NCBI GenBank assembly: GCA_963759765.1
Contig: CAVXAL010000003.1
Span: 1,011,080 to 1,075,079, forward strand
DNA length: 64,000 nt
Origin: Candidatus Aminicenantes bacterium
GTDB taxonomy: Bacteria; Acidobacteriota; Aminicenantia; UBA2199
Direction: 5' to 3'
The notes beneath the pieces are model-generated. The model had not been told where the DNA came from. It was given only the letters and a program-made list of their open reading frames with translations, and did not search any database. Shown here one piece after another: positions 1 to 64,000 of the stretch. How positions within the stretch are numbered: the stretch's first letter is position 1; the number at the start of each line of letters is the position of its first letter. Both the position numbers and the translations under genes were made by a program.

Positions 1-717
1 AAGCGGCGTAGAGGGTTTCGTTGTCCGCGGGTCCATCACCAGATCAATGGCACCGGTCTCGTCGTTGACGAACAGGACTTTCTGCCAGGTTTTGCCGCCG
101 TCAACGGTCTTGTAGACGCCGCGCTCGGGATTTTTGGTCCATTCGTGGCCTGAAGCCGCCACATAGACCACGTCGGGGTTTTTGGGATGGATGACGATGC
201 GCGGGATGGTGTAGGTGTCGGTCAGCCCCATGTGCTGCCAGGTCTTGCCACCGTCGCTCGATTTATAAACGCCGCAACCGGCCTGGGAACTGCGGAAGAT
301 GTTGGCTTCGCCCGTGCCCATCCAGACGATCTGGGAATTGGATGGGGCGATGGTCACGTCACCGATGGCTGTGGCCGGGCCCTGGTCAAAAGCCGGCTCC
401 CAGGTGGTACCTTCATTCTCGGTTTTCCAGAGTCCGCCCGAAGCAGCAGCCACAAAAATCGTATAGTTCTTCCCTTTGGGCACCACCATCGCAATGTCGG
501 TGCAACGGCCGCTGATGTTGGTCGGGCCCAGATACTGCCATTTCAGATCCTTGAAGGGCGATTTGGCTTTCATATCCAGATGGGTCTGGAATCCCTTCAG
601 CCGCAGTTCAGGATCCGTGGACTGGATGCGCTGCGGCTTTTTGGCCTGCTCGGCGAATGCGGGACCGGCCAGCAGTGCCACAGCGAGAAAGGTGATAAGT
701 ACTTTTGTGAATGTCAT
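1..717 (-). CDS. Secreted BNR/Asp-box (VPS10/sortilin-like) beta-propeller glycosyl hydrolase-like protein, N-terminal part only (runs off the window); apparent -1 indel near 29-31
   Basis: Not in the ORF track. My minus-strand translation from ATG 717 (SD GGAGG upstream) gives MTFTKVLITFLAVALLAGPAFAEQ (signal peptide), LGPTNISGRCTDI, GGLWKTENEGTTW, and Asp boxes KSSDGGKTW and KTVDGGKTW. The expected DPADNETLYAA needs one more C at 29-31. Confidence 0.85.
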   Translation of the reverse strand, partial: MTFTKVLITFLAVALLAGPAFAEQAKKPQRIQSTDPELRLKGFQTHLDMKAKSPFKDLKWQYLGPTNISGRCTDIAMVVPKGKNYTIFVAAASGGLWKTENEGTTWEPAFDQGPATAIGDVTIAPSNSQIVWMGTGEANIFRSSQAGCGVYKSSDGGKTWQHMGLTDTYTIPRIVIHPKNPDVVYVAASGHEWTKNPERGVYKTVDGGKTWQKVLFVNDETGAIDLVMDPRTTKPSTPL

Positions 718-827
718 TCAAGAACCTCCATGAAAATGATATGTGCTTCCGCCTGCAGCGGAATAGAGTCTCCATCCTATACGGAAGGGAAAAATTTAGC
801 AATACTCCGATCCCGATTTGTTTCCGC

Positions 828-856
828 TTGACAAGCTCAAGCCAGCGCCTTATACT
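828..856 (+). promoter_or_regulatory. Sigma70-type promoter for the riboswitch/CDF transcript
   Basis: TTGACA (828-833), 17-nt spacer, TATACT (851-856); predicted TSS about 863. Confidence 0.85.
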
Positions 857-862
857 GGGAAC

Positions 863-923
863 GGAAGAACAGGTTTCACGCCGGGCTCAACTCTTGGGCA
901 GCAGCGTCGGCTGCGGGACTTCC
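863..923 (+). ncRNA. NiCo (czcD-motif) metal-sensing riboswitch aptamer, compact variant
   Basis: P1 GGAAG/CTTCC encloses AACAGG..GCCGGGC..GGCAGCAG..CTGCGGGA, the junction motifs of NiCo riboswitches. P2 is GGT/GCC, P3 is GCTCAA/TTGGGC and P4 is GCAGC/GCTGC. It lies upstream of a CDF transporter, the known gene context. Confidence 0.85.
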
Positions 924-1006
924 CCGATTCAGGCCATGAGGATCGTCACAGTGACCGATTGTTTTATCTGTTTTTCCTGGCCCCACCCCTCCCTTTTCTC
1001 AACTTC

Positions 1007-1906
1007 ATGACACTTAAACCGGAAAGCGAGAAGATACAGGCGGCTTTCACCTCGGTGGTGGCCGCGGTCGCTCTCACACTTTTCAAAGTCATCATTGGCC
1101 TGCTGACCAACAGCCTGGGTATTCTCTCGGAAGCGGCCCATTCCGGTTTTGACCTGGTGGCCGCCATAATCACGCTTTTTGCCGTGCGCCTCTCCGACAA
1201 GCCCGCCGACCCCCAGCACCTCTACGGTCATGGCAAGGTGGAGAACCTTTCCGCCCTGGTCGAGACCCTGCTGCTGCTGGGCACCTGCGTCTGGATCGTC
1301 TCCGAGGCCGTCGACCGGCTCTTTTTCAAAAGCGTCGTGGTGCGGGTCTCTGTCTGGTCTTTTCTGGTCATGTCGGTTTCCATCGTCGTGGATGTCAACC
1401 GGTCGCGGATGCTCTACCGCATCGCACGCAAATACAACAGCCAGGCGCTGGAGGCGGATGCCCTGCACTTTCAGACCGATATCTGGAGCTCGGCGGTGGT
1501 CCTGCTCGGCCTGATCGGCGTCTTTGTCGGCACTCGCTTCAGCGGGCTGAATTTTCTGGAAAAATTGGATTCCGTGGCCGCGTTGGGCGTGGCCCTGATT
1601 GTCATCGTCATCAGCGTGCAACTGGGCAAACGGACGATCCACGGCCTGCTGGATTCGGCACCCAAAGGCTTGAGCCAGAAAATCAAAGCCGAGGTGGAGA
1701 GATTGCCGCAGGTCCGCGACTGCCACAAAATCCGGGTGCGCACCTCCGGCCCCCGGCTCTTTGTCGATGTGCACGTGCTGCTGGACGGCAACCAGTCTCT
1801 GGACGAGGCGCACCAGGTCACTGAACAGATTGAAAACGTCATCCGCAATCTCGCCCCCGGAGCCGACGTGACGGTACACCCGGAACCCGACCCGATCGGC
1901 AGCTGA
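1007..1906 (+). CDS. Cation diffusion facilitator (CDF; CzcD/FieF/MamM-like) divalent metal exporter
   Basis: Six TM-like segments with SEAAHSGFD, HLYGHGKVE and ADALHFQTD, plus a C-terminal dimerisation domain (DVHV...TVHPEP). The start is trimmed from 818 to ATG 1007 because the promoter lies at 828-856. Confidence 0.93.
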   Translation: MTLKPESEKIQAAFTSVVAAVALTLFKVIIGLLTNSLGILSEAAHSGFDLVAAIITLFAVRLSDKPADPQHLYGHGKVENLSALVETLLLLGTCVWIVSEAVDRLFFKSVVVRVSVWSFLVMSVSIVVDVNRSRMLYRIARKYNSQALEADALHFQTDIWSSAVVLLGLIGVFVGTRFSGLNFLEKLDSVAALGVALIVIVISVQLGKRTIHGLLDSAPKGLSQKIKAEVERLPQVRDCHKIRVRTSGPRLFVDVHVLLDGNQSLDEAHQVTEQIENVIRNLAPGADVTVHPEPDPIGS

Positions 1907-1911
1907 GCGGA

Positions 1912-1940
1912 TTGCCATTTTCATCACCTTGCGGTATAAG
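1912..1940 (+). promoter_or_regulatory. Sigma70 promoter giving a probably leaderless M3 peptidase mRNA
   Basis: TTGCCA (1912-1917), 17 nt, TATAAG (1935-1940), 6 nt, ATG 1947. Confidence 0.65.
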
Positions 1941-1946
1941 GTGTTC

Positions 1947-4103
1947 ATGAATAACTCACACAATGCCAATCAAAAGAATACGCATCTGATCTATGGGTTG
2001 CTTCCCCTGTTGCTGGCTTTCGCTTTTCAGGTGCCCGCGGCCGCCAATGAGAAGAGTGCCGCTGCAACGGGCAATCCTTTTTTCAGTGCCTACCAGACCC
2101 CGTACAACGTTCCCCCCTTCGATCGCATCCGGCCGGAGCACTACCTGCCCGCGTTAAAGGAGGGGATGAAACGGCAGCAGCAGGAGATCGCCGCCATCGT
2201 CCACGCAGCGGCTCCCGCCACCTTTGTCAACACCGTGGCGGCATTGGATCGCAGCGGCCAGCTGCTTAACGAAGTCGGCAACGTTTTTTTCAACCTTCTG
2301 GAAGCCAATACTAGCGAGCAGCTGCAGGCCATCGCCAAGGAGGCGGCGCCGCTGCTCTCCAGGCACAACGACGATATCCTGCTCAATGCCGGGCTGTTCC
2401 GGAGCATCCAGGCCGTGTACCAGCAGCGGGAACACCTGAGCCTGAACGCCGAGCAGCGGACCCTGCTGGATAAATACTACCGCGATTTTGTCCGGGGCGG
2501 AGCCAATCTGAATCCGCAGCGGCAGGCGCAGTTGCGCAAGATCAACGCGGAGTTGGCGCTGCTGTCGCTTAAATTCGGCGACAATGTCCTGGCCGAAACC
2601 AATGATTTCAAGCTGGTGATCGAGAGCCAGGAGATGCTGGACGGACTGCCGCCGGATGTGCTTGCGGCTGCAGCCGAGGCCGCCAAGGCGCAGGGGTTGG
2701 CCGGTAAATGGACCTTCACCCTGCACAAGCCGAGCCTGATCCCCTTGCTGAAATACGCGCGGGAACGGGAGTTGCGCGAGAAGATGTTCAAGGCTTACAT
2801 CACTCGCGGCAGCCGGGGCAACGCCCTTGACAACCGGGCGACGCTGGCCCGTATCGCTGCCCTGCGAGTGCAGCGGTCGCAGCTGCTGGGCTACAAAACC
2901 CACGCCGACTTCGTGCTCGAAGAAAACATGGCCAAGAAGCCGGAGAACGTCTACAAATTCCTCAACGAGCTCTGGCAGGCGGTGCTGCCCGTGGCCAAGC
3001 ATGAGGCGCAGGAGCTCCAGAAGCTCATCGACCAGGAGGGCGGTGGTTTCAAACTGGAACCCTGGGACTGGTGGTATTACGCCGAAAAGCTGAAAAAAGT
3101 CAAGTACGACCTGAATGACGAAGCGCTGCGGCCTTACTTCAAGCTGGATAACGTGGTCAACGGCCTTTTCCTGGTCGCCAATAAACTCTACGGTTTACAA
3201 TTCATTGAAAACACGGTGATCCCCAGGCCCCATGCCGACGCCCGCGCCTTTGTGGTCAAGGAAGCCGATGGCCGCCATCTGGGCATCCTCTACATGGACT
3301 TTTTCCCCAGGCCCAGCAAGAGCGCCGGTGCCTGGATGAACAGTTACCGCGACCAGTGCCGCCGCGAGGGTAAAAAGGTGGATCCCGTGATCACCATGGT
3401 GCTGAACTTCTCCCGGCCCACCGCATCCAAACCGGCGCTGTTTAACTTCGAGGAGGTGACCACCCTCTTCCATGAATTCGGGCACGCGCTGCACGGTCTG
3501 TTTTCGGATGTCACCTATCTCAGGACCGCCGGCACCTCGGTGGCTCGGGATTTCGTCGAGTTGCCCTCGCAGATCATGGAAAACTGGGCCAAGGAGCCCG
3601 AGGTCCTGAAAATGTTTGCCCGGAATTATCAGACCGGCGAGCCCATTCCCCAGGACCTGATTGACAAACTGGAGAAGAGCGGACACTTCAATCAGGGTTT
3701 TGAGACTGTGGAATACCTGGCAGCTTCCTTTCTGGACATGGATTGGCACACGTTGACCGAGGCGACAACTCAGGATGCGGATCGCTTTGAAAACGAGTCT
3801 TTGCAGCGGATCGGGCTGATTCCGGAGATCGTGGTCCGCTACCGGAGTCCCTATTTCAGCCACATCTTCAGCGGCGGTTATTCCGCCGGATATTACAGCT
3901 ACATCTGGGCCGAGGTGCTCGATGCCGACGCATTCCAGGCGTTCAAGGAGAAAGGGCTTTTTGATCCGGCAACGGCACTATCCTTCCGCCGGAACATCCT
4001 CTCCCGCGGCGGCAGCGAGGACCCGATGGTTCTCTACAAGCGTTTCCGCGGCGCCGAGCCCAAGATCGACGCCCTGCTGCGCCGCAAGGGCTTGAAGCAG
4101 TAA
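1947..4103 (+). CDS. dcp: M3 family metallopeptidase (peptidyl-dipeptidase Dcp-like), secreted
   Basis: TLFHEFGHALH zinc motif, DFVELPSQIMENW, GYSAGYYSYIWAEVLDAD, NPFF...PPFDRI N-terminus; signal peptide. Confidence 0.92.
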   Translation: MNNSHNANQKNTHLIYGLLPLLLAFAFQVPAAANEKSAAATGNPFFSAYQTPYNVPPFDRIRPEHYLPALKEGMKRQQQEIAAIVHAAAPATFVNTVAALDRSGQLLNEVGNVFFNLLEANTSEQLQAIAKEAAPLLSRHNDDILLNAGLFRSIQAVYQQREHLSLNAEQRTLLDKYYRDFVRGGANLNPQRQAQLRKINAELALLSLKFGDNVLAETNDFKLVIESQEMLDGLPPDVLAAAAEAAKAQGLAGKWTFTLHKPSLIPLLKYARERELREKMFKAYITRGSRGNALDNRATLARIAALRVQRSQLLGYKTHADFVLEENMAKKPENVYKFLNELWQAVLPVAKHEAQELQKLIDQEGGGFKLEPWDWWYYAEKLKKVKYDLNDEALRPYFKLDNVVNGLFLVANKLYGLQFIENTVIPRPHADARAFVVKEADGRHLGILYMDFFPRPSKSAGAWMNSYRDQCRREGKKVDPVITMVLNFSRPTASKPALFNFEEVTTLFHEFGHALHGLFSDVTYLRTAGTSVARDFVELPSQIMENWAKEPEVLKMFARNYQTGEPIPQDLIDKLEKSGHFNQGFETVEYLAASFLDMDWHTLTEATTQDADRFENESLQRIGLIPEIVVRYRSPYFSHIFSGGYSAGYYSYIWAEVLDADAFQAFKEKGLFDPATALSFRRNILSRGGSEDPMVLYKRFRGAEPKIDALLRRKGLKQ

Positions 4104-4166
4104 ACATATTTTTTCCAGAAACTTTAGAAGCTCCGGCATTTCGTTTTTACGGGTTGAGGAGGCTTG

Positions 4167-5024
4167 GTGAGCAAGAAATATAGAGAAGTCTTCAAGGTGT
4201 TAAAGAGCAAGCCCACGCTGGAGGGCGCGGGCGTGCGGCTGCGGCGTGCCTTCGGTTATGCGGAGGTACCGCTGCTCGATCCCTTCCTGCTTTTCGACCA
4301 CTTCGGCTCCGACAATCCGGACGATTATCTGGCCGGATTCCCCTGGCATCCGCACCGGGGCATCGAGACCGTCACCTACATGATCAGCGGCGTGGTTGAG
4401 CACGGCGACAGCCTGGGCAACCGCGGCACGATCCGTTCCGGCGACGTGCAGTGGATGACCGCGGGCAGCGGCATTATCCATCAGGAAATGCCCCAGAGAT
4501 GGGAGGGCCGGATGCAGGGCTTTCAGCTGTGGGTCAACCTGCCGGCGGCAAGCAAGATGATGGCGCCCCGTTACCGCGACGTCACAAAGGAACAGATCCT
4601 CGAGGTTGCTGACGGCCCGGGCACGCGGGTCAAGGTGATTGCCGGCACCGTCGGCAAGACCGCAGGGCCGGTCAGGGATATCGTGGTCCCCATCGAGTAC
4701 ATGGACGTACGCCTGGCTGCAGGTGCAACCTTCAGCCGTTCCCTTCCCCGGAAATGGAAAGCCTTCGCCTATGTCTATTCCGGTGCCGGCCATTTTACTC
4801 CGGATGCCGGGGAGACGATTGGCAGCGGAGAACTGGCCGTATTCGCGGAAGGAGGCGGATTGAAAATCGCTGCCGCGGAACAGGAACTCTGCTTTTTGCT
4901 GGCCTGCGGCCAGCCGCTCAACGAGCCGGTCGCCTGGGGCGGGCCGATCGTGATGAATACACAGGAAGAACTCGAACTGGCCTTTGCCGAGTACCGCAAC
5001 GGCACATTTATAAAGCAACGGTAA
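4167..5024 (+). CDS. Pirin family protein (bicupin)
   Basis: DPFLLFDHF, GFPWHPHRGIETVTY, VQWMTAGSGIIHQE, GPIVMNT; SD GAGGAGG before GTG 4167. Confidence 0.93.
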   Translation: MSKKYREVFKVLKSKPTLEGAGVRLRRAFGYAEVPLLDPFLLFDHFGSDNPDDYLAGFPWHPHRGIETVTYMISGVVEHGDSLGNRGTIRSGDVQWMTAGSGIIHQEMPQRWEGRMQGFQLWVNLPAASKMMAPRYRDVTKEQILEVADGPGTRVKVIAGTVGKTAGPVRDIVVPIEYMDVRLAAGATFSRSLPRKWKAFAYVYSGAGHFTPDAGETIGSGELAVFAEGGGLKIAAAEQELCFLLACGQPLNEPVAWGGPIVMNTQEELELAFAEYRNGTFIKQR

Positions 5025-5055
5025 AATGGTTTCTTGGGATCGTCAGGAGCTGGCC

Positions 5056-6837
5056 ATGAAAAAAGTGAAATTTTTCCTTTCTCTGTTCTCGTTGGTTTTG
5101 CTTGTTGCTGTTCTCAACTTTGGGGCCGAAGCAAAAGCAGACCTGGTCCTGCTCAACGGCAAGATTGCCACCGTGGATAAAAGCGACTTGATCGTCCAGG
5201 CCCTGGCAGTCAGGGGGGATAAAATCCTGGCACTGGGAAAAGATAACCAGATGCGCAGGTATATCGCCTCTTCCACCCGGGTCATTGACCTGCAAGGGAA
5301 ATTGGCTATCCCGGGCTTTATTGATGCGCATGGCCATTTCCCTCTCTCGGGTACGCCAAAATGGAGCTGGACTTGACCAGGGCCCGCAACTGGGACGAGA
5401 TCGTGGCCCTGGTGGCCGCTGCCGTAAGCCAGGCTAAACCGGGGCAGTGGATAATCGGCCGGGGCTGGCACCAGGAAAAATGGGATCACCCGCCGCAACC
5501 CAACCTGGAGGGGCTGCCGCTGCACCAGGCCCTGACAGCGTGTCCCCCCGGACAATCCGGTCCTACCTGACCCACGCCAGCGGCCACTCCTGCCTGGTCA
5601 ATGCCAAGGCCATGGAGCTGGCCGGCATCAATAAAGATTCAGCCAATCCGCCGGGCGGAGAGATCCTCGCGATTCGCAGGGGCAGCCCATCGGCGCTTTC
5701 CGCGAGACGGCCATGGGCCTGGTTTCCCGGGCCATGAGACTGGCAGCGCTCGTTACGGCCGAGCAGGAGCAGAGGGCGGAAACGGAAAAAGCGGCGCTCC
5801 AGGCCCAAGAGGAGTGCCTGACCAAGGGAGTGACCGGTTTCCATGACGCGGGCGTCTCCTTTCGCACCGTGGATTTGTACGGCAGATCGATCGCTGAAGA
5901 CAAATTGCACATCCGTCTTTTCGTCATGCTCAGCGAAGACAACCAAGCCCTGAAAAAAAGGATTGGCCAGTACCGGATCATCGGCCTGGGTGACAACCGC
6001 CTGACCGTGCGCGCCATCAAGCGCTTCATGGACGGCGCGCTGGGCTCCCACGGCGCCTGGCTGCTGGAGCCCTACGCCAGACCTCCCGGGCAGCACCGGC
6101 TTGAACACCGAGTCCTCTGGAGATCATGGCAGAAAGCGCGCCGCATCGCCATGGAAGACGGTTTCCAGCTCTGCACCCACGCCATCGGCGACCGGGGCAA
6201 CCGCGAGACGCTGGACGTCTACGAGGAGGCGTTTCAAGCGCCGCATCCGGACAAAAAGGAGCGGCGCTGGCGCATCGAGCACGCCCAGCACCTGAACCCG
6301 GCCGACATCCCCCGCTTCGGCCAGACTCGGGGTCATCGCCTCCATGCAGGGCATCCACTGCACATCGGACGGGCCGTGGGTGATCAAGCGGCTGGGCGCG
6401 AAGACGGGCCGAGCGAGGGCGCCTATGTCTGGCGGAAGCTGCATGGACACCGGAGCGGTCATCGCAACGGCACCGATGCGCCGGTCGAGGGCGTTGACCC
6501 GCTGCCCAATTTCTACGCCCTGGTCACCCGGCGTTTGCAGGATGGCGCCTATTTCTTCCCCGATCAGCGCATGAGCCGGCTGGAAGCGCTGCGTGCCTAT
6601 ACCTATAACGGAGCTTATGCCGCGTTTGAAGAGGGGATCAAAGGGTCGCTGGAACCCGGCAAGCTGGCCGATATCGTCGTCCTTTCCGGCGACATCCTGA
6701 CAATGCCCGCCGAGGAGATCCTGAAAACCAGGGTGCTGTGCACCATCCTGGGCGGGAAGATCGTTTATCAAAATCCCGAACTCGCCGTCGAAAAGGGGCG
6801 CGTGGCGGGTCAGCAATCGGAGGCCGCATGCCATTGA
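5056..6837 (+). CDS. Amidohydrolase family 3 (YtcJ-like), secreted; reading frame disrupted by many indels between about 5340 and 6470
   Basis: Fragments in alternating frames give PGFIDAHGH, GRGWHQEKW, THASGHS, KRFMDGALGSHGA, THAIGDRGN, RIEHAQH, NGTDAPVE and GSLEPGKLADIVVL. Confidence 0.88.
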
Positions 6838-7235
6838 CCAAAGCTCTACTGCTGTATGTGCTGACGATCCCGGTTTTTTTCCTGGTGGACATGATCTGGC
6901 TGGGACTGGTGGCCAGGAATTTTTACCGTAAATACCTGGGATGTTTCTTAAGCCCCAAGGTGAACTGGCCGGCGGCCATCCTTTTCTACCTGCTGTTCAT
7001 CGTCGGTATCCTGATCTTTGCCGTTCTGCCTTCTTTGGAAAAGCGCTCGCTGTCGCAGGCCATCCTCCTGGGCGCCCTGTTTGGTTTTTTTTGCTATGCC
7101 ACGTACGATCTGACCAATCTGGCCACCATGAAAGAGTGGCCGCTGCGGGTCACCGTGGTGGACCTCATCTGGGGGATCGTGCTCAGCGGCCTGGTGTCCG
7201 CCATCAGCCACCTGATCGGAACGCGGCTTCAGTAA
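6828..7235 (+). CDS. DUF2177 family membrane protein
   Basis: DMIWLG, CYATYDLTNLATMKEWP, VVDLIWG motifs. Confidence 0.85.
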   Translation: MPLTKALLLYVLTIPVFFLVDMIWLGLVARNFYRKYLGCFLSPKVNWPAAILFYLLFIVGILIFAVLPSLEKRSLSQAILLGALFGFFCYATYDLTNLATMKEWPLRVTVVDLIWGIVLSGLVSAISHLIGTRLQ

Positions 7236-7270
7236 ACACCAGCGGCTGGAAAAAGTTTCGTTTTCCCTGG

Positions 7271-8443
7271 TCAGCAGTTATCCCACAAATGGGAGTACTT
7301 ATGGCCGCTGCCCGTATTGAATAGAACGACGCGATCTTCCGCGCGGATCCAGCCCTGGCGCAAAAGTTTTTGAAAAGCCGCCAGGGTGGCGGCCCCTTCC
7401 GGAGCGGCAAAGATGCCCTGGGTGCGGCCGAGCAGCCCCGCCGCTTCCAGCATGTCGTTGTCGGAAACGGCCAGGGCGGTGCCGCCGCTTTGACGCAGAG
7501 CCCGCAGGATCAGGAAATCGCCCACCGCAGCCGGCACCCGCAGTCCGTCCGCCTTGGTGCAGGCATCGGGCCATGGGTCGGCGAACTCTTTCCCTTCCTG
7601 GAAGGCTCTGACCATGGGCGCGCAGCCCTCGGCCTGCACGGTCACCAGCCGCGGCCGTTGCGGTCCGATCCAGCCGAGCTGCTCCATTTCGCCGAACGCT
7701 TTCCACATCCCGACCAGGCCCGTGCCGCCGCCGGTGGGGTAGACGATCACGTCGGGCAACCGCCATTCCAGTTGCTCGGCCAGTTCGTAACCCATGGTTT
7801 TTTTTCCTTCCAGGCGGTAGGGCTCTTTGAGGGTGGACATGTCGAAGCGGTCATATTTTCGCATCTCCTCGGCAGCGGCCTGGGCGCAATCGCTGATCAG
7901 GCCCGGGATGAGGGTGACCCGTGCGCCGAGCACCCGGCATTCATTGACAAAGGGTGGGGGGACATCGGCGGGCATGAACACGTGCGCCTCCATGCCGGCC
8001 AGCGCGGCATAGGCACTCAGGGCGCAGGCGGCATTGCCGGCGGAAGGAATGGACAGAGCGGCGATCCCCAGCTCTCTGGCCCGCGAAACCGCGACCGCCA
8101 GCCCGCGTGCTTTGAAGGAGCCGGTAGGATTCAGCCCCTCATCTTTGATGTACAGGTTGCCGAAACCCAGTTCCTCACCCAGTCGCTGCGCCCGCACCAG
8201 GGGGGTGAACCCTTCGCCGAGGGAAAGGATGTTTTCCTGTTTTCGGACCGGCAGCAGCTCGCGGTAGCGCCAGAGGTTCGCAGCGCGCCGGCTGATGATT
8301 TTCGGATTCAGCGATTTCCGAGCCGCTTCCAGGTCATAACGGGCCAGCAGCGGCTTGCGGCAGCGGGGGCAGAGGTTCCAGACTTTATCCGCATCCAGAA
8401 TCTCGCTGCACCAGCCGCATTCCAGGTGTTGCAAAAAACTCAT
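7271..8443 (-). CDS. thrC: Threonine synthase family PLP enzyme with N-terminal zinc ribbon
   Basis: CGWC...CPRC, NPTGSFKARG (PLP lysine), SAGNAA, YPTGGGTG, PEGAATLAA, VLFNTGSG. ATG 8443 overlaps the upstream stop (TGATG). Confidence 0.85.
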   Translation of the reverse strand: MSFLQHLECGWCSEILDADKVWNLCPRCRKPLLARYDLEAARKSLNPKIISRRAANLWRYRELLPVRKQENILSLGEGFTPLVRAQRLGEELGFGNLYIKDEGLNPTGSFKARGLAVAVSRARELGIAALSIPSAGNAACALSAYAALAGMEAHVFMPADVPPPFVNECRVLGARVTLIPGLISDCAQAAAEEMRKYDRFDMSTLKEPYRLEGKKTMGYELAEQLEWRLPDVIVYPTGGGTGLVGMWKAFGEMEQLGWIGPQRPRLVTVQAEGCAPMVRAFQEGKEFADPWPDACTKADGLRVPAAVGDFLILRALRQSGGTALAVSDNDMLEAAGLLGRTQGIFAAPEGAATLAAFQKLLRQGWIRAEDRVVLFNTGSGHKYSHLWDNC

Positions 8444-9087
8444 CACAGGTTCCAGGCCATGCCCAGAAGAAAGGCCAGAGAGCCCTGGCTCTGATCCAGC
8501 GTGGTGCTGACGTAACGCAGGGCAACGATCCCAGCGACATGGGGCAGCAGCCGCACCTCCCATTTGGGTCCGATGAACCAGGAGAAACCCGTTTTCTTGT
8601 CAACGCTGATGGTCACCTGGTAACCGAGCGCGGAGGTGTAGTCCCGCATGTCGGTCCGGGAAAGGCGAGTCATACCCGCGCCGCCCTGAATGCGCACGGT
8701 GGAAGTCCGTCGGCTATAGACGGCATAGCCCAGGGTCAGGAATCCCTGAACATGGGGATAGGTGTCCACGCGCAGGGTATCGCCGTCGGATGGGTCGCGC
8801 AACGTGGCTTTTCCCGAAAAAACGTAATGGCCTTCCAGGCCGACGGTCAAGCGGTCGCCCAGGGTCAGGCCGAAGGTCGCTCCCTCGGTCAGGTGCGCGG
8901 CAGAAGTCGGGAAATCGTTTGTCCCCTGCTGGTAATCGGCTTGCGAACCGGTGGCGAGTTCCAGGTTGCCGCGCAGGCAGCCGCTCAGACGCAGTTTCAA
9001 TTTGGCATTGAGCGGGGAGGACAGAACGAGCAGAGCGGCAAGACAGAAAACCGCCAGGGTCAGATTTCTCTGCCTGCGGGGGTCCAT
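8443..9087 (-). CDS. Putative outer-membrane beta-barrel protein
   Basis: Signal peptide, amphipathic beta-strand pattern, C-terminal LGMAWNL. Confidence 0.6.
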   Translation of the reverse strand: MDPRRQRNLTLAVFCLAALLVLSSPLNAKLKLRLSGCLRGNLELATGSQADYQQGTNDFPTSAAHLTEGATFGLTLGDRLTVGLEGHYVFSGKATLRDPSDGDTLRVDTYPHVQGFLTLGYAVYSRRTSTVRIQGGAGMTRLSRTDMRDYTSALGYQVTISVDKKTGFSWFIGPKWEVRLLPHVAGIVALRYVSTTLDQSQGSLAFLLGMAWNL

Positions 9088-10056
9088 TTACATTCTCCCT
9101 TTGCCGCTTTTGGCCGCCACGACCGTTGTCGCCTTGATGACCCAGCTGCCGATCTCGGCTTCATCCCAACGGATTTTGAAGTAGCCGGCTTCACCCCAGT
9201 GCACGCCCCAGGAATTTTTGCAGATCCAGTAGCGATCGGTCTTGTTGTAGCCCACCACCAGCACGACATGCCCCCCTTCGTCTATGGCGCCGGGCGTGAC
9301 CTCATAGATGCCGCCGGTGTAGTAGTAGAAATCGTTGTACACTTCAAACCAGGCCGCCACCGGGCCCTCCTGCAAGGCGGTCATGATGGCGTTGCTGTCC
9401 GCATAGCTCTGGGTCACGTACTGGTACTGACGAATGAAATAGCGGTTCTTGTACCAGTCCGCGCAGGGCCCGCAGGGCAGGTCGTGGGCTTGATAGGGGA
9501 AGCAGGTTTCCTGAGTCACTCCGGTCGTCGCAATGTAAATCAGAGCGCCATAGGTGTCCCCGCCAAACTGGCAGTTGCCGGCCCCCGAGCAGGAGACGAT
9601 CTGCTGTTCGGACAGATCGATGTCCAGACTGGGCTGGTTACGTTCTATTTTGTACATCGCCTCCACGGCGGCCACTGCGGCAAAGGCCCAGCAGCTTCCG
9701 CAGCCCCCTTGGTTGCGCACCGGCGTGACCCAGTTGCGGCCATTTTGCGAGTGCCAGTCGAACTGGTCGGGAAGGGCGGCCGGCTTGGCTTGCCCGCGGG
9801 GAATCAAAAATTTTTTGAATGGCGATCGGGATCGCTGCAGGGTCGGTCTGATCCCGCCCAGGTACATGCGGCGTTCGGCTTCCGGCAGCACGCTGATCTC
9901 GGTGTCTCCTGCCGTCCATGGCAGATGGTTGGCCAGGATGGCGGCAATGATTTTTTCCTTTTCCTCGTTCACCGTCTGCTGGTTCTGGGCAGTGGCAAAA
10001 ACCAGCGGCAACAGCAGGAAAAAAAGAAACAGCCAAGGGGCTCTCTTCGTTTTCAT
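9088..10056 (-). CDS. Papain-family (C1A) cysteine peptidase, secreted
   Basis: NQGGCGSCWAF (catalytic Cys), DLSEQQIVSC, GGHVVLVVGY (His), WICKNSWG (Asn). Start set at ATG 10056 from the promoter position. Confidence 0.93.
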   Translation of the reverse strand: MKTKRAPWLFLFFLLLPLVFATAQNQQTVNEEKEKIIAAILANHLPWTAGDTEISVLPEAERRMYLGGIRPTLQRSRSPFKKFLIPRGQAKPAALPDQFDWHSQNGRNWVTPVRNQGGCGSCWAFAAVAAVEAMYKIERNQPSLDIDLSEQQIVSCSGAGNCQFGGDTYGALIYIATTGVTQETCFPYQAHDLPCGPCADWYKNRYFIRQYQYVTQSYADSNAIMTALQEGPVAAWFEVYNDFYYYTGGIYEVTPGAIDEGGHVVLVVGYNKTDRYWICKNSWGVHWGEAGYFKIRWDEAEIGSWVIKATTVVAAKSGKGRM

Positions 10057-10062
10057 CTTTTC

Positions 10063-10091
10063 ATAGTAGAACACTCCCAGGGGGCTGTCAA
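10063..10091 (-). promoter_or_regulatory. Sigma70 promoter giving a probably leaderless C1A peptidase mRNA
   Basis: Minus strand: TTGACA (10091-10086), 17 nt, TACTAT (10068-10063), 6 nt, ATG 10056. Confidence 0.7.
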
Positions 10092-10130
10092 CGAGAGTCA
10101 GGTTTTGACTTTTTTCGATTTTCCGATAAC

Positions 10131-13100
10131 ATGTCGTCGGCTGGAGTGCTACAGGAAAGTGAGCCGATCGACGTGGAACCGCTGAAATCGAAGTTCATCG
10201 TTGATTTTCACGTGCACTCCCATTACTCGGTGGCCACCAGCCCCCAACTGGTCCCGGAATGGCTCGATTACTGGGCGCGACTCAAGGGGGTCACAGTGGT
10301 GGGCAGCGGCGATTTCACCCATCCGGGCTGGCTGCAGGAGCTGAAAGAGAAACTGGAGCCAGCTGAACCGGGACTGTTCCGGTTGAAAAAAGCGCTTCAG
10401 CGGGACGAGCTAAAACGCCTGCCCTGGGCTGGGGAACGCCCGGTCCGTTTCCTGCTCACCAGTGAAATCAGTTCCATCTACAAAAAGCGGGGACGGGTGC
10501 GCAAGGTGCACAACCTGGTTTTTGCACCGGACTTCGCAACGGTGGAGAACATCCAGAAAGAGTTGACACGCCTGAAGGCCAATATCAGTTCCGACGGCCG
10601 CCCCATTCTGGGCATGGATGCGCGCGACCTACTCGAACTGGCGCTGAGCGCCTCCAAGGGAACCGCCTTCTTTGTACCCGCCCACATCTGGACGCCCTGG
10701 TTCTCGCTGCTGGGCGACAAGTCCGGCTTTGATTCGCTGGCCGAGTGTTTTGACGATTTAAGCGGCCACATCCACGCGGTGGAGACCGGGCTCTCCTCCG
10801 ACCCGCCGATGAACTGGCTATGCAGCTTTCTCGATTCCTGCACCCTGATTTCCAATTCCGACGCCCACTCCCCGGACCGGGTCGGCCGCGAAGCCAATCT
10901 TTTCCATACCGAGCTCAGCTACGATGCCCTGCTGCAGGCCATGAAAACCGGTGACCGCAAGCAATTTCTGGGAACGGTTGAATTCTTCCCGCAGGAGGGC
11001 AAATACCATTTTGACGGCCACCGCCGCTGCGGCATCCGCCTGCATCCGGCCGAAACGTCCCGACAGGGAGGGCTCTGCCCCGCCTGCGGCAATCCGGTCA
11101 CCGTTGGCGTGCTCCACCGCGTGCTGAAGCTGGGTGACCGGACCGAAGGGCAGGAGAGGCCCCTGCGCCACCCCTTCCATTCGCTTATCCCGTTGCGGGA
11201 AATATTGTCCGAGATTCTGCGAACGGGCCCGGACTCCAGGAAAGTGGAAGAGTTCTATTTTTCTGTCTTGAAGGCCTTGGGACCGGAACTGCCCCTGCTG
11301 TTCGATACGCCTCTGGAGCGGATCCGGGAAGCGGCCGGTGAAGAGCTGGCCGAAGCGATCCGCCGCATGCGCCGGCAGGAGGTGTTCATCGAGGAGGGTT
11401 ACGACGGAGAATACGGCCGCATCCGGGTTTTTGCCGCTCAGGAAATCGGCCGCACAGGACAGGGGCAGCTGTTTGCCGAGCAGCAGCCGCTGCCCGCCGC
11501 ACCAAGAGAATCTCCTGCCCAAGAGAGTTTTTCGCTCCAACTTGGGAAAGAACCTTTGCTTGACAAGAAGGTTTTTCAGCCCCCCGACCCGGAAAAGCCG
11601 AATCCCGAGCAGCTCGACGCGATCCGCCACTTCCAGGGGCCGGCGTTGATCATTGCCGGGCCGGGAACAGGCAAGACCCATGTCCTGACCCAGCGCATCG
11701 CTTGCCTGATTTCGGAGCGCGCGGTGGAGCCGCAGCAGATTCTGGCAGTCACCTTCACCAACAAGGCTGCCCGCGAAATGCGCGAACGGCTCCGGCACTT
11801 GCTGGCCGGAGTTTCTGACAGGCCCCTGATAGCCACCTTCCATGCGTTCGGTTTGGGTCTGCTCAAGGAGCATGCCGACCGCTGCGGCCGCAGCCTGCAA
11901 TTTTGCCTGATCGGCGAAGAGGAGCGCCTGCAGCTGATCAAGAGCCTCGCCTTGCCCCAACAGATGAAAGCCGCGGCGGCGGCCGATTTCATTTCACACA
12001 GCAAGCAGAAACGGCTCCAGCCAGTCTGAGATCAACGACATCCGGCTGAGGGATTTTTTCAGCAATTATCAGGCGCGTTTGCAGGAGATGGACGCCTTCG
12101 ATCTGGAGGACCTGATTGGCGTTGCCTGCGATCTGCTGAGCCGCAATCCGGACATCAGCGAAGACTATCGCCGGCGCTATCGGCACGTTCTGGTAGATGA
12201 GTGCCAGGACATGAACGAAGCGCAATACCAGTTGCTCAAGCTCCTGCAGCCGCCGGCGGCAGCCAACCTGTGCCTGGTCGGTGATCCCGACCAGGCGATT
12301 TACGGGTTCCGCGGCGCCGATGCGACCCTGATGGAACGATTTTTGCGCGATTATCCAGGCACGATTCTTTTCCGTTTGACCAGGAGCTACCGCTGCTCCG
12401 AAAGAATTCTCAGAGCCTCCGCCGGAGTAATCCGTGAAAAAGATCAGGAAATTCGTCCTCTTTCCGGAATGGCGGAAGGCGTAAAAATCAACATCGTCCG
12501 CAATACCAGCGACCGAAGCGAAGCGGAATACATTGCCCGCACCATCGAAGGGATGCTGGGCGGTCTCCGTTTTTTTTCCCTGGACAGCCAGGTGAGCAGC
12601 GGCGAAAAAGCCAGCGATATCGAAAGCCTTGGAGATTTTGCCATACTCTGCCGCCTGAATGAACAGCTGCGCGAGATCCGCCAGGCCCTGCAGCACCACA
12701 ACATACCCTATCAGTGCGTGGAGGATCCGCCCTTTTTCAGGCGGGAGCCGATGCGCACCCTGCTCGATTTTCTCAACCTGGCGGCCAATCCCGATAATCC
12801 CTTTTTAAAGAGTATCGTTCAAAACCGTCTGGCCCAACACGAGATTTCCGGCCAAGTCTGGCAGCGGATTCTGCCCGGGTTGCAGAGCGTCAAGAGTGTC
12901 AAGGAGATGCTCGCCCTGTTGGCGCGGGAGTTGTTTGCGCCGGAAGCCGAAGATCTAAACCGGCTGCTGAACCTGGCCGAGCCGTACGGCACTGCGCTTG
13001 ACGATTTTTTGAAATTCGCGATCCTGGGAAGCGCGGCCGACACCCTTCGGCCCGGGCTGGAAAGCGTTTCTCTCATGACCATCCACGCGGCCAAAGGCCT

Positions 13101-13401
13101 GGAATTCGCCTGCGTGTTCATTCCCGGGTGCGAGGAGGGGCTGCTGCCGTACTCGCTATTCTCAAGCCAGCCCGCCGACGAACAGGAGGAAAAACGGCTG
13201 CTCTATGTCGGCATGACACGGGCCAGACGCTATCTGTTCCTGACCCATGCCGGAAAGCGGCTGCTTTTCGGCAAAAGCTACCAACTGCCCCGCAGCCGCT
13301 TTCTGGAAGGCATCGAGCAGGAGCTGCTGGAACTCAGCCAGCCCGAGTTCCGCAAAAAAGAGAAGCCGGCAGATCGGCAGCGTAAGCTTTTTGATCTGTG
13401 A
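10131..13401 (+). CDS. Endonuclease Q (PHP + zinc ribbon, YqxK/COG1379-like) fused to a UvrD/PcrA superfamily-1 helicase; apparent frameshift near 12021; start uncertain (10131 or 10173)
   Basis: N-terminus: DFHVHSHYS, AHIWTPWFS, ETGLSSDP, SNSDAHS, GKYHFDGHRRC..CPACG. Helicase: GPGTGKT, AVTFTNKAAREM, LVDECQD, VGDPDQAIYGFRGA, TIHAAKGLEF, RLLYVGMTRA. The second frame is already open at 12001-12078. Confidence 0.88.
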
Positions 13402-13407
13402 AACGAA

Positions 13408-15108
13408 TCAGGTCTGGGTGGCTCGCTCCAGCCGTTTCATGATAGAGAAAATGAAAGCGGCCGAGAGCAGGCAGCAGATCACCAGAATGGACCAGAGTGT
13501 CCAGAGCGGGACCTTCTGCCACAGGCTGCCGGTGATGCTGAGCAGGTAGTTGCCCAGGGCGTTGGCCGTGAACCAGCCGCCCTGCATCAGTCCCTTGTAC
13601 TTGGGCGGAGCCACCTTCGACACGAACGAGATGCCCATGGGGCTGAGGAAAAGTTCGGCGATGGTCAGGATCAGGTAGGTGGAAATCAGCCAGTAGGGGG
13701 AAACCAGCATGGTGGCCGGCGCGACCTGGCCGCCCAGCGCTTTGGGGCTGGCCAGGCCCAACGAACCGACAATGAGCACAGAGAACGCGGCCGCGGCCAG
13801 CAGCATGCCGAAGCCGATCTTGCGCGGGGCTGAGGGCTCTTTTCCCCTGCGGTTGAGGTTGGCGAAAAAGAGGATCACCAGCGGCGTCAGGGCGACAATA
13901 AAGAAGGGATTGAAGTGTTGAAACTTTTGCGGGGTGAAGGGGTTGGCTGCGGCATAGCCCTGGTAACGGAGATAGGCCAGCAGCGCGAACCCGGCAAAGG
14001 CCGTTGCACCCAGAAGCCGGACCAGGGGCTTGCTCCCTTTTCTTAACAGAGTTATCAGCCCGACCAGGGAGAGGAAGAGGGGCAGCAACGCGAACAGGTC
14101 GAACCAGAGGTTGGTCACCCTGTCCACACGGGGCACCGTGTAATCGCGGGCGAAATAGGTCATGGTCAAACCGCTCTGCTGGAAAGCCATCCAGAAAAAG
14201 ATGACCACAAAAAAGACCAGACCCAGCGCGATCAGCCGTTGGCGGGTCTGTTGCGGGCTCAGCTCAATCATCTGGGATTTGAGGTTTGCGGATTTGCTTT
14301 TCTGCTTTTCGGTCAGGTCGGCCGCCCGGTAGTGCTTGCGGAAGCCCCAGAAAATGAGCATGGAAAGCAGCAAGCTGACGCACGCCACGCCGAACCCGTA
14401 ATGGTAGGACTTGCTCAGGGCGTTGATGTAGTTTTCGGAAAACTGTTTCAACGTCTCCAGCGTGACGGTCCCGTCCTGGGTTCGGGCGATGGCCAGGTAA
14501 GCGGTGGCGTTGGCCAGCCGGTTCTTCAGCAGGGCGTTGGCCAGAGCCGGGATGCGGGCGTCGTACACGTAGTGATAGGAAGCCAGGATCCAGTTGGTGA
14601 TTTTTTCTGCTGCCGTGGGCGCGAACATGGCGCCGATGTTGATGCCCATGTAAAAAATATTGAAAGCCCGGTCGCGCTGGGCGCTGTAGCGGGGGTCGTC
14701 ATACAGGTTGCCAACCAGGGCCTGCAGGTTCCCCTTGAAAAAGCCGGTGCCGATGGCGATCACCGCCAGGGCGGCCAGCGTCAGGCTGAAGCCGGTGCCC
14801 ATGGAGGTGGGCAGGGCCAGCAGCACGTAGCCGGCGAACATCACCACCAGTCCCAGGCTGATGGTGCGCCCGTAGCCCCACACCCGGTCGGCCAGCAGCC
14901 CGCCGATCAGGGGGAAGAAATAGACGAAAGCCATGAAAATGCCGTAAACCTGGCTGGCCGCTGCCGCGTCCAGTCCGTACTTGGCCTGAACGAAGAGGAC
15001 GAAAATGGCCACCATGGTGTAAAAGCCGAAACGCTCGCCCATGTTGGCGAAAAAAGCCACGAAGAGCCCCTTGGGGTGTTCTTTGAACGTCGCTGCCACC
15101 TCCTTCAA
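13408..15108 (-). CDS. Proton-dependent oligopeptide transporter (POT/PTR, DtpT-like); true start may be ACG 15090
   Basis: HPKGL, ERFGFYTM (ExxERFxYY-like), GTGFFKGN, FYMGINIG, AELFLSPMG. Confidence 0.92.
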   Translation of the reverse strand: MKEVAATFKEHPKGLFVAFFANMGERFGFYTMVAIFVLFVQAKYGLDAAAASQVYGIFMAFVYFFPLIGGLLADRVWGYGRTISLGLVVMFAGYVLLALPTSMGTGFSLTLAALAVIAIGTGFFKGNLQALVGNLYDDPRYSAQRDRAFNIFYMGINIGAMFAPTAAEKITNWILASYHYVYDARIPALANALLKNRLANATAYLAIARTQDGTVTLETLKQFSENYINALSKSYHYGFGVACVSLLLSMLIFWGFRKHYRAADLTEKQKSKSANLKSQMIELSPQQTRQRLIALGLVFFVVIFFWMAFQQSGLTMTYFARDYTVPRVDRVTNLWFDLFALLPLFLSLVGLITLLRKGSKPLVRLLGATAFAGFALLAYLRYQGYAAANPFTPQKFQHFNPFFIVALTPLVILFFANLNRRGKEPSAPRKIGFGMLLAAAAFSVLIVGSLGLASPKALGGQVAPATMLVSPYWLISTYLILTIAELFLSPMGISFVSKVAPPKYKGLMQGGWFTANALGNYLLSITGSLWQKVPLWTLWSILVICCLLSAAFIFSIMKRLERATQT

Positions 15109-15114
15109 GGAGTT

Positions 15115-16116
15115 TTATCTGATTAGCAATTTACAGCAGCTGTAGATTGTGCCGGCGCACAGGGCAGCCATGGGTATGGTCAGAATCCAGGCCCAGACGA
15201 TGCGGATCGTCACCTGCCATTTGACGGCGCGGACATTCCAGACCGTGCCCACGCCCGCTATGGCCCCGGTGATCACGTGGGTGGTGGAGACCGGAATGCC
15301 CAGAAAAGTGGAAAGGAAGATGGACATGGCGCTGGCCGTTTCCGCGCAGAAGCCGTCAATGGGCCTTAATTTGGTGATCCGTTGCCCCATGGTTTTCACG
15401 ATGCGCCAGCCGCCCGACAGGGTGCCCAGGGCGATGGCGGAGTGGGCGGCCAGGACCACGTACAGGGGAATGTGGAACTTTTTCAGGAGCCCCGCCGAAA
15501 ACAGCAGGCTGGTCATGATGCCCATCGTTTTCTGGGCGTCGTTGCTGCCGTGGCCCAGGCTGTAGAGCGCAGCCGAAATCAACTGAATGCGGCGGGACCA
15601 CAGATTGATGATCGGCAGCGGTTGTTTATGCACCAGCCGGATGGTCAGCATCATCAGCAGGATGCCCAGAACCAAGCCCAGCAGCGGCGCCAGCACGATG
15701 AAGACCAGGGTTTTGATCCAGCCCTTCATGATCATCACGCCGAAACCCGCTTTGACCACCGACGCGCCCAGGTAGCCTCCAATCAAAGCATGGGAAGAGC
15801 TGGAAGGCAATCCCCAGTGCCAGGTCAGAAGATTCCAGGTGATGGCGCCGATCAGGCCTGAGAAAATGACCCAGGAGTCGACGACCGTGATGTCGATCAG
15901 TCCCTTGCCGATGGTTTCGGCCACTGCCGTGCCGAATATCAGAAAGGCTACAAAATTGAAGAAGGCGGCCCAGACCACCGCCTGCCGCGGGCTCAGCACT
16001 TTGGTCGAGACAATGGTGGCGATGGAATTGGCCGCGTCGTGCATGCCGTTGGTGAAATCGAAGGCCAAGGCGATGAGGATGATGAAAAGAACGAAAATCA
16101 GACCGCCCGCGGCCAT
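15115..16116 (-). CDS. Inorganic phosphate transporter, PiT family
   Basis: PiT signatures GMHDAANSIAT and HGSNDAQKTMG, PSSSSHALIG, PVSTTH. Confidence 0.93.
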   Translation of the reverse strand: MAAGGLIFVLFIILIALAFDFTNGMHDAANSIATIVSTKVLSPRQAVVWAAFFNFVAFLIFGTAVAETIGKGLIDITVVDSWVIFSGLIGAITWNLLTWHWGLPSSSSHALIGGYLGASVVKAGFGVMIMKGWIKTLVFIVLAPLLGLVLGILLMMLTIRLVHKQPLPIINLWSRRIQLISAALYSLGHGSNDAQKTMGIMTSLLFSAGLLKKFHIPLYVVLAAHSAIALGTLSGGWRIVKTMGQRITKLRPIDGFCAETASAMSIFLSTFLGIPVSTTHVITGAIAGVGTVWNVRAVKWQVTIRIVWAWILTIPMAALCAGTIYSCCKLLIR

Positions 16117-16225
16117 GGATCATCCGTTTGACTGCGAAAGAGTTTCAATTTGCTGTCGCCGTTCAGAATTTGTCGACGTGTCATGTTAAACGGAGAAGCG
16201 AACGAAGTCAATATGTCCCTTTCTA

Positions 16226-16254
16226 TTTACTTGGTCTTTCTTTTTTAATACAAT
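16226..16254 (+). promoter_or_regulatory. Sigma70 promoter of the emrAB-tolC-like operon
   Basis: TTTACT (16226-16231), 17 nt, TACAAT (16249-16254); predicted TSS about 16261. Confidence 0.6.
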
Positions 16255-16334
16255 GCGTCCGGATCGGAATGAAATCGCAACCGCCGTGGATTCCGTTGCG
16301 AGGTCATTCGCAGATTGACTCTGAAAGGTAAAAA

Positions 16335-17295
16335 ATGGAAAAACCACAACGTCAGGAAACGCTGGACGAGGATATCGCCCAGGTGCCGCTCTACCGCAAG
16401 AAGCGCGTGCTCATCCCTTTTCTGCTGTTCATCCTTGCCGTCGTCATTGGGGTCTGGTACTGGTATACCCAGTTGCGGAACTTCGTTTCCACCGACGACG
16501 CTTATATCGATGCCGACCGCGTCTCCATCAGCTCCAAAATTCTCGGGCGCGTGGCGCGTTTGACAGCCGATGAAGGCGATGCGGTGAAACAGGGAGAGCT
16601 TCTGGTGCAGCTGGATGACGCGGATTGGCGTGCGCAGGCCGAACAGGCCCGGGCCGGCCTGGCTCTGGCCGAAGAGAGCCTGCCGCTTTCCCGGGTCAAC
16701 CTGGAAAGGGCGCAGGAGGATTTTCAGCGCGCCGAGATGCAATTCCAGAAGGCCATCATCACGCAGGAGCAATTCAGCCACGCCCAGAAGACGCTGCAGG
16801 CGGCCCGCGCCGAAACCGCCATCGCCCTCGCCAAGATCACCATAGCCAGGGCGCAGCTGGGTGTGGCCGAGACCCAATTGCAGAATACGGTCATGGTGGC
16901 GCCGTTTGCCGGCGCCGTGGCCAAACGCTGGGTGCTCGAGGGCGATGTGGTGCAGCCCGGCCAGCCGATCCTGACCATCTACGATTTCAGGCGGGTCTGG
17001 GTGACGGCCAACCTGGAGGAGACCAAGCTGGGCAAGGTCCGGCTCCAGGACGATGTGGAGATCACAGTCGATACCTACCCGGGCCGGCATCTTCCGCGGC
17101 AAGGTGTTTCTCATCGGCGATTACGCGGCCTCCGAGTTCTCCCTGATTCCGCCCAACAACGCCTCCGGGAATTTCACCAAGATCACCCAGCGGGTGCCGC
17201 TGAAAATTTCCCTGGACAGCCTGACGCCGGAAGAGAAAACGAAATATCCCCTGCGGCCCGGCATGTCGGTGGAAATCAGGATCCGCATTCAGTAG
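16335..17295 (+). CDS. emrA: EmrA/HlyD-family periplasmic adaptor; apparent +1 indel near 17086
   Basis: VSTDDAYIDAD, coiled hairpin, APFAGAV; the C-terminus FSLIPPNNASGNFTKITQRVPLKI is in the shifted frame (17053-17295). Confidence 0.9.
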
Positions 17296-17298
17296 TCC

Positions 17299-18918
17299 AT
17301 GGTTCTGAAGTTCGCCAGGTTCCTCAGAAGCGGAGCGGTGCAGCAGATCCCTTCGCTGCACCACGAGCATGCCAGTTACCGCTGGTGGGTGATCCTCAAT
17401 ATTATGATCGGAACCTTCATGGCTGTGCTCGATGCCACGATTGTCAATGTGGCGCTGGCCAAGATCATGGGCGTTTTCGGCATCACCCTCGACCGGGTGG
17501 AATGGGTGGTGACCGCTTACATGCTGGTTTTCGCCGTGATGCTGCCGACCTCCGGCTGGCTGGCGGACCACTTCGGCTACAAGCGGACCTACCTGACGGC
17601 GTTGGCCATTTTTACCCTGGGATCGTTTCTCTGCTCCCTGTCCTGGAATGTGAATGCCCTGATCTTTTTCCGGGTCATCCAGGGAATGGGGGCGGGACTG
17701 ATGATGCCCGTGGGCATGGCCATCGTCACCCGCGAGTTCCCGCGCGAGCAGCGCGGCATGGCCCTGGGATTCTGGGCCATTGCCGCCGCGGCCTCCGTGT
17801 CGCTGGGCCCGATGATCGGCGGCTACCTGGTCGACCATTTTGCCTGGCACACCATATTCGACGTCAACGTGCCGGTGGGCATCATCGGGATTTTCGCCAC
17901 CGTCATGATCCAGCGGGAATACAAGACCGCCCACACGCGCACCTTTGACCTGGCGGGATTCCTTTCCATGGGAGTTTTTCTGGCCTTCCTGCTTCTGGCC
18001 CTGACCGGCGGCAACTCGGCCTGGAACACCGGCGGCTGGACCTCCACTTACATCCTCTCCTGTTTTGCCATCTCCATCGTGGCGCTGGTCATTTTCTTCA
18101 TCGTGGAATTCTCGGTCAAGCATCCCCTGCTGGACCTGAGCCTGTTTCGCTATTTCAATTTCAGCCTCTCCAATCTGGTGCTGTTCGTCTTCGGCATGGG
18201 CATGTTCGGCAGCACCTTCCTGCTGCCCCTTTTCCTGCAGAATTCCCTCGGCTATACCGCGTTCCAGGCCGGCCTGATGTTCCTGCCGGTGGGCATCCTG
18301 CAGGGGCTCCTGTCGCCCATCTCTGGCCTGCTTTCCGACCGCGTCAATCCCAAGATCCCGGCCGTCATCGGCATCATGCTGATGGCCCTCAGCCTGTTTC
18401 TGAACCATTCCCTGTCGCTGTTTTCCGAGCAGAGCCAGATTGCTTTCACGCTCTATATCCGGGGATTCGCCATGGGCCTGCTTTTCACCCCGCTGAGCAC
18501 CATGGCCCTGTCGGAGATCCCCCGAGAAAAGATGGCCCAGGCGTCGGGCATATTCAATGTCATCCGCCAGATCGGCGGCAGTTTCGGCGTGGCTCTCATG
18601 GGCACCATGCTGACCCGCCGGCTCCTCTTTCATTCCGCCATCTACGGCGGCGCGGTGGATCCCTACTCGCCGGTCTTTAAAAACACGGTCCTGCGGCTGC
18701 AGTATTTCGCCCGTCACGTGGCCGGGGGCCCGCCGGCGCTCAACCTGGTCAGGGCCAAAACGCTGGCCTCCGCCCATATCGGCCAGCAGGCATTCGTGTC
18801 TGCTGTGGGCGACGATTTCTTCATTGCCGCATTGATCACTGCTGTCTGCCTGATCTTCATCCTGTTTTTGCGGACGGGGAAAAAATATAAGGGAAAAGAT
18901 GTGGCAACCCTGGAATGA
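17299..18918 (+). CDS. emrB: DHA2 (EmrB/QacA) MFS efflux transporter
   Basis: GTFMAVLDATIVNVAL, GWLADHFG, RVIQGMG, NVIRQIGGSFGVA; about 14 TM segments. Confidence 0.92.
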   Translation: MVLKFARFLRSGAVQQIPSLHHEHASYRWWVILNIMIGTFMAVLDATIVNVALAKIMGVFGITLDRVEWVVTAYMLVFAVMLPTSGWLADHFGYKRTYLTALAIFTLGSFLCSLSWNVNALIFFRVIQGMGAGLMMPVGMAIVTREFPREQRGMALGFWAIAAAASVSLGPMIGGYLVDHFAWHTIFDVNVPVGIIGIFATVMIQREYKTAHTRTFDLAGFLSMGVFLAFLLLALTGGNSAWNTGGWTSTYILSCFAISIVALVIFFIVEFSVKHPLLDLSLFRYFNFSLSNLVLFVFGMGMFGSTFLLPLFLQNSLGYTAFQAGLMFLPVGILQGLLSPISGLLSDRVNPKIPAVIGIMLMALSLFLNHSLSLFSEQSQIAFTLYIRGFAMGLLFTPLSTMALSEIPREKMAQASGIFNVIRQIGGSFGVALMGTMLTRRLLFHSAIYGGAVDPYSPVFKNTVLRLQYFARHVAGGPPALNLVRAKTLASAHIGQQAFVSAVGDDFFIAALITAVCLIFILFLRTGKKYKGKDVATLE

Positions 18919-18943
18919 AATTTCTCAAAAAGGTGATGAAAGG

Positions 18944-20260
18944 ATGAAAATTCGAGTTCGCTTCTTTTTACTGCTGTTTGTCAGCGCACTGGCCAGCCCG
19001 CTTTTTTCAGGCGCGGACGAGCCCGAGTCCTTGAGCGTGGAGGAGGCGGTTAAACTGGTGCTGGCCCACAACCACTCTCTCCAGGAAGCAGCGGATGCCG
19101 TTGCCATTTTCCAGGCCAAGGTGGAACAGAGCCGCAGCGGCCTTTTCCCCAATGTGCGGGCCGACCTCTCCTATACGCGTCTGGGGCCGCTTTCGGAAAT
19201 CTCGATTCCCGGCCTCGGTTCATTCGAGCTGTATCCCGCCAATAACTACGATATGCATGCGGCGCTGCGGCAGAATCTGTACGATTTCAATCGCACCCGC
19301 GAGGGGATCAACCTGGCCCGTTCTCAGATCCGTACCGTTGAGGACCGCTGGCTGCTGCTGAAACGCGATCTGGAGTACCAGACCGCCCAGTTGTTTTATA
19401 CCATCCTGCTGCTGCGGGAAAACATCCGGGTCAAGGAAGAACATATCCGCATGCTGAATGAGCACCTGGAAATAAGCAGGCGCAAGGTCCAGAGCGGCAC
19501 CGCCACCGAGTTGGAAGTGCTCACCACCCAGGTCCGGGTGGTGACCGCGCAGAGCCAGGAGCTGAACCTGGAAAACACCCTGGCCAAGGAGGTCATCGCC
19601 CTGCAGCGCCTGATCGGCCGCCCTGAGAAAAAAGCTCTCCAGCTGCGCGGAGAATTGTCCTATCAGGCGCTGGCCTTGAACGCCGCCGAGCTGGTCGCCA
19701 GTGCCTGGCAGAAGCGTCCGGAAATGCGGGCGGTCAAAGACATCAGGCAATCGGCTGCCATCCAGTTTCACCTGGCCGGCCTGCACGACAGACCCGCTCT
19801 CAATTTAGACCTGCTGGCCGGAACGAGAAACGGTTATTTCCCTGACTTGAATCAGCTGAAGCTGAATTTCGTTTTAAGCGTTCAGGCCGACATCCCCATT
19901 TTCAACGGCAACCTGACCCGCTACCTGAAAGCGGAAGCGCGGGCCAACCTGAAAACCATTGAAGATCGAAGCAGGGAGATTGAGGAGATGATCCGCGCCG
20001 AAGTGTTGCAAGCCGTTTCCGACGTGCAGACCGGCGAGAAGGAATTGCAGCTCGTGGAAGTCAACATCGAGCAGGCCAGGAAAGCCCGGGAATTCGCCAA
20101 AGCGCGCTACCAGGCCGGCACCGTCACCAATCTCGATTTAATAGACGCGGAGGAAGCTTATTCCGAGGCGGAATGGGTAAAACTGCAGGCACTGTACAAA
20201 TGCGTCATCAGTCAACTGGCTCTGCAGCGGGCGGTCGGGAATAACCTGATACTTAAATAA
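18944..20260 (+). CDS. TolC family outer-membrane efflux channel
   Basis: Signal peptide, two OEP-like helical repeats, ARYQAGTVTNLDLIDAE; follows emrAB. Confidence 0.88.
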   Translation: MKIRVRFFLLLFVSALASPLFSGADEPESLSVEEAVKLVLAHNHSLQEAADAVAIFQAKVEQSRSGLFPNVRADLSYTRLGPLSEISIPGLGSFELYPANNYDMHAALRQNLYDFNRTREGINLARSQIRTVEDRWLLLKRDLEYQTAQLFYTILLLRENIRVKEEHIRMLNEHLEISRRKVQSGTATELEVLTTQVRVVTAQSQELNLENTLAKEVIALQRLIGRPEKKALQLRGELSYQALALNAAELVASAWQKRPEMRAVKDIRQSAAIQFHLAGLHDRPALNLDLLAGTRNGYFPDLNQLKLNFVLSVQADIPIFNGNLTRYLKAEARANLKTIEDRSREIEEMIRAEVLQAVSDVQTGEKELQLVEVNIEQARKAREFAKARYQAGTVTNLDLIDAEEAYSEAEWVKLQALYKCVISQLALQRAVGNNLILK

Positions 20261-20407
20261 TATTCTTTTTTTCAGCAAAAAATTTTTCCTTCCTGGGCTC
20301 CGCGTGAGTGCTTGTATTGCCATTGTTTTTTTGTTGTGCTAAAAAGAATATCAGAGAATTAGGTGGTTCGGGGTGGCTGATATGTGTGCAGGGAAAGGGG
20401 GCGACCC

Positions 20408-23400
20408 ATGAAGAAAATCGGCATATTTTGCCTGGGGTGTTTGCTCGGTCTGTTTCTGATTTCGTCATCAGGTGACAAAACCAATATCGTGCGAAAGCCG
20501 GATGTCAAAAGCCGTGAATTCTTGATTGGCCAGCAGCGGCAGAGCCCAAAGCCTGATAATCGGATTTCGCAAATGAAAGTGAGCACTGATTTCGGCATGC
20601 TGCCGCTCTATTTCATTCCCAACCAGGGCCAGGTGGATCAGGCAGCCAGGTTCTATGCCAGAACCTCCCGCTACACGCTCTGGATCACTCGGCAAGGGCT
20701 GGTATTTGACAGTATTCGAAAAGATGCAGGGGCAATTAGAGCCACCGGCGTATCGCGCCTCGTTTTTGTCGGCGCCAATCCCAATACTGAAATAGTTACG
20801 CTCGAGGATGATGGATACCGGATCAATTATTTCACAGGAAATGATCCCGGAAAATGGCGCACCGCTATCCCGACTGCCCGAGCGGTACTTTATAGGGGAA
20901 TTTATAAAAATATCGACCTCAAGGTGCACGGGATAGAGAAGCAGGTCGAGTATGATTGGTTGGTGAGACCCGGGGGTGATGCCGCTTCCATTCAGTTTGA
21001 GTGCCAGAGTATTGAGAGCGCCCATGTGGATGCTGAGGGCAATCTGTTGGTCGAAACCCCATTCGGCGTGTTGAAAAATAAAAAACCTTTCGCTTTTCAA
21101 AATACTGCTAATGGCTCCAGGAAAACAACAAATGCGGCATTCAAAAAAATGGCTGGGAACATCTGGGGATTCACGGTGGGTGAGTATGACCGGAGCCTGG
21201 AACTTGTCATTGATCCGCTGGTCCTGGTTTATTCCACCTACCTGGGCGGATCAGCCGATGATTACGATTATGGCATTGCAGTCGATGGCGCCGGTTGCGC
21301 TTATGTGACGGGCCAAACCGCTTCCAGCGATTTCCCCATAAGCGACACTCCTTTTCAGCCCTCCAAAAGTATTGGCTGGGACCTCTTTGTCACCAAGCTG
21401 AATTCCAGCGGCAGCGGTCTTGTCTATTCCACTTACCTGGGCGGTTCGGCCAATGATTACGGGCTTGGCATTGCGGTTGACAGCTCCGGCTGCGCTTACC
21501 TGACGGGTTACACCGCTTCCGTCAATTTCCCCATTTACAATCCCATGCAAATGTTTTACGGCGGCGGCAATACGGATGCTTTTGTTGCCAAGCTGAACGC
21601 CGGCGGCGATACCTTGCTCTATTCCACCTTTCTGGGCGGCCAGGGCGATGAGCGGGGCCTGTCCATTGCGCTTGATGGAAGCAACTGCGCCTATGTGACG
21701 GGTTATACCAATTCGGTCAATTTCCCTGTGAACAGCAATCCGTTTCAGCAGACCAAAAGCGTTGGCTGGGATGCCTTTGTCACCAAGCTAAACGCCAGCG
21801 GCAGCGGTCTTGTCTATTCCACTTACCTGGGCGGCTGGAGCGATGATAGCGGCAGTGGCATTGCGGTTGACAGCTCCGGCTGCGCCTACGTGACCGGTCA
21901 AACCGCTTCCAGCAATTTTCCCACCCAGAATCCATATCAGTCGTACAGGGCGGGTGGGCGCGATGCGTTTGTCAGCAAACTGAACGCCAGCGGCAGCGGC
22001 CTGGTTTATTCCACTTTTTTGGGCGGCTCAGCCGACGACTATGGTTTTGGCATTGCCCTGGATGGCTCAGGCTGCGCCTATGTGACAGGTCAGACCGCTG
22101 CCAACGATTTCCCCACTCACAATTCCTTTCAGTCGGCCAATATGGGCGGGAGCGATGCGTTTGTCAGCAAGCTAACCAGCGGCGGCAACGGGCTGGTTTA
22201 TTCCACCTATCTGGGCGGATCAGCCGATGATGGAGGCAATGGCATTGCGGTGAACAGTACGGGCTGCGCCTTTGTGACGGGCCAGACCGCTTCCGGCAAT
22301 TTCCCCACCAACAATTCCTTTCAGGCGACCCAGGGCGGCGGCTTCGATGCCTTTGTCAGCGAGCTCGAACGCCAGCGGCAACAGCCTGGTTTTTTCCACT
22401 TACCTGGGCGGATCCTCCGATGACCATGGCTTTGGCATTGCGCTGGACGGCACAGGCTACGATTATCTGACGGGCTATACCCAGTCCTCGGATTTCCCTA
22501 TTGGTACTAATCCGTTTCAATCGGATAAAAATGGCGGCTGGGATGCCTTTATCAGCAAGCTGGCATTGACCCATACGGTTTCTTTCATTGCCGGAGCCAA
22601 CGGCCATTTAACCGGAAATGCCAATCAAACCATTGTTGATGGCTATAACACAAGTGCGGTGACCGCAGTGCAAAACAGCGGGTACCATTTTGTCAACTGG
22701 ACCGGAACCGGCGGTTTCACTTCCACAGCCAATCCCCTGACCGTGACCAATGTAGCTGCCAACATGACCATCACCGCCAATTTCGCCATCACTCCCAATT
22801 ACACGGTCAATTTTCTGGCTGGAGTCAACGGAACTTTGAGCGGGAACACAACGCAGACGGTCAGCCAGGGCGGAAGCACCACGCCAGTAACAGCAGTGCC
22901 AAACAGTGGGTACCATTTCGTCAACTGGACTGGAACCGGGGGCTTCACCTCAACCGCCAATCCCCTGACCGTGACCAATGTGACTGCCAACATGACCATT
23001 ACCGCCAATTTCGCAATCACCAGCACTTACACGGTGAATTTCCTGGCTGGAGTCAACGGAACTTTGAGCGGGACTACCACGCAGACGGTCAGCCAGGGCG
23101 GAAGCACCACGCCAGTTACCGCGCTTCCGGATAGCGGGTATCATTTCGTCAATTGGACTGGAACCGGAGGCTTCACCTCAACCGCCAATCCCCTGACCGT
23201 GACCAATGTGATCTCCAACATGACTATCACCGCCAATTTCGCCATCAATCCCACTTACACGGTCAATTTCCTTGCTGGAGTCAACGGAACTTTGAGCGGA
23301 ACCACCACACAGACGGTCAACCAGGGCGGAAGCACCACGCCGGTTACCGCAGTGCCAAACAGCGGGTTTTGTTTCTTCAACTGGACAGGAACCGGCGGTT

Positions 23401-23792
23401 TCGCCTCAACCGCCAATCCCCTCACCGTGACCAATGTGATTTCCAACATGACCATCACCGCCAATTTCGTAATCGCGCCAACTCTGTTGCTTCAAGGTCA
23501 GAAGCTGTTGGAAAGGCTCTGGCTTGTGCGCAGGCCTTACGGCCAGATCAGTATGACAGTCTCCAATCCGGGAAACGCGCCTATAGTAAAATACATTTTG
23601 TACCGCAAGGTCAGCGGCGGCACGTATTCGGTCATCCGGGAGATTGCACCATCGTCGTTCCAGAACGGGAAATATACCTTTAATGACTTATTCGCAAACT
23701 TCTTTAATCCAACCATGACTTATACCTACAAGTTGGAGGCGCGCAATGCAGCCGGGATCTTGCTCGCCACATCCAACGAGGTAACGATTTAA
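20408..23792 (+). CDS. Large secreted/surface protein: N-terminal domain + seven SBBP-type repeats + four 76-aa InlB-B/Flg_new-like repeats + Fn3/Ig-like C-terminus; +1 indel at 22366
   Basis: LPLYFIPNQGQ N-terminus, seven (V/L)YST(Y/F)LGG repeats, four TV(N/S)F.AG.NG.L.G...QT repeats. Joining ORFs 20384..22423 and 22347..23792 gives about 1128 aa. Confidence 0.88.
21230..22570 (+). repeat. Seven intragenic SBBP-type repeats, period 195/195/195/192/192/193 nt
   Basis: YST/FST codons at 21230, 21425, 21620, 21815, 22007, 22199 and 22392. The 193-nt interval independently locates the extra base at 22366. Confidence 0.85.
22572..23483 (+). repeat. Four tandem 228-bp (76-aa) intragenic repeats
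   Basis: Units start at 22572, 22800, 23028 and 23256; units 2-4 share long identical DNA stretches such as ctggagtcaacggaactttgagcgg. Confidence 0.9.
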
Positions 23793-23864
23793 CCTTAATG
23801 GAATTGGTTCAGAAGCGATTGCTCCATTTCTATTCTTGACTGGGATGATAGGGTGGGGGAAGAA

Positions 23865-23937
23865 TGACCCCACCAGGAATCGAACCTGGAACCTATTGAT
23901 TAAGAGTCAATTGCTCTGCCAATTGAGCTATGGGGCC
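23865..23937 (-). tRNA. tRNA-Lys (anticodon CTT), CCA not encoded
   Basis: GGCCCCATAGCTCAATTGGCAGAGCAATTGACTCTTAATCAATAGGTTCCAGGTTCGATTCCTGGTGGGGTCA forms a full cloverleaf with GTTCGA T-loop and loop CTCTTAA. Confidence 0.96.
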
Positions 23938-23953
23938 AGCACTGACTTGAAAA

Positions 23954-23982
23954 ATTTTAACAGAGTTGCCGCGGCAAGTCAA
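23954..23982 (-). promoter_or_regulatory. Sigma70 promoter of tRNA-Lys
   Basis: Minus strand: TTGACT (23982-23977), 17 nt, TAAAAT (23959-23954). Confidence 0.75.
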
Positions 23983-24079
23983 TAAAGCGTCAAAAAGCAT
24001 GGCATCCGAATCCGCAGGGTGACATGATATCCATCTGAAATTATTTTCTGTTTGTCTTATAATCTGGACAGGAGTTAAC

Positions 24080-25894
24080 ATGCCAAAGAAAAACAGGGTA
24101 TGGCTATTTTCATTCATTGTTTTTTTAACAATGGGCCTGATGGCGGAAAGCAAGAGCCGGGATTTCCGGATTGAGGGGAACCGGTTTTTAATGAACGGGA
24201 AACCGTACCAGATCATTTCCGGAGAGATGCATTATGCCCGCATCCCCCCGGAATACTGGGCGGACCGGCTGCGCAAGGCCAGGGCCATGGGCCTGAACAC
24301 GGTCTGCACCTATATGTTCTGGAACACCCACGAGCCGGAGCCGGGTCAATTCGATTTTTCCGGACCGCTCGACGCGGCCCGCTACATCCGTCTGGCGGGC
24401 GAGGCCGGATTGAACGTGATCCTGCGCTGCAGTCCTTACGCCTGCGCCGAATGGGATTTCGGCGGGTTTCCGGCCCGGCTGCTGAACGAACCGGGAATCC
24501 GCGTGCGCTGCCTGGATGCGCGCTACATGGCCGCTGTGGCGCGTTACGTCCGCAGGCTGGGCGAGGAGCTGGCCGGGCTGCAGAGCACGCGGGGCGGCCC
24601 GATCATTGCCCTGCAGGTGGAAAACGAGTACGGCTCCTACGGCAATGACCGGGAATACATGGCCGAGCTGGCGCGTCTCTACCGCCAGGCCGGTTTTGAC
24701 ATTCCCTTTACTACCGCCGACGGCCCGGCGCGCTACCTGCTTGAATCGGGTTCTCTGCCGGACGCGCTGCCCGTGATCAATTTCGGCGGCGACGCGCCCA
24801 GACAATTCCCCCGGCTCGAAGAGTTCCGACCCGGTATTCCACAGATGTGCGGCGAATACTGGTGCGGCTGGTTCACCCACTGGGGCGACGCCCGCTGGGG
24901 GAGCGCCGATCTTGAAGAGCAGAAAAAAGATGTCGAATGGATGCTGAAAAACGGCAAATCGTTCAGTTTGTACATGTTCCACGGGGGAACCAATTTCGGG
25001 TTCTGGGCAGGCGCCAATCTGGGAGAGCGCTACGAACCGGACATCACTTCCTACGATTACGACGCGCCTTTGGACGAGGCGGGCCGACCGACCAGGAAGT
25101 TTTTCGTATTCCGCGACCTGATCCGGAAATTCGGACCGGAACAGGGGAAATTGCCCCCGCTGCCCAAACCGCTGTCTGCGTTTGCCATTCCTTCCTTTGT
25201 GCCGGGCCAGACTGCTGCGCTGTTTGCCAACCTGCCGGCAGCGAAACACTCCCCGCAGCCGGAGACCATGGAATCCTATGGCCAGTATTTCGGCTACATC
25301 CTGTACCGCACGCGGCTGATCGGGCCGAAAAAGGGGAGGCTGGTCATTCGCGAACCGCACGATTACGCTCTCGTTTTTCTTGACGGGAAATGGATCGGCA
25401 AACTGGACCGGCGTCTGGGTGAAAGCAGCCTGGATCTGCCCGAGAGCGGCGCAAACGCGCCGCAGTTGGACATTCTGGTGGAAGCGCTGGGTCGGGTCAA
25501 TTTCGGGCCCGGCCTGCTGGACAGGAAGGGCATCACCCAGTACGTGACCCTGAACAACGTCACGCTCATGAACTGGGAAGTTTTTAACCTGCCGCTGGAC
25601 ACCCCTTTTCTGCAAGGCCTCCGCTTCAGTTCGCTACCCAAAGTGGCTGGCCCCGGTTTTTTCAAGGCAACCATTATCCTGAACGAGACGGGCGACACCT
25701 TTCTGGATTTGAGCGGCTGGCGCAAGGGAGTGGTCTGGGTCAATGGCCGCAACCTGGGGCGGTTCTGGAATGTCGGGCCGCAGCGTGACCTCTATCTGCC
25801 GGCTCCCTGGCTGAGAAAGGGGGAGAACGAGATCGTGGTGTTCGATCTGGAACAGGGGAACGCCTCGCCGATCAAAGGCAGCCCGAGCAGGTAG
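24080..25894 (+). CDS. Beta-galactosidase, GH35, secreted
   Basis: SGEMHYARIP, YACAEWDFGGFP, QVENEYGSY (acid/base), MCGEYWCGWF (nucleophile), YMFHGGTNFG, TSYDYDAPL. Confidence 0.94.
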   Translation: MPKKNRVWLFSFIVFLTMGLMAESKSRDFRIEGNRFLMNGKPYQIISGEMHYARIPPEYWADRLRKARAMGLNTVCTYMFWNTHEPEPGQFDFSGPLDAARYIRLAGEAGLNVILRCSPYACAEWDFGGFPARLLNEPGIRVRCLDARYMAAVARYVRRLGEELAGLQSTRGGPIIALQVENEYGSYGNDREYMAELARLYRQAGFDIPFTTADGPARYLLESGSLPDALPVINFGGDAPRQFPRLEEFRPGIPQMCGEYWCGWFTHWGDARWGSADLEEQKKDVEWMLKNGKSFSLYMFHGGTNFGFWAGANLGERYEPDITSYDYDAPLDEAGRPTRKFFVFRDLIRKFGPEQGKLPPLPKPLSAFAIPSFVPGQTAALFANLPAAKHSPQPETMESYGQYFGYILYRTRLIGPKKGRLVIREPHDYALVFLDGKWIGKLDRRLGESSLDLPESGANAPQLDILVEALGRVNFGPGLLDRKGITQYVTLNNVTLMNWEVFNLPLDTPFLQGLRFSSLPKVAGPGFFKATIILNETGDTFLDLSGWRKGVVWVNGRNLGRFWNVGPQRDLYLPAPWLRKGENEIVVFDLEQGNASPIKGSPSR

Positions 25895-25986
25895 GTCGCC
25901 AACCGGTTCTTGAATTTTTCCGTTATTCAGCATAAAATATACAGGTCAGATTTTCAATTCCATTTTGAAACGATAAGGAGAAAATC

Positions 25987-26598
25987 ATGGGCAAGAAAAG
26001 CATTTTATTGGGTTGTCTGGGAATCGTCGTTGTGGTCGCCATCATCCTGGTGGCCGGGGTCGTCGGTTCCTACAACTCGCTGGTCGCGCTGGACCAGAAG
26101 GTGCAGGCGCAGTGGGCGCAGGTGGAAAACGTGTATCAGCGCCGCGCCGACCTGGTTCCCAACCTGGTGGAAACGGTCAAGGGCGCGGCCGCCTTCGAGA
26201 AAGAAACCTTCACCGCTGTGACCGAGGCTCGCGCCAAGGTGGGGCAGGTATCGCTGGGTGCCCAGGGTCTGCTCAACAATGCGGAGAACTTCGCCAAGTT
26301 CCAGCAGGCCCAGGAGGGCCTCTCCTCGGCCCTGTCCCGGCTGCTGGTGGTGGTCGAGAAATACCCGGAATTGAAAGCCACCCAGAATTTCCGCGACCTG
26401 CAAAACCAGCTGGAAGGCACGGAAAACCGCATCAACTTTGAACGGATGCGCTTCAACGAGGCTGCCCAGGCCTTCAACACCCGGCGCATGAGCTTTCCCA
26501 CCGTGCTAATCGCCGGCTTTTTCGGCGACCGTTTCCGGGAAAAGTTCTATTTCAAGGCGCAGCCCGGCACGGAAACCGCTCCCAAAGTGAAGTTCTGA
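25987..26598 (+). CDS. lemA: LemA family protein
   Basis: QVENVYQRRADLVPNLVETVKG, VEKYPELKA, QLEGTENRI. Confidence 0.95.
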   Translation: MGKKSILLGCLGIVVVVAIILVAGVVGSYNSLVALDQKVQAQWAQVENVYQRRADLVPNLVETVKGAAAFEKETFTAVTEARAKVGQVSLGAQGLLNNAENFAKFQQAQEGLSSALSRLLVVVEKYPELKATQNFRDLQNQLEGTENRINFERMRFNEAAQAFNTRRMSFPTVLIAGFFGDRFREKFYFKAQPGTETAPKVKF

Positions 26599-26602
26599 GC
26601 CG

Positions 26603-27343
26603 GTGAAACGGCCTCTCCGTTTTCTCCTGGCCAGCCTGGCAGCCGGGGTGCTTTTCTGCACTTTGCGGCTGGGTGGGGTGGGCCCGCCGATCCCCCCTGC
26701 GCCCGCGCGCTGGCTGACCGACCGGGCCGGATTCCTTGCTGCTGCAACAGCAGGCCAAGTGGACGACCAGCTCCAGGCGTTCGAACGGAGCACCGGCCAT
26801 CAGGTTCTCGTTTACATTGATCGCACCAGTGGCGGCGTGCCCATCGAGGATTGGGCGGTCCGGGCATTCGAAAACTGGAAGGTCGGTCGCCGGGGCCTGG
26901 ACGACGGCTTGGTGCTTTTCATCATGAGCGAGGACCGCCGGCTGCGCATCGAAGTGGGTTATGGCCTGGAAGCGACCGTTACCGACATCGTGGCCTCGCG
27001 CATCATCAACGAGGTGATCGTTCCCCGCATCCGGGACAATGATCCGGATGCGGCCGTGCGCGAAGGGGTGGCGGCCATACTGGAGGCGATCGGCGGGCCC
27101 GCGGCTGAGCAGAAAGCGGAACCCCGAACGCGGCGGCCCGTGCCAGTTGGCTCTCCGCTGCAGACGTTTTTCATCATCCTTGTCGTTATCGGCTTCATCC
27201 TGCTGTTCATCACCCATCCCTCGCTGGCCATTTATCTTCTTTTCAGCATGCTCTCCGGAGGCCGGCGCGGTGGCGGCGGTGGAGGCGGATTTTTCGGCGG
27301 CGGCGGTCGTTCCGGTGGTGGCGGTGCCTCGGGCTCCTGGTAG
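26603..27343 (+). CDS. TPM domain protein (YgcG-like) with Gly-rich tail
   Basis: DRAGFL, DDGLVLF, RIEVGYGLE, GGGGRSGGGGASGSW. Confidence 0.9.
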   Translation: MKRPLRFLLASLAAGVLFCTLRLGGVGPPIPPAPARWLTDRAGFLAAATAGQVDDQLQAFERSTGHQVLVYIDRTSGGVPIEDWAVRAFENWKVGRRGLDDGLVLFIMSEDRRLRIEVGYGLEATVTDIVASRIINEVIVPRIRDNDPDAAVREGVAAILEAIGGPAAEQKAEPRTRRPVPVGSPLQTFFIILVVIGFILLFITHPSLAIYLLFSMLSGGRRGGGGGGGFFGGGGRSGGGGASGSW

Positions 27344-27357
27344 CCCGGGAGGTGAGC

Positions 27358-27807
27358 ATGAACCGGCGAAAATTGCTGCAAGCGATAGACGCGGATAAGG
27401 TCAAGGCGGCCATTGTCGCAGCCGAGAAAGAGACCTCGGGAGAGATCCGCGTTTCCGTGTCGCGGTTTTTCTGGGGCAGCGTGTTCAAGGCCGCCCAAAA
27501 AGCGTTCCGGCGGCTGGGCATGGCCGCCACCCGTGAGCGCAACGGCATTCTTTTCTTCATCGTGCCCGGCCGGCGGCGCTTCGCGGTCATCGGCGACAGC
27601 GGCATCCACGAGAAGGTGGGCCAAAAGTTTTGGGAGGGGCTGAGCGCGGCGCTGGCCGAGAGGTTCCGCGCCAGAGATTTTACCGGCGGCCTGGTGGAAG
27701 CCATTGGTGAAGCCGGCCGGCAACTGGCCGCTCACTTCCCCTATGACGCGGCCACGGATGTGAACGAGTTGGCGGACGATATCGATTACGGTGCCGAGAA
27801 AAAATAG
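27358..27807 (+). CDS. TPM domain protein (lemA-associated)
   Basis: AEKETSGEIRV, TRERNGILF, IGDSGIHEKVG, NELADDI. Confidence 0.88.
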   Translation: MNRRKLLQAIDADKVKAAIVAAEKETSGEIRVSVSRFFWGSVFKAAQKAFRRLGMAATRERNGILFFIVPGRRRFAVIGDSGIHEKVGQKFWEGLSAALAERFRARDFTGGLVEAIGEAGRQLAAHFPYDAATDVNELADDIDYGAEKK

Positions 27808-27824
27808 TCTGGCCGCTTCGAGGC

Positions 27825-28298
27825 ATGGTGAACATGGATAAAAATTCAAAACGGCAGCGCTACCGCCGCATCCGCAAGCAGCTGGCGGAGCTGCTGGAAA
27901 AAACCGCGGATCCGGTGGCGCGCATGGCCACCGTGGCCTGCCTGCTCTACCAGAAGATGGACCACTTTTTCTGGTGCGGCTTTTACCGCCTGCTGGATGG
28001 CGAGTTGCTCGTCGGGCCCTATCAGGGGAGCCTGGCCTGTCTGAAACTGAAGAAGCACACCGGGGTCTGCTGGGCCGGCATCCTCCGCCGCCAGGTGATC
28101 AATGTCCCGGACATCCACTGTTTCCCCGGTCACATCGCCTGCGACAGCCGCTCCAAGTCGGAAATCGTGGTGCCGGTGTGCAATGATCGGGGAGAGATCC
28201 AAGCGGTGCTCGATGTGGACAGCGACCGTTTAGATTCGTTTGATGAGGTGGACGAGCAGGAACTGCCGCTTGTCGTGGCGCTGATTTACGGCGGCTGA
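27825..28298 (+). CDS. Stand-alone GAF protein, free methionine-R-sulfoxide reductase (fRMsr/MsrC-like)
   Basis: WCGFY, VGPYQGSLAC, GVC, PGHIACDSRSKSEIVVP, VLDVDS. Confidence 0.85.
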   Translation: MVNMDKNSKRQRYRRIRKQLAELLEKTADPVARMATVACLLYQKMDHFFWCGFYRLLDGELLVGPYQGSLACLKLKKHTGVCWAGILRRQVINVPDIHCFPGHIACDSRSKSEIVVPVCNDRGEIQAVLDVDSDRLDSFDEVDEQELPLVVALIYGG

Positions 28299-28307
28299 GA
28301 ACTCTTT

Positions 28308-30380
28308 CTAATCCTCTGCCTGGATCAGCTTGTGCACGGCTTCGGCCAGGGCGGAGAACGTGTAGGGCTTGACGATCACGCCGCTGAATCCGTAATCCCG
28401 GTAATGGGCCATCACCGGATCGTTGGAATAACCGCTGGACACCAGGACCCGGGTCCGGGGATCCAGCTGCAATATCTTTTTGATGGCTTCGCGTCCGCCC
28501 ATGCCGCCGGGAACGGTCAGGTCGAGGATCAGGACCTGGTAGGGGCGTCCGGCTTCCTTGGCCTTGCTCCATTCCTCGATGGCCTGGCCGCCTTCGACCA
28601 CGCAGGTCACCTCGTAACCGAGCTGCTGCAGCATCTCCGCGGCCACCTGGCGCACCAACGACTCGTCATCCATGACCAGGATGCGGCCCTGGCCTTTCAA
28701 CAGCTGGGCTTGGGACGGCCGGCTGACTGTCACCGCTTTTTCCGAGGCGGGCAGGTAGATATGAAACACGGAGCCCATCCCCTGGGCGGATTCGACCGCG
28801 ATGAAACCGTCGTGCTTCTTGACGATGGAGAAGGCAATGGCCAGGCCCAGGCCGCTGCCCTGCAGCTTGGTGGTAAAATAGGGTTCAAAAATCCGTTTCA
28901 GTAATTCCCGGGGAATGCCCTGGCCCTGGTCATACACCGAGATGCGCACATAGGGGCCCTCTTTGAGCGGCAGATTCTCGCGGTCGGTGAGCGTGATGTT
29001 TCTGGCCCTGACGTCAATGGTTCCGCCGTCGGGCATGGCCTCCTTGGCATTGATGACGAGGTTCTGGACCACCTGGTTCATTTGACCGCGGTCCATTTCC
29101 AGGGTAGGCAGGTCGGGGGAGAATTCGTAGCGGCAGACAATGTCTGAACCGCGCAGGGCGAACGAGACGGCGTCACGGACCATCTCCTCCACGGCCACAA
29201 CTTCTTTGATCGGCGCAGAACCTGCGGCAAAGGTCAGCAGCTGCTGGGTGAGGCTCTGGGCCTGGAGTGCGGCTTTTTCGGCATTGCTCAGAAACTGGAA
29301 ATGGCGCGCCTCGGGGGAGAGCTGGCTTTTGGCCAGGGAAATGTTGCCCAGGATCGCTGTCAGGATGTTGTTGAAATCGTGGGCGATGCCGCCGGCCAGG
29401 ATGCCGATCGATTCGAGTTTTTGCATCTTGATCAGTTCTTCATCGGTTTTCAGCTTCTCGGTGATATCCCGGAAAACCAGCACGATGCCGATAATGCGGT
29501 TTTCGCGGTCGCGGATGGGAGCGCTGCTGTCGGCGATCACCCGGCGAACGCCGTCGCGCTCCAGCAACAGCGGACGCTCGGCAAATTCGATGGTGCGACC
29601 GCTTTCCAGAGTCTTCTGGACGGGGTCGTCCAGGGGTTCGCCCGTCTGCTCGTGGATGATGTGAAACACCTCGCTCAGCGGCCGACCCAGGGCTTCGTCC
29701 TGGGACCATCCGGTCAGTTCCTCGGCCACCCGGTTGATCAGCAGGATGCGGCCCTCGACATCGCTGGCAATCACGCCGTCACCGATGCTGCGCAGGGTGA
29801 CAGTCAGGCGCTCCTTTTCCATGGCCAGCGCCTCTTCGGACCGCTTGCGTTCAATGGCCAGGGCGACCTGATTGGAGACGAAGTTCAAGATATCGAGGTC
29901 GGCGCTGGAATAGCGCACGCCCGGGGTGTAGGTTTGCACCACCATGGCGCCGATGGTCTTGCCCGCGGAAGTCTTGAGCGGCACACCCAGCCAGTCAATG
30001 GAAGGTGTACCCACGCTTTCCACCTCTCCGCTTTCGACCAGTTTCTGAAATTCGCCCGGATCGACTAGCAGCGGTTTCTGGTGGCGGATGACATAGCCGG
30101 TCAGCGTTTGTCCCATTTTCATGTCTGGCGGCGGCGGATCGTACTCGTCGATGAAGTAGGGGAAATGAAGAGTCTGCGCGTCCGGTTCATATAGGGCGAT
30201 ATAGAAGTTGCGGGCCGGGATCAGTTCACCCACGATCTGGTGCATCTGATGGAACAGCTCGTTCAAGTCGGGTGCGGAATAGACTGCTTCCGATACCCTG
30301 AAAATCGCCTCTTTGAGTCTGTCCGCTGCGGCGAATCTTTTGAAGGCCAAGCGGTGCGGTTTTTTTAACAACTGCGGCAT
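28308..30380 (-). CDS. Hybrid sensor histidine kinase (GAF-PAS-HisKA-HATPase-REC), cytoplasmic
   Basis: GGIAHDFNNIL, QNLVINAKEAM, DQGQGI, FEPYFTTK..GSGLGL, ILVMDDE, LILDLTVPGGMGG, KPY. Confidence 0.94.
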   Translation of the reverse strand: MPQLLKKPHRLAFKRFAAADRLKEAIFRVSEAVYSAPDLNELFHQMHQIVGELIPARNFYIALYEPDAQTLHFPYFIDEYDPPPPDMKMGQTLTGYVIRHQKPLLVDPGEFQKLVESGEVESVGTPSIDWLGVPLKTSAGKTIGAMVVQTYTPGVRYSSADLDILNFVSNQVALAIERKRSEEALAMEKERLTVTLRSIGDGVIASDVEGRILLINRVAEELTGWSQDEALGRPLSEVFHIIHEQTGEPLDDPVQKTLESGRTIEFAERPLLLERDGVRRVIADSSAPIRDRENRIIGIVLVFRDITEKLKTDEELIKMQKLESIGILAGGIAHDFNNILTAILGNISLAKSQLSPEARHFQFLSNAEKAALQAQSLTQQLLTFAAGSAPIKEVVAVEEMVRDAVSFALRGSDIVCRYEFSPDLPTLEMDRGQMNQVVQNLVINAKEAMPDGGTIDVRARNITLTDRENLPLKEGPYVRISVYDQGQGIPRELLKRIFEPYFTTKLQGSGLGLAIAFSIVKKHDGFIAVESAQGMGSVFHIYLPASEKAVTVSRPSQAQLLKGQGRILVMDDESLVRQVAAEMLQQLGYEVTCVVEGGQAIEEWSKAKEAGRPYQVLILDLTVPGGMGGREAIKKILQLDPRTRVLVSSGYSNDPVMAHYRDYGFSGVIVKPYTFSALAEAVHKLIQAED

Positions 30381-30508
30381 GGTCGGACCTGGGCTTTCTG
30401 CGGGCTATCAGTTTTTTCCCTTTTTGTGCCCGACCTTTTTTGTCCCGCGATTCTTTCAGTGCCATGTGAATTCTATGCCAGCCAGCATAGCAAATTCATT
30501 TTTCCGAA

Positions 30509-31564
30509 TCAAGATATTGCCACGGAAAACGGGATCAATGGATACTGCAGGACTTTGGCTCCCCTTATTTTGCGTTCTTTCAGTTCGTGCAGCGCCCGGT
30601 TGGCTTCAGTCAGTGTGAATGTCTGGACTTCCGGCCGGATGGGGATTTGCGCGGCCAGAAGCAAAAAATCTTCGACGTCGCGGCGGGTCACATTGGCTAC
30701 GCTGGTGATCTCCTTTTCCAGCCAGAGGTGGACCGGGTAATCGAGAGCCAGCAGGCTGGCCTTGTCTGTTTCTTCCTTGCGGATGGCGTTGATCACCAGG
30801 CGTCCGCCCCGTTGCAGGTGCTGCAAGCCAGCGCGCACCGGCTGCCAGACCGGGGTGGTGTCAATGGCACCGTCGGCTTTTTCCCCCGGATCGTCGTCGA
30901 AGTCCCCGGCCCAGGAAGCGCCCAGTTCCAGGGCGAAGGCGCGTTCCTCCGGGCTGCGGGCGAAAACTAGGATGCGGGTGGAGGGATAGAGGTGGTGGGC
31001 TGTTTGCAGCACCAGGTGGGCCGAGGCGCCAAAACCGAGCAGCGCCAGCGTTTGCCCGTTGCCTAGCCCGGTCAGCCGCAGCGAGCGGTAGCCGACGGCT
31101 CCGGCGCAGAGCAGGGGGGCCGCTTGCAAGTCGTTGAATGCGGCCGGGATGGGCACGGCGAACTCTTCCCGCACCAAGGCGTATTCGGCGTACCCGCCGT
31201 GGGCATCCCGACCGGTGGCCGCGAAGGCGGGGCAAAGGTTCTCCCGGCCTTCGTTGCAGAAGCGGCACTGGCCGCAGGCCGAATGGATCCAGGCGATGCC
31301 CACCCGCTCGCCGATGGGAAAGCGGTTGGCCCGCTGTCCCTTCTTTTCCACTCGGCCCACCACCTGATGGCCGGGAATGACCGGCAGCCGGGGCGGCGGG
31401 GTGCGACCTTCGATCTCGTCGAGTTCGGTGTGGCAGACGCCGCAGGCGGAAACTCGGACCAGCAGCTCATCTGCCGCCGGTTCCGGGATCGGCCAATCCA
31501 CGAGCTGCAAAGGGTTCGGGTACAGATGCAGATCGCCGATGCGGGTGATGACCATGGCCTTCAT
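30509..31564 (-). CDS. Zinc-dependent alcohol dehydrogenase (MDR family)
   Basis: CGVCHTELD, GHQVVG, structural Zn CGQCRFC..ENLC, APLLCAG, GFGASAH. Confidence 0.93.
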   Translation of the reverse strand: MKAMVITRIGDLHLYPNPLQLVDWPIPEPAADELLVRVSACGVCHTELDEIEGRTPPPRLPVIPGHQVVGRVEKKGQRANRFPIGERVGIAWIHSACGQCRFCNEGRENLCPAFAATGRDAHGGYAEYALVREEFAVPIPAAFNDLQAAPLLCAGAVGYRSLRLTGLGNGQTLALLGFGASAHLVLQTAHHLYPSTRILVFARSPEERAFALELGASWAGDFDDDPGEKADGAIDTTPVWQPVRAGLQHLQRGGRLVINAIRKEETDKASLLALDYPVHLWLEKEITSVANVTRRDVEDFLLLAAQIPIRPEVQTFTLTEANRALHELKERKIRGAKVLQYPLIPFSVAIS

Positions 31565-31589
31565 GTCGCTGCTCCCCGGAAACAGAAGA

Positions 31590-31943
31590 TTATAAACCTT
31601 TTAAAAAATCTTCGGCATCGGCCACGCTGATTTTTCTTTCCCGGACCAGACGCAGGATCTCCAGCGGCGATTGCTGGGGCGTTTCGGAGGCCAGCAAGCG
31701 GGCGAACATCTCCTCCATTTTGACGCGCACGGTGGGGTAGGAGAGATTCATCCGCCGCTGGACCTCTTTGAGGTTTCCCCGCGAGCGGATGAAGAGATCG
31801 AAGAGTTTCTGCATCGAAGGATCCAGTTGGCATACCGGACAGGGTGTGAACTTTCCCTCCAGGACGGAACCGCAACTGCTGCAGGACATGCGGCTGACGG
31901 TCAGCTGCTTTTTGCAGGACGGGCATTGATGGGGCATCTTCAT
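31590..31943 (-). CDS. DUF2089 family zinc-ribbon/HTH protein
   Basis: CPSC..CSSC, FIRSRGNLKEVQRRMNLSYPTVR, C-terminal SHOCT-like EILRLV..ISVADAE. Confidence 0.88.
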   Translation of the reverse strand: MKMPHQCPSCKKQLTVSRMSCSSCGSVLEGKFTPCPVCQLDPSMQKLFDLFIRSRGNLKEVQRRMNLSYPTVRVKMEEMFARLLASETPQQSPLEILRLVRERKISVADAEDFLKGL

Positions 31944-31950
31944 GGGGGCC

Positions 31951-32850
31951 TCAGCTGGTGGCGATGCGGATGTTGCCGTTGAACGTGCTCAGTTGAAGAT
32001 GATTCCGTTCGTTGCCGCTTCCCATTTTGGCGGTTTCTGATCCGAAACCCCATTTGGAGACAGCCACACCGGCAGCCAGGCCCCCTTCCCATTTGATCGT
32101 GCCGTTCAGGGTCCTGGCCTCGATTTTGCCCGAAAAACTCTGGGGAACTTGCACACGGATATCGCCGCTGAATGTATGAAGGGTGGATTGTCCCTGGTGG
32201 TTCTCGGTCACGCTGATTTCGATGTCGCCGCTGAACGTGTGGCAGGTCAAAGGAGCGGCCAGGCCGGTCAGAAAAATATCCCCCGTCACGTTTTTAATTT
32301 CCAGGGGCAGTAAAATGCGTTGAACTTTAACAGTTCCTTTCAGCCAGCGCAATTCCAGCCGGGAGAGCCGATCGGGAACCTGAAGACGGATTCCTTCGCG
32401 GCAGAGCAGGACCAGTTGATTCCCCTTACGCAAGAGTTGAAAACCATCAAGGTTCTTGCCCTCTGCACGAAGGAATTCAGCCGGCGATGAGATTAATTCC
32501 ACGTCGGCAACAGTTGAATCAAACGGAGGCGTGGGTCGCGTTATAAGGAGCTGTTCGCCGGTACCAGTCTTGAAACCCTCGGAAGTCAAGGAAACTTTAT
32601 CATAGCCTGCAGAGGGGTCACCGCGGAAGGGTTTTAAAAAATCGGCCATTCCCCAGGAAAAGGGTGTTCCCCAGCCAGAAAACAGGTCGCGCCAGGGCGA
32701 ACTCTGGCGGTGCTTCTTGCCGAAACCGGCATCAGCCGTTTCACCATGGGCTTGGTTTTTTTCCAGAGCAGCAAGCAAACGTTCACCCTCTTCAACGGAA
32801 ATCACCTTGTCAGCCACCATTTTTAAAATTTCCAAACGTTCTACTTTCAT
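31951..32850 (-). CDS. SHOCT-like N-terminus + DUF4097 beta-strand repeat protein
   Basis: ERLEILKMVADKVISVEEGERLL; repeated TFSGDI, TLNGTI and TFNGNI strands. Confidence 0.8.
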   Translation of the reverse strand: MKVERLEILKMVADKVISVEEGERLLAALEKNQAHGETADAGFGKKHRQSSPWRDLFSGWGTPFSWGMADFLKPFRGDPSAGYDKVSLTSEGFKTGTGEQLLITRPTPPFDSTVADVELISSPAEFLRAEGKNLDGFQLLRKGNQLVLLCREGIRLQVPDRLSRLELRWLKGTVKVQRILLPLEIKNVTGDIFLTGLAAPLTCHTFSGDIEISVTENHQGQSTLHTFSGDIRVQVPQSFSGKIEARTLNGTIKWEGGLAAGVAVSKWGFGSETAKMGSGNERNHLQLSTFNGNIRIATS

Positions 32851-32869
32851 TTTTTTATCCCTATAAATA

Positions 32870-32910
32870 AATGTAAAATATATTTTATAATTTGTCAACT
32901 ATATTTTATA
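32870..32910 (-). promoter_or_regulatory. AT-rich sigma70 promoter with candidate operator for the DUF4097-DUF2089 operon
   Basis: TTGACA (32898-32893), 17 nt, TACATT (32875-32870); palindrome TAAAATATATTTTA at 32874-32887; direct repeat ATATTTTATA at 32880 and 32901. Confidence 0.6.
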
Positions 32911-33015
32911 TATTTAATTTATAATTTTAATAAATTTGATATTTTCTATTTTTAAGCCTTGGATGTTATTGAAAATCCAGTCGTGAAAAATTAGAATGCG
33001 CTGCAGGAGGAGCCC

Positions 33016-34080
33016 ATGTCAAACATCCTTTCGCGCCGGCGCTTTTTGCAAACAGGTGCATCATTGCCCTTTTTAGCCATTCCCGCTCTAGGCAAGGATA
33101 AAACGGTTGCCGCTCCTGCGGCCGGAGGAGTTCTACCTGCGATCGTTTGCAGCCGGGGTGAAGCCTGGGGCCGCAAGGTGTGCGCGCCCGGCTGGGAGAT
33201 TCTCAGCAGCGGCGGCAAGCTCCTGGACGCAGTGGAAAAGGTGGCCAACGTGACCGAGCTCGATCCCGAAGATATGAGCGTCGGGTACGGCGGACTGCCC
33301 AACGAGGAGGGCGTGGTGCAGCTGGACGCCTCGTGCATGTTCGGGCCGACACACAAGGCGGGAGCTGTGGGCGCCCTGGAAGGAATCAAGACACCCTCGA
33401 GCGTGGCCCGGCTGGTGATGGAACGCACCAACCACATCATGCTGGTCGGCTCCGGCGCCCAGCGTTTTGCCGTGGCCCACGGTTTTACCATCGAGAACTT
33501 GCTCACCGAAAAGGCGCGGCTGGCCTGGCTGAGGTGGAAGGAAAACCTGAGCGACAAGGACGACTGGCTGCCGCCCGTTGACAACATCTACCGTGAGCGC
33601 GGCAGCCGGCTGACCGGCACCATCAACGTGTTTGGCATAGACAGCCAGGGCAACATCGCCGGCATCACCACCACCAGCGGCCTGGCCTTCAAGATTCCAG
33701 GCCGGCTGGGAGATTCACCGATCATCGGCGCCGGGCTTTACTTGGACAACGACATCGGCGCAGCCGGAGCGACCGGGCGCGGCGAAGAGGTCATCCGCAC
33801 CTGCGGCAGCTTTTACGTGGTCTCGCTGATGGGGCGGGGCATGAAGCCCGCGGAAGCGTGCCTTGAGGGATGCAAGCGCATCGTCGAGGTGAACAAGCGG
33901 CGCAACGTGCCCATCAATTTCGACGTCAAGTTCATCGCCCTGAACAAGAAGGGCGAGGTGGGCTGCGCCTCCATCAAAGGGTCGGCCAAGCGGCGGCAGG
34001 AGGCCTCCTTGATGAATGCCAAGGGCTTTGCGGTCGTGCCCGGCGCCTACCTGATGGAGGACGAGCCGCCCAAAAGCTGA
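33016..34080 (+). CDS. N(4)-(beta-N-acetylglucosaminyl)-L-asparaginase / asparaginase-2 family Ntn hydrolase, Tat-exported
   Basis: Tat motif SRRRFL, SVGYGGLPNEEGVVQLDASCM, GTINV (nucleophile Thr), TTTSGLAFKIPGRLGDSPIIGAG, ATGRGE. Confidence 0.9.
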   Translation: MSNILSRRRFLQTGASLPFLAIPALGKDKTVAAPAAGGVLPAIVCSRGEAWGRKVCAPGWEILSSGGKLLDAVEKVANVTELDPEDMSVGYGGLPNEEGVVQLDASCMFGPTHKAGAVGALEGIKTPSSVARLVMERTNHIMLVGSGAQRFAVAHGFTIENLLTEKARLAWLRWKENLSDKDDWLPPVDNIYRERGSRLTGTINVFGIDSQGNIAGITTTSGLAFKIPGRLGDSPIIGAGLYLDNDIGAAGATGRGEEVIRTCGSFYVVSLMGRGMKPAEACLEGCKRIVEVNKRRNVPINFDVKFIALNKKGEVGCASIKGSAKRRQEASLMNAKGFAVVPGAYLMEDEPPKS

Positions 34081-34084
34081 CGCC

Positions 34085-34543
34085 ATGTCCGGATCTGAGT
34101 TCTTGCACCTGCGCGTGGAGCCGCTGACCGAGCACGAGGAGGCGATCGGCACTCTCTACCGCCTGTTCAGCGAGAAATATCCCGAATGTCGAGGCGTCTG
34201 GTCCGAGCTTGCCGATGACGAAGCCAATCACGCCTCCTGGATCCGCGGCCTGGCTGCGCGGGTACGCGATGGCAAGGTGCGGCTGAACCTGGAACGCTTC
34301 CAAAATGAAGCGATCCAGTCATCCATGGCGTTCGTCCGCCGCCAGACCGAGATAATGAATTCTCAATTCTTGCCCTTGCAGAACGCCATCAGTATCGCGC
34401 TACAACTTGAGGAAACGATGCTGGAGAAGCGTTTTTTCGAAGTTTTTGAAACCTCCGATCCGGAAATCGAGGAGATCATCCAAAACATCGTTGCCGAGAC
34501 GCGCATGCACTATGACAAGTTGAAGGCCATCCACAAAACGTGA
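34085..34543 (+). CDS. Ferritin-like / rubrerythrin-like four-helix protein
   Basis: EHEE..LY, ELADDEANH, ALQLEE, ETRMH carboxylate/His pattern. Confidence 0.7.
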   Translation: MSGSEFLHLRVEPLTEHEEAIGTLYRLFSEKYPECRGVWSELADDEANHASWIRGLAARVRDGKVRLNLERFQNEAIQSSMAFVRRQTEIMNSQFLPLQNAISIALQLEETMLEKRFFEVFETSDPEIEEIIQNIVAETRMHYDKLKAIHKT

Positions 34544-34558
34544 CTGAGTGAATTTTCT

Positions 34559-36487
34559 CTATTTCGTCAAGCCCTTGAATTTTATCTCGTGAAGGTCGGG
34601 AAAGGCATAGGCGGCGAGGAAACGGCCGGTATTGTCGCTCACCACGACACCTCCCCGAGAGGTATAGAGTTGGGACCACGTGTTCTTTTTGAAATTACTG
34701 GGCGTGGGAATTTCACGGATCAAACGCAGAACGCCGCTTTTGACACGAAAAAACTTCTTTGAACTGCTCCAGAGGTCAATCGAGGGATTTTCAGTATCCA
34801 TATTTTCGATGAAATATATTTCTTCAGGAGAGATATAGAGGACTTTCCCATTAGCCATACACACGTCGCGGAGCGAGTACGTGTTCGGATCAATGAGAAC
34901 GATCCGATTGCCAAATTTGGCGCAGATTTCTTCAGCTCGTCCATTGTCCAGAATTTTCAACGACGCTCTGCGGTTATAAATGTAAAAATTGCCTGGAATC
35001 TCCTTGACTGGTTCGGTTCCGGTTAGCGTGGGGCGTTTGATCATCAGCGAAGAGTCAGTGGGGAAAAACAAGAGGCCATTGATATACGCTGGAATGCCCT
35101 GGGCAATTCCCAAGTCGTCGACCGTGCCGTCTTCCCATATACGCAAGATTGGATGTTGCTTTGAGCGCCAGGCGGTCAGGAGCCAGAAACGCCTCTCTTC
35201 GCAAGTATCAGCCCCGAACAAAAAGGGATTGTAATATCCATTGAAAAGCGGGCTGCGCGCCTGTATCCTATTGGTTTTGCTGTTGCGGGAATCGATGAAA
35301 ACCAGGTTGATTTCTCCCTCCTTGATGGTTTGCGGGAAACGTGACGATTTTTCTGCTAGTTCCTTGTCCCCTTTTTCCAATAAAATCAGGAAATCCCCAG
35401 ATTTTGCATAAGGCGCAATCCAGTTGCCTAAAAAGCGGTTCGGGGTTGTTTCATAAATGCTGACAGCTTCTGCAGTGGCAGTGTCGATCTTGCCTATCCC
35501 ATAGACTGAATGATTTTGAACTTCTTTGATATAGCGATCAAAGACGCATCCCCTGTCTTCCAGAACATTCAACCCAGACCAATTCAAAACGCTCAATCCC
35601 CTGACCTCCTTGCGTCCGGTCGCATCATGGATCCAGGTTTTTCCTCGATTCTCGATGTCGTACCAGTTTACTCGGAAATGGATCAGTTTCAGGTCCCGGG
35701 TCAGGAAATAGGAGTGAAAGGAATCCACCTTGAGCGTCGCCCTGACGAAGAATCCGGATGCCAGCATGCACACTACCCAGAGACTGAGAAACAGGGGAAA
35801 GACCTTTTTTTTGAACAGGGTGATGCCGCGGATGTCGAGCCGCCGGAAGGCCACGAAAAACGGTATCAGAAAGGGGAGGATCAGCAGGATGATGGGGATG
35901 AAGTAGAGATCCGGCAGCATTGATTTGTCGAACTGGCCGGTCGTGACAACTCGGAAAAATCCGCTGCCTGTACGGAGCGAAAAAGCGATCAGGTAGGTCA
36001 AGTAGATCGAGCCCAGGTAGCAGTAGGTGAGCAGCAAGGAGGTCAGGGACAGGACCACGTAGTTGTCGCCTCCGACCGAACAGGTGAAGGAGATCAGGAA
36101 CAGGGAGAAATAGATAACGAAGAAGGTGAAAGGAGTAAAGGCGGTGAGCACGTGGCTTTTGCCCTGCCAGAAAATCATCAGGAGTACGTAGAAGAGGGTG
36201 ACCGCACAGAGGCGAGTGAAGAACTTGGCTGCCAGGATTTGAAGGCGAGAATAGGGGAGAGAGAGCAGATACTCCATGCCTTTTTGCTTGCTTTCCAGGG
36301 CAAAAGCGGCTGTGCCGAGCAGCAGGGCAAAAGTGAGGAGGGTAAATTGAAATAGGGGCAGCAGGTAATCGGCGATGGGCTGCATTTGACGCATCAGGAC
36401 GAAAACAACCACGGCCAGGCTGATGACCATGTACGAAATGAAATAGAGCGACTGTTTCAGAACGTCACTGGTCTCTTTTTTCCACAT
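34559..36487 (-). CDS. ABC-2-type permease with a large C-terminal extracytoplasmic domain
   Basis: FALESKQKGMEYLLSLPYSR..ILAAK, about six N-terminal TM segments, about 390-aa soluble C-terminal region; operonic with the ATPase and GntR. Confidence 0.75.
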   Translation of the reverse strand: MWKKETSDVLKQSLYFISYMVISLAVVVFVLMRQMQPIADYLLPLFQFTLLTFALLLGTAAFALESKQKGMEYLLSLPYSRLQILAAKFFTRLCAVTLFYVLLMIFWQGKSHVLTAFTPFTFFVIYFSLFLISFTCSVGGDNYVVLSLTSLLLTYCYLGSIYLTYLIAFSLRTGSGFFRVVTTGQFDKSMLPDLYFIPIILLILPFLIPFFVAFRRLDIRGITLFKKKVFPLFLSLWVVCMLASGFFVRATLKVDSFHSYFLTRDLKLIHFRVNWYDIENRGKTWIHDATGRKEVRGLSVLNWSGLNVLEDRGCVFDRYIKEVQNHSVYGIGKIDTATAEAVSIYETTPNRFLGNWIAPYAKSGDFLILLEKGDKELAEKSSRFPQTIKEGEINLVFIDSRNSKTNRIQARSPLFNGYYNPFLFGADTCEERRFWLLTAWRSKQHPILRIWEDGTVDDLGIAQGIPAYINGLLFFPTDSSLMIKRPTLTGTEPVKEIPGNFYIYNRRASLKILDNGRAEEICAKFGNRIVLIDPNTYSLRDVCMANGKVLYISPEEIYFIENMDTENPSIDLWSSSKKFFRVKSGVLRLIREIPTPSNFKKNTWSQLYTSRGGVVVSDNTGRFLAAYAFPDLHEIKFKGLTK

Positions 36488-37304
36488 AGGTTCCTCCGAT
36501 CAGAGCCTTCATGATTTCCGGCAACCCGATATCCTGATACGCAGCCGGATATTTCTTTTTGAACTCCTCGTCAAATGGATACACGTAGTATTCACGGTAG
36601 GGTCCGGTTTCCTTGCTGAACAGCACGGGAACTCCCGCAGCTGGCTCCTGGCTCAGCTTCTTGACCCTGGCGTGCAGGCTGTCCGACTTTTCGTCGAGGA
36701 TGAACCGGCCGCCATCCATGAGCAGCACCCGCTCGGGCAGCCGTTCGGTCTCGCTGAAGGTGTGGTTGACCATGAGCAGCGCGCTTTTCATTTCGGCGAT
36801 GGCTTCAATCAGCGCCTCCAGGAACAGCTCGCGCACGTAAGGGTCGAGCAGGTGGATCACCTCGTCGACCAGGATCAGCGCCGGCTTCTGGGATAGGACC
36901 AGGGAGAGATGAAAGAGCACCCGCTCGCCTGCGGACAGCTGGCGGATCCTGCGCTCGCGGCCCAGTTTCAGCGTTTGCAGCAGCCGGCCGTCGAATCCGG
37001 AAATGTGGTAGACCCGGCAGTGAAATTCGATGGCTGCCTGCAGGCTCAGAACCTCGAATAAACTCAGGCTGTCGGAGATGAATCCGATGTCGGAGCGCCT
37101 GAGTTCCGGTGCCTGGATGATTTTCCCCTTGTCCGGTTCCAAAACACGAGCCAAACAGCGTAAAAACGTGCTTTTTCCAGCGCCATTCTTGCCGGCGATC
37201 AACACCATTTCCCCAGGCCGGAATGCCACGGAAATCCTTTCCAGAGCCGTTTTCCGGCCGAACTTCAATGATAAATCCCGGGTTTCAATGATGGTTTCGC
37301 TCAT
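36465..37304 (-). CDS. ABC transporter ATP-binding protein (YtrB-like)
   Basis: Walker A GKNGAGKST, signature LSAGER, Walker B ILVDE, H-loop VNH. Confidence 0.92.
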   Translation of the reverse strand: MSETIIETRDLSLKFGRKTALERISVAFRPGEMVLIAGKNGAGKSTFLRCLARVLEPDKGKIIQAPELRRSDIGFISDSLSLFEVLSLQAAIEFHCRVYHISGFDGRLLQTLKLGRERRIRQLSAGERVLFHLSLVLSQKPALILVDEVIHLLDPYVRELFLEALIEAIAEMKSALLMVNHTFSETERLPERVLLMDGGRFILDEKSDSLHARVKKLSQEPAAGVPVLFSKETGPYREYYVYPFDEEFKKKYPAAYQDIGLPEIMKALIGGTYVEKRDQ

Positions 37305-37672
37305 GGCAGCACCTTTTTCATCTGTTCTTCGATCTCCTGCCTGGAAAAGCCGAGGGATACAGCCTTTTCCAGGAAGGTTTTCATCTCCTCTTCCAAAAGG
37401 GCACGGCGCAGAGGATCGTGCTCTTTTTGCGCTTGAAAGCACACCCGCGAACCGCTGCCCGCACGCGATTCAATGAACCCTTCGTCCTCCAGAATGTAAT
37501 AGGCCTTTGCTACAGTATTGGGGTTGAGCTTCAGGTACTTGGCCAGGTCGCGGATGGACGGCAGGGGATCGCCTTTGCAGAGACGGGCGGAAAGCATCTC
37601 CAGCTTGATTTTCTGGACGATCTGCTGGTAAACGGGCAAGGCCGATTTTGTGTCGATGTCAAATAAAAGCAC
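37301..37672 (-). CDS. GntR family regulator, YtrA subfamily
   Basis: LPVYQQIV, LPSIRDLA..LKLNPNTVAKAY..LEDEG, short C-terminus; GTG start with SD GAGAGG. Confidence 0.92.
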   Translation of the reverse strand: MLLFDIDTKSALPVYQQIVQKIKLEMLSARLCKGDPLPSIRDLAKYLKLNPNTVAKAYYILEDEGFIESRAGSGSRVCFQAQKEHDPLRRALLEEEMKTFLEKAVSLGFSRQEIEEQMKKVLP

Positions 37673-37690
37673 GTTTGCCTCTCGCAACCA

Positions 37691-37729
37691 ATGTATTACT
37701 ATGATAATACATGATTTACGATTTGTCAA
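37691..37729 (-). promoter_or_regulatory. Sigma70 promoter overlapped by a YtrA-type operator palindrome
   Basis: TTGACA (37729-37724), 17 nt, TATCAT (37706-37701); inverted repeat ATGTATTA-N6-TAATACAT at 37691-37712. Confidence 0.85.
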
Positions 37730-37810
37730 CAAGAAAATGAAAAATTATTGACTGCGGCAAAAGCGCAGTGATATGGCGCTGGAAATCCGAGTTTAAATCA
37801 GCAAATTAAA

Positions 37811-39387
37811 TTAGAACTTCCCGGTCCACTTGCTCCACAGGTCGTCGCCGAGTTGCCAGTAGGCTTTGACCAGCTTCTCCATCCATTCGTTGCTGTATTT
37901 GGTGAGGAATTCGCGCGCCTTCTTGGGATTCTCTTTGTACAGGGAGATGGCGAGATACTCGATGCCTTTCTGCTTGGCGAAGGCCTCGTTCTCGAATCCC
38001 CTGGCCACCTTTTCCACGTCCACGCGCATGTCCCCCCAGCGCTGGGCTGCCAGGTCCGACAGCCGGTTAAAGGCCCACCAGGCGCAGGCCATGTTGTAGT
38101 GGGGCCGGCCGTCGATCTTGTATGACTCGGGCACCCTGTCGTTGCCCACGTAGATGGGTGAGTAGGAGGTCATGGCCGGGTTGTCGTACCCGAACCAGAC
38201 CAGGCCGCCGATGTCGTTGGGCAGCCAGCCGCGCAGCTGCACCACGGAGGCGTAGGTGCAGTAGTAGCGGGCGATGCAGCGCTCGCCCAACTCGTTCCAG
38301 CCGCCGTTGATGTGGAAGAGCGGCATCTCGTCGTAGTCCATGAAGGGGTTGGCAAACGGGCTCTTGACGAGCTTGCCGGTGCGCTTGCCGTCCTTGACTT
38401 CGGGCACCAGCAGGTACTTGGTCATGTCGAAAGGCGTATCTTCATAGGTGTCGCGGAAAATGGCCATGATGTCGCGGGGCGAAACCTTCTTTTCCGGCTT
38501 GACCGAGAAGGGGTAGTCCTGGTCGTTGGCATCGAGCTTGAGTGACGGCGCCATCAGGTCCAGGACCCGCCACTCGCGGCGGCGCGAGGCCATGCTGCTG
38601 CGCTCACCGTAGACGTAGCAAAACTCGAAGGGCTTCCCCGACTTGGGATCCCAGAGTCCCAGCTCCTGGGCACGGGTGAGCACGTTTTCCGAAGCCATGA
38701 AATAGTCGGGTTTGGTGAGGTCGATCTGGCGGATGCGCGAGGCGTTGGCATTGACCGAGATCTGGTCGTCGGGCACGCGCTCGGCTGCCCAGACCGAGCC
38801 TTTCTTGCCTTTTCCCGGCCCGAGGATTTCCAGATGCCACACTTCGTTGGCGTCGGCAATGGTGAAACACTCGCCGCCGTCGATGTAGCCGAACTCCTTG
38901 GTCAGGGCGTCGGCGATGCGGATGGCGTCGCGGGCGCTGGTGGCCCGCTCGGCCATCAGCCGGTTCAGCTCGTAATAGTCAATGAGGCCGACGTCGGTGC
39001 GCATCAGACCCTTGCCGCCGAAGGTGGACTCGCCGAAACCGACCTGCTTCTCGTTGATCGGGGGCAGCATGGAGTTCAGGTATTTGAAGGTGTAGGCCAG
39101 CTGGGGATCTGGCCGAGCAGTTTCTGCTTGGAGAGGTCGTGGGCCGAGACGGTGTAGCTGGTGTTCAGCCACATCTGGCGCAGGGCCCCGGGCTTGTAGT
39201 TTTTGCCGGGCACCATGTCGATCCAGGTGCGGTCCTCGCGCGAGTCGGCCGTATGCGAGGTCATGACCGAACCGTCCACCGAGGCCAGCTTGCCCACGGT
39301 GACAGTGGTGCAACCGTCCTTCTCCTTGGCCGAGAGGAAAAAGACGAAAAGGATAACAAGGAAAACAAAGGCTAACGTTTTTTTCAT
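37811..39387 (-). CDS. C69 family dipeptidase (Ntn hydrolase), secreted; apparent -1 indel in the run at 39103-39106
   Basis: Signal peptide then GCTTVTVGK (N-terminal Cys nucleophile), SVMTSHTADS, INEKQVGFGEST, ECFTIADANEVWHLE, SVNANASRI. Confidence 0.88.
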
Positions 39388-39397
39388 GGTCACTCCT

Positions 39398-41713
39398 TTA
39401 TTTTTCGCTGATGATGAACAGTTTGCCGGACAGGAAATCGCTCAGCCAGATGCGGCCCTGGCCGTCCGTCTTCATCCGGGTGATCTCGAAAAGGGCGTCC
39501 CCGAACTGGCCGCGCTGGTAGAAAGCGGAGTTGGCCGTGTCGAATCGGGTCTCGCCAAAGGGGTAGGATTCCCGGTGCAGCGTCTGGAACTTCTTGGTGG
39601 CCGGGTCGAAAACCAGGACGGCGAGTTCCGTCGCGCTGTGCGAGGTGAGCAGCAGCCGGTTGCCGTAAACGAACAGGTTGTCGGGAAGACCGGGGAAGGG
39701 GATGCGGTAAACGTTTTTTGCTGTACCGACTTCCTGAAGCGTGTTGTCCAGATGGTTGATCACAAAGGGCGTACGGTTGAGCACCACGATCTTGAGGGGC
39801 TCCTTGCCAGTGGGCAAATCGAGCCGTTTGAAATCGGCCTTGCTCACGCGGCTGACGCTGTGGGAATCGAAATTGGTCACGTATATGTATTGCTCGTCAA
39901 AAGCCAAGTCGGTGGGGGTGAGCCCGGTTTCGATGCGCGCCAGCACCTTGCGGGCGGAAATATCAAAAATCTGCAGCACGCCCGGATCTTCGTCCTTTTC
40001 GCCGATGCGGCCGATATAGAGAACGTTTCTGGCCGGGTCGTACTTGAGGATGCGCTGGGTGGTTTCGCGCAGCACCGTATCCTCCAGCTCGATGCGCATA
40101 TCGCCCAGATTGGGCGCACGCTGCTCGTCAGGCAGGGAAATCAGGTACTGCTTCTGGCCGCCCCAGTTGTTTTGCAGCGAATAAAGGACACCGTGCATGT
40201 CCACGATCATGCCCTGAGAGAGCTCCGGAGTGCGGCGGTCGTTATATTGGAAGTTCTGGGCGTTGATGGTGAGAATGCCGTTCTTGGCTCCCCAGATGTA
40301 GACCACCGGCCAGTAGGACTGGTGGGGGCCGTAGGAGAGGTAAATGTTGCCTTCCGGCGAGTAGGCCGCCTGATGGGGATAGGGGAAAGGCAGCCGCTGC
40401 AGGGTGAAGCTGCCGTCGGGCTGAACCTCGGCGAACTCGTCCTCGGAATTGAAGACCAGGAAGCTGTCGTGTTGCGGCCGCTGGATCAGATCCACCGGCG
40501 CCCAGCCGGCGCGGATCTTGGTGCGCGTGTCGCTGGCCGGGTCCAAAACGGTCACGGCCGAGCCGAACGAACCGTTGACCGCGTCCGCGCCCAGAGGGAT
40601 ATACAATTTTTTCTCGGCCGGGTTGAAGGCCATGGAGAACATGTGCGGCACGATGCCGACGTTGAGGAAACGACGGAGCAGGTGGCGCGTTTTCAGGTCG
40701 ATCTGCTCCACCTCGCTCCAGGCCCAGCTCGACACGTAGAGCAGGTCGTTCTCCTCGTCGATGACCGAGCTGTCGTTGCCGTAGGAGGGCACGCGCACCT
40801 CGCTCAGAGAATTGTCCTTGAAATCGACCACGTGCACGCTGGGATGGTTGTCGTAGGGGATGTACAGCTCTTCCCGCTTGGCGCTGTACAGGATGCCCAC
40901 GCCTTCGGTGAGCTCGGGCAGGGCGACAATCTGATCGCGGCCGTTGACCACGTCGATTTTGGCTGCCTGCACCACCTTGCGCTCCGCGGTTTCCACCGCC
41001 ACGTAGAGGTGATGGGTTTTCTCGTTGTAGCCGCCGTAGTGCCAGCGGGCGCCGCTGACCAGCTTGAGCGGCCGCCGAGCCAGCAGCCTGCCGCTGGTTG
41101 CGTCGAAGGCGGCCAGGGTGGAGGTGAAGCCGTCCAGGGCATACACCCGCTGCAGGCCGCTGTCGCAGACCACTTTGCGAATCGGCGGCGGCGGGGTGGC
41201 GTTAAGGTTGATCAGCTTTTCCTCCTTGTCCGTCCAGGGGATGTAGCTGATTTTGTTCTTTTTTAGTTGCACGAAGGCCAAGGCCTTGTTTTCGCGGCCG
41301 ACCAGGAAGGCGTTGCCGCTGGCCTCGTCCACGGCCACCATCTCGAACTGCCGCTCGGTGTCGAAGGTGCGGGAAGTGCGGCTCTCAGGAAAGACAACGT
41401 GCAGGCTGTGGTAGCCGATGAGGTAAATGTTGCCGCTGCGGTTGTCGATGGTCAGGATTTCTCCCTTGAGGAACTGGGGGATGCGGGTGCGGATAGGGAT
41501 ATTAGTCAGGGAATGATCGGCGCCGCTGATCAAGGTCAGCGACGAGGTATAGGTGTTGACCAGCACGATGCGGTTGCGGGCCGGGTCGGCCTTGACCAGC
41601 ATGGGGCCGGCCGCGTTGATGCCGGCCGTAAAATCAACTCTCTTGACTTGCAAAGAAAAAAGAAACGTCGGAATCAATGCCAGCAGAAAGATGGGGCGGG
41701 TAAAAAGACGCAT
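39398..41713 (-). CDS. Secreted YVTN/YncE-like multi-beta-propeller protein
   Basis: Signal peptide; repeated blades such as TGLTPTDLAFDEQYIYVTNFDSHSVSRV, AGWAPVDL and GKEPLKIVV. Confidence 0.7.
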   Translation of the reverse strand: MRLFTRPIFLLALIPTFLFSLQVKRVDFTAGINAAGPMLVKADPARNRIVLVNTYTSSLTLISGADHSLTNIPIRTRIPQFLKGEILTIDNRSGNIYLIGYHSLHVVFPESRTSRTFDTERQFEMVAVDEASGNAFLVGRENKALAFVQLKKNKISYIPWTDKEEKLINLNATPPPPIRKVVCDSGLQRVYALDGFTSTLAAFDATSGRLLARRPLKLVSGARWHYGGYNEKTHHLYVAVETAERKVVQAAKIDVVNGRDQIVALPELTEGVGILYSAKREELYIPYDNHPSVHVVDFKDNSLSEVRVPSYGNDSSVIDEENDLLYVSSWAWSEVEQIDLKTRHLLRRFLNVGIVPHMFSMAFNPAEKKLYIPLGADAVNGSFGSAVTVLDPASDTRTKIRAGWAPVDLIQRPQHDSFLVFNSEDEFAEVQPDGSFTLQRLPFPYPHQAAYSPEGNIYLSYGPHQSYWPVVYIWGAKNGILTINAQNFQYNDRRTPELSQGMIVDMHGVLYSLQNNWGGQKQYLISLPDEQRAPNLGDMRIELEDTVLRETTQRILKYDPARNVLYIGRIGEKDEDPGVLQIFDISARKVLARIETGLTPTDLAFDEQYIYVTNFDSHSVSRVSKADFKRLDLPTGKEPLKIVVLNRTPFVINHLDNTLQEVGTAKNVYRIPFPGLPDNLFVYGNRLLLTSHSATELAVLVFDPATKKFQTLHRESYPFGETRFDTANSAFYQRGQFGDALFEITRMKTDGQGRIWLSDFLSGKLFIISEK

Positions 41714-41802
41714 TGGACCTCCTGATTAAGAGAAACGTAATAGCACAAAACAGGGGATTATACAATCGCAGCGCGGGGTGTTACAATTTCTGGCGCACGC
41801 GC

Positions 41803-42594
41803 ATGGGCCAAAGAAAAGAGAAAAAAGCCAGGCTGGATGTGGAACTCGTTGCCCGCGGTCTTGCCCCCTTAAGGGAAAAGGGTGCGGCTCTGATCATGGC
41901 CGGCGAGGTCCTGGTGGATGGTCAGAGAGTACTCAAGCCGGCCCATCCGGTCCTGGCCTCGACCCGGATTGAGATCAGGGAGAAATACCCCTACGTGTCG
42001 CGCGCGGCCTTCAAGCTCGTCGGGGCGCTGGAGGCTTTCGCCATCGACCCCGGCGGCAAGCGCATCCTGGATATTGGCATCTCCAGCGGCGGTTTCAGCG
42101 ACCTGCTGCTGCAGCGGGGCGCCGCGGCCGCGGTCGGCGTGGATGTGACCGTCAGCCAGGTCAACCCCCGGCTGCGCCAGGACCCGCGCCTGATTCTGAT
42201 CGAGAAAAACGCCCGCTTTCTGCAACCTGAAGATATCCCGTTTTCTCCGGACCTGATCGTCATGGATCTTTCCTTTATTTCCATCCTGAAGGTTCTGCCG
42301 GCGCTGAAAGCGTTTGCCAAGGTCGACATCCTGGCTCTGGTCAAACCCCAGTTTGAAGCGGAAAAAGGGAGGGTGGGCAGGGGCGGGGTGATTCGCGACC
42401 CGCAGAGGCTGAAGGAGATCGTTTTGGGCCTGAAACGGAAGGTCGAAGATCTGGGCTTTGCTGTGCGCGGCTTCACCGCTGCCGGAGTCAAAGGCAGAAA
42501 GGGCAACCAGGAATTTTTTTTCTTTTTCAAACAGGGGAAGGGCGACTGCACCAGAGACGACGAGATCATCCGGATCATTACGGAGTCCCGGTGA
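41803..42594 (+). CDS. tlyA: TlyA family rRNA 2'-O-methyltransferase
   Basis: S4 domain RLDVELVARGL, YVSRAAFKL, LDIGISSGGFSD, DLSFISI, LVKPQFEA, GRKGNQE. Confidence 0.93.
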   Translation: MGQRKEKKARLDVELVARGLAPLREKGAALIMAGEVLVDGQRVLKPAHPVLASTRIEIREKYPYVSRAAFKLVGALEAFAIDPGGKRILDIGISSGGFSDLLLQRGAAAAVGVDVTVSQVNPRLRQDPRLILIEKNARFLQPEDIPFSPDLIVMDLSFISILKVLPALKAFAKVDILALVKPQFEAEKGRVGRGGVIRDPQRLKEIVLGLKRKVEDLGFAVRGFTAAGVKGRKGNQEFFFFFKQGKGDCTRDDEIIRIITESR

Positions 42595-42691
42595 AATTGG
42601 CTTACCGAAAACGGCGATTAAGAAAAAAGGGAATCCAATACCGGGAACTTTGCGGGTATGGTGTTCGAAAATAGTCGGCAGAAGTGCGGTC

Positions 42692-42754
42692 ATGATTAGC
42701 TGGCAGGATTTTGAAAAAGTGGAGATGCGTTTGGGCTTTGTTTGGAAGGTGTAA
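42692..42754 (+). pseudogene. csaA: 20-codon N-terminal relic of a CsaA/tRNA-binding (Trbp111-like) protein
   Basis: MISWQDFEKVEMRLG resembles the family N-terminus (..W.DFEKV.MRVG); it stops at TAA 42752-42754 and overlaps the dinB 3' tail on the opposite strand. Confidence 0.6.
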
Positions 42755-43790
42755 AATTGGACAGGGCGAGGCCAGCCAGGCGCACTTTTCGCAAACCGGC
42801 CTCGGTGCGGTCCAGAAGCTCCCGCGCAGCAGAATAGACCTCGTCGGCTGAAGCAAAAAATTTTTCAAACGTTTTTCTGCGGGTGATGATCTGGAAATTA
42901 TGATATTTGATTTTCAGGGTCAGCGTGCGCGCTCGCTTGTTTTCCTGGTTTAACTCAGAAAATACCCGCTGCGCGCACTCCTTTAAATACTCCAGCAGTT
43001 CGTCCCTTCCCAGGATATCTCTGGCAAACGTCTGTTCGGCTCCGTACGATTGCCGCTCCCAGTCGGGCGTGACCTGGCGCGGATCAATGCCTCGGGCAAT
43101 ATCGTGGAGATAGGCCCCGAATTTGCCGAATTCGGCTTCCAGGAAATCGCGGGATTTTTCTGCCAGGTCGGCGACGGTACGAATGCCCAGCCGGGCCATG
43201 ATCGCATCGGTCTTTTTGCCGATCCCCGGGATACGGAGCACAGGCAAGCAGCGGATGAAGGGCAAGACCTGGTCCGGGGGCACTACGCAGAGGCCATCCG
43301 GTTTGTGGATATCCGATGCGATCTTGGCCACAAAGAGATTCGGGGCCACGCCGGCCGACGCGGTCAGGCCCGTTTGCTGGAAAATCTCGTCCTTAATGGC
43401 ACGGGCGATTTTGGTAGCGCTGGGTTCGTTGAGCTTGTTTTCGGTCACATCCAGATAAGCCTCGTCCAGCGAGACCATCTCCACCAGGTTGGTGTACTTC
43501 AGGAAAACTGCGCGAATCTGCTCGGAGACGCGCCGGTATGTCGCGAAACGGGGCGGGATGAAAAGGCAGTGGGGACAGCGCCGCCTCGCCTCGGCGCAGG
43601 ACATGCCGGAGTGGATACCGTATTTTCTGGCTTCGTAACTTGCGGTGGTGACCACCGAGCGGCTCTCCGGACTGCCGCCAACCACCAGCGGCTTGCCTTT
43701 GAGTTCCGGATTTTCGCGGATTTCCACAGCGGCGTAGAACATGTCCATGTCCATGTGGATGATCTTGCGCACGCGGGGTGTGTCGCTCAT
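42696..43790 (-). CDS. dinB: DNA polymerase IV
   Basis: IIHMDMDMFYAAVE, TTASYEARKYG, SLDEAYLD, KIASDIHKPDG, IPGIGKKT, VRLAGL. Confidence 0.95.
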   Translation of the reverse strand: MSDTPRVRKIIHMDMDMFYAAVEIRENPELKGKPLVVGGSPESRSVVTTASYEARKYGIHSGMSCAEARRRCPHCLFIPPRFATYRRVSEQIRAVFLKYTNLVEMVSLDEAYLDVTENKLNEPSATKIARAIKDEIFQQTGLTASAGVAPNLFVAKIASDIHKPDGLCVVPPDQVLPFIRCLPVLRIPGIGKKTDAIMARLGIRTVADLAEKSRDFLEAEFGKFGAYLHDIARGIDPRQVTPDWERQSYGAEQTFARDILGRDELLEYLKECAQRVFSELNQENKRARTLTLKIKYHNFQIITRRKTFEKFFASADEVYSAARELLDRTEAGLRKVRLAGLALSNFTPSKQSPNASPLFQNPAS

Positions 43791-43921
43791 TCTGGATCCG
43801 TGGTTATTCTACCCAATCGCTTCATCGTATGGCAACTGGGCCGACTTGCACGTCTCATTCTTTTTGATTAAAATGGGAACCTCAATGGTTTTTTAAACGT
43901 TTTATGTATTAAAAAGGAGCC

Positions 43922-45013
43922 ATGATGGAAACGATGCGCAAAATTATCGGCTTGCTGATCATCATTTTATTGGCCCTGCCCGTCCTGTTCGCGATTATTT
44001 GGGCTGTGGGTGTTACCCGGGCGGCGGTTTCTCCGGAGATACTCTCCGAACTGCCCCAGGAAGCGATTGCCGAAGTGCCGCGCCTGGCCGATGAGATGCT
44101 GTCCGCTGCCAAGCTGGAAGACCGCGATCTGAGCGAGAACACCCGGGCCTGGCTGCAGGCCGCTGCCGGTGTCAGCATGACTCCCCGCCAGCTGCTGGAA
44201 AAAACCGGCCTCCTGCACTGGTTGAAAAACGAGCTCTCCAACACCCTGGCCCAAGTCGGGGATGTGCTGCGGGGAAACCGTGATGCGAGAAACGTGTATC
44301 TCGATTTACGGCCGCTGAAAGCGGCGATCAATCATGAGGCGTTCAGCCAGTATTTCGAAGAGCTTTTGCAGAGACTTCCCGCCTGCAGCGGTTCGCAACT
44401 GGCCGTCTGGCAGGATATCGCCGATGATCGCGGCTGGCACGAGGAACTGCCGGCCTGCCGGCCCGACCCGCAAGCGGCAAAGAAATTCATCGAGCTCAGC
44501 CGCTGGAAGCTGACGCGCGAGATGCCCGACGAGGTGCCTGTGATCGAAGGGGTCCGCCATTTCCCCCGGGGCATCAACGTGGCCCGGGCGACCGTATCGC
44601 TGACCTATCTGCTCTTTTTGATTCCCGCCCTTTTTATCGCCCTGGCAGCACTCGTGGCCTCTTCCAGCCGTAGCGGCTTCCTGCGCTGGAGCGGTGGTGC
44701 CACCGCCTGCGGCGGTCTACTCACCCTGGCCTCAGCCCTGCTGGTCAGCCGCATCATCCCCTGGGCCTTTGACATCGCCCCCTATGTCCACCGCGGCACC
44801 TTATCTCAACTCAAGACGCTGATTCTCGAAAGAGTGGGGGACACGGTCATCCTGATCTCCAACCGGCTGTTTGCCCCTGTTGTTCAGGTGGCGGAAGCGG
44901 TGACTGTGGTTGGTGTCATTCTCTTTGCTCTCTCGTTCCTATTTACCAGCACGCAGAGCAGCGTTGCAGCCCAGAAAAAGGAACCCCCGGCCCAGACCCC
45001 GGCAGCCACCTGA
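43922..45013 (+). CDS. Hypothetical membrane protein with a periplasmic helical domain
   Basis: N-terminal TM, soluble region with two LPAC motifs, three C-terminal TM segments; SD AAGGAG. Confidence 0.7.
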   Translation: MMETMRKIIGLLIIILLALPVLFAIIWAVGVTRAAVSPEILSELPQEAIAEVPRLADEMLSAAKLEDRDLSENTRAWLQAAAGVSMTPRQLLEKTGLLHWLKNELSNTLAQVGDVLRGNRDARNVYLDLRPLKAAINHEAFSQYFEELLQRLPACSGSQLAVWQDIADDRGWHEELPACRPDPQAAKKFIELSRWKLTREMPDEVPVIEGVRHFPRGINVARATVSLTYLLFLIPALFIALAALVASSSRSGFLRWSGGATACGGLLTLASALLVSRIIPWAFDIAPYVHRGTLSQLKTLILERVGDTVILISNRLFAPVVQVAEAVTVVGVILFALSFLFTSTQSSVAAQKKEPPAQTPAAT

Positions 45014-45201
45014 TTTCTTCCTGGAAGGGCATCAAGTTAACATTTTTTGTCAAACGCTCTTCCAAATTTTTGAAATTAGATTCAGCAGAATAAGCGAAAA
45101 ATGTCCATTTTAATAGTTTTCCAGTTTGGCATTTAATTTGCTTTCTATTTTATGCAGAAAAACTATATTTTAAATTTAAAAGTGGCGAAGGAGGAACTTA
45201 A

Positions 45202-45972
45202 ATGCGAAAACGAATTGTTATGGCAGTCGTGGTTCTAGCCACCTTGCCGCTGCTGGCGAAAATTTCACCGCAAGGAGGAGTCAATTTAGATTTCGGCTCC
45301 AACAGCCTGGCCGTATATCAGCCCTGGGCTGGCGTTAACTTTAGTCTGACGGATACGCTCTCTTTATCCTTTCAGTACACCTTCAAGAACTTCAATTTCC
45401 TGTATTTCACCGACAAACCGGTGAGTGTTCCCGGCCATGGAAGACACCCTTACCATGGCAATAAAACATCGCCCTTCCCAGGCGCGGTACCGGAAAGCGA
45501 GAAAGTCTCTTTCAACCAAATTTCTGCGGATGTAGGTCTGGATAACGATCGTCTGGCCTTCAATACTCAGTTCTCTCTCCTGTTTGGCAGCAATGGCTAC
45601 AAAGGATATGCGCTGGATGCGGAAGTGGATCCAAAACTCAATTCCTGGTTAAGCCTGCAGACAGGTGTTTACTATTTGCGAGAGGATTCCATTCTCTGGT
45701 TTCCAGATGAACCGAATGCCAAACTGTACAACTATACGCTGCGCGGTGGTTTCATCTTTCAATTGATTAAAGATAAATTCTATCTCAATCCGCTGGCCGG
45801 CTGGGGGAAACTTTCTGGAGACGTCAATCACTTTGATTATGGTGCCGAATTGACCCTGGTGCCCAAGGATCCTCTCTATCTTACCGTCCGTTACACTCAC
45901 TATCACGAATCGGGGACGAAATACACTTTCAGTGGTGATTATATATCTGGAGGGATCGCGGTCTACTTCTGA
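45202..45972 (+). CDS. Putative outer-membrane beta-barrel protein
   Basis: SD AAGGAGG, signal peptide, alternating aromatic strands, C-terminal GGIAVYF beta-signal. Confidence 0.7.
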   Translation: MRKRIVMAVVVLATLPLLAKISPQGGVNLDFGSNSLAVYQPWAGVNFSLTDTLSLSFQYTFKNFNFLYFTDKPVSVPGHGRHPYHGNKTSPFPGAVPESEKVSFNQISADVGLDNDRLAFNTQFSLLFGSNGYKGYALDAEVDPKLNSWLSLQTGVYYLREDSILWFPDEPNAKLYNYTLRGGFIFQLIKDKFYLNPLAGWGKLSGDVNHFDYGAELTLVPKDPLYLTVRYTHYHESGTKYTFSGDYISGGIAVYF

Positions 45973-46013
45973 ACAGAGTAATGGCCGCGAAATTCTTTAT
46001 TCACCGTCCGCAA

Positions 46014-46042
46014 TTGAAACCGACCGGGGCGGGTGGTATGAT
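46014..46042 (+). promoter_or_regulatory. Sigma70 promoter giving a probably leaderless nadK mRNA
   Basis: TTGAAA (46014-46019), 17 nt, TATGAT (46037-46042, preceded by TGG), 6 nt, ATG 46049. Confidence 0.7.
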
Positions 46043-46048
46043 GATTTC

Positions 46049-46895
46049 ATGAAACCCTTCCACACCGCCGGTATCGTGGTCAAACCCCAGCGTGACGTTC
46101 TGTTTTATTTGAAAAAAACCCTGTCCATCCTGGAAAAGCTGCGGGTCCGCTATGTCTTGGACCGCACGGCCGGCCAGCTTCTCGGGCGCCCGGTTTCCCT
46201 TGACCGTGACGCCATTGCCGCAGCGGTGGATGTGCTCATCGTGCTGGGCGGAGACGGCACCTTTCTTTCCATTGCCCGCCAGGCCGTGAAAGCCGGGGTG
46301 CCCGTAGCTGGTTTCAATCTGGGCACCCTGGGTTTTCTGACCGAGCTGAAAAAGGAGTACTTGGAAAAAAACCTCAGAGCCATCTTCAGCGGCCGGGCCA
46401 AGGTCAGCGAGCGCAAGTTGCTGCGCATCCGCCATCGGGAAGGGGAGGATGTCGCCCTCAACGATGCGGTGATCAACAAAGGCATGATCGCCCGCATCAT
46501 CACGCTGGCACTGCGCATCAACGGCGATCAGGTCGCCGAGATCAAGAGCGACGGGCTGATCATCTCCACGCCCACCGGTTCGACCGCTTATTCGCTGGCC
46601 GCCGGAGGACCCATTCGTTTCGCCGGAAGTCAACGGTATTGTCGTGACGCCCATCTGCCCGCATTCCCTGACGTTCCGGCCCTTGGTCGTGCCCGACAAT
46701 GCCCGACTGGCCATCCAGCTTCTGACCCCGCACATCGCCACCTTCCTGACCATCGATGGCCAGAAGGTGATTCCCTTGACCTTTCGCCAGAGTGCGGAAA
46801 TCCGCATCCACCGAAAAAAGTTGGCCATGTTGGTTTCTCAGGAAAACGATTATTTTCACTTGCTGTGCGAAAAGCTGAACTGGGGGCTGGGATAA
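46049..46895 (+). CDS. nadK: NAD kinase; apparent +1 indel near 46614
   Basis: VLGGDGTFL, FNLGTLGFL, ALNDAVI, DGLIISTPTGSTAYSLAAGGP, then TPICPHSLTFRPLVV in the shifted frame. Confidence 0.93.
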
Positions 46896-46908
46896 CCGAG
46901 GCAGGCGC

Positions 46909-49171
46909 ATGAAAAAATGGCTGGTGTTGTGTATGGCGCTGGTTCTGGCTCTGAGAGTGCACGCCGCCAAACCGCAGGCGGCGGAATTCTACCGCGGCAT
47001 CGTGTACTATCTCATCGACGATTTGGCTCAGGCCAAAAAATATCTGGATAACTATTTCCGTTTTAACCCTCAGCCCAGCATCCACATCGGCTTCATGCTC
47101 CTGCTGGACAAGGAAAATTGGGAGGCGACCAAGAAATTCAGCGACCATCTGGACAGCGACTACCGCTCGCTGGAGGCATTGATCGGCATCAGCCTGGCTG
47201 TGGCCGATATGAGGAGCAGCACCACCCTCGAAAATCTCACCAAGGCCCTGCGCGTCAATCCGGCCTGCGCCGAGGCCTATCTCTGCCTGGGGAACGAATA
47301 CCTGAAACGCAGGAATTACCCGCTGGCCGAACAGGCCCTTAGCCGGAGCGTCAAGCTGTCCCGCCTGCCTGAGGGTAAAATTATGCTGACCCGATTGTAT
47401 CTGCAGTCCCTGCAGCCCGGGAAAGCCTTTGCCACGATCACGCCGGAAGCGGACAACCAAGCCGCGAATTTTTACTACAATTTTCTGGCGGCCAGCGCCG
47501 GTTTTCAGTTGAGCAAACTGCCGGAAACCCGGAAGTATATGGAAAGGGCTCTGGCCGTTAATCCCGACTCCAAGGATACCCTGCTGTTGAAGGCCCAGTG
47601 GCTTGCCAGAACCGGCGAACTGAAAAAAGCGAAGGCTCTGTTAGAGAACCTGAAGTTTGATTATTACCACCCGGACTACAGCATCACCTTCGCCGAAGTT
47701 CTCTTTCAGTTGCACGACCGCGAGGCGGATAAATACCTCTATGAGGCTTTTTCCCAAAACAAGTGGCACCCCGGCCTGAACCGCCTGCTGGCCTTGAACA
47801 GCCTGAAAAAAGGGAACGGCGCCACCCAGAACTGGATCAACCGGGCGCTGCTCAGCGGCGCCAGCAGACCGGAGCTGCAGAAAGAGTTTCCTTCGTCTAT
47901 CCATTATCCCCAATTCGCTTTTTTGCCCTTTTTTGACATCAAAAAAGTGAGCTGGCTAGCCGGCAACCAGATACCTGGTCGCGGGGAAAAAGGTCAGCGG
48001 CGACCAGGAGGACCTGCTCATCGTTGGCCTGAATCCCCTGGCGGTGCTCAAGGATTTCAAATACAAGGGGAGCATTCAGGATGTCTTCGTTTCCCCCTCG
48101 CTGACCAAGGCCTTTATCTCGACCACAGCGGTGGAAAACGAAAAAGTGTACCTCTATACCCTGCGTGTGTCCGTCAGGAACGCCGTGCTGACACCGGTGG
48201 CCGATTATCCGCTGAAGATGGCGGCGGTGCAGGCGGCCTTTGGTCAGGAGGAACAGGCCGTCTATTTCACCGACAGCAGTGCGGCCGACCTCTTTTTCGA
48301 ATCCCCTTTTTCCTTTTCCGGCGCCTACGGCCAGAAATTTTCCGTTTACCCGCGCTTCCCTTTTCCCGTCTTCGGCTACAATTTCAGCAGCGACCGACTG
48401 CTTGAGATCAAGAACAGTCAGGTACTCCGCCTCCTTTCCATTCCCGACCTGCAGCGCTATCTCTTGGTGGCCGACGCCTATAACCGGGATGCCGAGGTCA
48501 GCCAGCTGATCCAGCGGGGTCAGAAGCTGGACATCACATCTTCCACCTACGTGAAAATCGTGTTCCCCGCATCGCCCTCCCATTTCATCATCTTTTTTTC
48601 TGATTCCAAAAATGCCTTTCAGGCCTTGCTCTACGAAGGCGCCAGCAACAAAACCGTGCGCCTGGACGAGACCATGTTCCTGGGGGAAAACAGGTACGCC
48701 GAGCTGCAGATCATCCATTTTGACCCTGCCAAAAAGGAAATCCTCTTTCTGACCAAGGACAAGGAGCGGGAACTGATTTTTTTTAATTACAGTTCCCTGC
48801 TCTACCGCAAGCTGGGCAGCGGTGTTCTCGGGGTTTTCCTGGACGAGGCGAAGGAACGGGTGCTGGCGCTATCGGAACGGAACCGCTTGCCCTATTACAG
48901 TGAAACCAATCTCGAAGTGGTCGCCCTCAACCCCTATGCCAAGCAGAAGATCAACAGCCGCCACGATTTAATCGATGTCTTCGCCGGTCCGGGCAATGAT
49001 TCGTTCCTGTTTGCCACCTACAACGGGGAGATCGTCAGCATGAATGAGGAGTACAGTCTCAAGTCTGTCGGCCTCTCGTTTGCCGACGTGCCCCACGCCG
49101 AATCCCCGGACGGCAAAACCGTCGCCGCCTTCATCAACGGCCGGCTGTTCGTGCTCAACCGGGACCTCTGA
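46909..49171 (+). CDS. Secreted TPR-repeat protein with a C-terminal beta-rich region; apparent +1 indel near 47974
   Basis: TPR-like helices (EAYLCLGNEYL, ALAVNPDSKD); removing one base joins ORFs 46909..48405 and 48044..49171 into about 753 aa. Confidence 0.7.
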
Positions 49172-49205
49172 GCGGCACGGGGCAGCCCTGCCAAACCTTG
49201 CCGCC

Positions 49206-49739
49206 ATGGGAGCCGTTAAGCCTTTTCAGCCGGTCAAACTTTTCTGCGGACTGATCTACCGCGAGGAGGAGAGGTGCCAGCGGGCCAGAGCGGAGTTGGC
49301 GGGAATGTTTGGCCCCAGCGACAGCGAATCGACGGCCATTCCCTTTTCGTCGACCGATTATTATTTTCCAGAAATGGGCCAACCGCTCTATCGCCGTTTT
49401 CTGTCGTTTCAGGAGCTGATTTCGCCCGAACGCCTGCCGACCATCAAGCGGGCGACCAACCGCCTGGAAAAGGATTTGTCCGAGGCAGGGAAACGCACGG
49501 TCAACATCGATCCCGGTTATCTTTCCGACGTCAACGTGATCATCGCCACCAGCAAGAATTACTATCACCGCGTTCCCCTGCAGCAGGGAATTTACGCCCA
49601 CCTGGAGTATGTCATCCGCCACCGGCAGCCGACGCCCCTGGAGTGGACCTATCCGGACTTCACCAGCGACGCCTATATTGCTTTCTTCAAACGGCTGCTC
49701 GAATTGTTTCGCTCAACCAAAAGAGTACCGCGCGACTGA
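49206..49739 (+). CDS. DUF4416 family protein
   Basis: TDYYFPEMG..L.RRFLSF, RTVNIDPGYL, ATSKNYYHRV, WTYPDF. Confidence 0.8.
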   Translation: MGAVKPFQPVKLFCGLIYREEERCQRARAELAGMFGPSDSESTAIPFSSTDYYFPEMGQPLYRRFLSFQELISPERLPTIKRATNRLEKDLSEAGKRTVNIDPGYLSDVNVIIATSKNYYHRVPLQQGIYAHLEYVIRHRQPTPLEWTYPDFTSDAYIAFFKRLLELFRSTKRVPRD

Positions 49740-49765
49740 CCGGGAGCCCCGGCGCCGGGCCGCGC

Positions 49766-50392
49766 TCAGGTGTTTTCCAGAACAATGCCTTCGCAGATGT
49801 CGGCCACATCCTCGCAGCGGTCGGTTGCCCGCTCGATGTATTCCAAAATGTCCTTCCAACGGATCAGCTCGCGGACGTCTTTCTCCTCGCGAAACAGCCG
49901 GGCCAGAGTGGAGCGGCGAATGTAGTCCGCCTGACCTTCCAGGTGGTTGATCTCCACGGTGAGGGCCATCAGCTGCTCCCGTTTCTTCAGGTCGTGCAGC
50001 AAGGCGACCATCTGCTGGACCAGCTTGACGCTTTCCAGCAGCACGGCGGTGAGCTGGATGGCTTCCTGGGGAACGGCCTGCGGGCAGTAAAGATCGATAC
50101 GCGAGCTGGCCGCTTCGGTGAGGTCGAGGATGTCGTCCAGACGGCTGGCCAGCCGGTGGATGTCTTCACGATCAATGGGCGTGACGAACGTCTTGTGCAG
50201 ATGGGACATCAACGTGTGCACGAGTTGGTCGGTCTCATGCTCCAGGGTTTTCATACTCAGCGCGTATTCGCAGTTCTTGCCGCGTTCGGCCAGCATTTGC
50301 GCCAGCATCTGCGCTCCTTTATGGATGTTGGTGCTGATGCGGTCGAAAAGGTCGAAAAACAATTTGTCTTTGGAAACCAACGATTTGAACAT
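49766..50392 (-). CDS. DUF47 / PhoU-like Pit accessory protein
   Basis: LEHETDQL, FVTPIDREDIHRLASRLDDILD, LEGQAD, ILEYIERATDRCEDVA; SD AAGGAG. Confidence 0.9.
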   Translation of the reverse strand: MFKSLVSKDKLFFDLFDRISTNIHKGAQMLAQMLAERGKNCEYALSMKTLEHETDQLVHTLMSHLHKTFVTPIDREDIHRLASRLDDILDLTEAASSRIDLYCPQAVPQEAIQLTAVLLESVKLVQQMVALLHDLKKREQLMALTVEINHLEGQADYIRRSTLARLFREEKDVRELIRWKDILEYIERATDRCEDVADICEGIVLENT

Positions 50393-50475
50393 GCCTGCAA
50401 CTCCTTGGACGCGTGCCTTGGTCAATATAAAATAGAACATATTTCCTTGGGAAAGTCAAAGCCGGCCGCCGCGTA

Positions 50476-52445
50476 TCAAGCGAGTTCCAGCAGCAGGTTT
50501 TTCAGGTAGGTGATGCGGTCGCGGAGTTGAGCCGCGCCCTTGAAGTCTAAAGCGGTGGCTTTCTGCTTCATCCGGACGGTCAAACGCTCGATTTCATTTT
50601 TCAGCGTCTCCTCGCTGCGAAAATCCGCTTTCAGTTCCTCTTCGGTCTTGCGAATCCAGTAATCGTCATCGGAGAAGTCCTTAATGGGACTGCGGATGGA
50701 AGCGGGGGTGATGTCGTGGCACTGGTTGTACTCCATCTGGAATTGCCGGCGGCGCTGGGATTCGGCCATGGCCCGGCTTAGTGATCCGGTCATGGACCGG
50801 CCGTACAGGAGCACCCGGCCCTCGACATGGCGGGCCGCCCGGCCAAAGGTCTGGATCAGGGAGGTCGTGGAGCGCAGAAAGCCTTCCTTGTCGGCGTCGA
50901 GGATGACCACCAGACAAACCTCGGGCAGATCCAATCCCTCGCGCAGCAGGTTGATGCCGATCAGCACGTCGATCTCGCCCGCGCGCAGCCGCTTGAGGAT
51001 CTTGACCCGGTCCAGCGTCTTGATCTCGGAATGCAGATAGGTGCAGCGGATGTTCTTGAGGGAAAGGAAAGCGCTCAGCTTCTCGGCCATTTTCTTGGTC
51101 AGGGTGGTAACCAGCACCCGGCCGCGCCTGACCGTTTTCTGAATTTCGAGGATCAGGTCGGCCACCGGGTCGCTGACCGTGCGCAGTTCCAGGGCCGGGT
51201 CGAGCAATCCGGTGGGTCGCACCAGTAACTCGCGGACCTGGCCCCGGGAGTCCTGAATCTCGTATGCGGCGGGAGTGGCCGACACGTAAAGCACGCGCGC
51301 CAGCTTGGCGCGAAATTCGGCGAAATTGAGTGGCCGGTTCTCCAATGCGGTGGGCAGGCGGAAACCGTACTCGACCAGCTTCAGCTTGCGCGAGCGGTCG
51401 CCTCCGTACATGCCGCTGACCTGGGGCACCGTGATGTGGGACTCGTCGATAATCATCAGATAGTCGCGGGGGAAGAAATCGAGCAGCGTGCAGGGGGGCT
51501 CTCCCAGACAGCGGCCGCTTAAATAATAGGAGTAATTTTCGATTCCGGGGCAGAAGCCAAACTGCTCGAGCATTTCCAGGTCGTAAAGCGTCCGCTGGCT
51601 CAGCCGTTCGGCGTAATCGGGCTTGCCCTCACGGCGGAAGAAGCGCAGCCGCTCATCCAGTTCCTCCCGGATGCGCGGGATGACTTCGGACACGCGCAAA
51701 CGGTTGTAGAAAAAATAGGAGATGGGGAAGATGGCAACGCGCTCCAGCTGCCGCAGCACCTCGCCGGTGATGGGGTCGAAGACAGCGATCTCGGCGATCG
51801 TTTCCTTTTCCATGGTCAACCGGACGGGATTCTCTTCGCTGGTGGGGAATATTTCCACCATCTCGCCCCGCACCCGGAATTTTCCGGACTCGATCAGATC
51901 CGGGTCCTTTCGTAACCGAGGGCGACGAATTCGCGCAGCAGCGCCTCGCGGTCACGGCGATCGTGCAGGGAATAGGCGAGGCGCTGCGTGAAGAAGTCGT
52001 CCGGAGAACCGATGTTGTAGATGGCGGAAACCGATGCCACGATCACCGTGTCGCGGCCCTCCAGAAGGTGGCGCGTGGCCTCCAGGCGCAACCGCTCCAA
52101 CTCGGGGTTGATGGAGACTTCTTTGGCGATGTAGAGGTTTTTCTGGGGGACATAGGCTTCGGGTTGGTAGTAATCGTAGTAGCTGATAAAATAGCCGACC
52201 CGGTTGCGCGGGAAGAAACCGCGGAACTCCTGGTAGAGCTGGGCGGCCAACGTCTTGTTGGGCGCCAGAACCAGCGTCGGTACACCCAGCCGTGCGATGA
52301 TGTTGGCCATAGAGAATGTTTTACCGGAACCGGTCACCCCGAGCAGGACCTGCCGAGTCGCCCCGCAGCCAAAACGGTCTACGAGGGTCTCCACCGTTTC
52401 AGCCTGGCCGCGGGTGATGCGATAGGGAGAGGTCGACTCAAACAT
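50476..52445 (-). CDS. uvrB: Excinuclease ABC subunit B; apparent -1 indel at 51902-51904
   Basis: LLGVTGSGKT, APNKTLAAQL, FISYYDYYQPEAY, IIDESH, GINLLREGLDLPEV, IQTFGRAARH, C-terminal UVR domain; about 656 aa when rejoined. Confidence 0.95.
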
Positions 52446-52451
52446 CGGTTT

Positions 52452-52460
52452 ATTGTAGCA
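52452..52460 (-). promoter_or_regulatory. Extended -10 promoter giving a probably leaderless uvrB mRNA
   Basis: Minus strand TGC-TACAAT (52460-52452), 6 nt, ATG 52445. Confidence 0.6.
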
Positions 52461-52499
52461 CAGGACTCTGCGCCCGCCACAGCGACGTGAGCGGCAAGA

Positions 52500-54399
52500 T
52501 CAACAGGGGGCGTATTTTTTGCGATTGCGATCGTCAATCAACAAGAAATGGCGCAGCGCCTTTTTGAGCACGCGCTCCGTCAGATTCTTGACTTGGGAGG
52601 GCTTCAGGGCCTGTTGGCCCTTCCGCAAGATCAGGATCAGGTAATTTTTCTGATTCCATTCGAAGCGGGTGAAGTAAACCTTCGCCTCCTTCTGGCTGCG
52701 GATAATGGCCTCCAAAATTTTTTTATCGCGGCTATAGGATATAATGAAAACGGTGCTGTCCTGAAACGGCCGGTCCGAAGAATGGATGTTCTTCTGGTTG
52801 ACCACGGTCAGCTCCGGATCGCTGCCGGCCGCCTTGACCGTTTCGCAGCAGAGCTTGATGATGGCGGCAATGATCGGCACCGGCGTCTCCAGGCGGTACA
52901 GCTCGTCGATATTGAAATAGATTTCTTTGATCAGCAAGGGGTTGACGGTTTTCAACAGGGCGCGCAATTCGCTCAGAGTCTGCAGGTTCCTTTTCTCGCA
53001 ACCCTTCGTCGAAATCGCGGATCTCTCCGTAGACCTTCCGGATGATCCCCTTGAGGTTGTCAAAAATTGCGGCAATGGAGGGAAACTCGGCCAGGCGGAT
53101 CTGCAGGTTGATGATGCTCACCTCAACTCCGCTCTTGTAGGTCCGGGGCGGGACGGACGAATAGATATCCAGGCCGCGGTGATTTTCCAGCTTGCGGATC
53201 AGGAGATTCAGCCACTCCTGTCTGGGTTGGAAGGTCACGATGAAGAGCTTGGTGTGCAGCAGGAACTCGGTTTTCTTCTCGACGTGAATGAACACCTGCC
53301 TCATGCCGGTGCGCTGCAGCTCTTCCATCAGGAAGGGAATGATGGCCCGCGCGTAATGTTCGAAACCGCCGATCGCCTTGACCTGGGAAAACTCTTCATC
53401 GGTGGCAATCCGAATCTGCTTGGCCAGGGAATGTTCCAGCGATTTGATGACCGCCGGGTTAAGCGGGTTCTCCTCGCTGTCGACGATTTCGATGCGGTAG
53501 ACCAGAATGCCTTCCCGGGTGACGAAACTCTTGTGGTATTTGATGATATGGCCCGGGACAATGAACTCCAGGGTTTTCAGGAAGTTTTCCACGGAAAAGC
53601 TGCCTTCCCAGCAGGCGAACGTGATGCCGGTCAGCCGCTCGTCGAGTGTTTCGAAATTCTTGATTTTGATTTTTCGGGTCGCCTGTCCTACGCGCAGCGC
53701 CTGCTGGAAGCGGTAGTTGTCGATGATGAATTCGGCCAGATTCGCGGGCTTGCGTTCTTCGAGGTACTCGCGCGAACGCGAGGAGAAGAACTTCAGGGCT
53801 TCGCCGTTTTCCCCGGTCAGGTTCTGGATGTCCTCTTCCTTGTACGTTTTTTGGATGCGTTTGACCACATCGTTGTAAATTTCGAACTTGATGGTCTCGT
53901 CCGCCAGCAGCAGGGTTTTGCTGCGGCTGCCCAACGCGGCCTGGCGGATCAGGGAGGTCAGGTTGCTGCGCTCCAGCCGGAAACGGTTGTAATCCTCCGC
54001 GTTGGCGAGCACAAAGGCCAGCAGGACGATCCCCACCGAGGTTTGTTCGAAGGGCAGGGTGAGCCCGCGCAGGAAGAGCACGTTGCCCACCTTCTGGTGG
54101 ATGATGCCCAGAATGGAATTGGACATGCCGGACCAGTCTTCGGCCAGGGCGGCAAGCATGAATGTGGCCGGCAGCTTCGTTCCACCCACTTCTTCGAAGA
54201 AGATCACCACATTTTTCTGGGAATGCTCGTAGTTATGGAGCAGGCGGATGAGCACCGCCCGCTGCTCGGCAAGAGGGAAAAGCTGCTGGGAATCCTCGAT
54301 GCGCGTCAGAATGGTGCGTATTTCGGCGTTGGAGATTTTTATTTTTTTACTCTTGAGGATTGTTTTCAGTTCGGCAATTTTGCTGTTGGACCAGCTCAC
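52500..54399 (-). CDS. Hypothetical cytoplasmic protein with tandem ACT-like domains; apparent -1 indel at 52991-52994
   Basis: Joining ORFs 52732..54399 and 52500..53075 gives about 633 aa; segments resemble GlnD/NAD-GDH ACT domains; no catalytic motif recognised. Confidence 0.6.
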
Positions 54400-54405
54400 A
54401 TCGCC

Positions 54406-54490
54406 ACTGTAGCGGAGCAGCGGTAAAATGTCAAGCGGCCACTGCCGTCGGCCGCAGCGCCTTGACTTGGGAAGCGTCGCCGATTAAGAT
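54406..54490. promoter_or_regulatory. Back-to-back divergent sigma70 promoters (ACT-like gene on minus, ispD-fumC on plus)
   Basis: Minus: TTGACA (54434-54429), 17 nt, TACAGT (54411-54406), 6 nt, GTG 54399. Plus: TTGACT, 17 nt, TAAGAT (54485-54490). Confidence 0.65.
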
Positions 54491-54507
54491 AAACTCAAAG
54501 GCTGTGC

Positions 54508-55268
54508 ATGGGCAAGCGACAGGTTTATGTGGTGATCCTGGCTTCGGGCAAGGGAGAGCGGCTGGCCGCGCGTCGACCCAAGCAGTTCCTGCCCCTGGGC
54601 GGAAACCCCTGATCGAGTATTCCCTGCGGACATTCGAAGATCATCCTCGCATCGACCGGATCCTGATCGTCTGCCACTCCCATTACCTGCAGTGGCTCCG
54701 CACTTGGGTGCAGCGCAGAAAGTTTCGTAAGATACGGGGAATCGTTGCTGGCGGCCGCACCCGCCAGCAGAGCTCCCGTCTGGGAATCCGGGCTCTGGCC
54801 ACAGCGGCTGCCGACGACTGGGTTTTGATTCACGATGCAGCCAGGCCCCTGATCAACTCGCGGCTCATCGACCGCTGCCTGGCAGCTTTAAAAAAGAGTG
54901 CCGCGGTGGTCCCGGCCGTATCCTGCGGCGATACGATGGCGCAGATTGGAGCTAACCACAGGGTTGTCCAGATGCCGGAGCGCACCGCCATGGTGGCTCT
55001 GCAGACGCCCCAGGGTTTTCACCTGGAGTTGATTCGCCGGGCGCACGAGTTGGCGGCCAAGCGCCACACCCTCCAGTTCAACGACGACAGCGGCCTGGTC
55101 TGGCACTGGGGGTTGGACAGGGTGACCGTGATAGCCGGCGAGGAGCAAAACATCAAAATCACGTTGCCGCAGGACTGGCAGCTGGCCGAGTTGCTTCTGC
55201 TCAAGACTCAGGGCCAGGCAAAGAAAAGCAGGAAAAAAGAAAAGGTGAGGATCAGCCATGGGGAATAA
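54508..55268 (+). CDS. ispD: 2-C-methyl-D-erythritol 4-phosphate cytidylyltransferase; apparent -1 indel at 54603-54605
   Basis: VVILASGKGERL..PKQFL in one frame, then KPLI, GGRTRQQS, IHDAARP, LQTPQGF, NDDSGL, NIKITLPQD. Confidence 0.92.
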
Positions 55269-56676
55269 AGAGATCGAGCGTCTGGAAAAAGATTCGCTGG
55301 GGGAGGTGCGCATACCGGCCGGAGCCTACTGGGGCGCGGAAACCCAGCGAGCTCTGGAGAATTTTCCCATCAGCGGTTTCCGCTTCACCGGCGGTTTCCT
55401 CCGCAACCTGGCCCTGATCAAAATGGCGGCCGCCCAGGCCAATATGAAACTCGGACTGCTGGATCGACAGCGCGGCCAGGCCATTTCGCGGGCGGCTGCC
55501 GAAATCAGGGAAGGGCAGTGGCTGGAACAGTTCCCGTTGGATATCTTTCAGACCGGGTCCGGCACGTCGACCCACATGAACATCAACGAGGTCATTGCTG
55601 GACGTGCCAATGAACTGCTGGGTGGAGGGATCAACGCCAAGAAACCGGTCCATGCCAACGACCATGTCAATATGGGCCAGTCGAGCAACGATGTCATACC
55701 CAGCGCCATCCATATCACCGCCTTTCTGGAAATAAAGCAAAAACTGCTGCCGGTGCTGCGCGGCCTGCAGCGCAGCCTGGCCGCCAAAGCCCAGCAGTTT
55801 CAAGACGTGCTCAAGAGCGGTCGCACCCATCTGCAGGATGCCACGCCCATCCGTCTGGGCCAGGAGTTCGGCGGTTATGCCTCTATGGTGAGCAAGGGAA
55901 TCGAACGGCTCGAACATGCCCTGCCCGGTCTCTGCGAGCTGGCCCTGGGCGGCACGGCTGTGGGTACCGGCATCAACGCCCATCCCCGTTTCGCCAGGCT
56001 GACCATCGCCCGTATCAACCGCCTGAGCGGTTGCCGCTTCCATGAGGCGGACGACCATTTTGAGGCCCAGGCCGCCCGGGAAGCCGTGCTGGAAACCAGT
56101 GCCACGCTGAGGAACCTGGCCGTTTCGCTGATGAAGATCGCCAACGACATCCGCTGGCTGGGCTCGGGCCCGCGTTGCGGCATCGGTGAAATTATCCTGC
56201 CTGCCGTACAGCCGGGCTCTTCCATCATGCCGGGCAAGGTCAATCCGGTAATGGCCGAGGCGCTGCTCCAGGTCGCCACCCAGGTGATCGGCAACGACAC
56301 AGCCATCGCCCTGGCCGGTCTTTCAGGGAATTTCGAACTGAATGTGATGATGCCGCTGCTGGCCCATAACCTGCTGCAGTCGATCGACATCCTTTCCCGT
56401 TCCGTCGAACTGTTCACCCGCAAGTGCGTGCGGGGATTGCGGGCTGACCGGAAACGCTGCTGGGAAATGGTGGAAAAGAACCTCTCCCTGGCCACCGCCC
56501 TTTCACCCCATATCGGCTACGAGCGGGCCGCCAAAATCGCCTGGGAAGCCCATGCCCGGGGGATATCTGTCTGGGAAGCGGTCAGCAGAAAAAAGATTTT
56601 TTCCGAAGATCAGTTGAAGGTGCTTCTCGATCCCTGGCGCATGCTGGGTTCAAAAAAAAGAAAGAAATTCAAGTAA
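55258..56676 (+). CDS. fumC: Class II fumarate hydratase
   Basis: QTGSGTSTHMN, NDHVNMGQSSND, GRTHLQDATP (His distinguishes it from AspA), GSSIMPGKVNPV. Confidence 0.93.
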   Translation: MGNKEIERLEKDSLGEVRIPAGAYWGAETQRALENFPISGFRFTGGFLRNLALIKMAAAQANMKLGLLDRQRGQAISRAAAEIREGQWLEQFPLDIFQTGSGTSTHMNINEVIAGRANELLGGGINAKKPVHANDHVNMGQSSNDVIPSAIHITAFLEIKQKLLPVLRGLQRSLAAKAQQFQDVLKSGRTHLQDATPIRLGQEFGGYASMVSKGIERLEHALPGLCELALGGTAVGTGINAHPRFARLTIARINRLSGCRFHEADDHFEAQAAREAVLETSATLRNLAVSLMKIANDIRWLGSGPRCGIGEIILPAVQPGSSIMPGKVNPVMAEALLQVATQVIGNDTAIALAGLSGNFELNVMMPLLAHNLLQSIDILSRSVELFTRKCVRGLRADRKRCWEMVEKNLSLATALSPHIGYERAAKIAWEAHARGISVWEAVSRKKIFSEDQLKVLLDPWRMLGSKKRKKFK

Positions 56677-56808
56677 TTTTTCTTTTTCATCTAACCAGAC
56701 ACCCCTGACCGGGATATAATGGGTGTGAACGTTGAATACGCATGCGCAACGATGACCGTGCCCCTGCCGGCACCAACCACGGCCTGTTGCCGGATGACCG
56801 CCGCTGAT

Positions 56809-57318
56809 ATGAGCAAAAGCGAGCAAACACCGCTGGCCAGGGAAAGGTTCTGGGAATATGTGGAGCCCGTCCAGCAGAAACTGTACAATTTCATTCTCAA
56901 GTCGCTCAATTTTTCCGAGGATGCCAAGGATGTCTTTCACAACGTCGTGCTGCGCGGCTGGACCTATTTTCATTCCTTCCAGCCGGACAAGAATTTCTGC
57001 GCCTGGATCTACGCCATCGCCCACAACGAAATCAAGAAGCACTATAAGAAAAACGCGCGCCAGCTGCCGCTGCCTGATCCCGATTTGCTGGCAGCCGAAA
57101 ACAGTCCCCGACCGACCCAACAGGCGGTCGACGTCTATGTTTATGCCGAGCAGTTGAAGCCGAAACAGCGCGAGGTTTTTTTTCTCTATTACTACAACGG
57201 TTTTGCCGTTGCGGAGATTTCGCGCATCACCGGGCTGGGGGAGGGCAACGTCAAGTTCATCCTCAGCCAGGCGCGGCAAAACCTGAAAAAGCTTTTGGGA
57301 GAAGCCAATGAAATCTGA
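56809..57318 (+). CDS. ECF sigma factor (start uncertain, 56752 or 56809)
   Basis: Region 2 DAKDVFHNV..WIYAIAHNE; region 4 LKPKQREVFFLYY..IS..GNVKFILSQARQNL. Confidence 0.9.
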   Translation: MSKSEQTPLARERFWEYVEPVQQKLYNFILKSLNFSEDAKDVFHNVVLRGWTYFHSFQPDKNFCAWIYAIAHNEIKKHYKKNARQLPLPDPDLLAAENSPRPTQQAVDVYVYAEQLKPKQREVFFLYYYNGFAVAEISRITGLGEGNVKFILSQARQNLKKLLGEANEI

Positions 57319-57676
57319 AAACGATCGTCTGGATGACAAGATCAGCTCGCTGGTTCGCAGCCTGGAGCATGAAATCCCGGCCGGACTGGAACAGGAAGCG
57401 CGTCGGGCCGTTCAGGTTAAGACCCCTCAGCCACACCTCTTTTTGCGCCATCCCTTGCTCTGGGCCACCGGTCTGGCCAGCGCCGCTCTGCTGCTGGTGG
57501 GCATGCTTTTCCTCTATCCCCAGTTGAAGAAGAAACCGGAGCCGCTCATTTCCGAGATCCGCACCGAGTTCGAAATTAAAGATAAAAACATCAAAATCAT
57601 CTGGATCCAGAAGAAGGATTTTGAGTTAAGAACCGCTTCCCTTTGGGAAAGCAAACCACCAAGGAGGATTGAATGA
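57308..57676 (+). CDS. Putative single-TM anti-sigma factor
   Basis: Overlaps the sigma stop; short N-terminal helices, one TM segment, small C-terminal domain. Confidence 0.65.
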   Translation: MKSENDRLDDKISSLVRSLEHEIPAGLEQEARRAVQVKTPQPHLFLRHPLLWATGLASAALLLVGMLFLYPQLKKKPEPLISEIRTEFEIKDKNIKIIWIQKKDFELRTASLWESKPPRRIE

Positions 57677-58449
57677 AAAAGAAAATTTTTTGGGTGCTTC
57701 TGCTTGTGTCGTGTCTCTTGGCACCCGCCTTCGCCCAAGAAAAGGCAAATGCCGCTGAGCAGAAACCCGTTGCCAAAACCGAAGAACAGAGAGCTATAAC
57801 GAAAACGTATGAGTTGAAGTTCATCAACCCCGAGGAGGCCAAAGAGATTCTGCGTCCCTATTTTTGGCAGTATTCTCTTTCACCAAGCTTAAAGCTGCTG
57901 ACGGTAACGATTCCCAAGGAGAACATTGCCGCCTTCGAAGAATTGCTTCGTAAAATCGATATTGAAAAAAGAAACATCCAATTTCGCATCTTCACCATCA
58001 TCGCCACCAACAAGGGCAACGAACAGACCATTGAAAACAAGGATTTAAAAATGGTGCTGGATGAACTCAAAAAGGTTCTCAGTTTTAAGAATTATTACCT
58101 GGACGGCACTTCGGCCATCAACATCAAGGACGGCAGCAGAAATGCCACTCTGACACTATCGGCAAATGCCTCCCAGCTGCGCATGGAATTCTTTACTATT
58201 CTTGTTGAAACGAACGCCAGGAACGAACGGATGTTCCGCTTCGGTTTCGAAATCCGGGAATTGGATCCTGTAACTCCTTGGGCGACTGTTCAACAAAATG
58301 GAACCGTCACATCGCAGCAGGTATGGAGGACATTGATTGAAACATCATCGACCTCCATCAAGGAGAAAGGCTATCTGGTGGCCGGGGTTTCCAAGATCGG
58401 CAAGGACGGCGATTCGCTGGTGCTGGTGATCAACGCCGAAATAAAGTAA
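57673..58449 (+). CDS. Secreted protein with a secretin-N (NolW-like) domain and short beta-rich C-terminus
   Basis: Signal peptide, TKTYELKFINPEEAKEIL..LLTVTIPKENIAAFEELLRKID, C-terminal SLVLVINAEIK. Confidence 0.55.
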   Translation: MKKKIFWVLLLVSCLLAPAFAQEKANAAEQKPVAKTEEQRAITKTYELKFINPEEAKEILRPYFWQYSLSPSLKLLTVTIPKENIAAFEELLRKIDIEKRNIQFRIFTIIATNKGNEQTIENKDLKMVLDELKKVLSFKNYYLDGTSAINIKDGSRNATLTLSANASQLRMEFFTILVETNARNERMFRFGFEIRELDPVTPWATVQQNGTVTSQQVWRTLIETSSTSIKEKGYLVAGVSKIGKDGDSLVLVINAEIK

Positions 58450-58469
58450 AAAAAAGAGAATTCTTGAAC

Positions 58470-58502
58470 AAAAGGGACGTCTTCATGGCGTCCCTTTTTT
58501 AT
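58470..58502 (+). terminator. Intrinsic terminator after the ECF operon (possibly bidirectional)
   Basis: AAAAGGGACG-tcttcatgg-CGTCCCTTTTTT. Confidence 0.85.
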
Positions 58503-58561
58503 TCTCAAAAAAAATTAGAGCGCCCCTATCATATTATCACCGGCCCTATATCAAGAAGATA

Positions 58562-58591
58562 TTGACATCCGTTCAGACCGGGTTTTATACT
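58562..58591 (+). promoter_or_regulatory. Sigma70 promoter of the SSS-S9 operon
   Basis: TTGACA (58562-58567), 18 nt, TATACT (58586-58591). Confidence 0.7.
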
Positions 58592-58624
58592 CATGCTCTG
58601 TCGCAAGACGCAAGGAAATGAATC

Positions 58625-60442
58625 ATGCATCTTCATCTCATTGACTGGCTCATCGTGGGTGGCACCCTGCTGATCTGCTTTGTTCCGGCCCTGTTTTTCG
58701 GCAGGCGGTCGGGGAAAAATACCACGGAATTCTTCGTCTCCGGCCGGGCGGTGCCCTGGTGGATGGCTGGCCTCTCCATGGTGGCCACGACCTTCAGCAG
58801 CGACACGCCCAACCTGGTCACCGACATCGTCCGCCGCAACGGCGTGGCGGGCAACTGGGTCTGGTGGGCCTTCACCCTGACCGGCGTAGCCACGGTGTTC
58901 TTTTATGCACGCTTGTGGCGGCGCTCCGAGGTGATGACCGACCTGGAATTCTACGAGCTCCGATACTCGGGCAAGGCGGCCAGCGTGGTCCGTGGGTTCC
59001 GCTCGGTCTACCTGGGGCTCTTTTTCAACTGCATGATCATGGCCTCGGTGAACCTGGCCGCCTGCAAAATCGCCGGCTTGCTGTTCGGCCTGCCGCGCTG
59101 GGAAACGCTGCTGATCATCGGCCTGCTCAACGTGGTGTTCGCCGCCTTTTCCGGGTTGTGGGGCGTGCTGGTCATCGACATGGTCCAGTTTTTCATCAAG
59201 ATGACGGCCGTGATCGCCGCCGCCTATTTCGCCGTCAAGCACATCGGCGGCCTGCACGTGCTGGTCTCCACGCTGGCGGCCAAGACGGGCCCCCAGGGGC
59301 TGCGCTATCTGAACATCCTGCCTGACTTCAAAAACAACTGGGACATGGCGCTGGCGGTCTTCATCATGCCGATCGCGGTCCAGTGGTGGGCGGTCTGGTA
59401 TCCGGGCGCCGAACCGGGCGGAGGCAGCTACATCGCCCAGCGCATGCTGGCCTCCAAGTCCGAGAAGGACTCCCTCGGCTCAGTCCTCTTTTTCAATATC
59501 ACCCATTATGTGCTGCGGCCCTGGCCCTGGATCCTGGTGGCACTCTGCTCGCTGCTGGTCTACCCGCAGCTCTCCGACATTCAGAAAGCATTCCCCCACC
59601 TCGACCCGCGGTTGCTGGGCCATGACATCGCGTTCCCGGCCATGCTCAAATTCCTGCCCCTGGGCTTCATCGGCCTGATGGTGGGCGGACTGATTGCCGC
59701 CAACTCCTCGACCATCCTGACCCATCTCAACTGGGGGGCTTCCTACCTGGTGCACGATTTTTACCGGCGTTTTTTCCGCAGGGGCGCGGGCGAAAAACAC
59801 TACGTGCGGGTGGCGCGCCTGACCACGGTCGGCTTGTTTCTCTGCACCGGCGCGCTGGTTTTCGTTCTGGACACGGCCAAGGACACCTTCGACATCATTC
59901 TTCAGATCGGCGCCGGCACGGGGTTGCTCTACCTGGTGCGCTGGTTCTGGTGGAGGGTCAACGCCTGGTGCGAAGTCAATGCCATGATCAGTTCGTTCGC
60001 ATTCTCCCTGCTGCTGCTGATCCTGCGCAAGAGCGGCACGGTCATTCGCACCCACTACGCGCTGCTCATGACCATCGCGGTCACCACAGTCTGCTGGCTG
60101 CTGACCGCGTTTTTTGGACCGACCACCGACCGCCAGACGCTCATCAACTTCTATAAAAAGGTCCGCCCCTTTGGCCCCGGTTGGGCACGCATCCGCAGGG
60201 AAGCGGGCATCTCCGAGGCAGAGGCACGGTCCGGGGGCGAGAACATGCCGCTGGCGCTCATCGGCTGGGTCGCGGGCTGCACCGTTATCTGGTCGGCCCT
60301 GTTCACGGTCGGCAATTTCCTGTACGGCCGCCTGAATTACGCCCTGATGCTTTTCGGGGTGTTCGCGGTCAGCGGCATGGTCTTGATCCGCGTCATCAAC
60401 AGGATCTGGTCAGGCAAACGAGCGGACGCGCAGCCACTGTGA
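58625..60442 (+). CDS. Sodium:solute symporter family transporter
   Basis: EFFVSGRAVPWWMAGLSMVATTFSSDTP, YIAQRMLASKSEKD, AANSSTI; about 14 TM segments. Confidence 0.92.
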   Translation: MHLHLIDWLIVGGTLLICFVPALFFGRRSGKNTTEFFVSGRAVPWWMAGLSMVATTFSSDTPNLVTDIVRRNGVAGNWVWWAFTLTGVATVFFYARLWRRSEVMTDLEFYELRYSGKAASVVRGFRSVYLGLFFNCMIMASVNLAACKIAGLLFGLPRWETLLIIGLLNVVFAAFSGLWGVLVIDMVQFFIKMTAVIAAAYFAVKHIGGLHVLVSTLAAKTGPQGLRYLNILPDFKNNWDMALAVFIMPIAVQWWAVWYPGAEPGGGSYIAQRMLASKSEKDSLGSVLFFNITHYVLRPWPWILVALCSLLVYPQLSDIQKAFPHLDPRLLGHDIAFPAMLKFLPLGFIGLMVGGLIAANSSTILTHLNWGASYLVHDFYRRFFRRGAGEKHYVRVARLTTVGLFLCTGALVFVLDTAKDTFDIILQIGAGTGLLYLVRWFWWRVNAWCEVNAMISSFAFSLLLLILRKSGTVIRTHYALLMTIAVTTVCWLLTAFFGPTTDRQTLINFYKKVRPFGPGWARIRREAGISEAEARSGGENMPLALIGWVAGCTVIWSALFTVGNFLYGRLNYALMLFGVFAVSGMVLIRVINRIWSGKRADAQPL

Positions 60443-60453
60443 AGGAGGTCCCG

Positions 60454-62445
60454 ATGCGCACCCTGCCAAGCGAAAAAATTAAAACAACATCTGCTTTTGT
60501 AATCGTGATAGTCGGCTGGTTGTTTTTCATTTCTCCGCAAAAAGAGCGGGCCGGCATTGAGAAGGACCAAAATCAAAAATATCTCTTGACTCCCGAACAA
60601 GTTCTGAATAGACGCCAGTTAACCGATTTGCAGCTTTCTCCGGATCAAAGCAGGCTGGCCTTTGTTCTTGCCGAACCGATCAGGGGTGCCGAACAGAAGA
60701 GAAACATCTGGATCTATGATTTGCAAACCCAGAAAATGCAGCAGTTTACCTATTCCGAACGACCCGAATCGCATCCGCGCTGGTCTCCGGACGGGAAAAA
60801 TTTGGCTTTCCTTTCCGGCCGCGGCGGAACGACCCAGATCCACCTCATCGCGGTTGATGGGGGAGAGGCCAGGGCCCTGACCGAAAGCAAGAGCGGAGTT
60901 CAAGTATTTGCCTGGTCGCCGGACGGAAAAATGATCGCCTTCCTGGCATCTTCTCCAGCCACGGAAGCGGAGGAAAAAAAGGAAAAAGAAAAGGACGATG
61001 CGCGGGTGGTGGACCGTGACGAGAAAAATCCGCCGCTTTGGCTTATTGATCTGGAATCCAAAAAAGTGAGCCAGCTGACCGACCCGCGGTGGCGGATCGG
61101 GGAATTTATCTGGGCGCCCCAGGGGGAGCGTCTGCTCCTGTCGGCCAGCGACCAGGTCCAGCCCGAATTGTTCAGCGACCGCATCTATTCGTTGAGAGTC
61201 AGGGACGGGAAAATGGAGGAAATCGCCAGTCCTGCGGGCCCTTTCAGCGACTTGCGGATTTCCCCGGATGGGAAAACCCTGGCCTATATTGGCTGCCGGA
61301 ACGACGGGCCCGAATCCCACGACCTTTTCCTTATGCCCAGCACCGGAGGAATCCCCAGGAATCTCAGCGCCGCCAGCCTGGACCGGCCGGTCAGTTCCAT
61401 TGCCTGGAGAAAGGATGGAACCATCTTGGTTCATGTGTCGTCGGGATTCACCCGCACCTTCATGGTTTTTTACCTGGACGGCAAAGTGCGGAAACTCGAC
61501 GGCCTGCCCGTATCGCCGACAGGTTCTAATGCGGCGGACCGGGATCTCCTTGCTTTTGTGGCTGAATCCGCCGTTCAATTGCCCGAACTCTGGCTGAAAA
61601 CCCGCGGCGGTGAGGCCAGCAGAATCTCCTCATTCAACACGAATTGGGAAAGCGTCCCGCTCATCAGGCCCGAAATCCTGCGCTATCCCAGTTTTGACGG
61701 GAAGGAGATCGAAACCGCGCTTTTTCTACCGGCGGGATACAACCCGAAAACCAGGGTGCCGCTGGTGGCGCTGCTTCATGGCGGCCCTGCCGGAGCCTGG
61801 TCAGACACCTTTAATTCCTGGGCCCAGTTGCTGGCTGCGCGCGGTTTTGCCGTTTTCTGTCCGAACATCAGAGGCTCGACCGGATACGGCTACGATTTTA
61901 TGGTCCTGAATCGCCGGGACTGGGGCGGCGGTGATTTCAAGGATGTGCTGGCTGGAGTGGACTTCCTGATTCAAAAGGGCATCGCCGACCCCCAGCGCCT
62001 GGGCATCGGCGGCTGGTCCTACGGCGGTTATATGGCCGCCTGGGCCGTGACCCAGACCCATCGTTTCCAAGCCTCGGTTTCCGGAGCTCCGATGACCGAC
62101 CTCGCTCTGGAATACGGAGCGGAAGCCGCAGGGATCAATAGCTATGACACCTGGTTCATGGGTACGCCCTATGAAAACCTGGATTTTTTCCAGGAACGAT
62201 CGCCCATGACCTTTGTCAAAAACGTGACAACCCCGACCCTGATTTTCTGCGGCGAAAACGACGCCACGGATCCCATTGCCCAATGTTATCAGTTTCACCG
62301 CGGCCTGAAACGCTACAAGGTGGAGTGCGATTTGGTCGTCTATCCCCGCGAAGGCCACGGCCTACGCGAAGAAAAACACCAGATCGATATGCTCAACCGC
62401 ATGCTCAAATGGTTTGAGAAATATCTAAAAAATAGCAAGACCTAA
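60454..62445 (+). CDS. S9 family prolyl oligopeptidase / acylaminoacyl peptidase
   Basis: PD40-like WSPDG repeats, LHGGP, PNIRGSTGYG, GWSYGG (Ser), GENDA (Asp), EGHG (His); SD AAGGAGG. Confidence 0.93.
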   Translation: MRTLPSEKIKTTSAFVIVIVGWLFFISPQKERAGIEKDQNQKYLLTPEQVLNRRQLTDLQLSPDQSRLAFVLAEPIRGAEQKRNIWIYDLQTQKMQQFTYSERPESHPRWSPDGKNLAFLSGRGGTTQIHLIAVDGGEARALTESKSGVQVFAWSPDGKMIAFLASSPATEAEEKKEKEKDDARVVDRDEKNPPLWLIDLESKKVSQLTDPRWRIGEFIWAPQGERLLLSASDQVQPELFSDRIYSLRVRDGKMEEIASPAGPFSDLRISPDGKTLAYIGCRNDGPESHDLFLMPSTGGIPRNLSAASLDRPVSSIAWRKDGTILVHVSSGFTRTFMVFYLDGKVRKLDGLPVSPTGSNAADRDLLAFVAESAVQLPELWLKTRGGEASRISSFNTNWESVPLIRPEILRYPSFDGKEIETALFLPAGYNPKTRVPLVALLHGGPAGAWSDTFNSWAQLLAARGFAVFCPNIRGSTGYGYDFMVLNRRDWGGGDFKDVLAGVDFLIQKGIADPQRLGIGGWSYGGYMAAWAVTQTHRFQASVSGAPMTDLALEYGAEAAGINSYDTWFMGTPYENLDFFQERSPMTFVKNVTTPTLIFCGENDATDPIAQCYQFHRGLKRYKVECDLVVYPREGHGLREEKHQIDMLNRMLKWFEKYLKNSKT

Positions 62446-62507
62446 TCAATCGCTTTAAGAAATCCCCCCGAAGGTGACAACCAGCGGCTGATGAGGTCTC
62501 GTTTGCC

Positions 62508-63989
62508 TTATTGATGAGACGTGGAGTGGACTAAACGGAGAAGCTCGGAGATGGTCATGAAACGATAGCCTTCCGCCCGGAGGGTCGCGATGATGGTCGG
62601 GAGAGCATTGACCGTTTTGCTCTGATCTGCCCCATGCTTCAGCCTCATCCCATCGTGAAGGAGGATGATGTTCCCCGGCCGGGCATTCACAATGACCTTC
62701 TCGGCGATCTGGACGCTGGTGACGTTGTTCCAGTCGATTCCGCTTTCAGACCACTCCACGCACGTCAACCCACGCTTCTCTACGTTTTTGAGGAGCCACG
62801 GGGAGCGGATGCCATACGGCGGACGGAAAAGGGAGCAATGCACACCGGTCGTCTTTTCGATAGTCTCCTCGGCGAGATCGATTTGGCGGTCCTCGTTTCT
62901 GGACCCTTCCAGGGCCAAGAAGAAGGGGTGAGAGTAACTATGGTTGCCGATCTCATGTCCTTCCATCACGATTTCGCGTGCAACGTTGGGATAATACTTT
63001 ACGTTCGCCCCGATTAAGAAGAAGGTGGCGCGCACGCGGCTTTCCCGGAGGATATTCAAGATCTCGCTGGTGTATGGTTCGTTGGGCCCGTCGTCAAAGG
63101 TGAGCGCGATCACCTTGTCATGGGTCGGGACGTGCGAATAGGTCTTGCCAAAGGCTCGGACGGAGGGGCAAGCCGTGAAAAAGATCCCCAAGCTCAACAG
63201 GGCGACGAACAGCCCAATGGCAGAAGGAATTTTCCATTTCCGGCGTGGGAGAGATCGCCTTTTATTTGGATTCGACAAGATGACTCGGATTGCCGGGAAG
63301 TTGAAAAAAACCGAGCGATGCAAGAGTTGCAGACCGAGGAAGTTGATCCCTTGGACCAATGTGCTTGAGATCAACTGGTTATTCCAACGCCGGGCCGACG
63401 TGGAAACCTTGAGGCTCTTGAGCTTTTTAATCTTTCCGATACGGGCCAGCCGCCGGGTGAGGTCTGCGTCTGCTTGCAGGTTGAATTTGCCATCCCAGCC
63501 TCCAATCTTGAGAAATGCATCCTTGCGAACGGCCATCGTCGCCCCCCAGAGATGGGGATAAGGGAAACAAAGGCGTTCATAAAACAGGGCAAAGGGGAGT
63601 ATGCAACGATTGAAAAAGTCGCCTCTCCAGTTGGTGTCGTAGTAATCCACCATGCTGCCCACGGCCACCACCCGGGAGTCGCTCTCAAAGGCCCGGACAA
63701 AGGAAGAAATCCAGTCTTCCGGAACGATGGTGTCCGCGTCTGTAAAAACCAGGATCTCTCCGGTCGCCTCTTCGGACCCCCGGATAAGGGCATAAACATA
63801 GCCTTGATGCGTCTCGCGAACAACCCGGGCACCCCAGTGCTCGGCCACTTCGGCTGTGCCATCGCTGCAATTGTTGTCAACCACGATGATTTCCATTTCA
63901 TCTCGGAAATCCTGTTTTTTGAGTGAGGCCAAGGTGCAACCAATCAGGATTTCTTCATTGTAAGCCGGTATGATCACCGAAACGCGCAT
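62508..63989 (-). CDS. GT2 glycosyltransferase fused to a C-terminal NodB (CE4) polysaccharide deacetylase
   Basis: VSVIIPAYNEE, VDNNCSD, FTDADT (DxD), one TM segment, then TFDDGP, GNHSYSH, RPPYG, LLHDG. Confidence 0.9.
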   Translation of the reverse strand: MRVSVIIPAYNEEILIGCTLASLKKQDFRDEMEIIVVDNNCSDGTAEVAEHWGARVVRETHQGYVYALIRGSEEATGEILVFTDADTIVPEDWISSFVRAFESDSRVVAVGSMVDYYDTNWRGDFFNRCILPFALFYERLCFPYPHLWGATMAVRKDAFLKIGGWDGKFNLQADADLTRRLARIGKIKKLKSLKVSTSARRWNNQLISSTLVQGINFLGLQLLHRSVFFNFPAIRVILSNPNKRRSLPRRKWKIPSAIGLFVALLSLGIFFTACPSVRAFGKTYSHVPTHDKVIALTFDDGPNEPYTSEILNILRESRVRATFFLIGANVKYYPNVAREIVMEGHEIGNHSYSHPFFLALEGSRNEDRQIDLAEETIEKTTGVHCSLFRPPYGIRSPWLLKNVEKRGLTCVEWSESGIDWNNVTSVQIAEKVIVNARPGNIILLHDGMRLKHGADQSKTVNALPTIIATLRAEGYRFMTISELLRLVHSTSHQ

Positions 63990-64000
63990 CTCTTTTAATC

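What the first reader, a model, noticed from the sequence alone, without database searches (positions are those of the whole stretch)
863..923. Very compact NiCo/czcD-type riboswitch upstream of a CDF exporter
Seen: a 61-nt four-way junction starting at the predicted TSS (promoter 828-856). It reads P1 GGAAG/CTTCC, AACAG, P2 GGT-ttcac-GCC, GG, P3 GCTCAA-ctc-TTGGGC, A, P4 GCAGC-gtcg-GCTGC, GGGA. Known: NiCo riboswitches carry AGCAGGC..GCCGGGC..GGCAACAG..CUGUGGGA between the P1 strands, sit before czcD-type exporters, and bind Ni/Co (Fe(II) has also been proposed). The usual ACAG/CUGU of P4 is GCAG/CUGC here, a compensatory change. P2 is cut to a 3-bp stem. From memory, described examples are longer and mainly from Firmicutes. 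Inference: a minimal aptamer in a lineage where it may be unreported, possibly with altered metal selectivity or cooperativity.
Basis: partly seen in the sequence, partly recalled or inferred. Interest (0 to 1): 0.82.

Follow-up and report, generated by a model that had tools for sequence, protein, structure and literature searches.

The report
Compact NiCo metal riboswitch before exporter
The 61-base RNA element in front of this metal-export gene is a real but unusually short copy of the known NiCo/czcD (iron/cobalt/nickel-sensing) riboswitch that the standard database cut-off misses. It is a fairly ordinary find, and how it switches the gene here is still unclear.

Summary
Window 863-923(+) folds into the four-way junction as described. 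It starts at the predicted transcription start of a near-consensus promoter (828-856) and lies 84 nt before a CDF exporter gene (1007-1906).

Rfam's NiCo model (RF02683) aligns to it end to end with every junction nucleotide conserved. The score is only 27.1 bits (cut-off 37) because P2 and P4 are short. E is 8e-4 for the whole genome.

It is not a lineage trait. It is the only copy in 339 genomes of its class (Aminicenantia), and 61 CDF orthologue leaders lack it. The same minimal form does recur:
- P1 GGAAG/CUUCC directly behind a TTGACA promoter, with a 3-bp P2
- before a P-type ATPase in another Acidobacteriota genome
- before CDF genes of Spirochaetia, with compensatory changes

All copies score below Rfam's cut-off.

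No evidence points to changed metal selectivity. The only thing lost is the outer part of P2, which holds a metal site reported to have no regulatory role.

The expression platform is not the canonical terminator and remains unresolved. Candidate parts are a 12-bp anti-aptamer helix and a short leader ORF whose stop overlaps the SD-less CDF start.

Verdict: new member of a known class, modest interest.

The parts
828..856 (+). Sigma-70-type promoter: -35 TTGACA (828-833), 17-nt spacer, -10 TATACT (851-856). Predicted TSS about 862-864, the first base of P1.
   Evidence: 11 of 12 matches; 1 site found against 0.2 expected. Best match in 20 kb. Relatives have cTTGACA 35-40 nt before P1 in the same way.
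863..923 (+). Compact NiCo/czcD-class aptamer, a 61-nt four-way junction.
   Evidence: Rfam RF02683 full-length match, 27.1 bits, genome-wide E 8e-4. The MFE fold is the four-way junction. Covariation in the compact set.
863..867 (+). P1 5' strand GGAAG. It pairs with 919-923 (CUUCC). C870 pairs with G917.
   Evidence: P1 is almost invariant in all compact relatives.
872..882 (+). Minimal P2: G872-C882, G873-C881, U874.G880, loop UUCAC.
   Evidence: The third pair is U.G here and in L210, and C-G in L152, L226 and L227.
883..900 (+). J2/3 GG (883-884), P3 (885-890/894-899, loop CUC) and A900. G883-885 correspond to the metal-ligand guanines G40-42 of structure 4RUM.
   Evidence: alignment. Nucleotide roles are from bioRxiv 10.1101/2025.08.02.668262.
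901..918 (+). P4 (901-905/910-914, loop GUCG) and J4/1 GGGA (915-918). G915-917 correspond to ligand guanines G81-83.
   Evidence: The second P4 pair C-G becomes U-A in L210.
919..923 (+). P1 3' strand CUUCC. It resembles an anti-Shine-Dalgarno sequence and is the switching strand in relatives.
   Evidence: In L152 and L227, 77-91% of SD pairing in the free ensemble is with this strand, and enforcing P1 frees the SD.
936..1010 (+). Candidate leader ORF: AUG 936 (24 codons) or GUG 951 (19 codons, preceded by SD-like GAGGA 938-942). The peptide contains CFIC. Its stop TGA 1008-1010 overlaps the CDF ATG (ATGA).
   Evidence: Sequence and translation. This is inference only, with no homologue to test conservation.
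966..977 (+). Pyrimidine tract AUCUGUUUUUCC. It is complementary over 12 contiguous bp to 863-874 (P1 5' strand, J1/2 and P2 5' strand), making it a candidate anti-aptamer strand.
   Evidence: full-leader MFE -43.3 against -35.3 with the aptamer enforced. (pair probability above 0.99). (21 of 2000 shuffles reach 12 bp). Total duplex energy is not unusual.
941..975 (+). Weak hairpin (941-948/952-960, -4.5 kcal/mol) followed by the U-rich run UUGUUUUAUCUGUUUUU. A poor candidate for an intrinsic terminator.
   Evidence: Not called by the terminator scan.
1007..1906 (+). CDF (CzcD-type) metal exporter gene, 299 aa, with HxxxD motifs in TM2 and TM5. No Shine-Dalgarno sequence upstream.
   Evidence: Pfam. 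ORF. Many other genes in the window have strong SDs.

Best explanation
Window 863-923 is a genuine, naturally shortened member of the NiCo/czcD riboswitch class. The mRNA starts at or just before G863, so P1 sits at the very 5' end.

By homology with the crystallised aptamer, divalent Fe, Co or Ni ions bind the guanine triplets of J2/3 (883-885) and J4/1 (915-917). This locks the four-way junction and holds P1 and the 3-bp P2 shut. Without metal, the 5' strand (863-874) is free and probably pairs with the pyrimidine tract 966-977.

Metal binding is expected to raise expression of the CDF exporter. The output is most likely translational, through the short leader ORF that ends on the CDF start codon. 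The canonical terminator route is less likely.

What is shown:
- homology of the aptamer
- intact core nucleotides
- promoter and gene context
- recurrence with covariation in other lineages

What is inferred:
- metal binding
- ON polarity
- every step of the expression platform
For: 1. The full-length RF02683 match has all junction nucleotides (GAaCAGG, CCGGGC, GCAGCAG, CUGCGGGAC). Genome-wide E is 8e-4, the next best hit in the genome scores 17 bits, and the best hit in 40 relatives scores 22 bits.
2. It has the right strand and position, immediately after the best promoter in 20 kb and before a CDF gene.
3. The same minimal architecture recurs independently:
   - L152/L220 (Spirochaetia-like CDF only 37% identical)
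   - L226 and L227
   - G472/L210 in another Acidobacteriota class, before a P-type ATPase
4. In that set 98% of cells pair, against 25-49% with slid partners. Five pairs change on both sides, and 0 of 500 shuffles reach that.
5. The aptamer is the MFE during transcription up to about nt 953.
6. The outer P2 metal site is dispensable (PMC9389577, PMC11672702).
7. The class is enriched in anaerobes, and Aminicenantes fit that (PMC11672702).
8. In relatives, enforcing P1 frees the SD: L152 0.19 to 0.38, L226 0.17 to 0.53, L227 0.27 to 0.79.
Against: - The score is below Rfam's gathering cut-off.
- The fold energy of the aptamer is not better than shuffles.
- P2 is only 3 bp with a G.U pair, and a P2-disrupting mutant of the model aptamer is inactive (PMC9389577).
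- The element is a singleton in its class, and 61 CDF orthologue leaders lack it.
- No canonical terminator overlaps the switching strand, and the local hairpins are weak.
- Equilibrium folding gives no ON logic here. The leader-ORF SD-like site is less accessible with the aptamer enforced (0.33 to 0.07). The CDF AUG does not change (0.60). The aptamer state is 8.4 kcal/mol less stable than the free ensemble.
- The TSS was not mapped.
Confidence: 0.72

Rival explanations
1. Relic or constitutive leader. The element descends from a NiCo riboswitch, acquired together with or next to the exporter gene, but no longer regulates. The shortened P2 and the rearranged downstream region leave a structured 5' UTR without a working switch.
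For: - Singleton in 339 class genomes.
- No canonical platform and weak hairpins.
- Folding gives no ON logic.
- In the Spirochaetia series the element visibly erodes: P2 is lost in L224, J4/1 becomes AGGC or AGGA in L226 and L224, and the element is absent in L222, L228 and L232.
Against: - Every conserved core nucleotide is intact here.
- The 3-bp P2 form is kept in at least four lineages with compensatory changes.
- Promoter spacing to P1 is conserved.
- The 12-bp complement to the 5' strand is unlikely by chance (21 of 2000 shuffles).
Confidence: 0.18
2. Functional sensor with retuned properties. The minimal P2 and P4 change affinity, cooperativity or metal preference relative to the characterised Firmicutes aptamers.
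For: P2 stability matters in the model aptamer (M3 mutant, PMC9389577). Stoichiometry differs between natural members, n = 2 to 5 (PMC9389577). Shorter helices could weaken coaxial stacking (bioRxiv 10.1101/2025.08.02.668262).
Against: All ligand-contacting positions are unchanged. The lost part carries only the non-regulatory site 4. No comparative signal for a different ligand: the regulated genes are the same kind of exporters.
Confidence: 0.07
3. Chance look-alike. G+C-rich hairpins happen to resemble the NiCo junction.
For: Sub-threshold score. Fold energy z = -0.82. G+C-rich noise hits of 24-27 bits occur with my own model.
Against: - Genome-wide E 8e-4, combined with the exact expected position and strand before a CDF.
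- Noise hits lack the GGG/GGGA core.
- A simple core pattern occurs in the class less often than its reversed control (17 against about 75 matches), and only this copy has proper P3 and P4.
- Homologous copies with the same promoter layout exist elsewhere.
Confidence: 0.03

Closest known systems
NiCo (czcD motif) riboswitch, Rfam RF02683. Crystal structure 4RUM (Erysipelotrichaceae bacterium). Characterised members come from Clostridium, Listeria and C. cellulolyticum.
   Same: - Four-way junction P1-P4
- Identical junction nucleotides, including the two guanine triplets and the two G.A-forming adenines
- Located in the 5' UTR of a metal exporter (CDF here, P-type ATPase in L210)
- Expected ON response to Fe2+/Co2+/Ni2+
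   Different: - 61 nt instead of about 90.
- P2 is 3 bp plus a 5-nt loop, against about 10 bp with an internal loop.
- P4 is 5 bp plus a 4-nt loop.
- Scores 27 bits, below the 37-bit cut-off.
- P1 starts at the transcription start.
- No terminator built on the switching strand.
- Host is an uncultured Aminicenantes bacterium rather than a Firmicute.
Compact NiCo-like leaders found here: L152/L220, L226 and L227 (Spirochaetia-type CDF genes) and G472/L210 (Acidobacteriota, P-type ATPase).
   Same: - P1 GGAAG/CUUCC
- 3-bp P2
- Short P4
- cTTGACA promoter 35-40 nt before P1
- All below Rfam's cut-off (24.7-30 bits)
   Different: In the relatives an SD follows P1 by 3-48 nt. In L152 and L227 the SD pairs with the switching strand, a translational ON design. 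L226's SD is also freed when P1 is enforced, but it pairs mostly elsewhere. The window instead has an 84-nt spacer, a leader ORF and an SD-less CDF start.
Riboswitch or leader-peptide systems that act through a short upstream ORF coupled to the main gene (general class; recalled from knowledge of Mg2+ leaders such as mgtA/mgtL, not tested here).
   Same: A short ORF lies between the sensor and the gene. Its stop overlaps the main start (ATGA). A C-rich, G-poor tract runs 976-1006.
   Different: No evidence that the leader ORF is translated or conserved. Folding does not predict metal-dependent exposure of its start.

Membership tests
NiCo/czcD riboswitch (RF02683) | Four-way junction with helices P1-P4 in the family's order | tested here: met
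   Full-length CM alignment 1-96. The MFE is the same structure.
NiCo/czcD riboswitch (RF02683) | Conserved junction nucleotides, including the ligand guanines (GGG of J2/3, GGG of J4/1) and the adenines that form the G.A pairs | tested here: met
   GAaCAGG, CCGGGC, GCAGCAG and CUGCGGGAC all match the consensus. Roles are from bioRxiv 10.1101/2025.08.02.668262.
NiCo/czcD riboswitch (RF02683) | Score at or above Rfam's gathering threshold (an operational cut-off, not a biological feature) | tested here: not met
   27.1 bits against 37. The loss comes from deletions in P2 (23 model positions reduced to 5 nt) and P4 (12 reduced to 2). True members with 5-6-bp P2 score 41-56 bits.
NiCo/czcD riboswitch (RF02683) | Lies in the 5' leader of a heavy-metal exporter gene, on the same strand | tested here: met
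   CDF gene 84 nt downstream. Relatives lie before CDF or P-type ATPase genes.
NiCo/czcD riboswitch (RF02683) | Helices supported by covariation among homologues | tested here: met
   Compact set A4: 98% of cells paired, 5 pairs with changes on both sides, 0 of 500 shuffles reach this. Caveat: only 8 sequences, and the alignment was fitted to the model.
NiCo/czcD riboswitch (RF02683) | Extended P2 helix, whose pairing is needed for function in the model aptamer | tested here: inconclusive
   Only the three junction-proximal pairs remain. The P2 metal site 4 is dispensable, but a P2 mismatch mutant is inactive (PMC9389577).
NiCo/czcD riboswitch (RF02683) | Expression platform: an intrinsic terminator whose 5' arm is the switching strand (3' P4, J4/1 and 3' P1) | tested here: not met
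   No complement of 909-923 lies downstream. The only hairpin before the U-run has -4.5 kcal/mol and does not overlap the aptamer.
NiCo/czcD riboswitch (RF02683) | Cooperative binding of Fe2+/Co2+/Ni2+ at about micromolar Kd with a conformational change | not testable with these tools
   Needs in-line probing, ITC or a reporter.
NiCo/czcD riboswitch (RF02683) | Transcript includes the whole P1 (TSS at or before 863-864) | not testable with these tools
Support is indirect: the -10 box ends 6 nt before G863, and relatives have the same spacing.

The most novel reading that the evidence does not exclude
The GGAAG/CUUCC, 3-bp-P2 elements form a distinct, horizontally spreading 'mini-NiCo' subclass. 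It is fused to its own promoter, so P1 is the mRNA's 5' end, and its P1 3' strand doubles as an anti-SD.

In this Aminicenantes genome it has been rewired. The 5' strand alternates between P1/P2 and a 12-bp helix with a Phe/Cys-coding pyrimidine tract inside a CxxC leader ORF. The stop of that ORF overlaps the SD-less CDF start. Metal sensing and ribosome traffic on the leader ORF would then jointly set exporter translation.
Probability: 0.15. Interest if true: 0.6.

Novelty: new member of a known kind. Interest (0 to 1): 0.3.

Why it matters
- It extends the NiCo/czcD class to uncultured anaerobic lineages (Aminicenantia, another Acidobacteriota class, Spirochaetia) that the Rfam threshold does not reach. 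Current distribution maps therefore under-count the class.
- A natural 61-nt aptamer with only three P2 pairs is a ready-made test of how much of P2 the sensor needs. It is also a smaller scaffold for Fe(II)/Co/Ni RNA biosensors.
- In anoxic, iron-rich habitats it fits the proposal that the class mainly guards against Fe(II) excess.
- None of this changes the picture of the class. It is an incremental addition.

Tried and rejected
- **Default Rfam scan of the window.** Only a tRNA was found.
- **RF02683 in 40 relatives.** Weak hits of 22 bits or less lack the GGGA core, so they are noise. The stricter filters of that run also lost the window's own hit.
- **NiCo core in CDF orthologue leaders.** None in 58 loci from other phyla or in 3 same-family loci. 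Contexts are not syntenic.
- **Core pattern across the class.** Chance level.
- **MAFFT alignment of variable-length NiCo elements.** Misaligned and discarded.
- **Canonical terminator model.** Rejected, because the hairpins are weak and there is no overlap with the switching strand.
- **Total aptamer-downstream duplex energy as evidence for a designed alternative fold.** Not significant (489 of 1000 shuffles). Only the contiguous 12-bp helix is modestly unusual.
- **Simple SD-release model for the window.** Not supported by the accessibility calculation.
- **Same anti-5'-strand tract in L210.** Not significant (588 of 2000).
- **Exact-protein look-up of the window's CDF.** Not on record.
- **Founding paper (PMC4667775) and supplements of PMC5473149.** Not held.
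- **Centring a genome search on the Spirochaetia MAG.** Record not held.

Full report
**1. Observation**

RNAfold gives exactly this four-way junction as the minimum-free-energy structure (-21.2 kcal/mol). The energy is not better than that of shuffled sequences (z = -0.82), so thermodynamics alone is no evidence.

The promoter at 828-856 (TTGACA, 17 nt, TATACT) is the only sigma-70-like site in 600-1200 and the best in the first 20 kb. Its -10 box ends 6 nt before G863.

The downstream ORF starts at ATG 1007 and is a CDF exporter with Cation_efflux and ZT_dimer domains.

**2. The covariance-model test**

- With Rfam's gathering thresholds the window yields only a tRNA.
- In E-value mode RF02683 (NiCo) aligns to 855-923 over the whole model (positions 1-96) at 27.1 bits. 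The gathering score is 37, and E = 3.4e-4.
- Searched against the whole 2.85-Mb assembly it is the top hit at E = 8e-4. The next hits are 17 bits or lower.
- The alignment shows every conserved junction nucleotide (GAaCAGG, CCGGGC, GCAGCAG, CUGCGGGAC).
- The lost score comes from deletions in P2 (23 model positions replaced by 5 nt) and P4 (12 replaced by 2).
- According to the simulation paper on structure 4RUM (bioRxiv 10.1101/2025.08.02.668262), the metal ligands are the guanine triplets of J2/3 and J4/1, together with two G.A pairs. The corresponding window positions (G883-885, G915-917, A871, A900) are all present.

**3. Lineage and distribution**

- Named homologues of the neighbouring M3 peptidase are Candidatus Aminicenantes/Aminicenantia. 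This agrees with earlier notes on this genome.
- The element is not a trait of that lineage.
- A core pattern search of all 339 genomes of the class gave 17 matches, against about 75 for the reversed control. Only the window's copy has proper P3 and P4.
- RF02683 hits in 40 relatives are 22 bits or lower and lack the GGGA core.
- The CDF gene itself is patchy, present in 4 of 72 family genomes.
- Neither the three same-family orthologues nor 58 orthologues at 50-67% identity from Chloroflexota, Acidobacteriota, Verrucomicrobiota, Planctomycetota and other phyla carry the motif upstream.

**4. Relatives of the compact form**

One metagenome pattern scan for short-P4 NiCo cores returned more than 120 stretches.
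- Many are true NiCo elements that pass Rfam at 41-56 bits. Their P2 helices are as short as 5-6 bp.
- The window has the shortest core of the sample: 50 nt from CAGG to GGGAC.
- The next shortest, L152 (52 nt, 25.6 bits), is a near twin. It has P1 GGAAG/CUUCC, P2 GGC-ccacc-GCC, a TTGACA promoter just upstream and a CDF gene just downstream. That CDF is only 37% identical to the window's, and its named homologues are Spirochaetia.

A covariance model built from the two found one more copy in 401 sampled genomes of the phylum. This is G472/L210 (50.1 bits, E = 6e-10).
- It has the same P1, a GGU/GCC P2, and P4 GUAG/CUAC.
- It lies before a P-type ATPase.
- It is the only copy in its class of 13 genomes.

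Orthologues of the L152 CDF show a graded series:
- identical element: L220, L221
- 3-bp P2 with a triloop: L226, L227
- P2 lost altogether: L224, L225
- divergent: L230
- no element: L222, L223, L228, L232

All of these score 24.7-30 bits or give no hit with Rfam.

On the structure-guided alignment of eight sequences, 98% of cells pair, against 25-49% with slid partners. Five pairs change on both sides, and 0 of 500 shuffles reach that. The alignment was fitted to the model, so this leans in its favour.

All members have cTTGACA 35-40 nt before the first G of P1. This is comparative support for a transcription start at P1.

**5. Does the short P2 matter?**

Xu and Cotruvo (PMC9389577) showed two things. 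Removing the P2 ligand of the fourth crystallographic cobalt site leaves Kd and stoichiometry unchanged, and the review PMC11672702 repeats that site 4 has no regulatory role. On the other hand, a mutant with two P2 mismatches is inactive.

The compact form keeps exactly the three junction-proximal pairs, and the third pair switches between U.G and C-G among members. I take this as compatible with function but untested. I found nothing that points to a different metal preference.

**6. Expression platform**

In characterised members the switching strand (3' P4, J4/1 and 3' P1) forms the 5' arm of a terminator. Here no downstream complement of 909-923 exists.

The only hairpins are weak: 925-930/940-945 at -4.8 kcal/mol and 941-948/952-960 at -4.5 kcal/mol. 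The second is followed by UUGUUUUAUCUGUUUUU.

The full leader prefers a 12-bp helix between 863-874 and 966-977 that excludes P1 and P2.
- MFE is -43.3 kcal/mol, against -35.3 with the aptamer enforced.
- The ensemble difference is 8.4 kcal/mol, and the pair probabilities exceed 0.99.
- The aptamer is the MFE while the first 90 nt or so are transcribed. That would allow kinetic control.
- The helix is modestly unusual as a contiguous run (21 of 2000 shuffles), but total duplex energy is not (489 of 1000).

The CDF start has no Shine-Dalgarno sequence, although many genes in the window have strong ones.

A short ORF ends in TGA overlapping the CDF ATG. It starts at AUG 936, or at GUG 951 behind GAGGA 938-942, and its peptide is ...TDCFICFSW....

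In relatives the logic is clearer. In L152 and L227 the SD pairs mainly with the CUUCC switching strand. In L152, L226 and L227 the SD becomes more accessible when P1 is enforced.

For the window the same calculation gives no ON logic. GAGGA goes from 0.33 to 0.07 unpaired, and the CDF AUG stays at 0.60. The output mechanism here is therefore unresolved. My best guess is translational control through the leader ORF, with the 966-977 tract as the anti-aptamer strand. A weak terminator, or Rho acting on the C-rich tract 976-1006, are alternatives.

**7. Verdict**

The aptamer is a real NiCo/czcD homologue at the compact end of the family. It was probably acquired sporadically, and it belongs to a small set of minimal-P2 elements that Rfam's threshold misses.

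Earlier notes from this scan describe similar sub-threshold compact NiCo elements in other genomes. I did not test those, but they agree that trimming of peripheral helices is common in this class.

This is a new member of a known kind. Its interest is modest: a natural minimal aptamer, plus an unusual and unresolved expression platform.

Noticed in passing
window 936-1010 (+): A short ORF whose TGA overlaps the CDF ATG (ATGA at 1007-1010). Starting at AUG 936 it encodes MRIVTVTDCFICFSWPHPSLFSTS. Alternatively it starts at GUG 951, 8 nt after GAGGA. It contains a CxxC motif. The CDF start itself has no SD.
   Followed up: partly
window 976-1006 (+): A C-rich, G-poor tract (CCUGGCCCCACCCCUCCCUUUUCUCAACUUC) directly before the CDF start. 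It could serve as a Rho loading site, or could pair with the aptamer's G triplets.
   Followed up: no
L224/L225 626-689 (Spirochaetia MAG GCA_035516575.1): A NiCo-like leader with P2 deleted entirely (GAACA-A-GGGC) and J4/1 AGGAC. It directly abuts AGGAGG and the CDF start. This is a natural three-way-junction derivative.
   Followed up: partly
L226 618-685: A compact NiCo-like element with J4/1 changed from GGGAC to AGGCC, so two core positions including a ligand guanine are altered. It is still before a CDF with an SD 7 nt after P1.
   Followed up: no
L105, L112, L135, L155 (metagenome contigs): A group of NiCo-like elements with a long P2 (about 43 nt) but only a 2-bp P1, right after a TATACT box. 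They score 26-28 bits, also below Rfam's cut-off.
   Followed up: no
L152 1-148 and L220 1-98: An M-box (Mg2+) riboswitch precedes an Nramp plus MgtE_N/CBS gene pair, immediately upstream of the compact NiCo-CDF-DUF6485 unit. Two different metal riboswitches therefore lie in one 5-kb stretch.
   Followed up: partly
L210 about 1395-1425 and 1630-1660 (minus strand): Repeated GGGCAGAC...GUCUGCCC hairpins (REP- or terminator-like) flank the compact NiCo. One lies between the aptamer and the P-type ATPase gene, inside a 128-codon ORF that looks spurious.
   Followed up: no
L093 13890-13991 (-): A Guanidine-I riboswitch match at 46.5 bits, below its 63-bit gathering score.
   Followed up: no
window 23865-23937 (-): A tRNA gene (73.3 bits). 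It is the only Rfam family that reaches its gathering score in the window.
   Followed up: no
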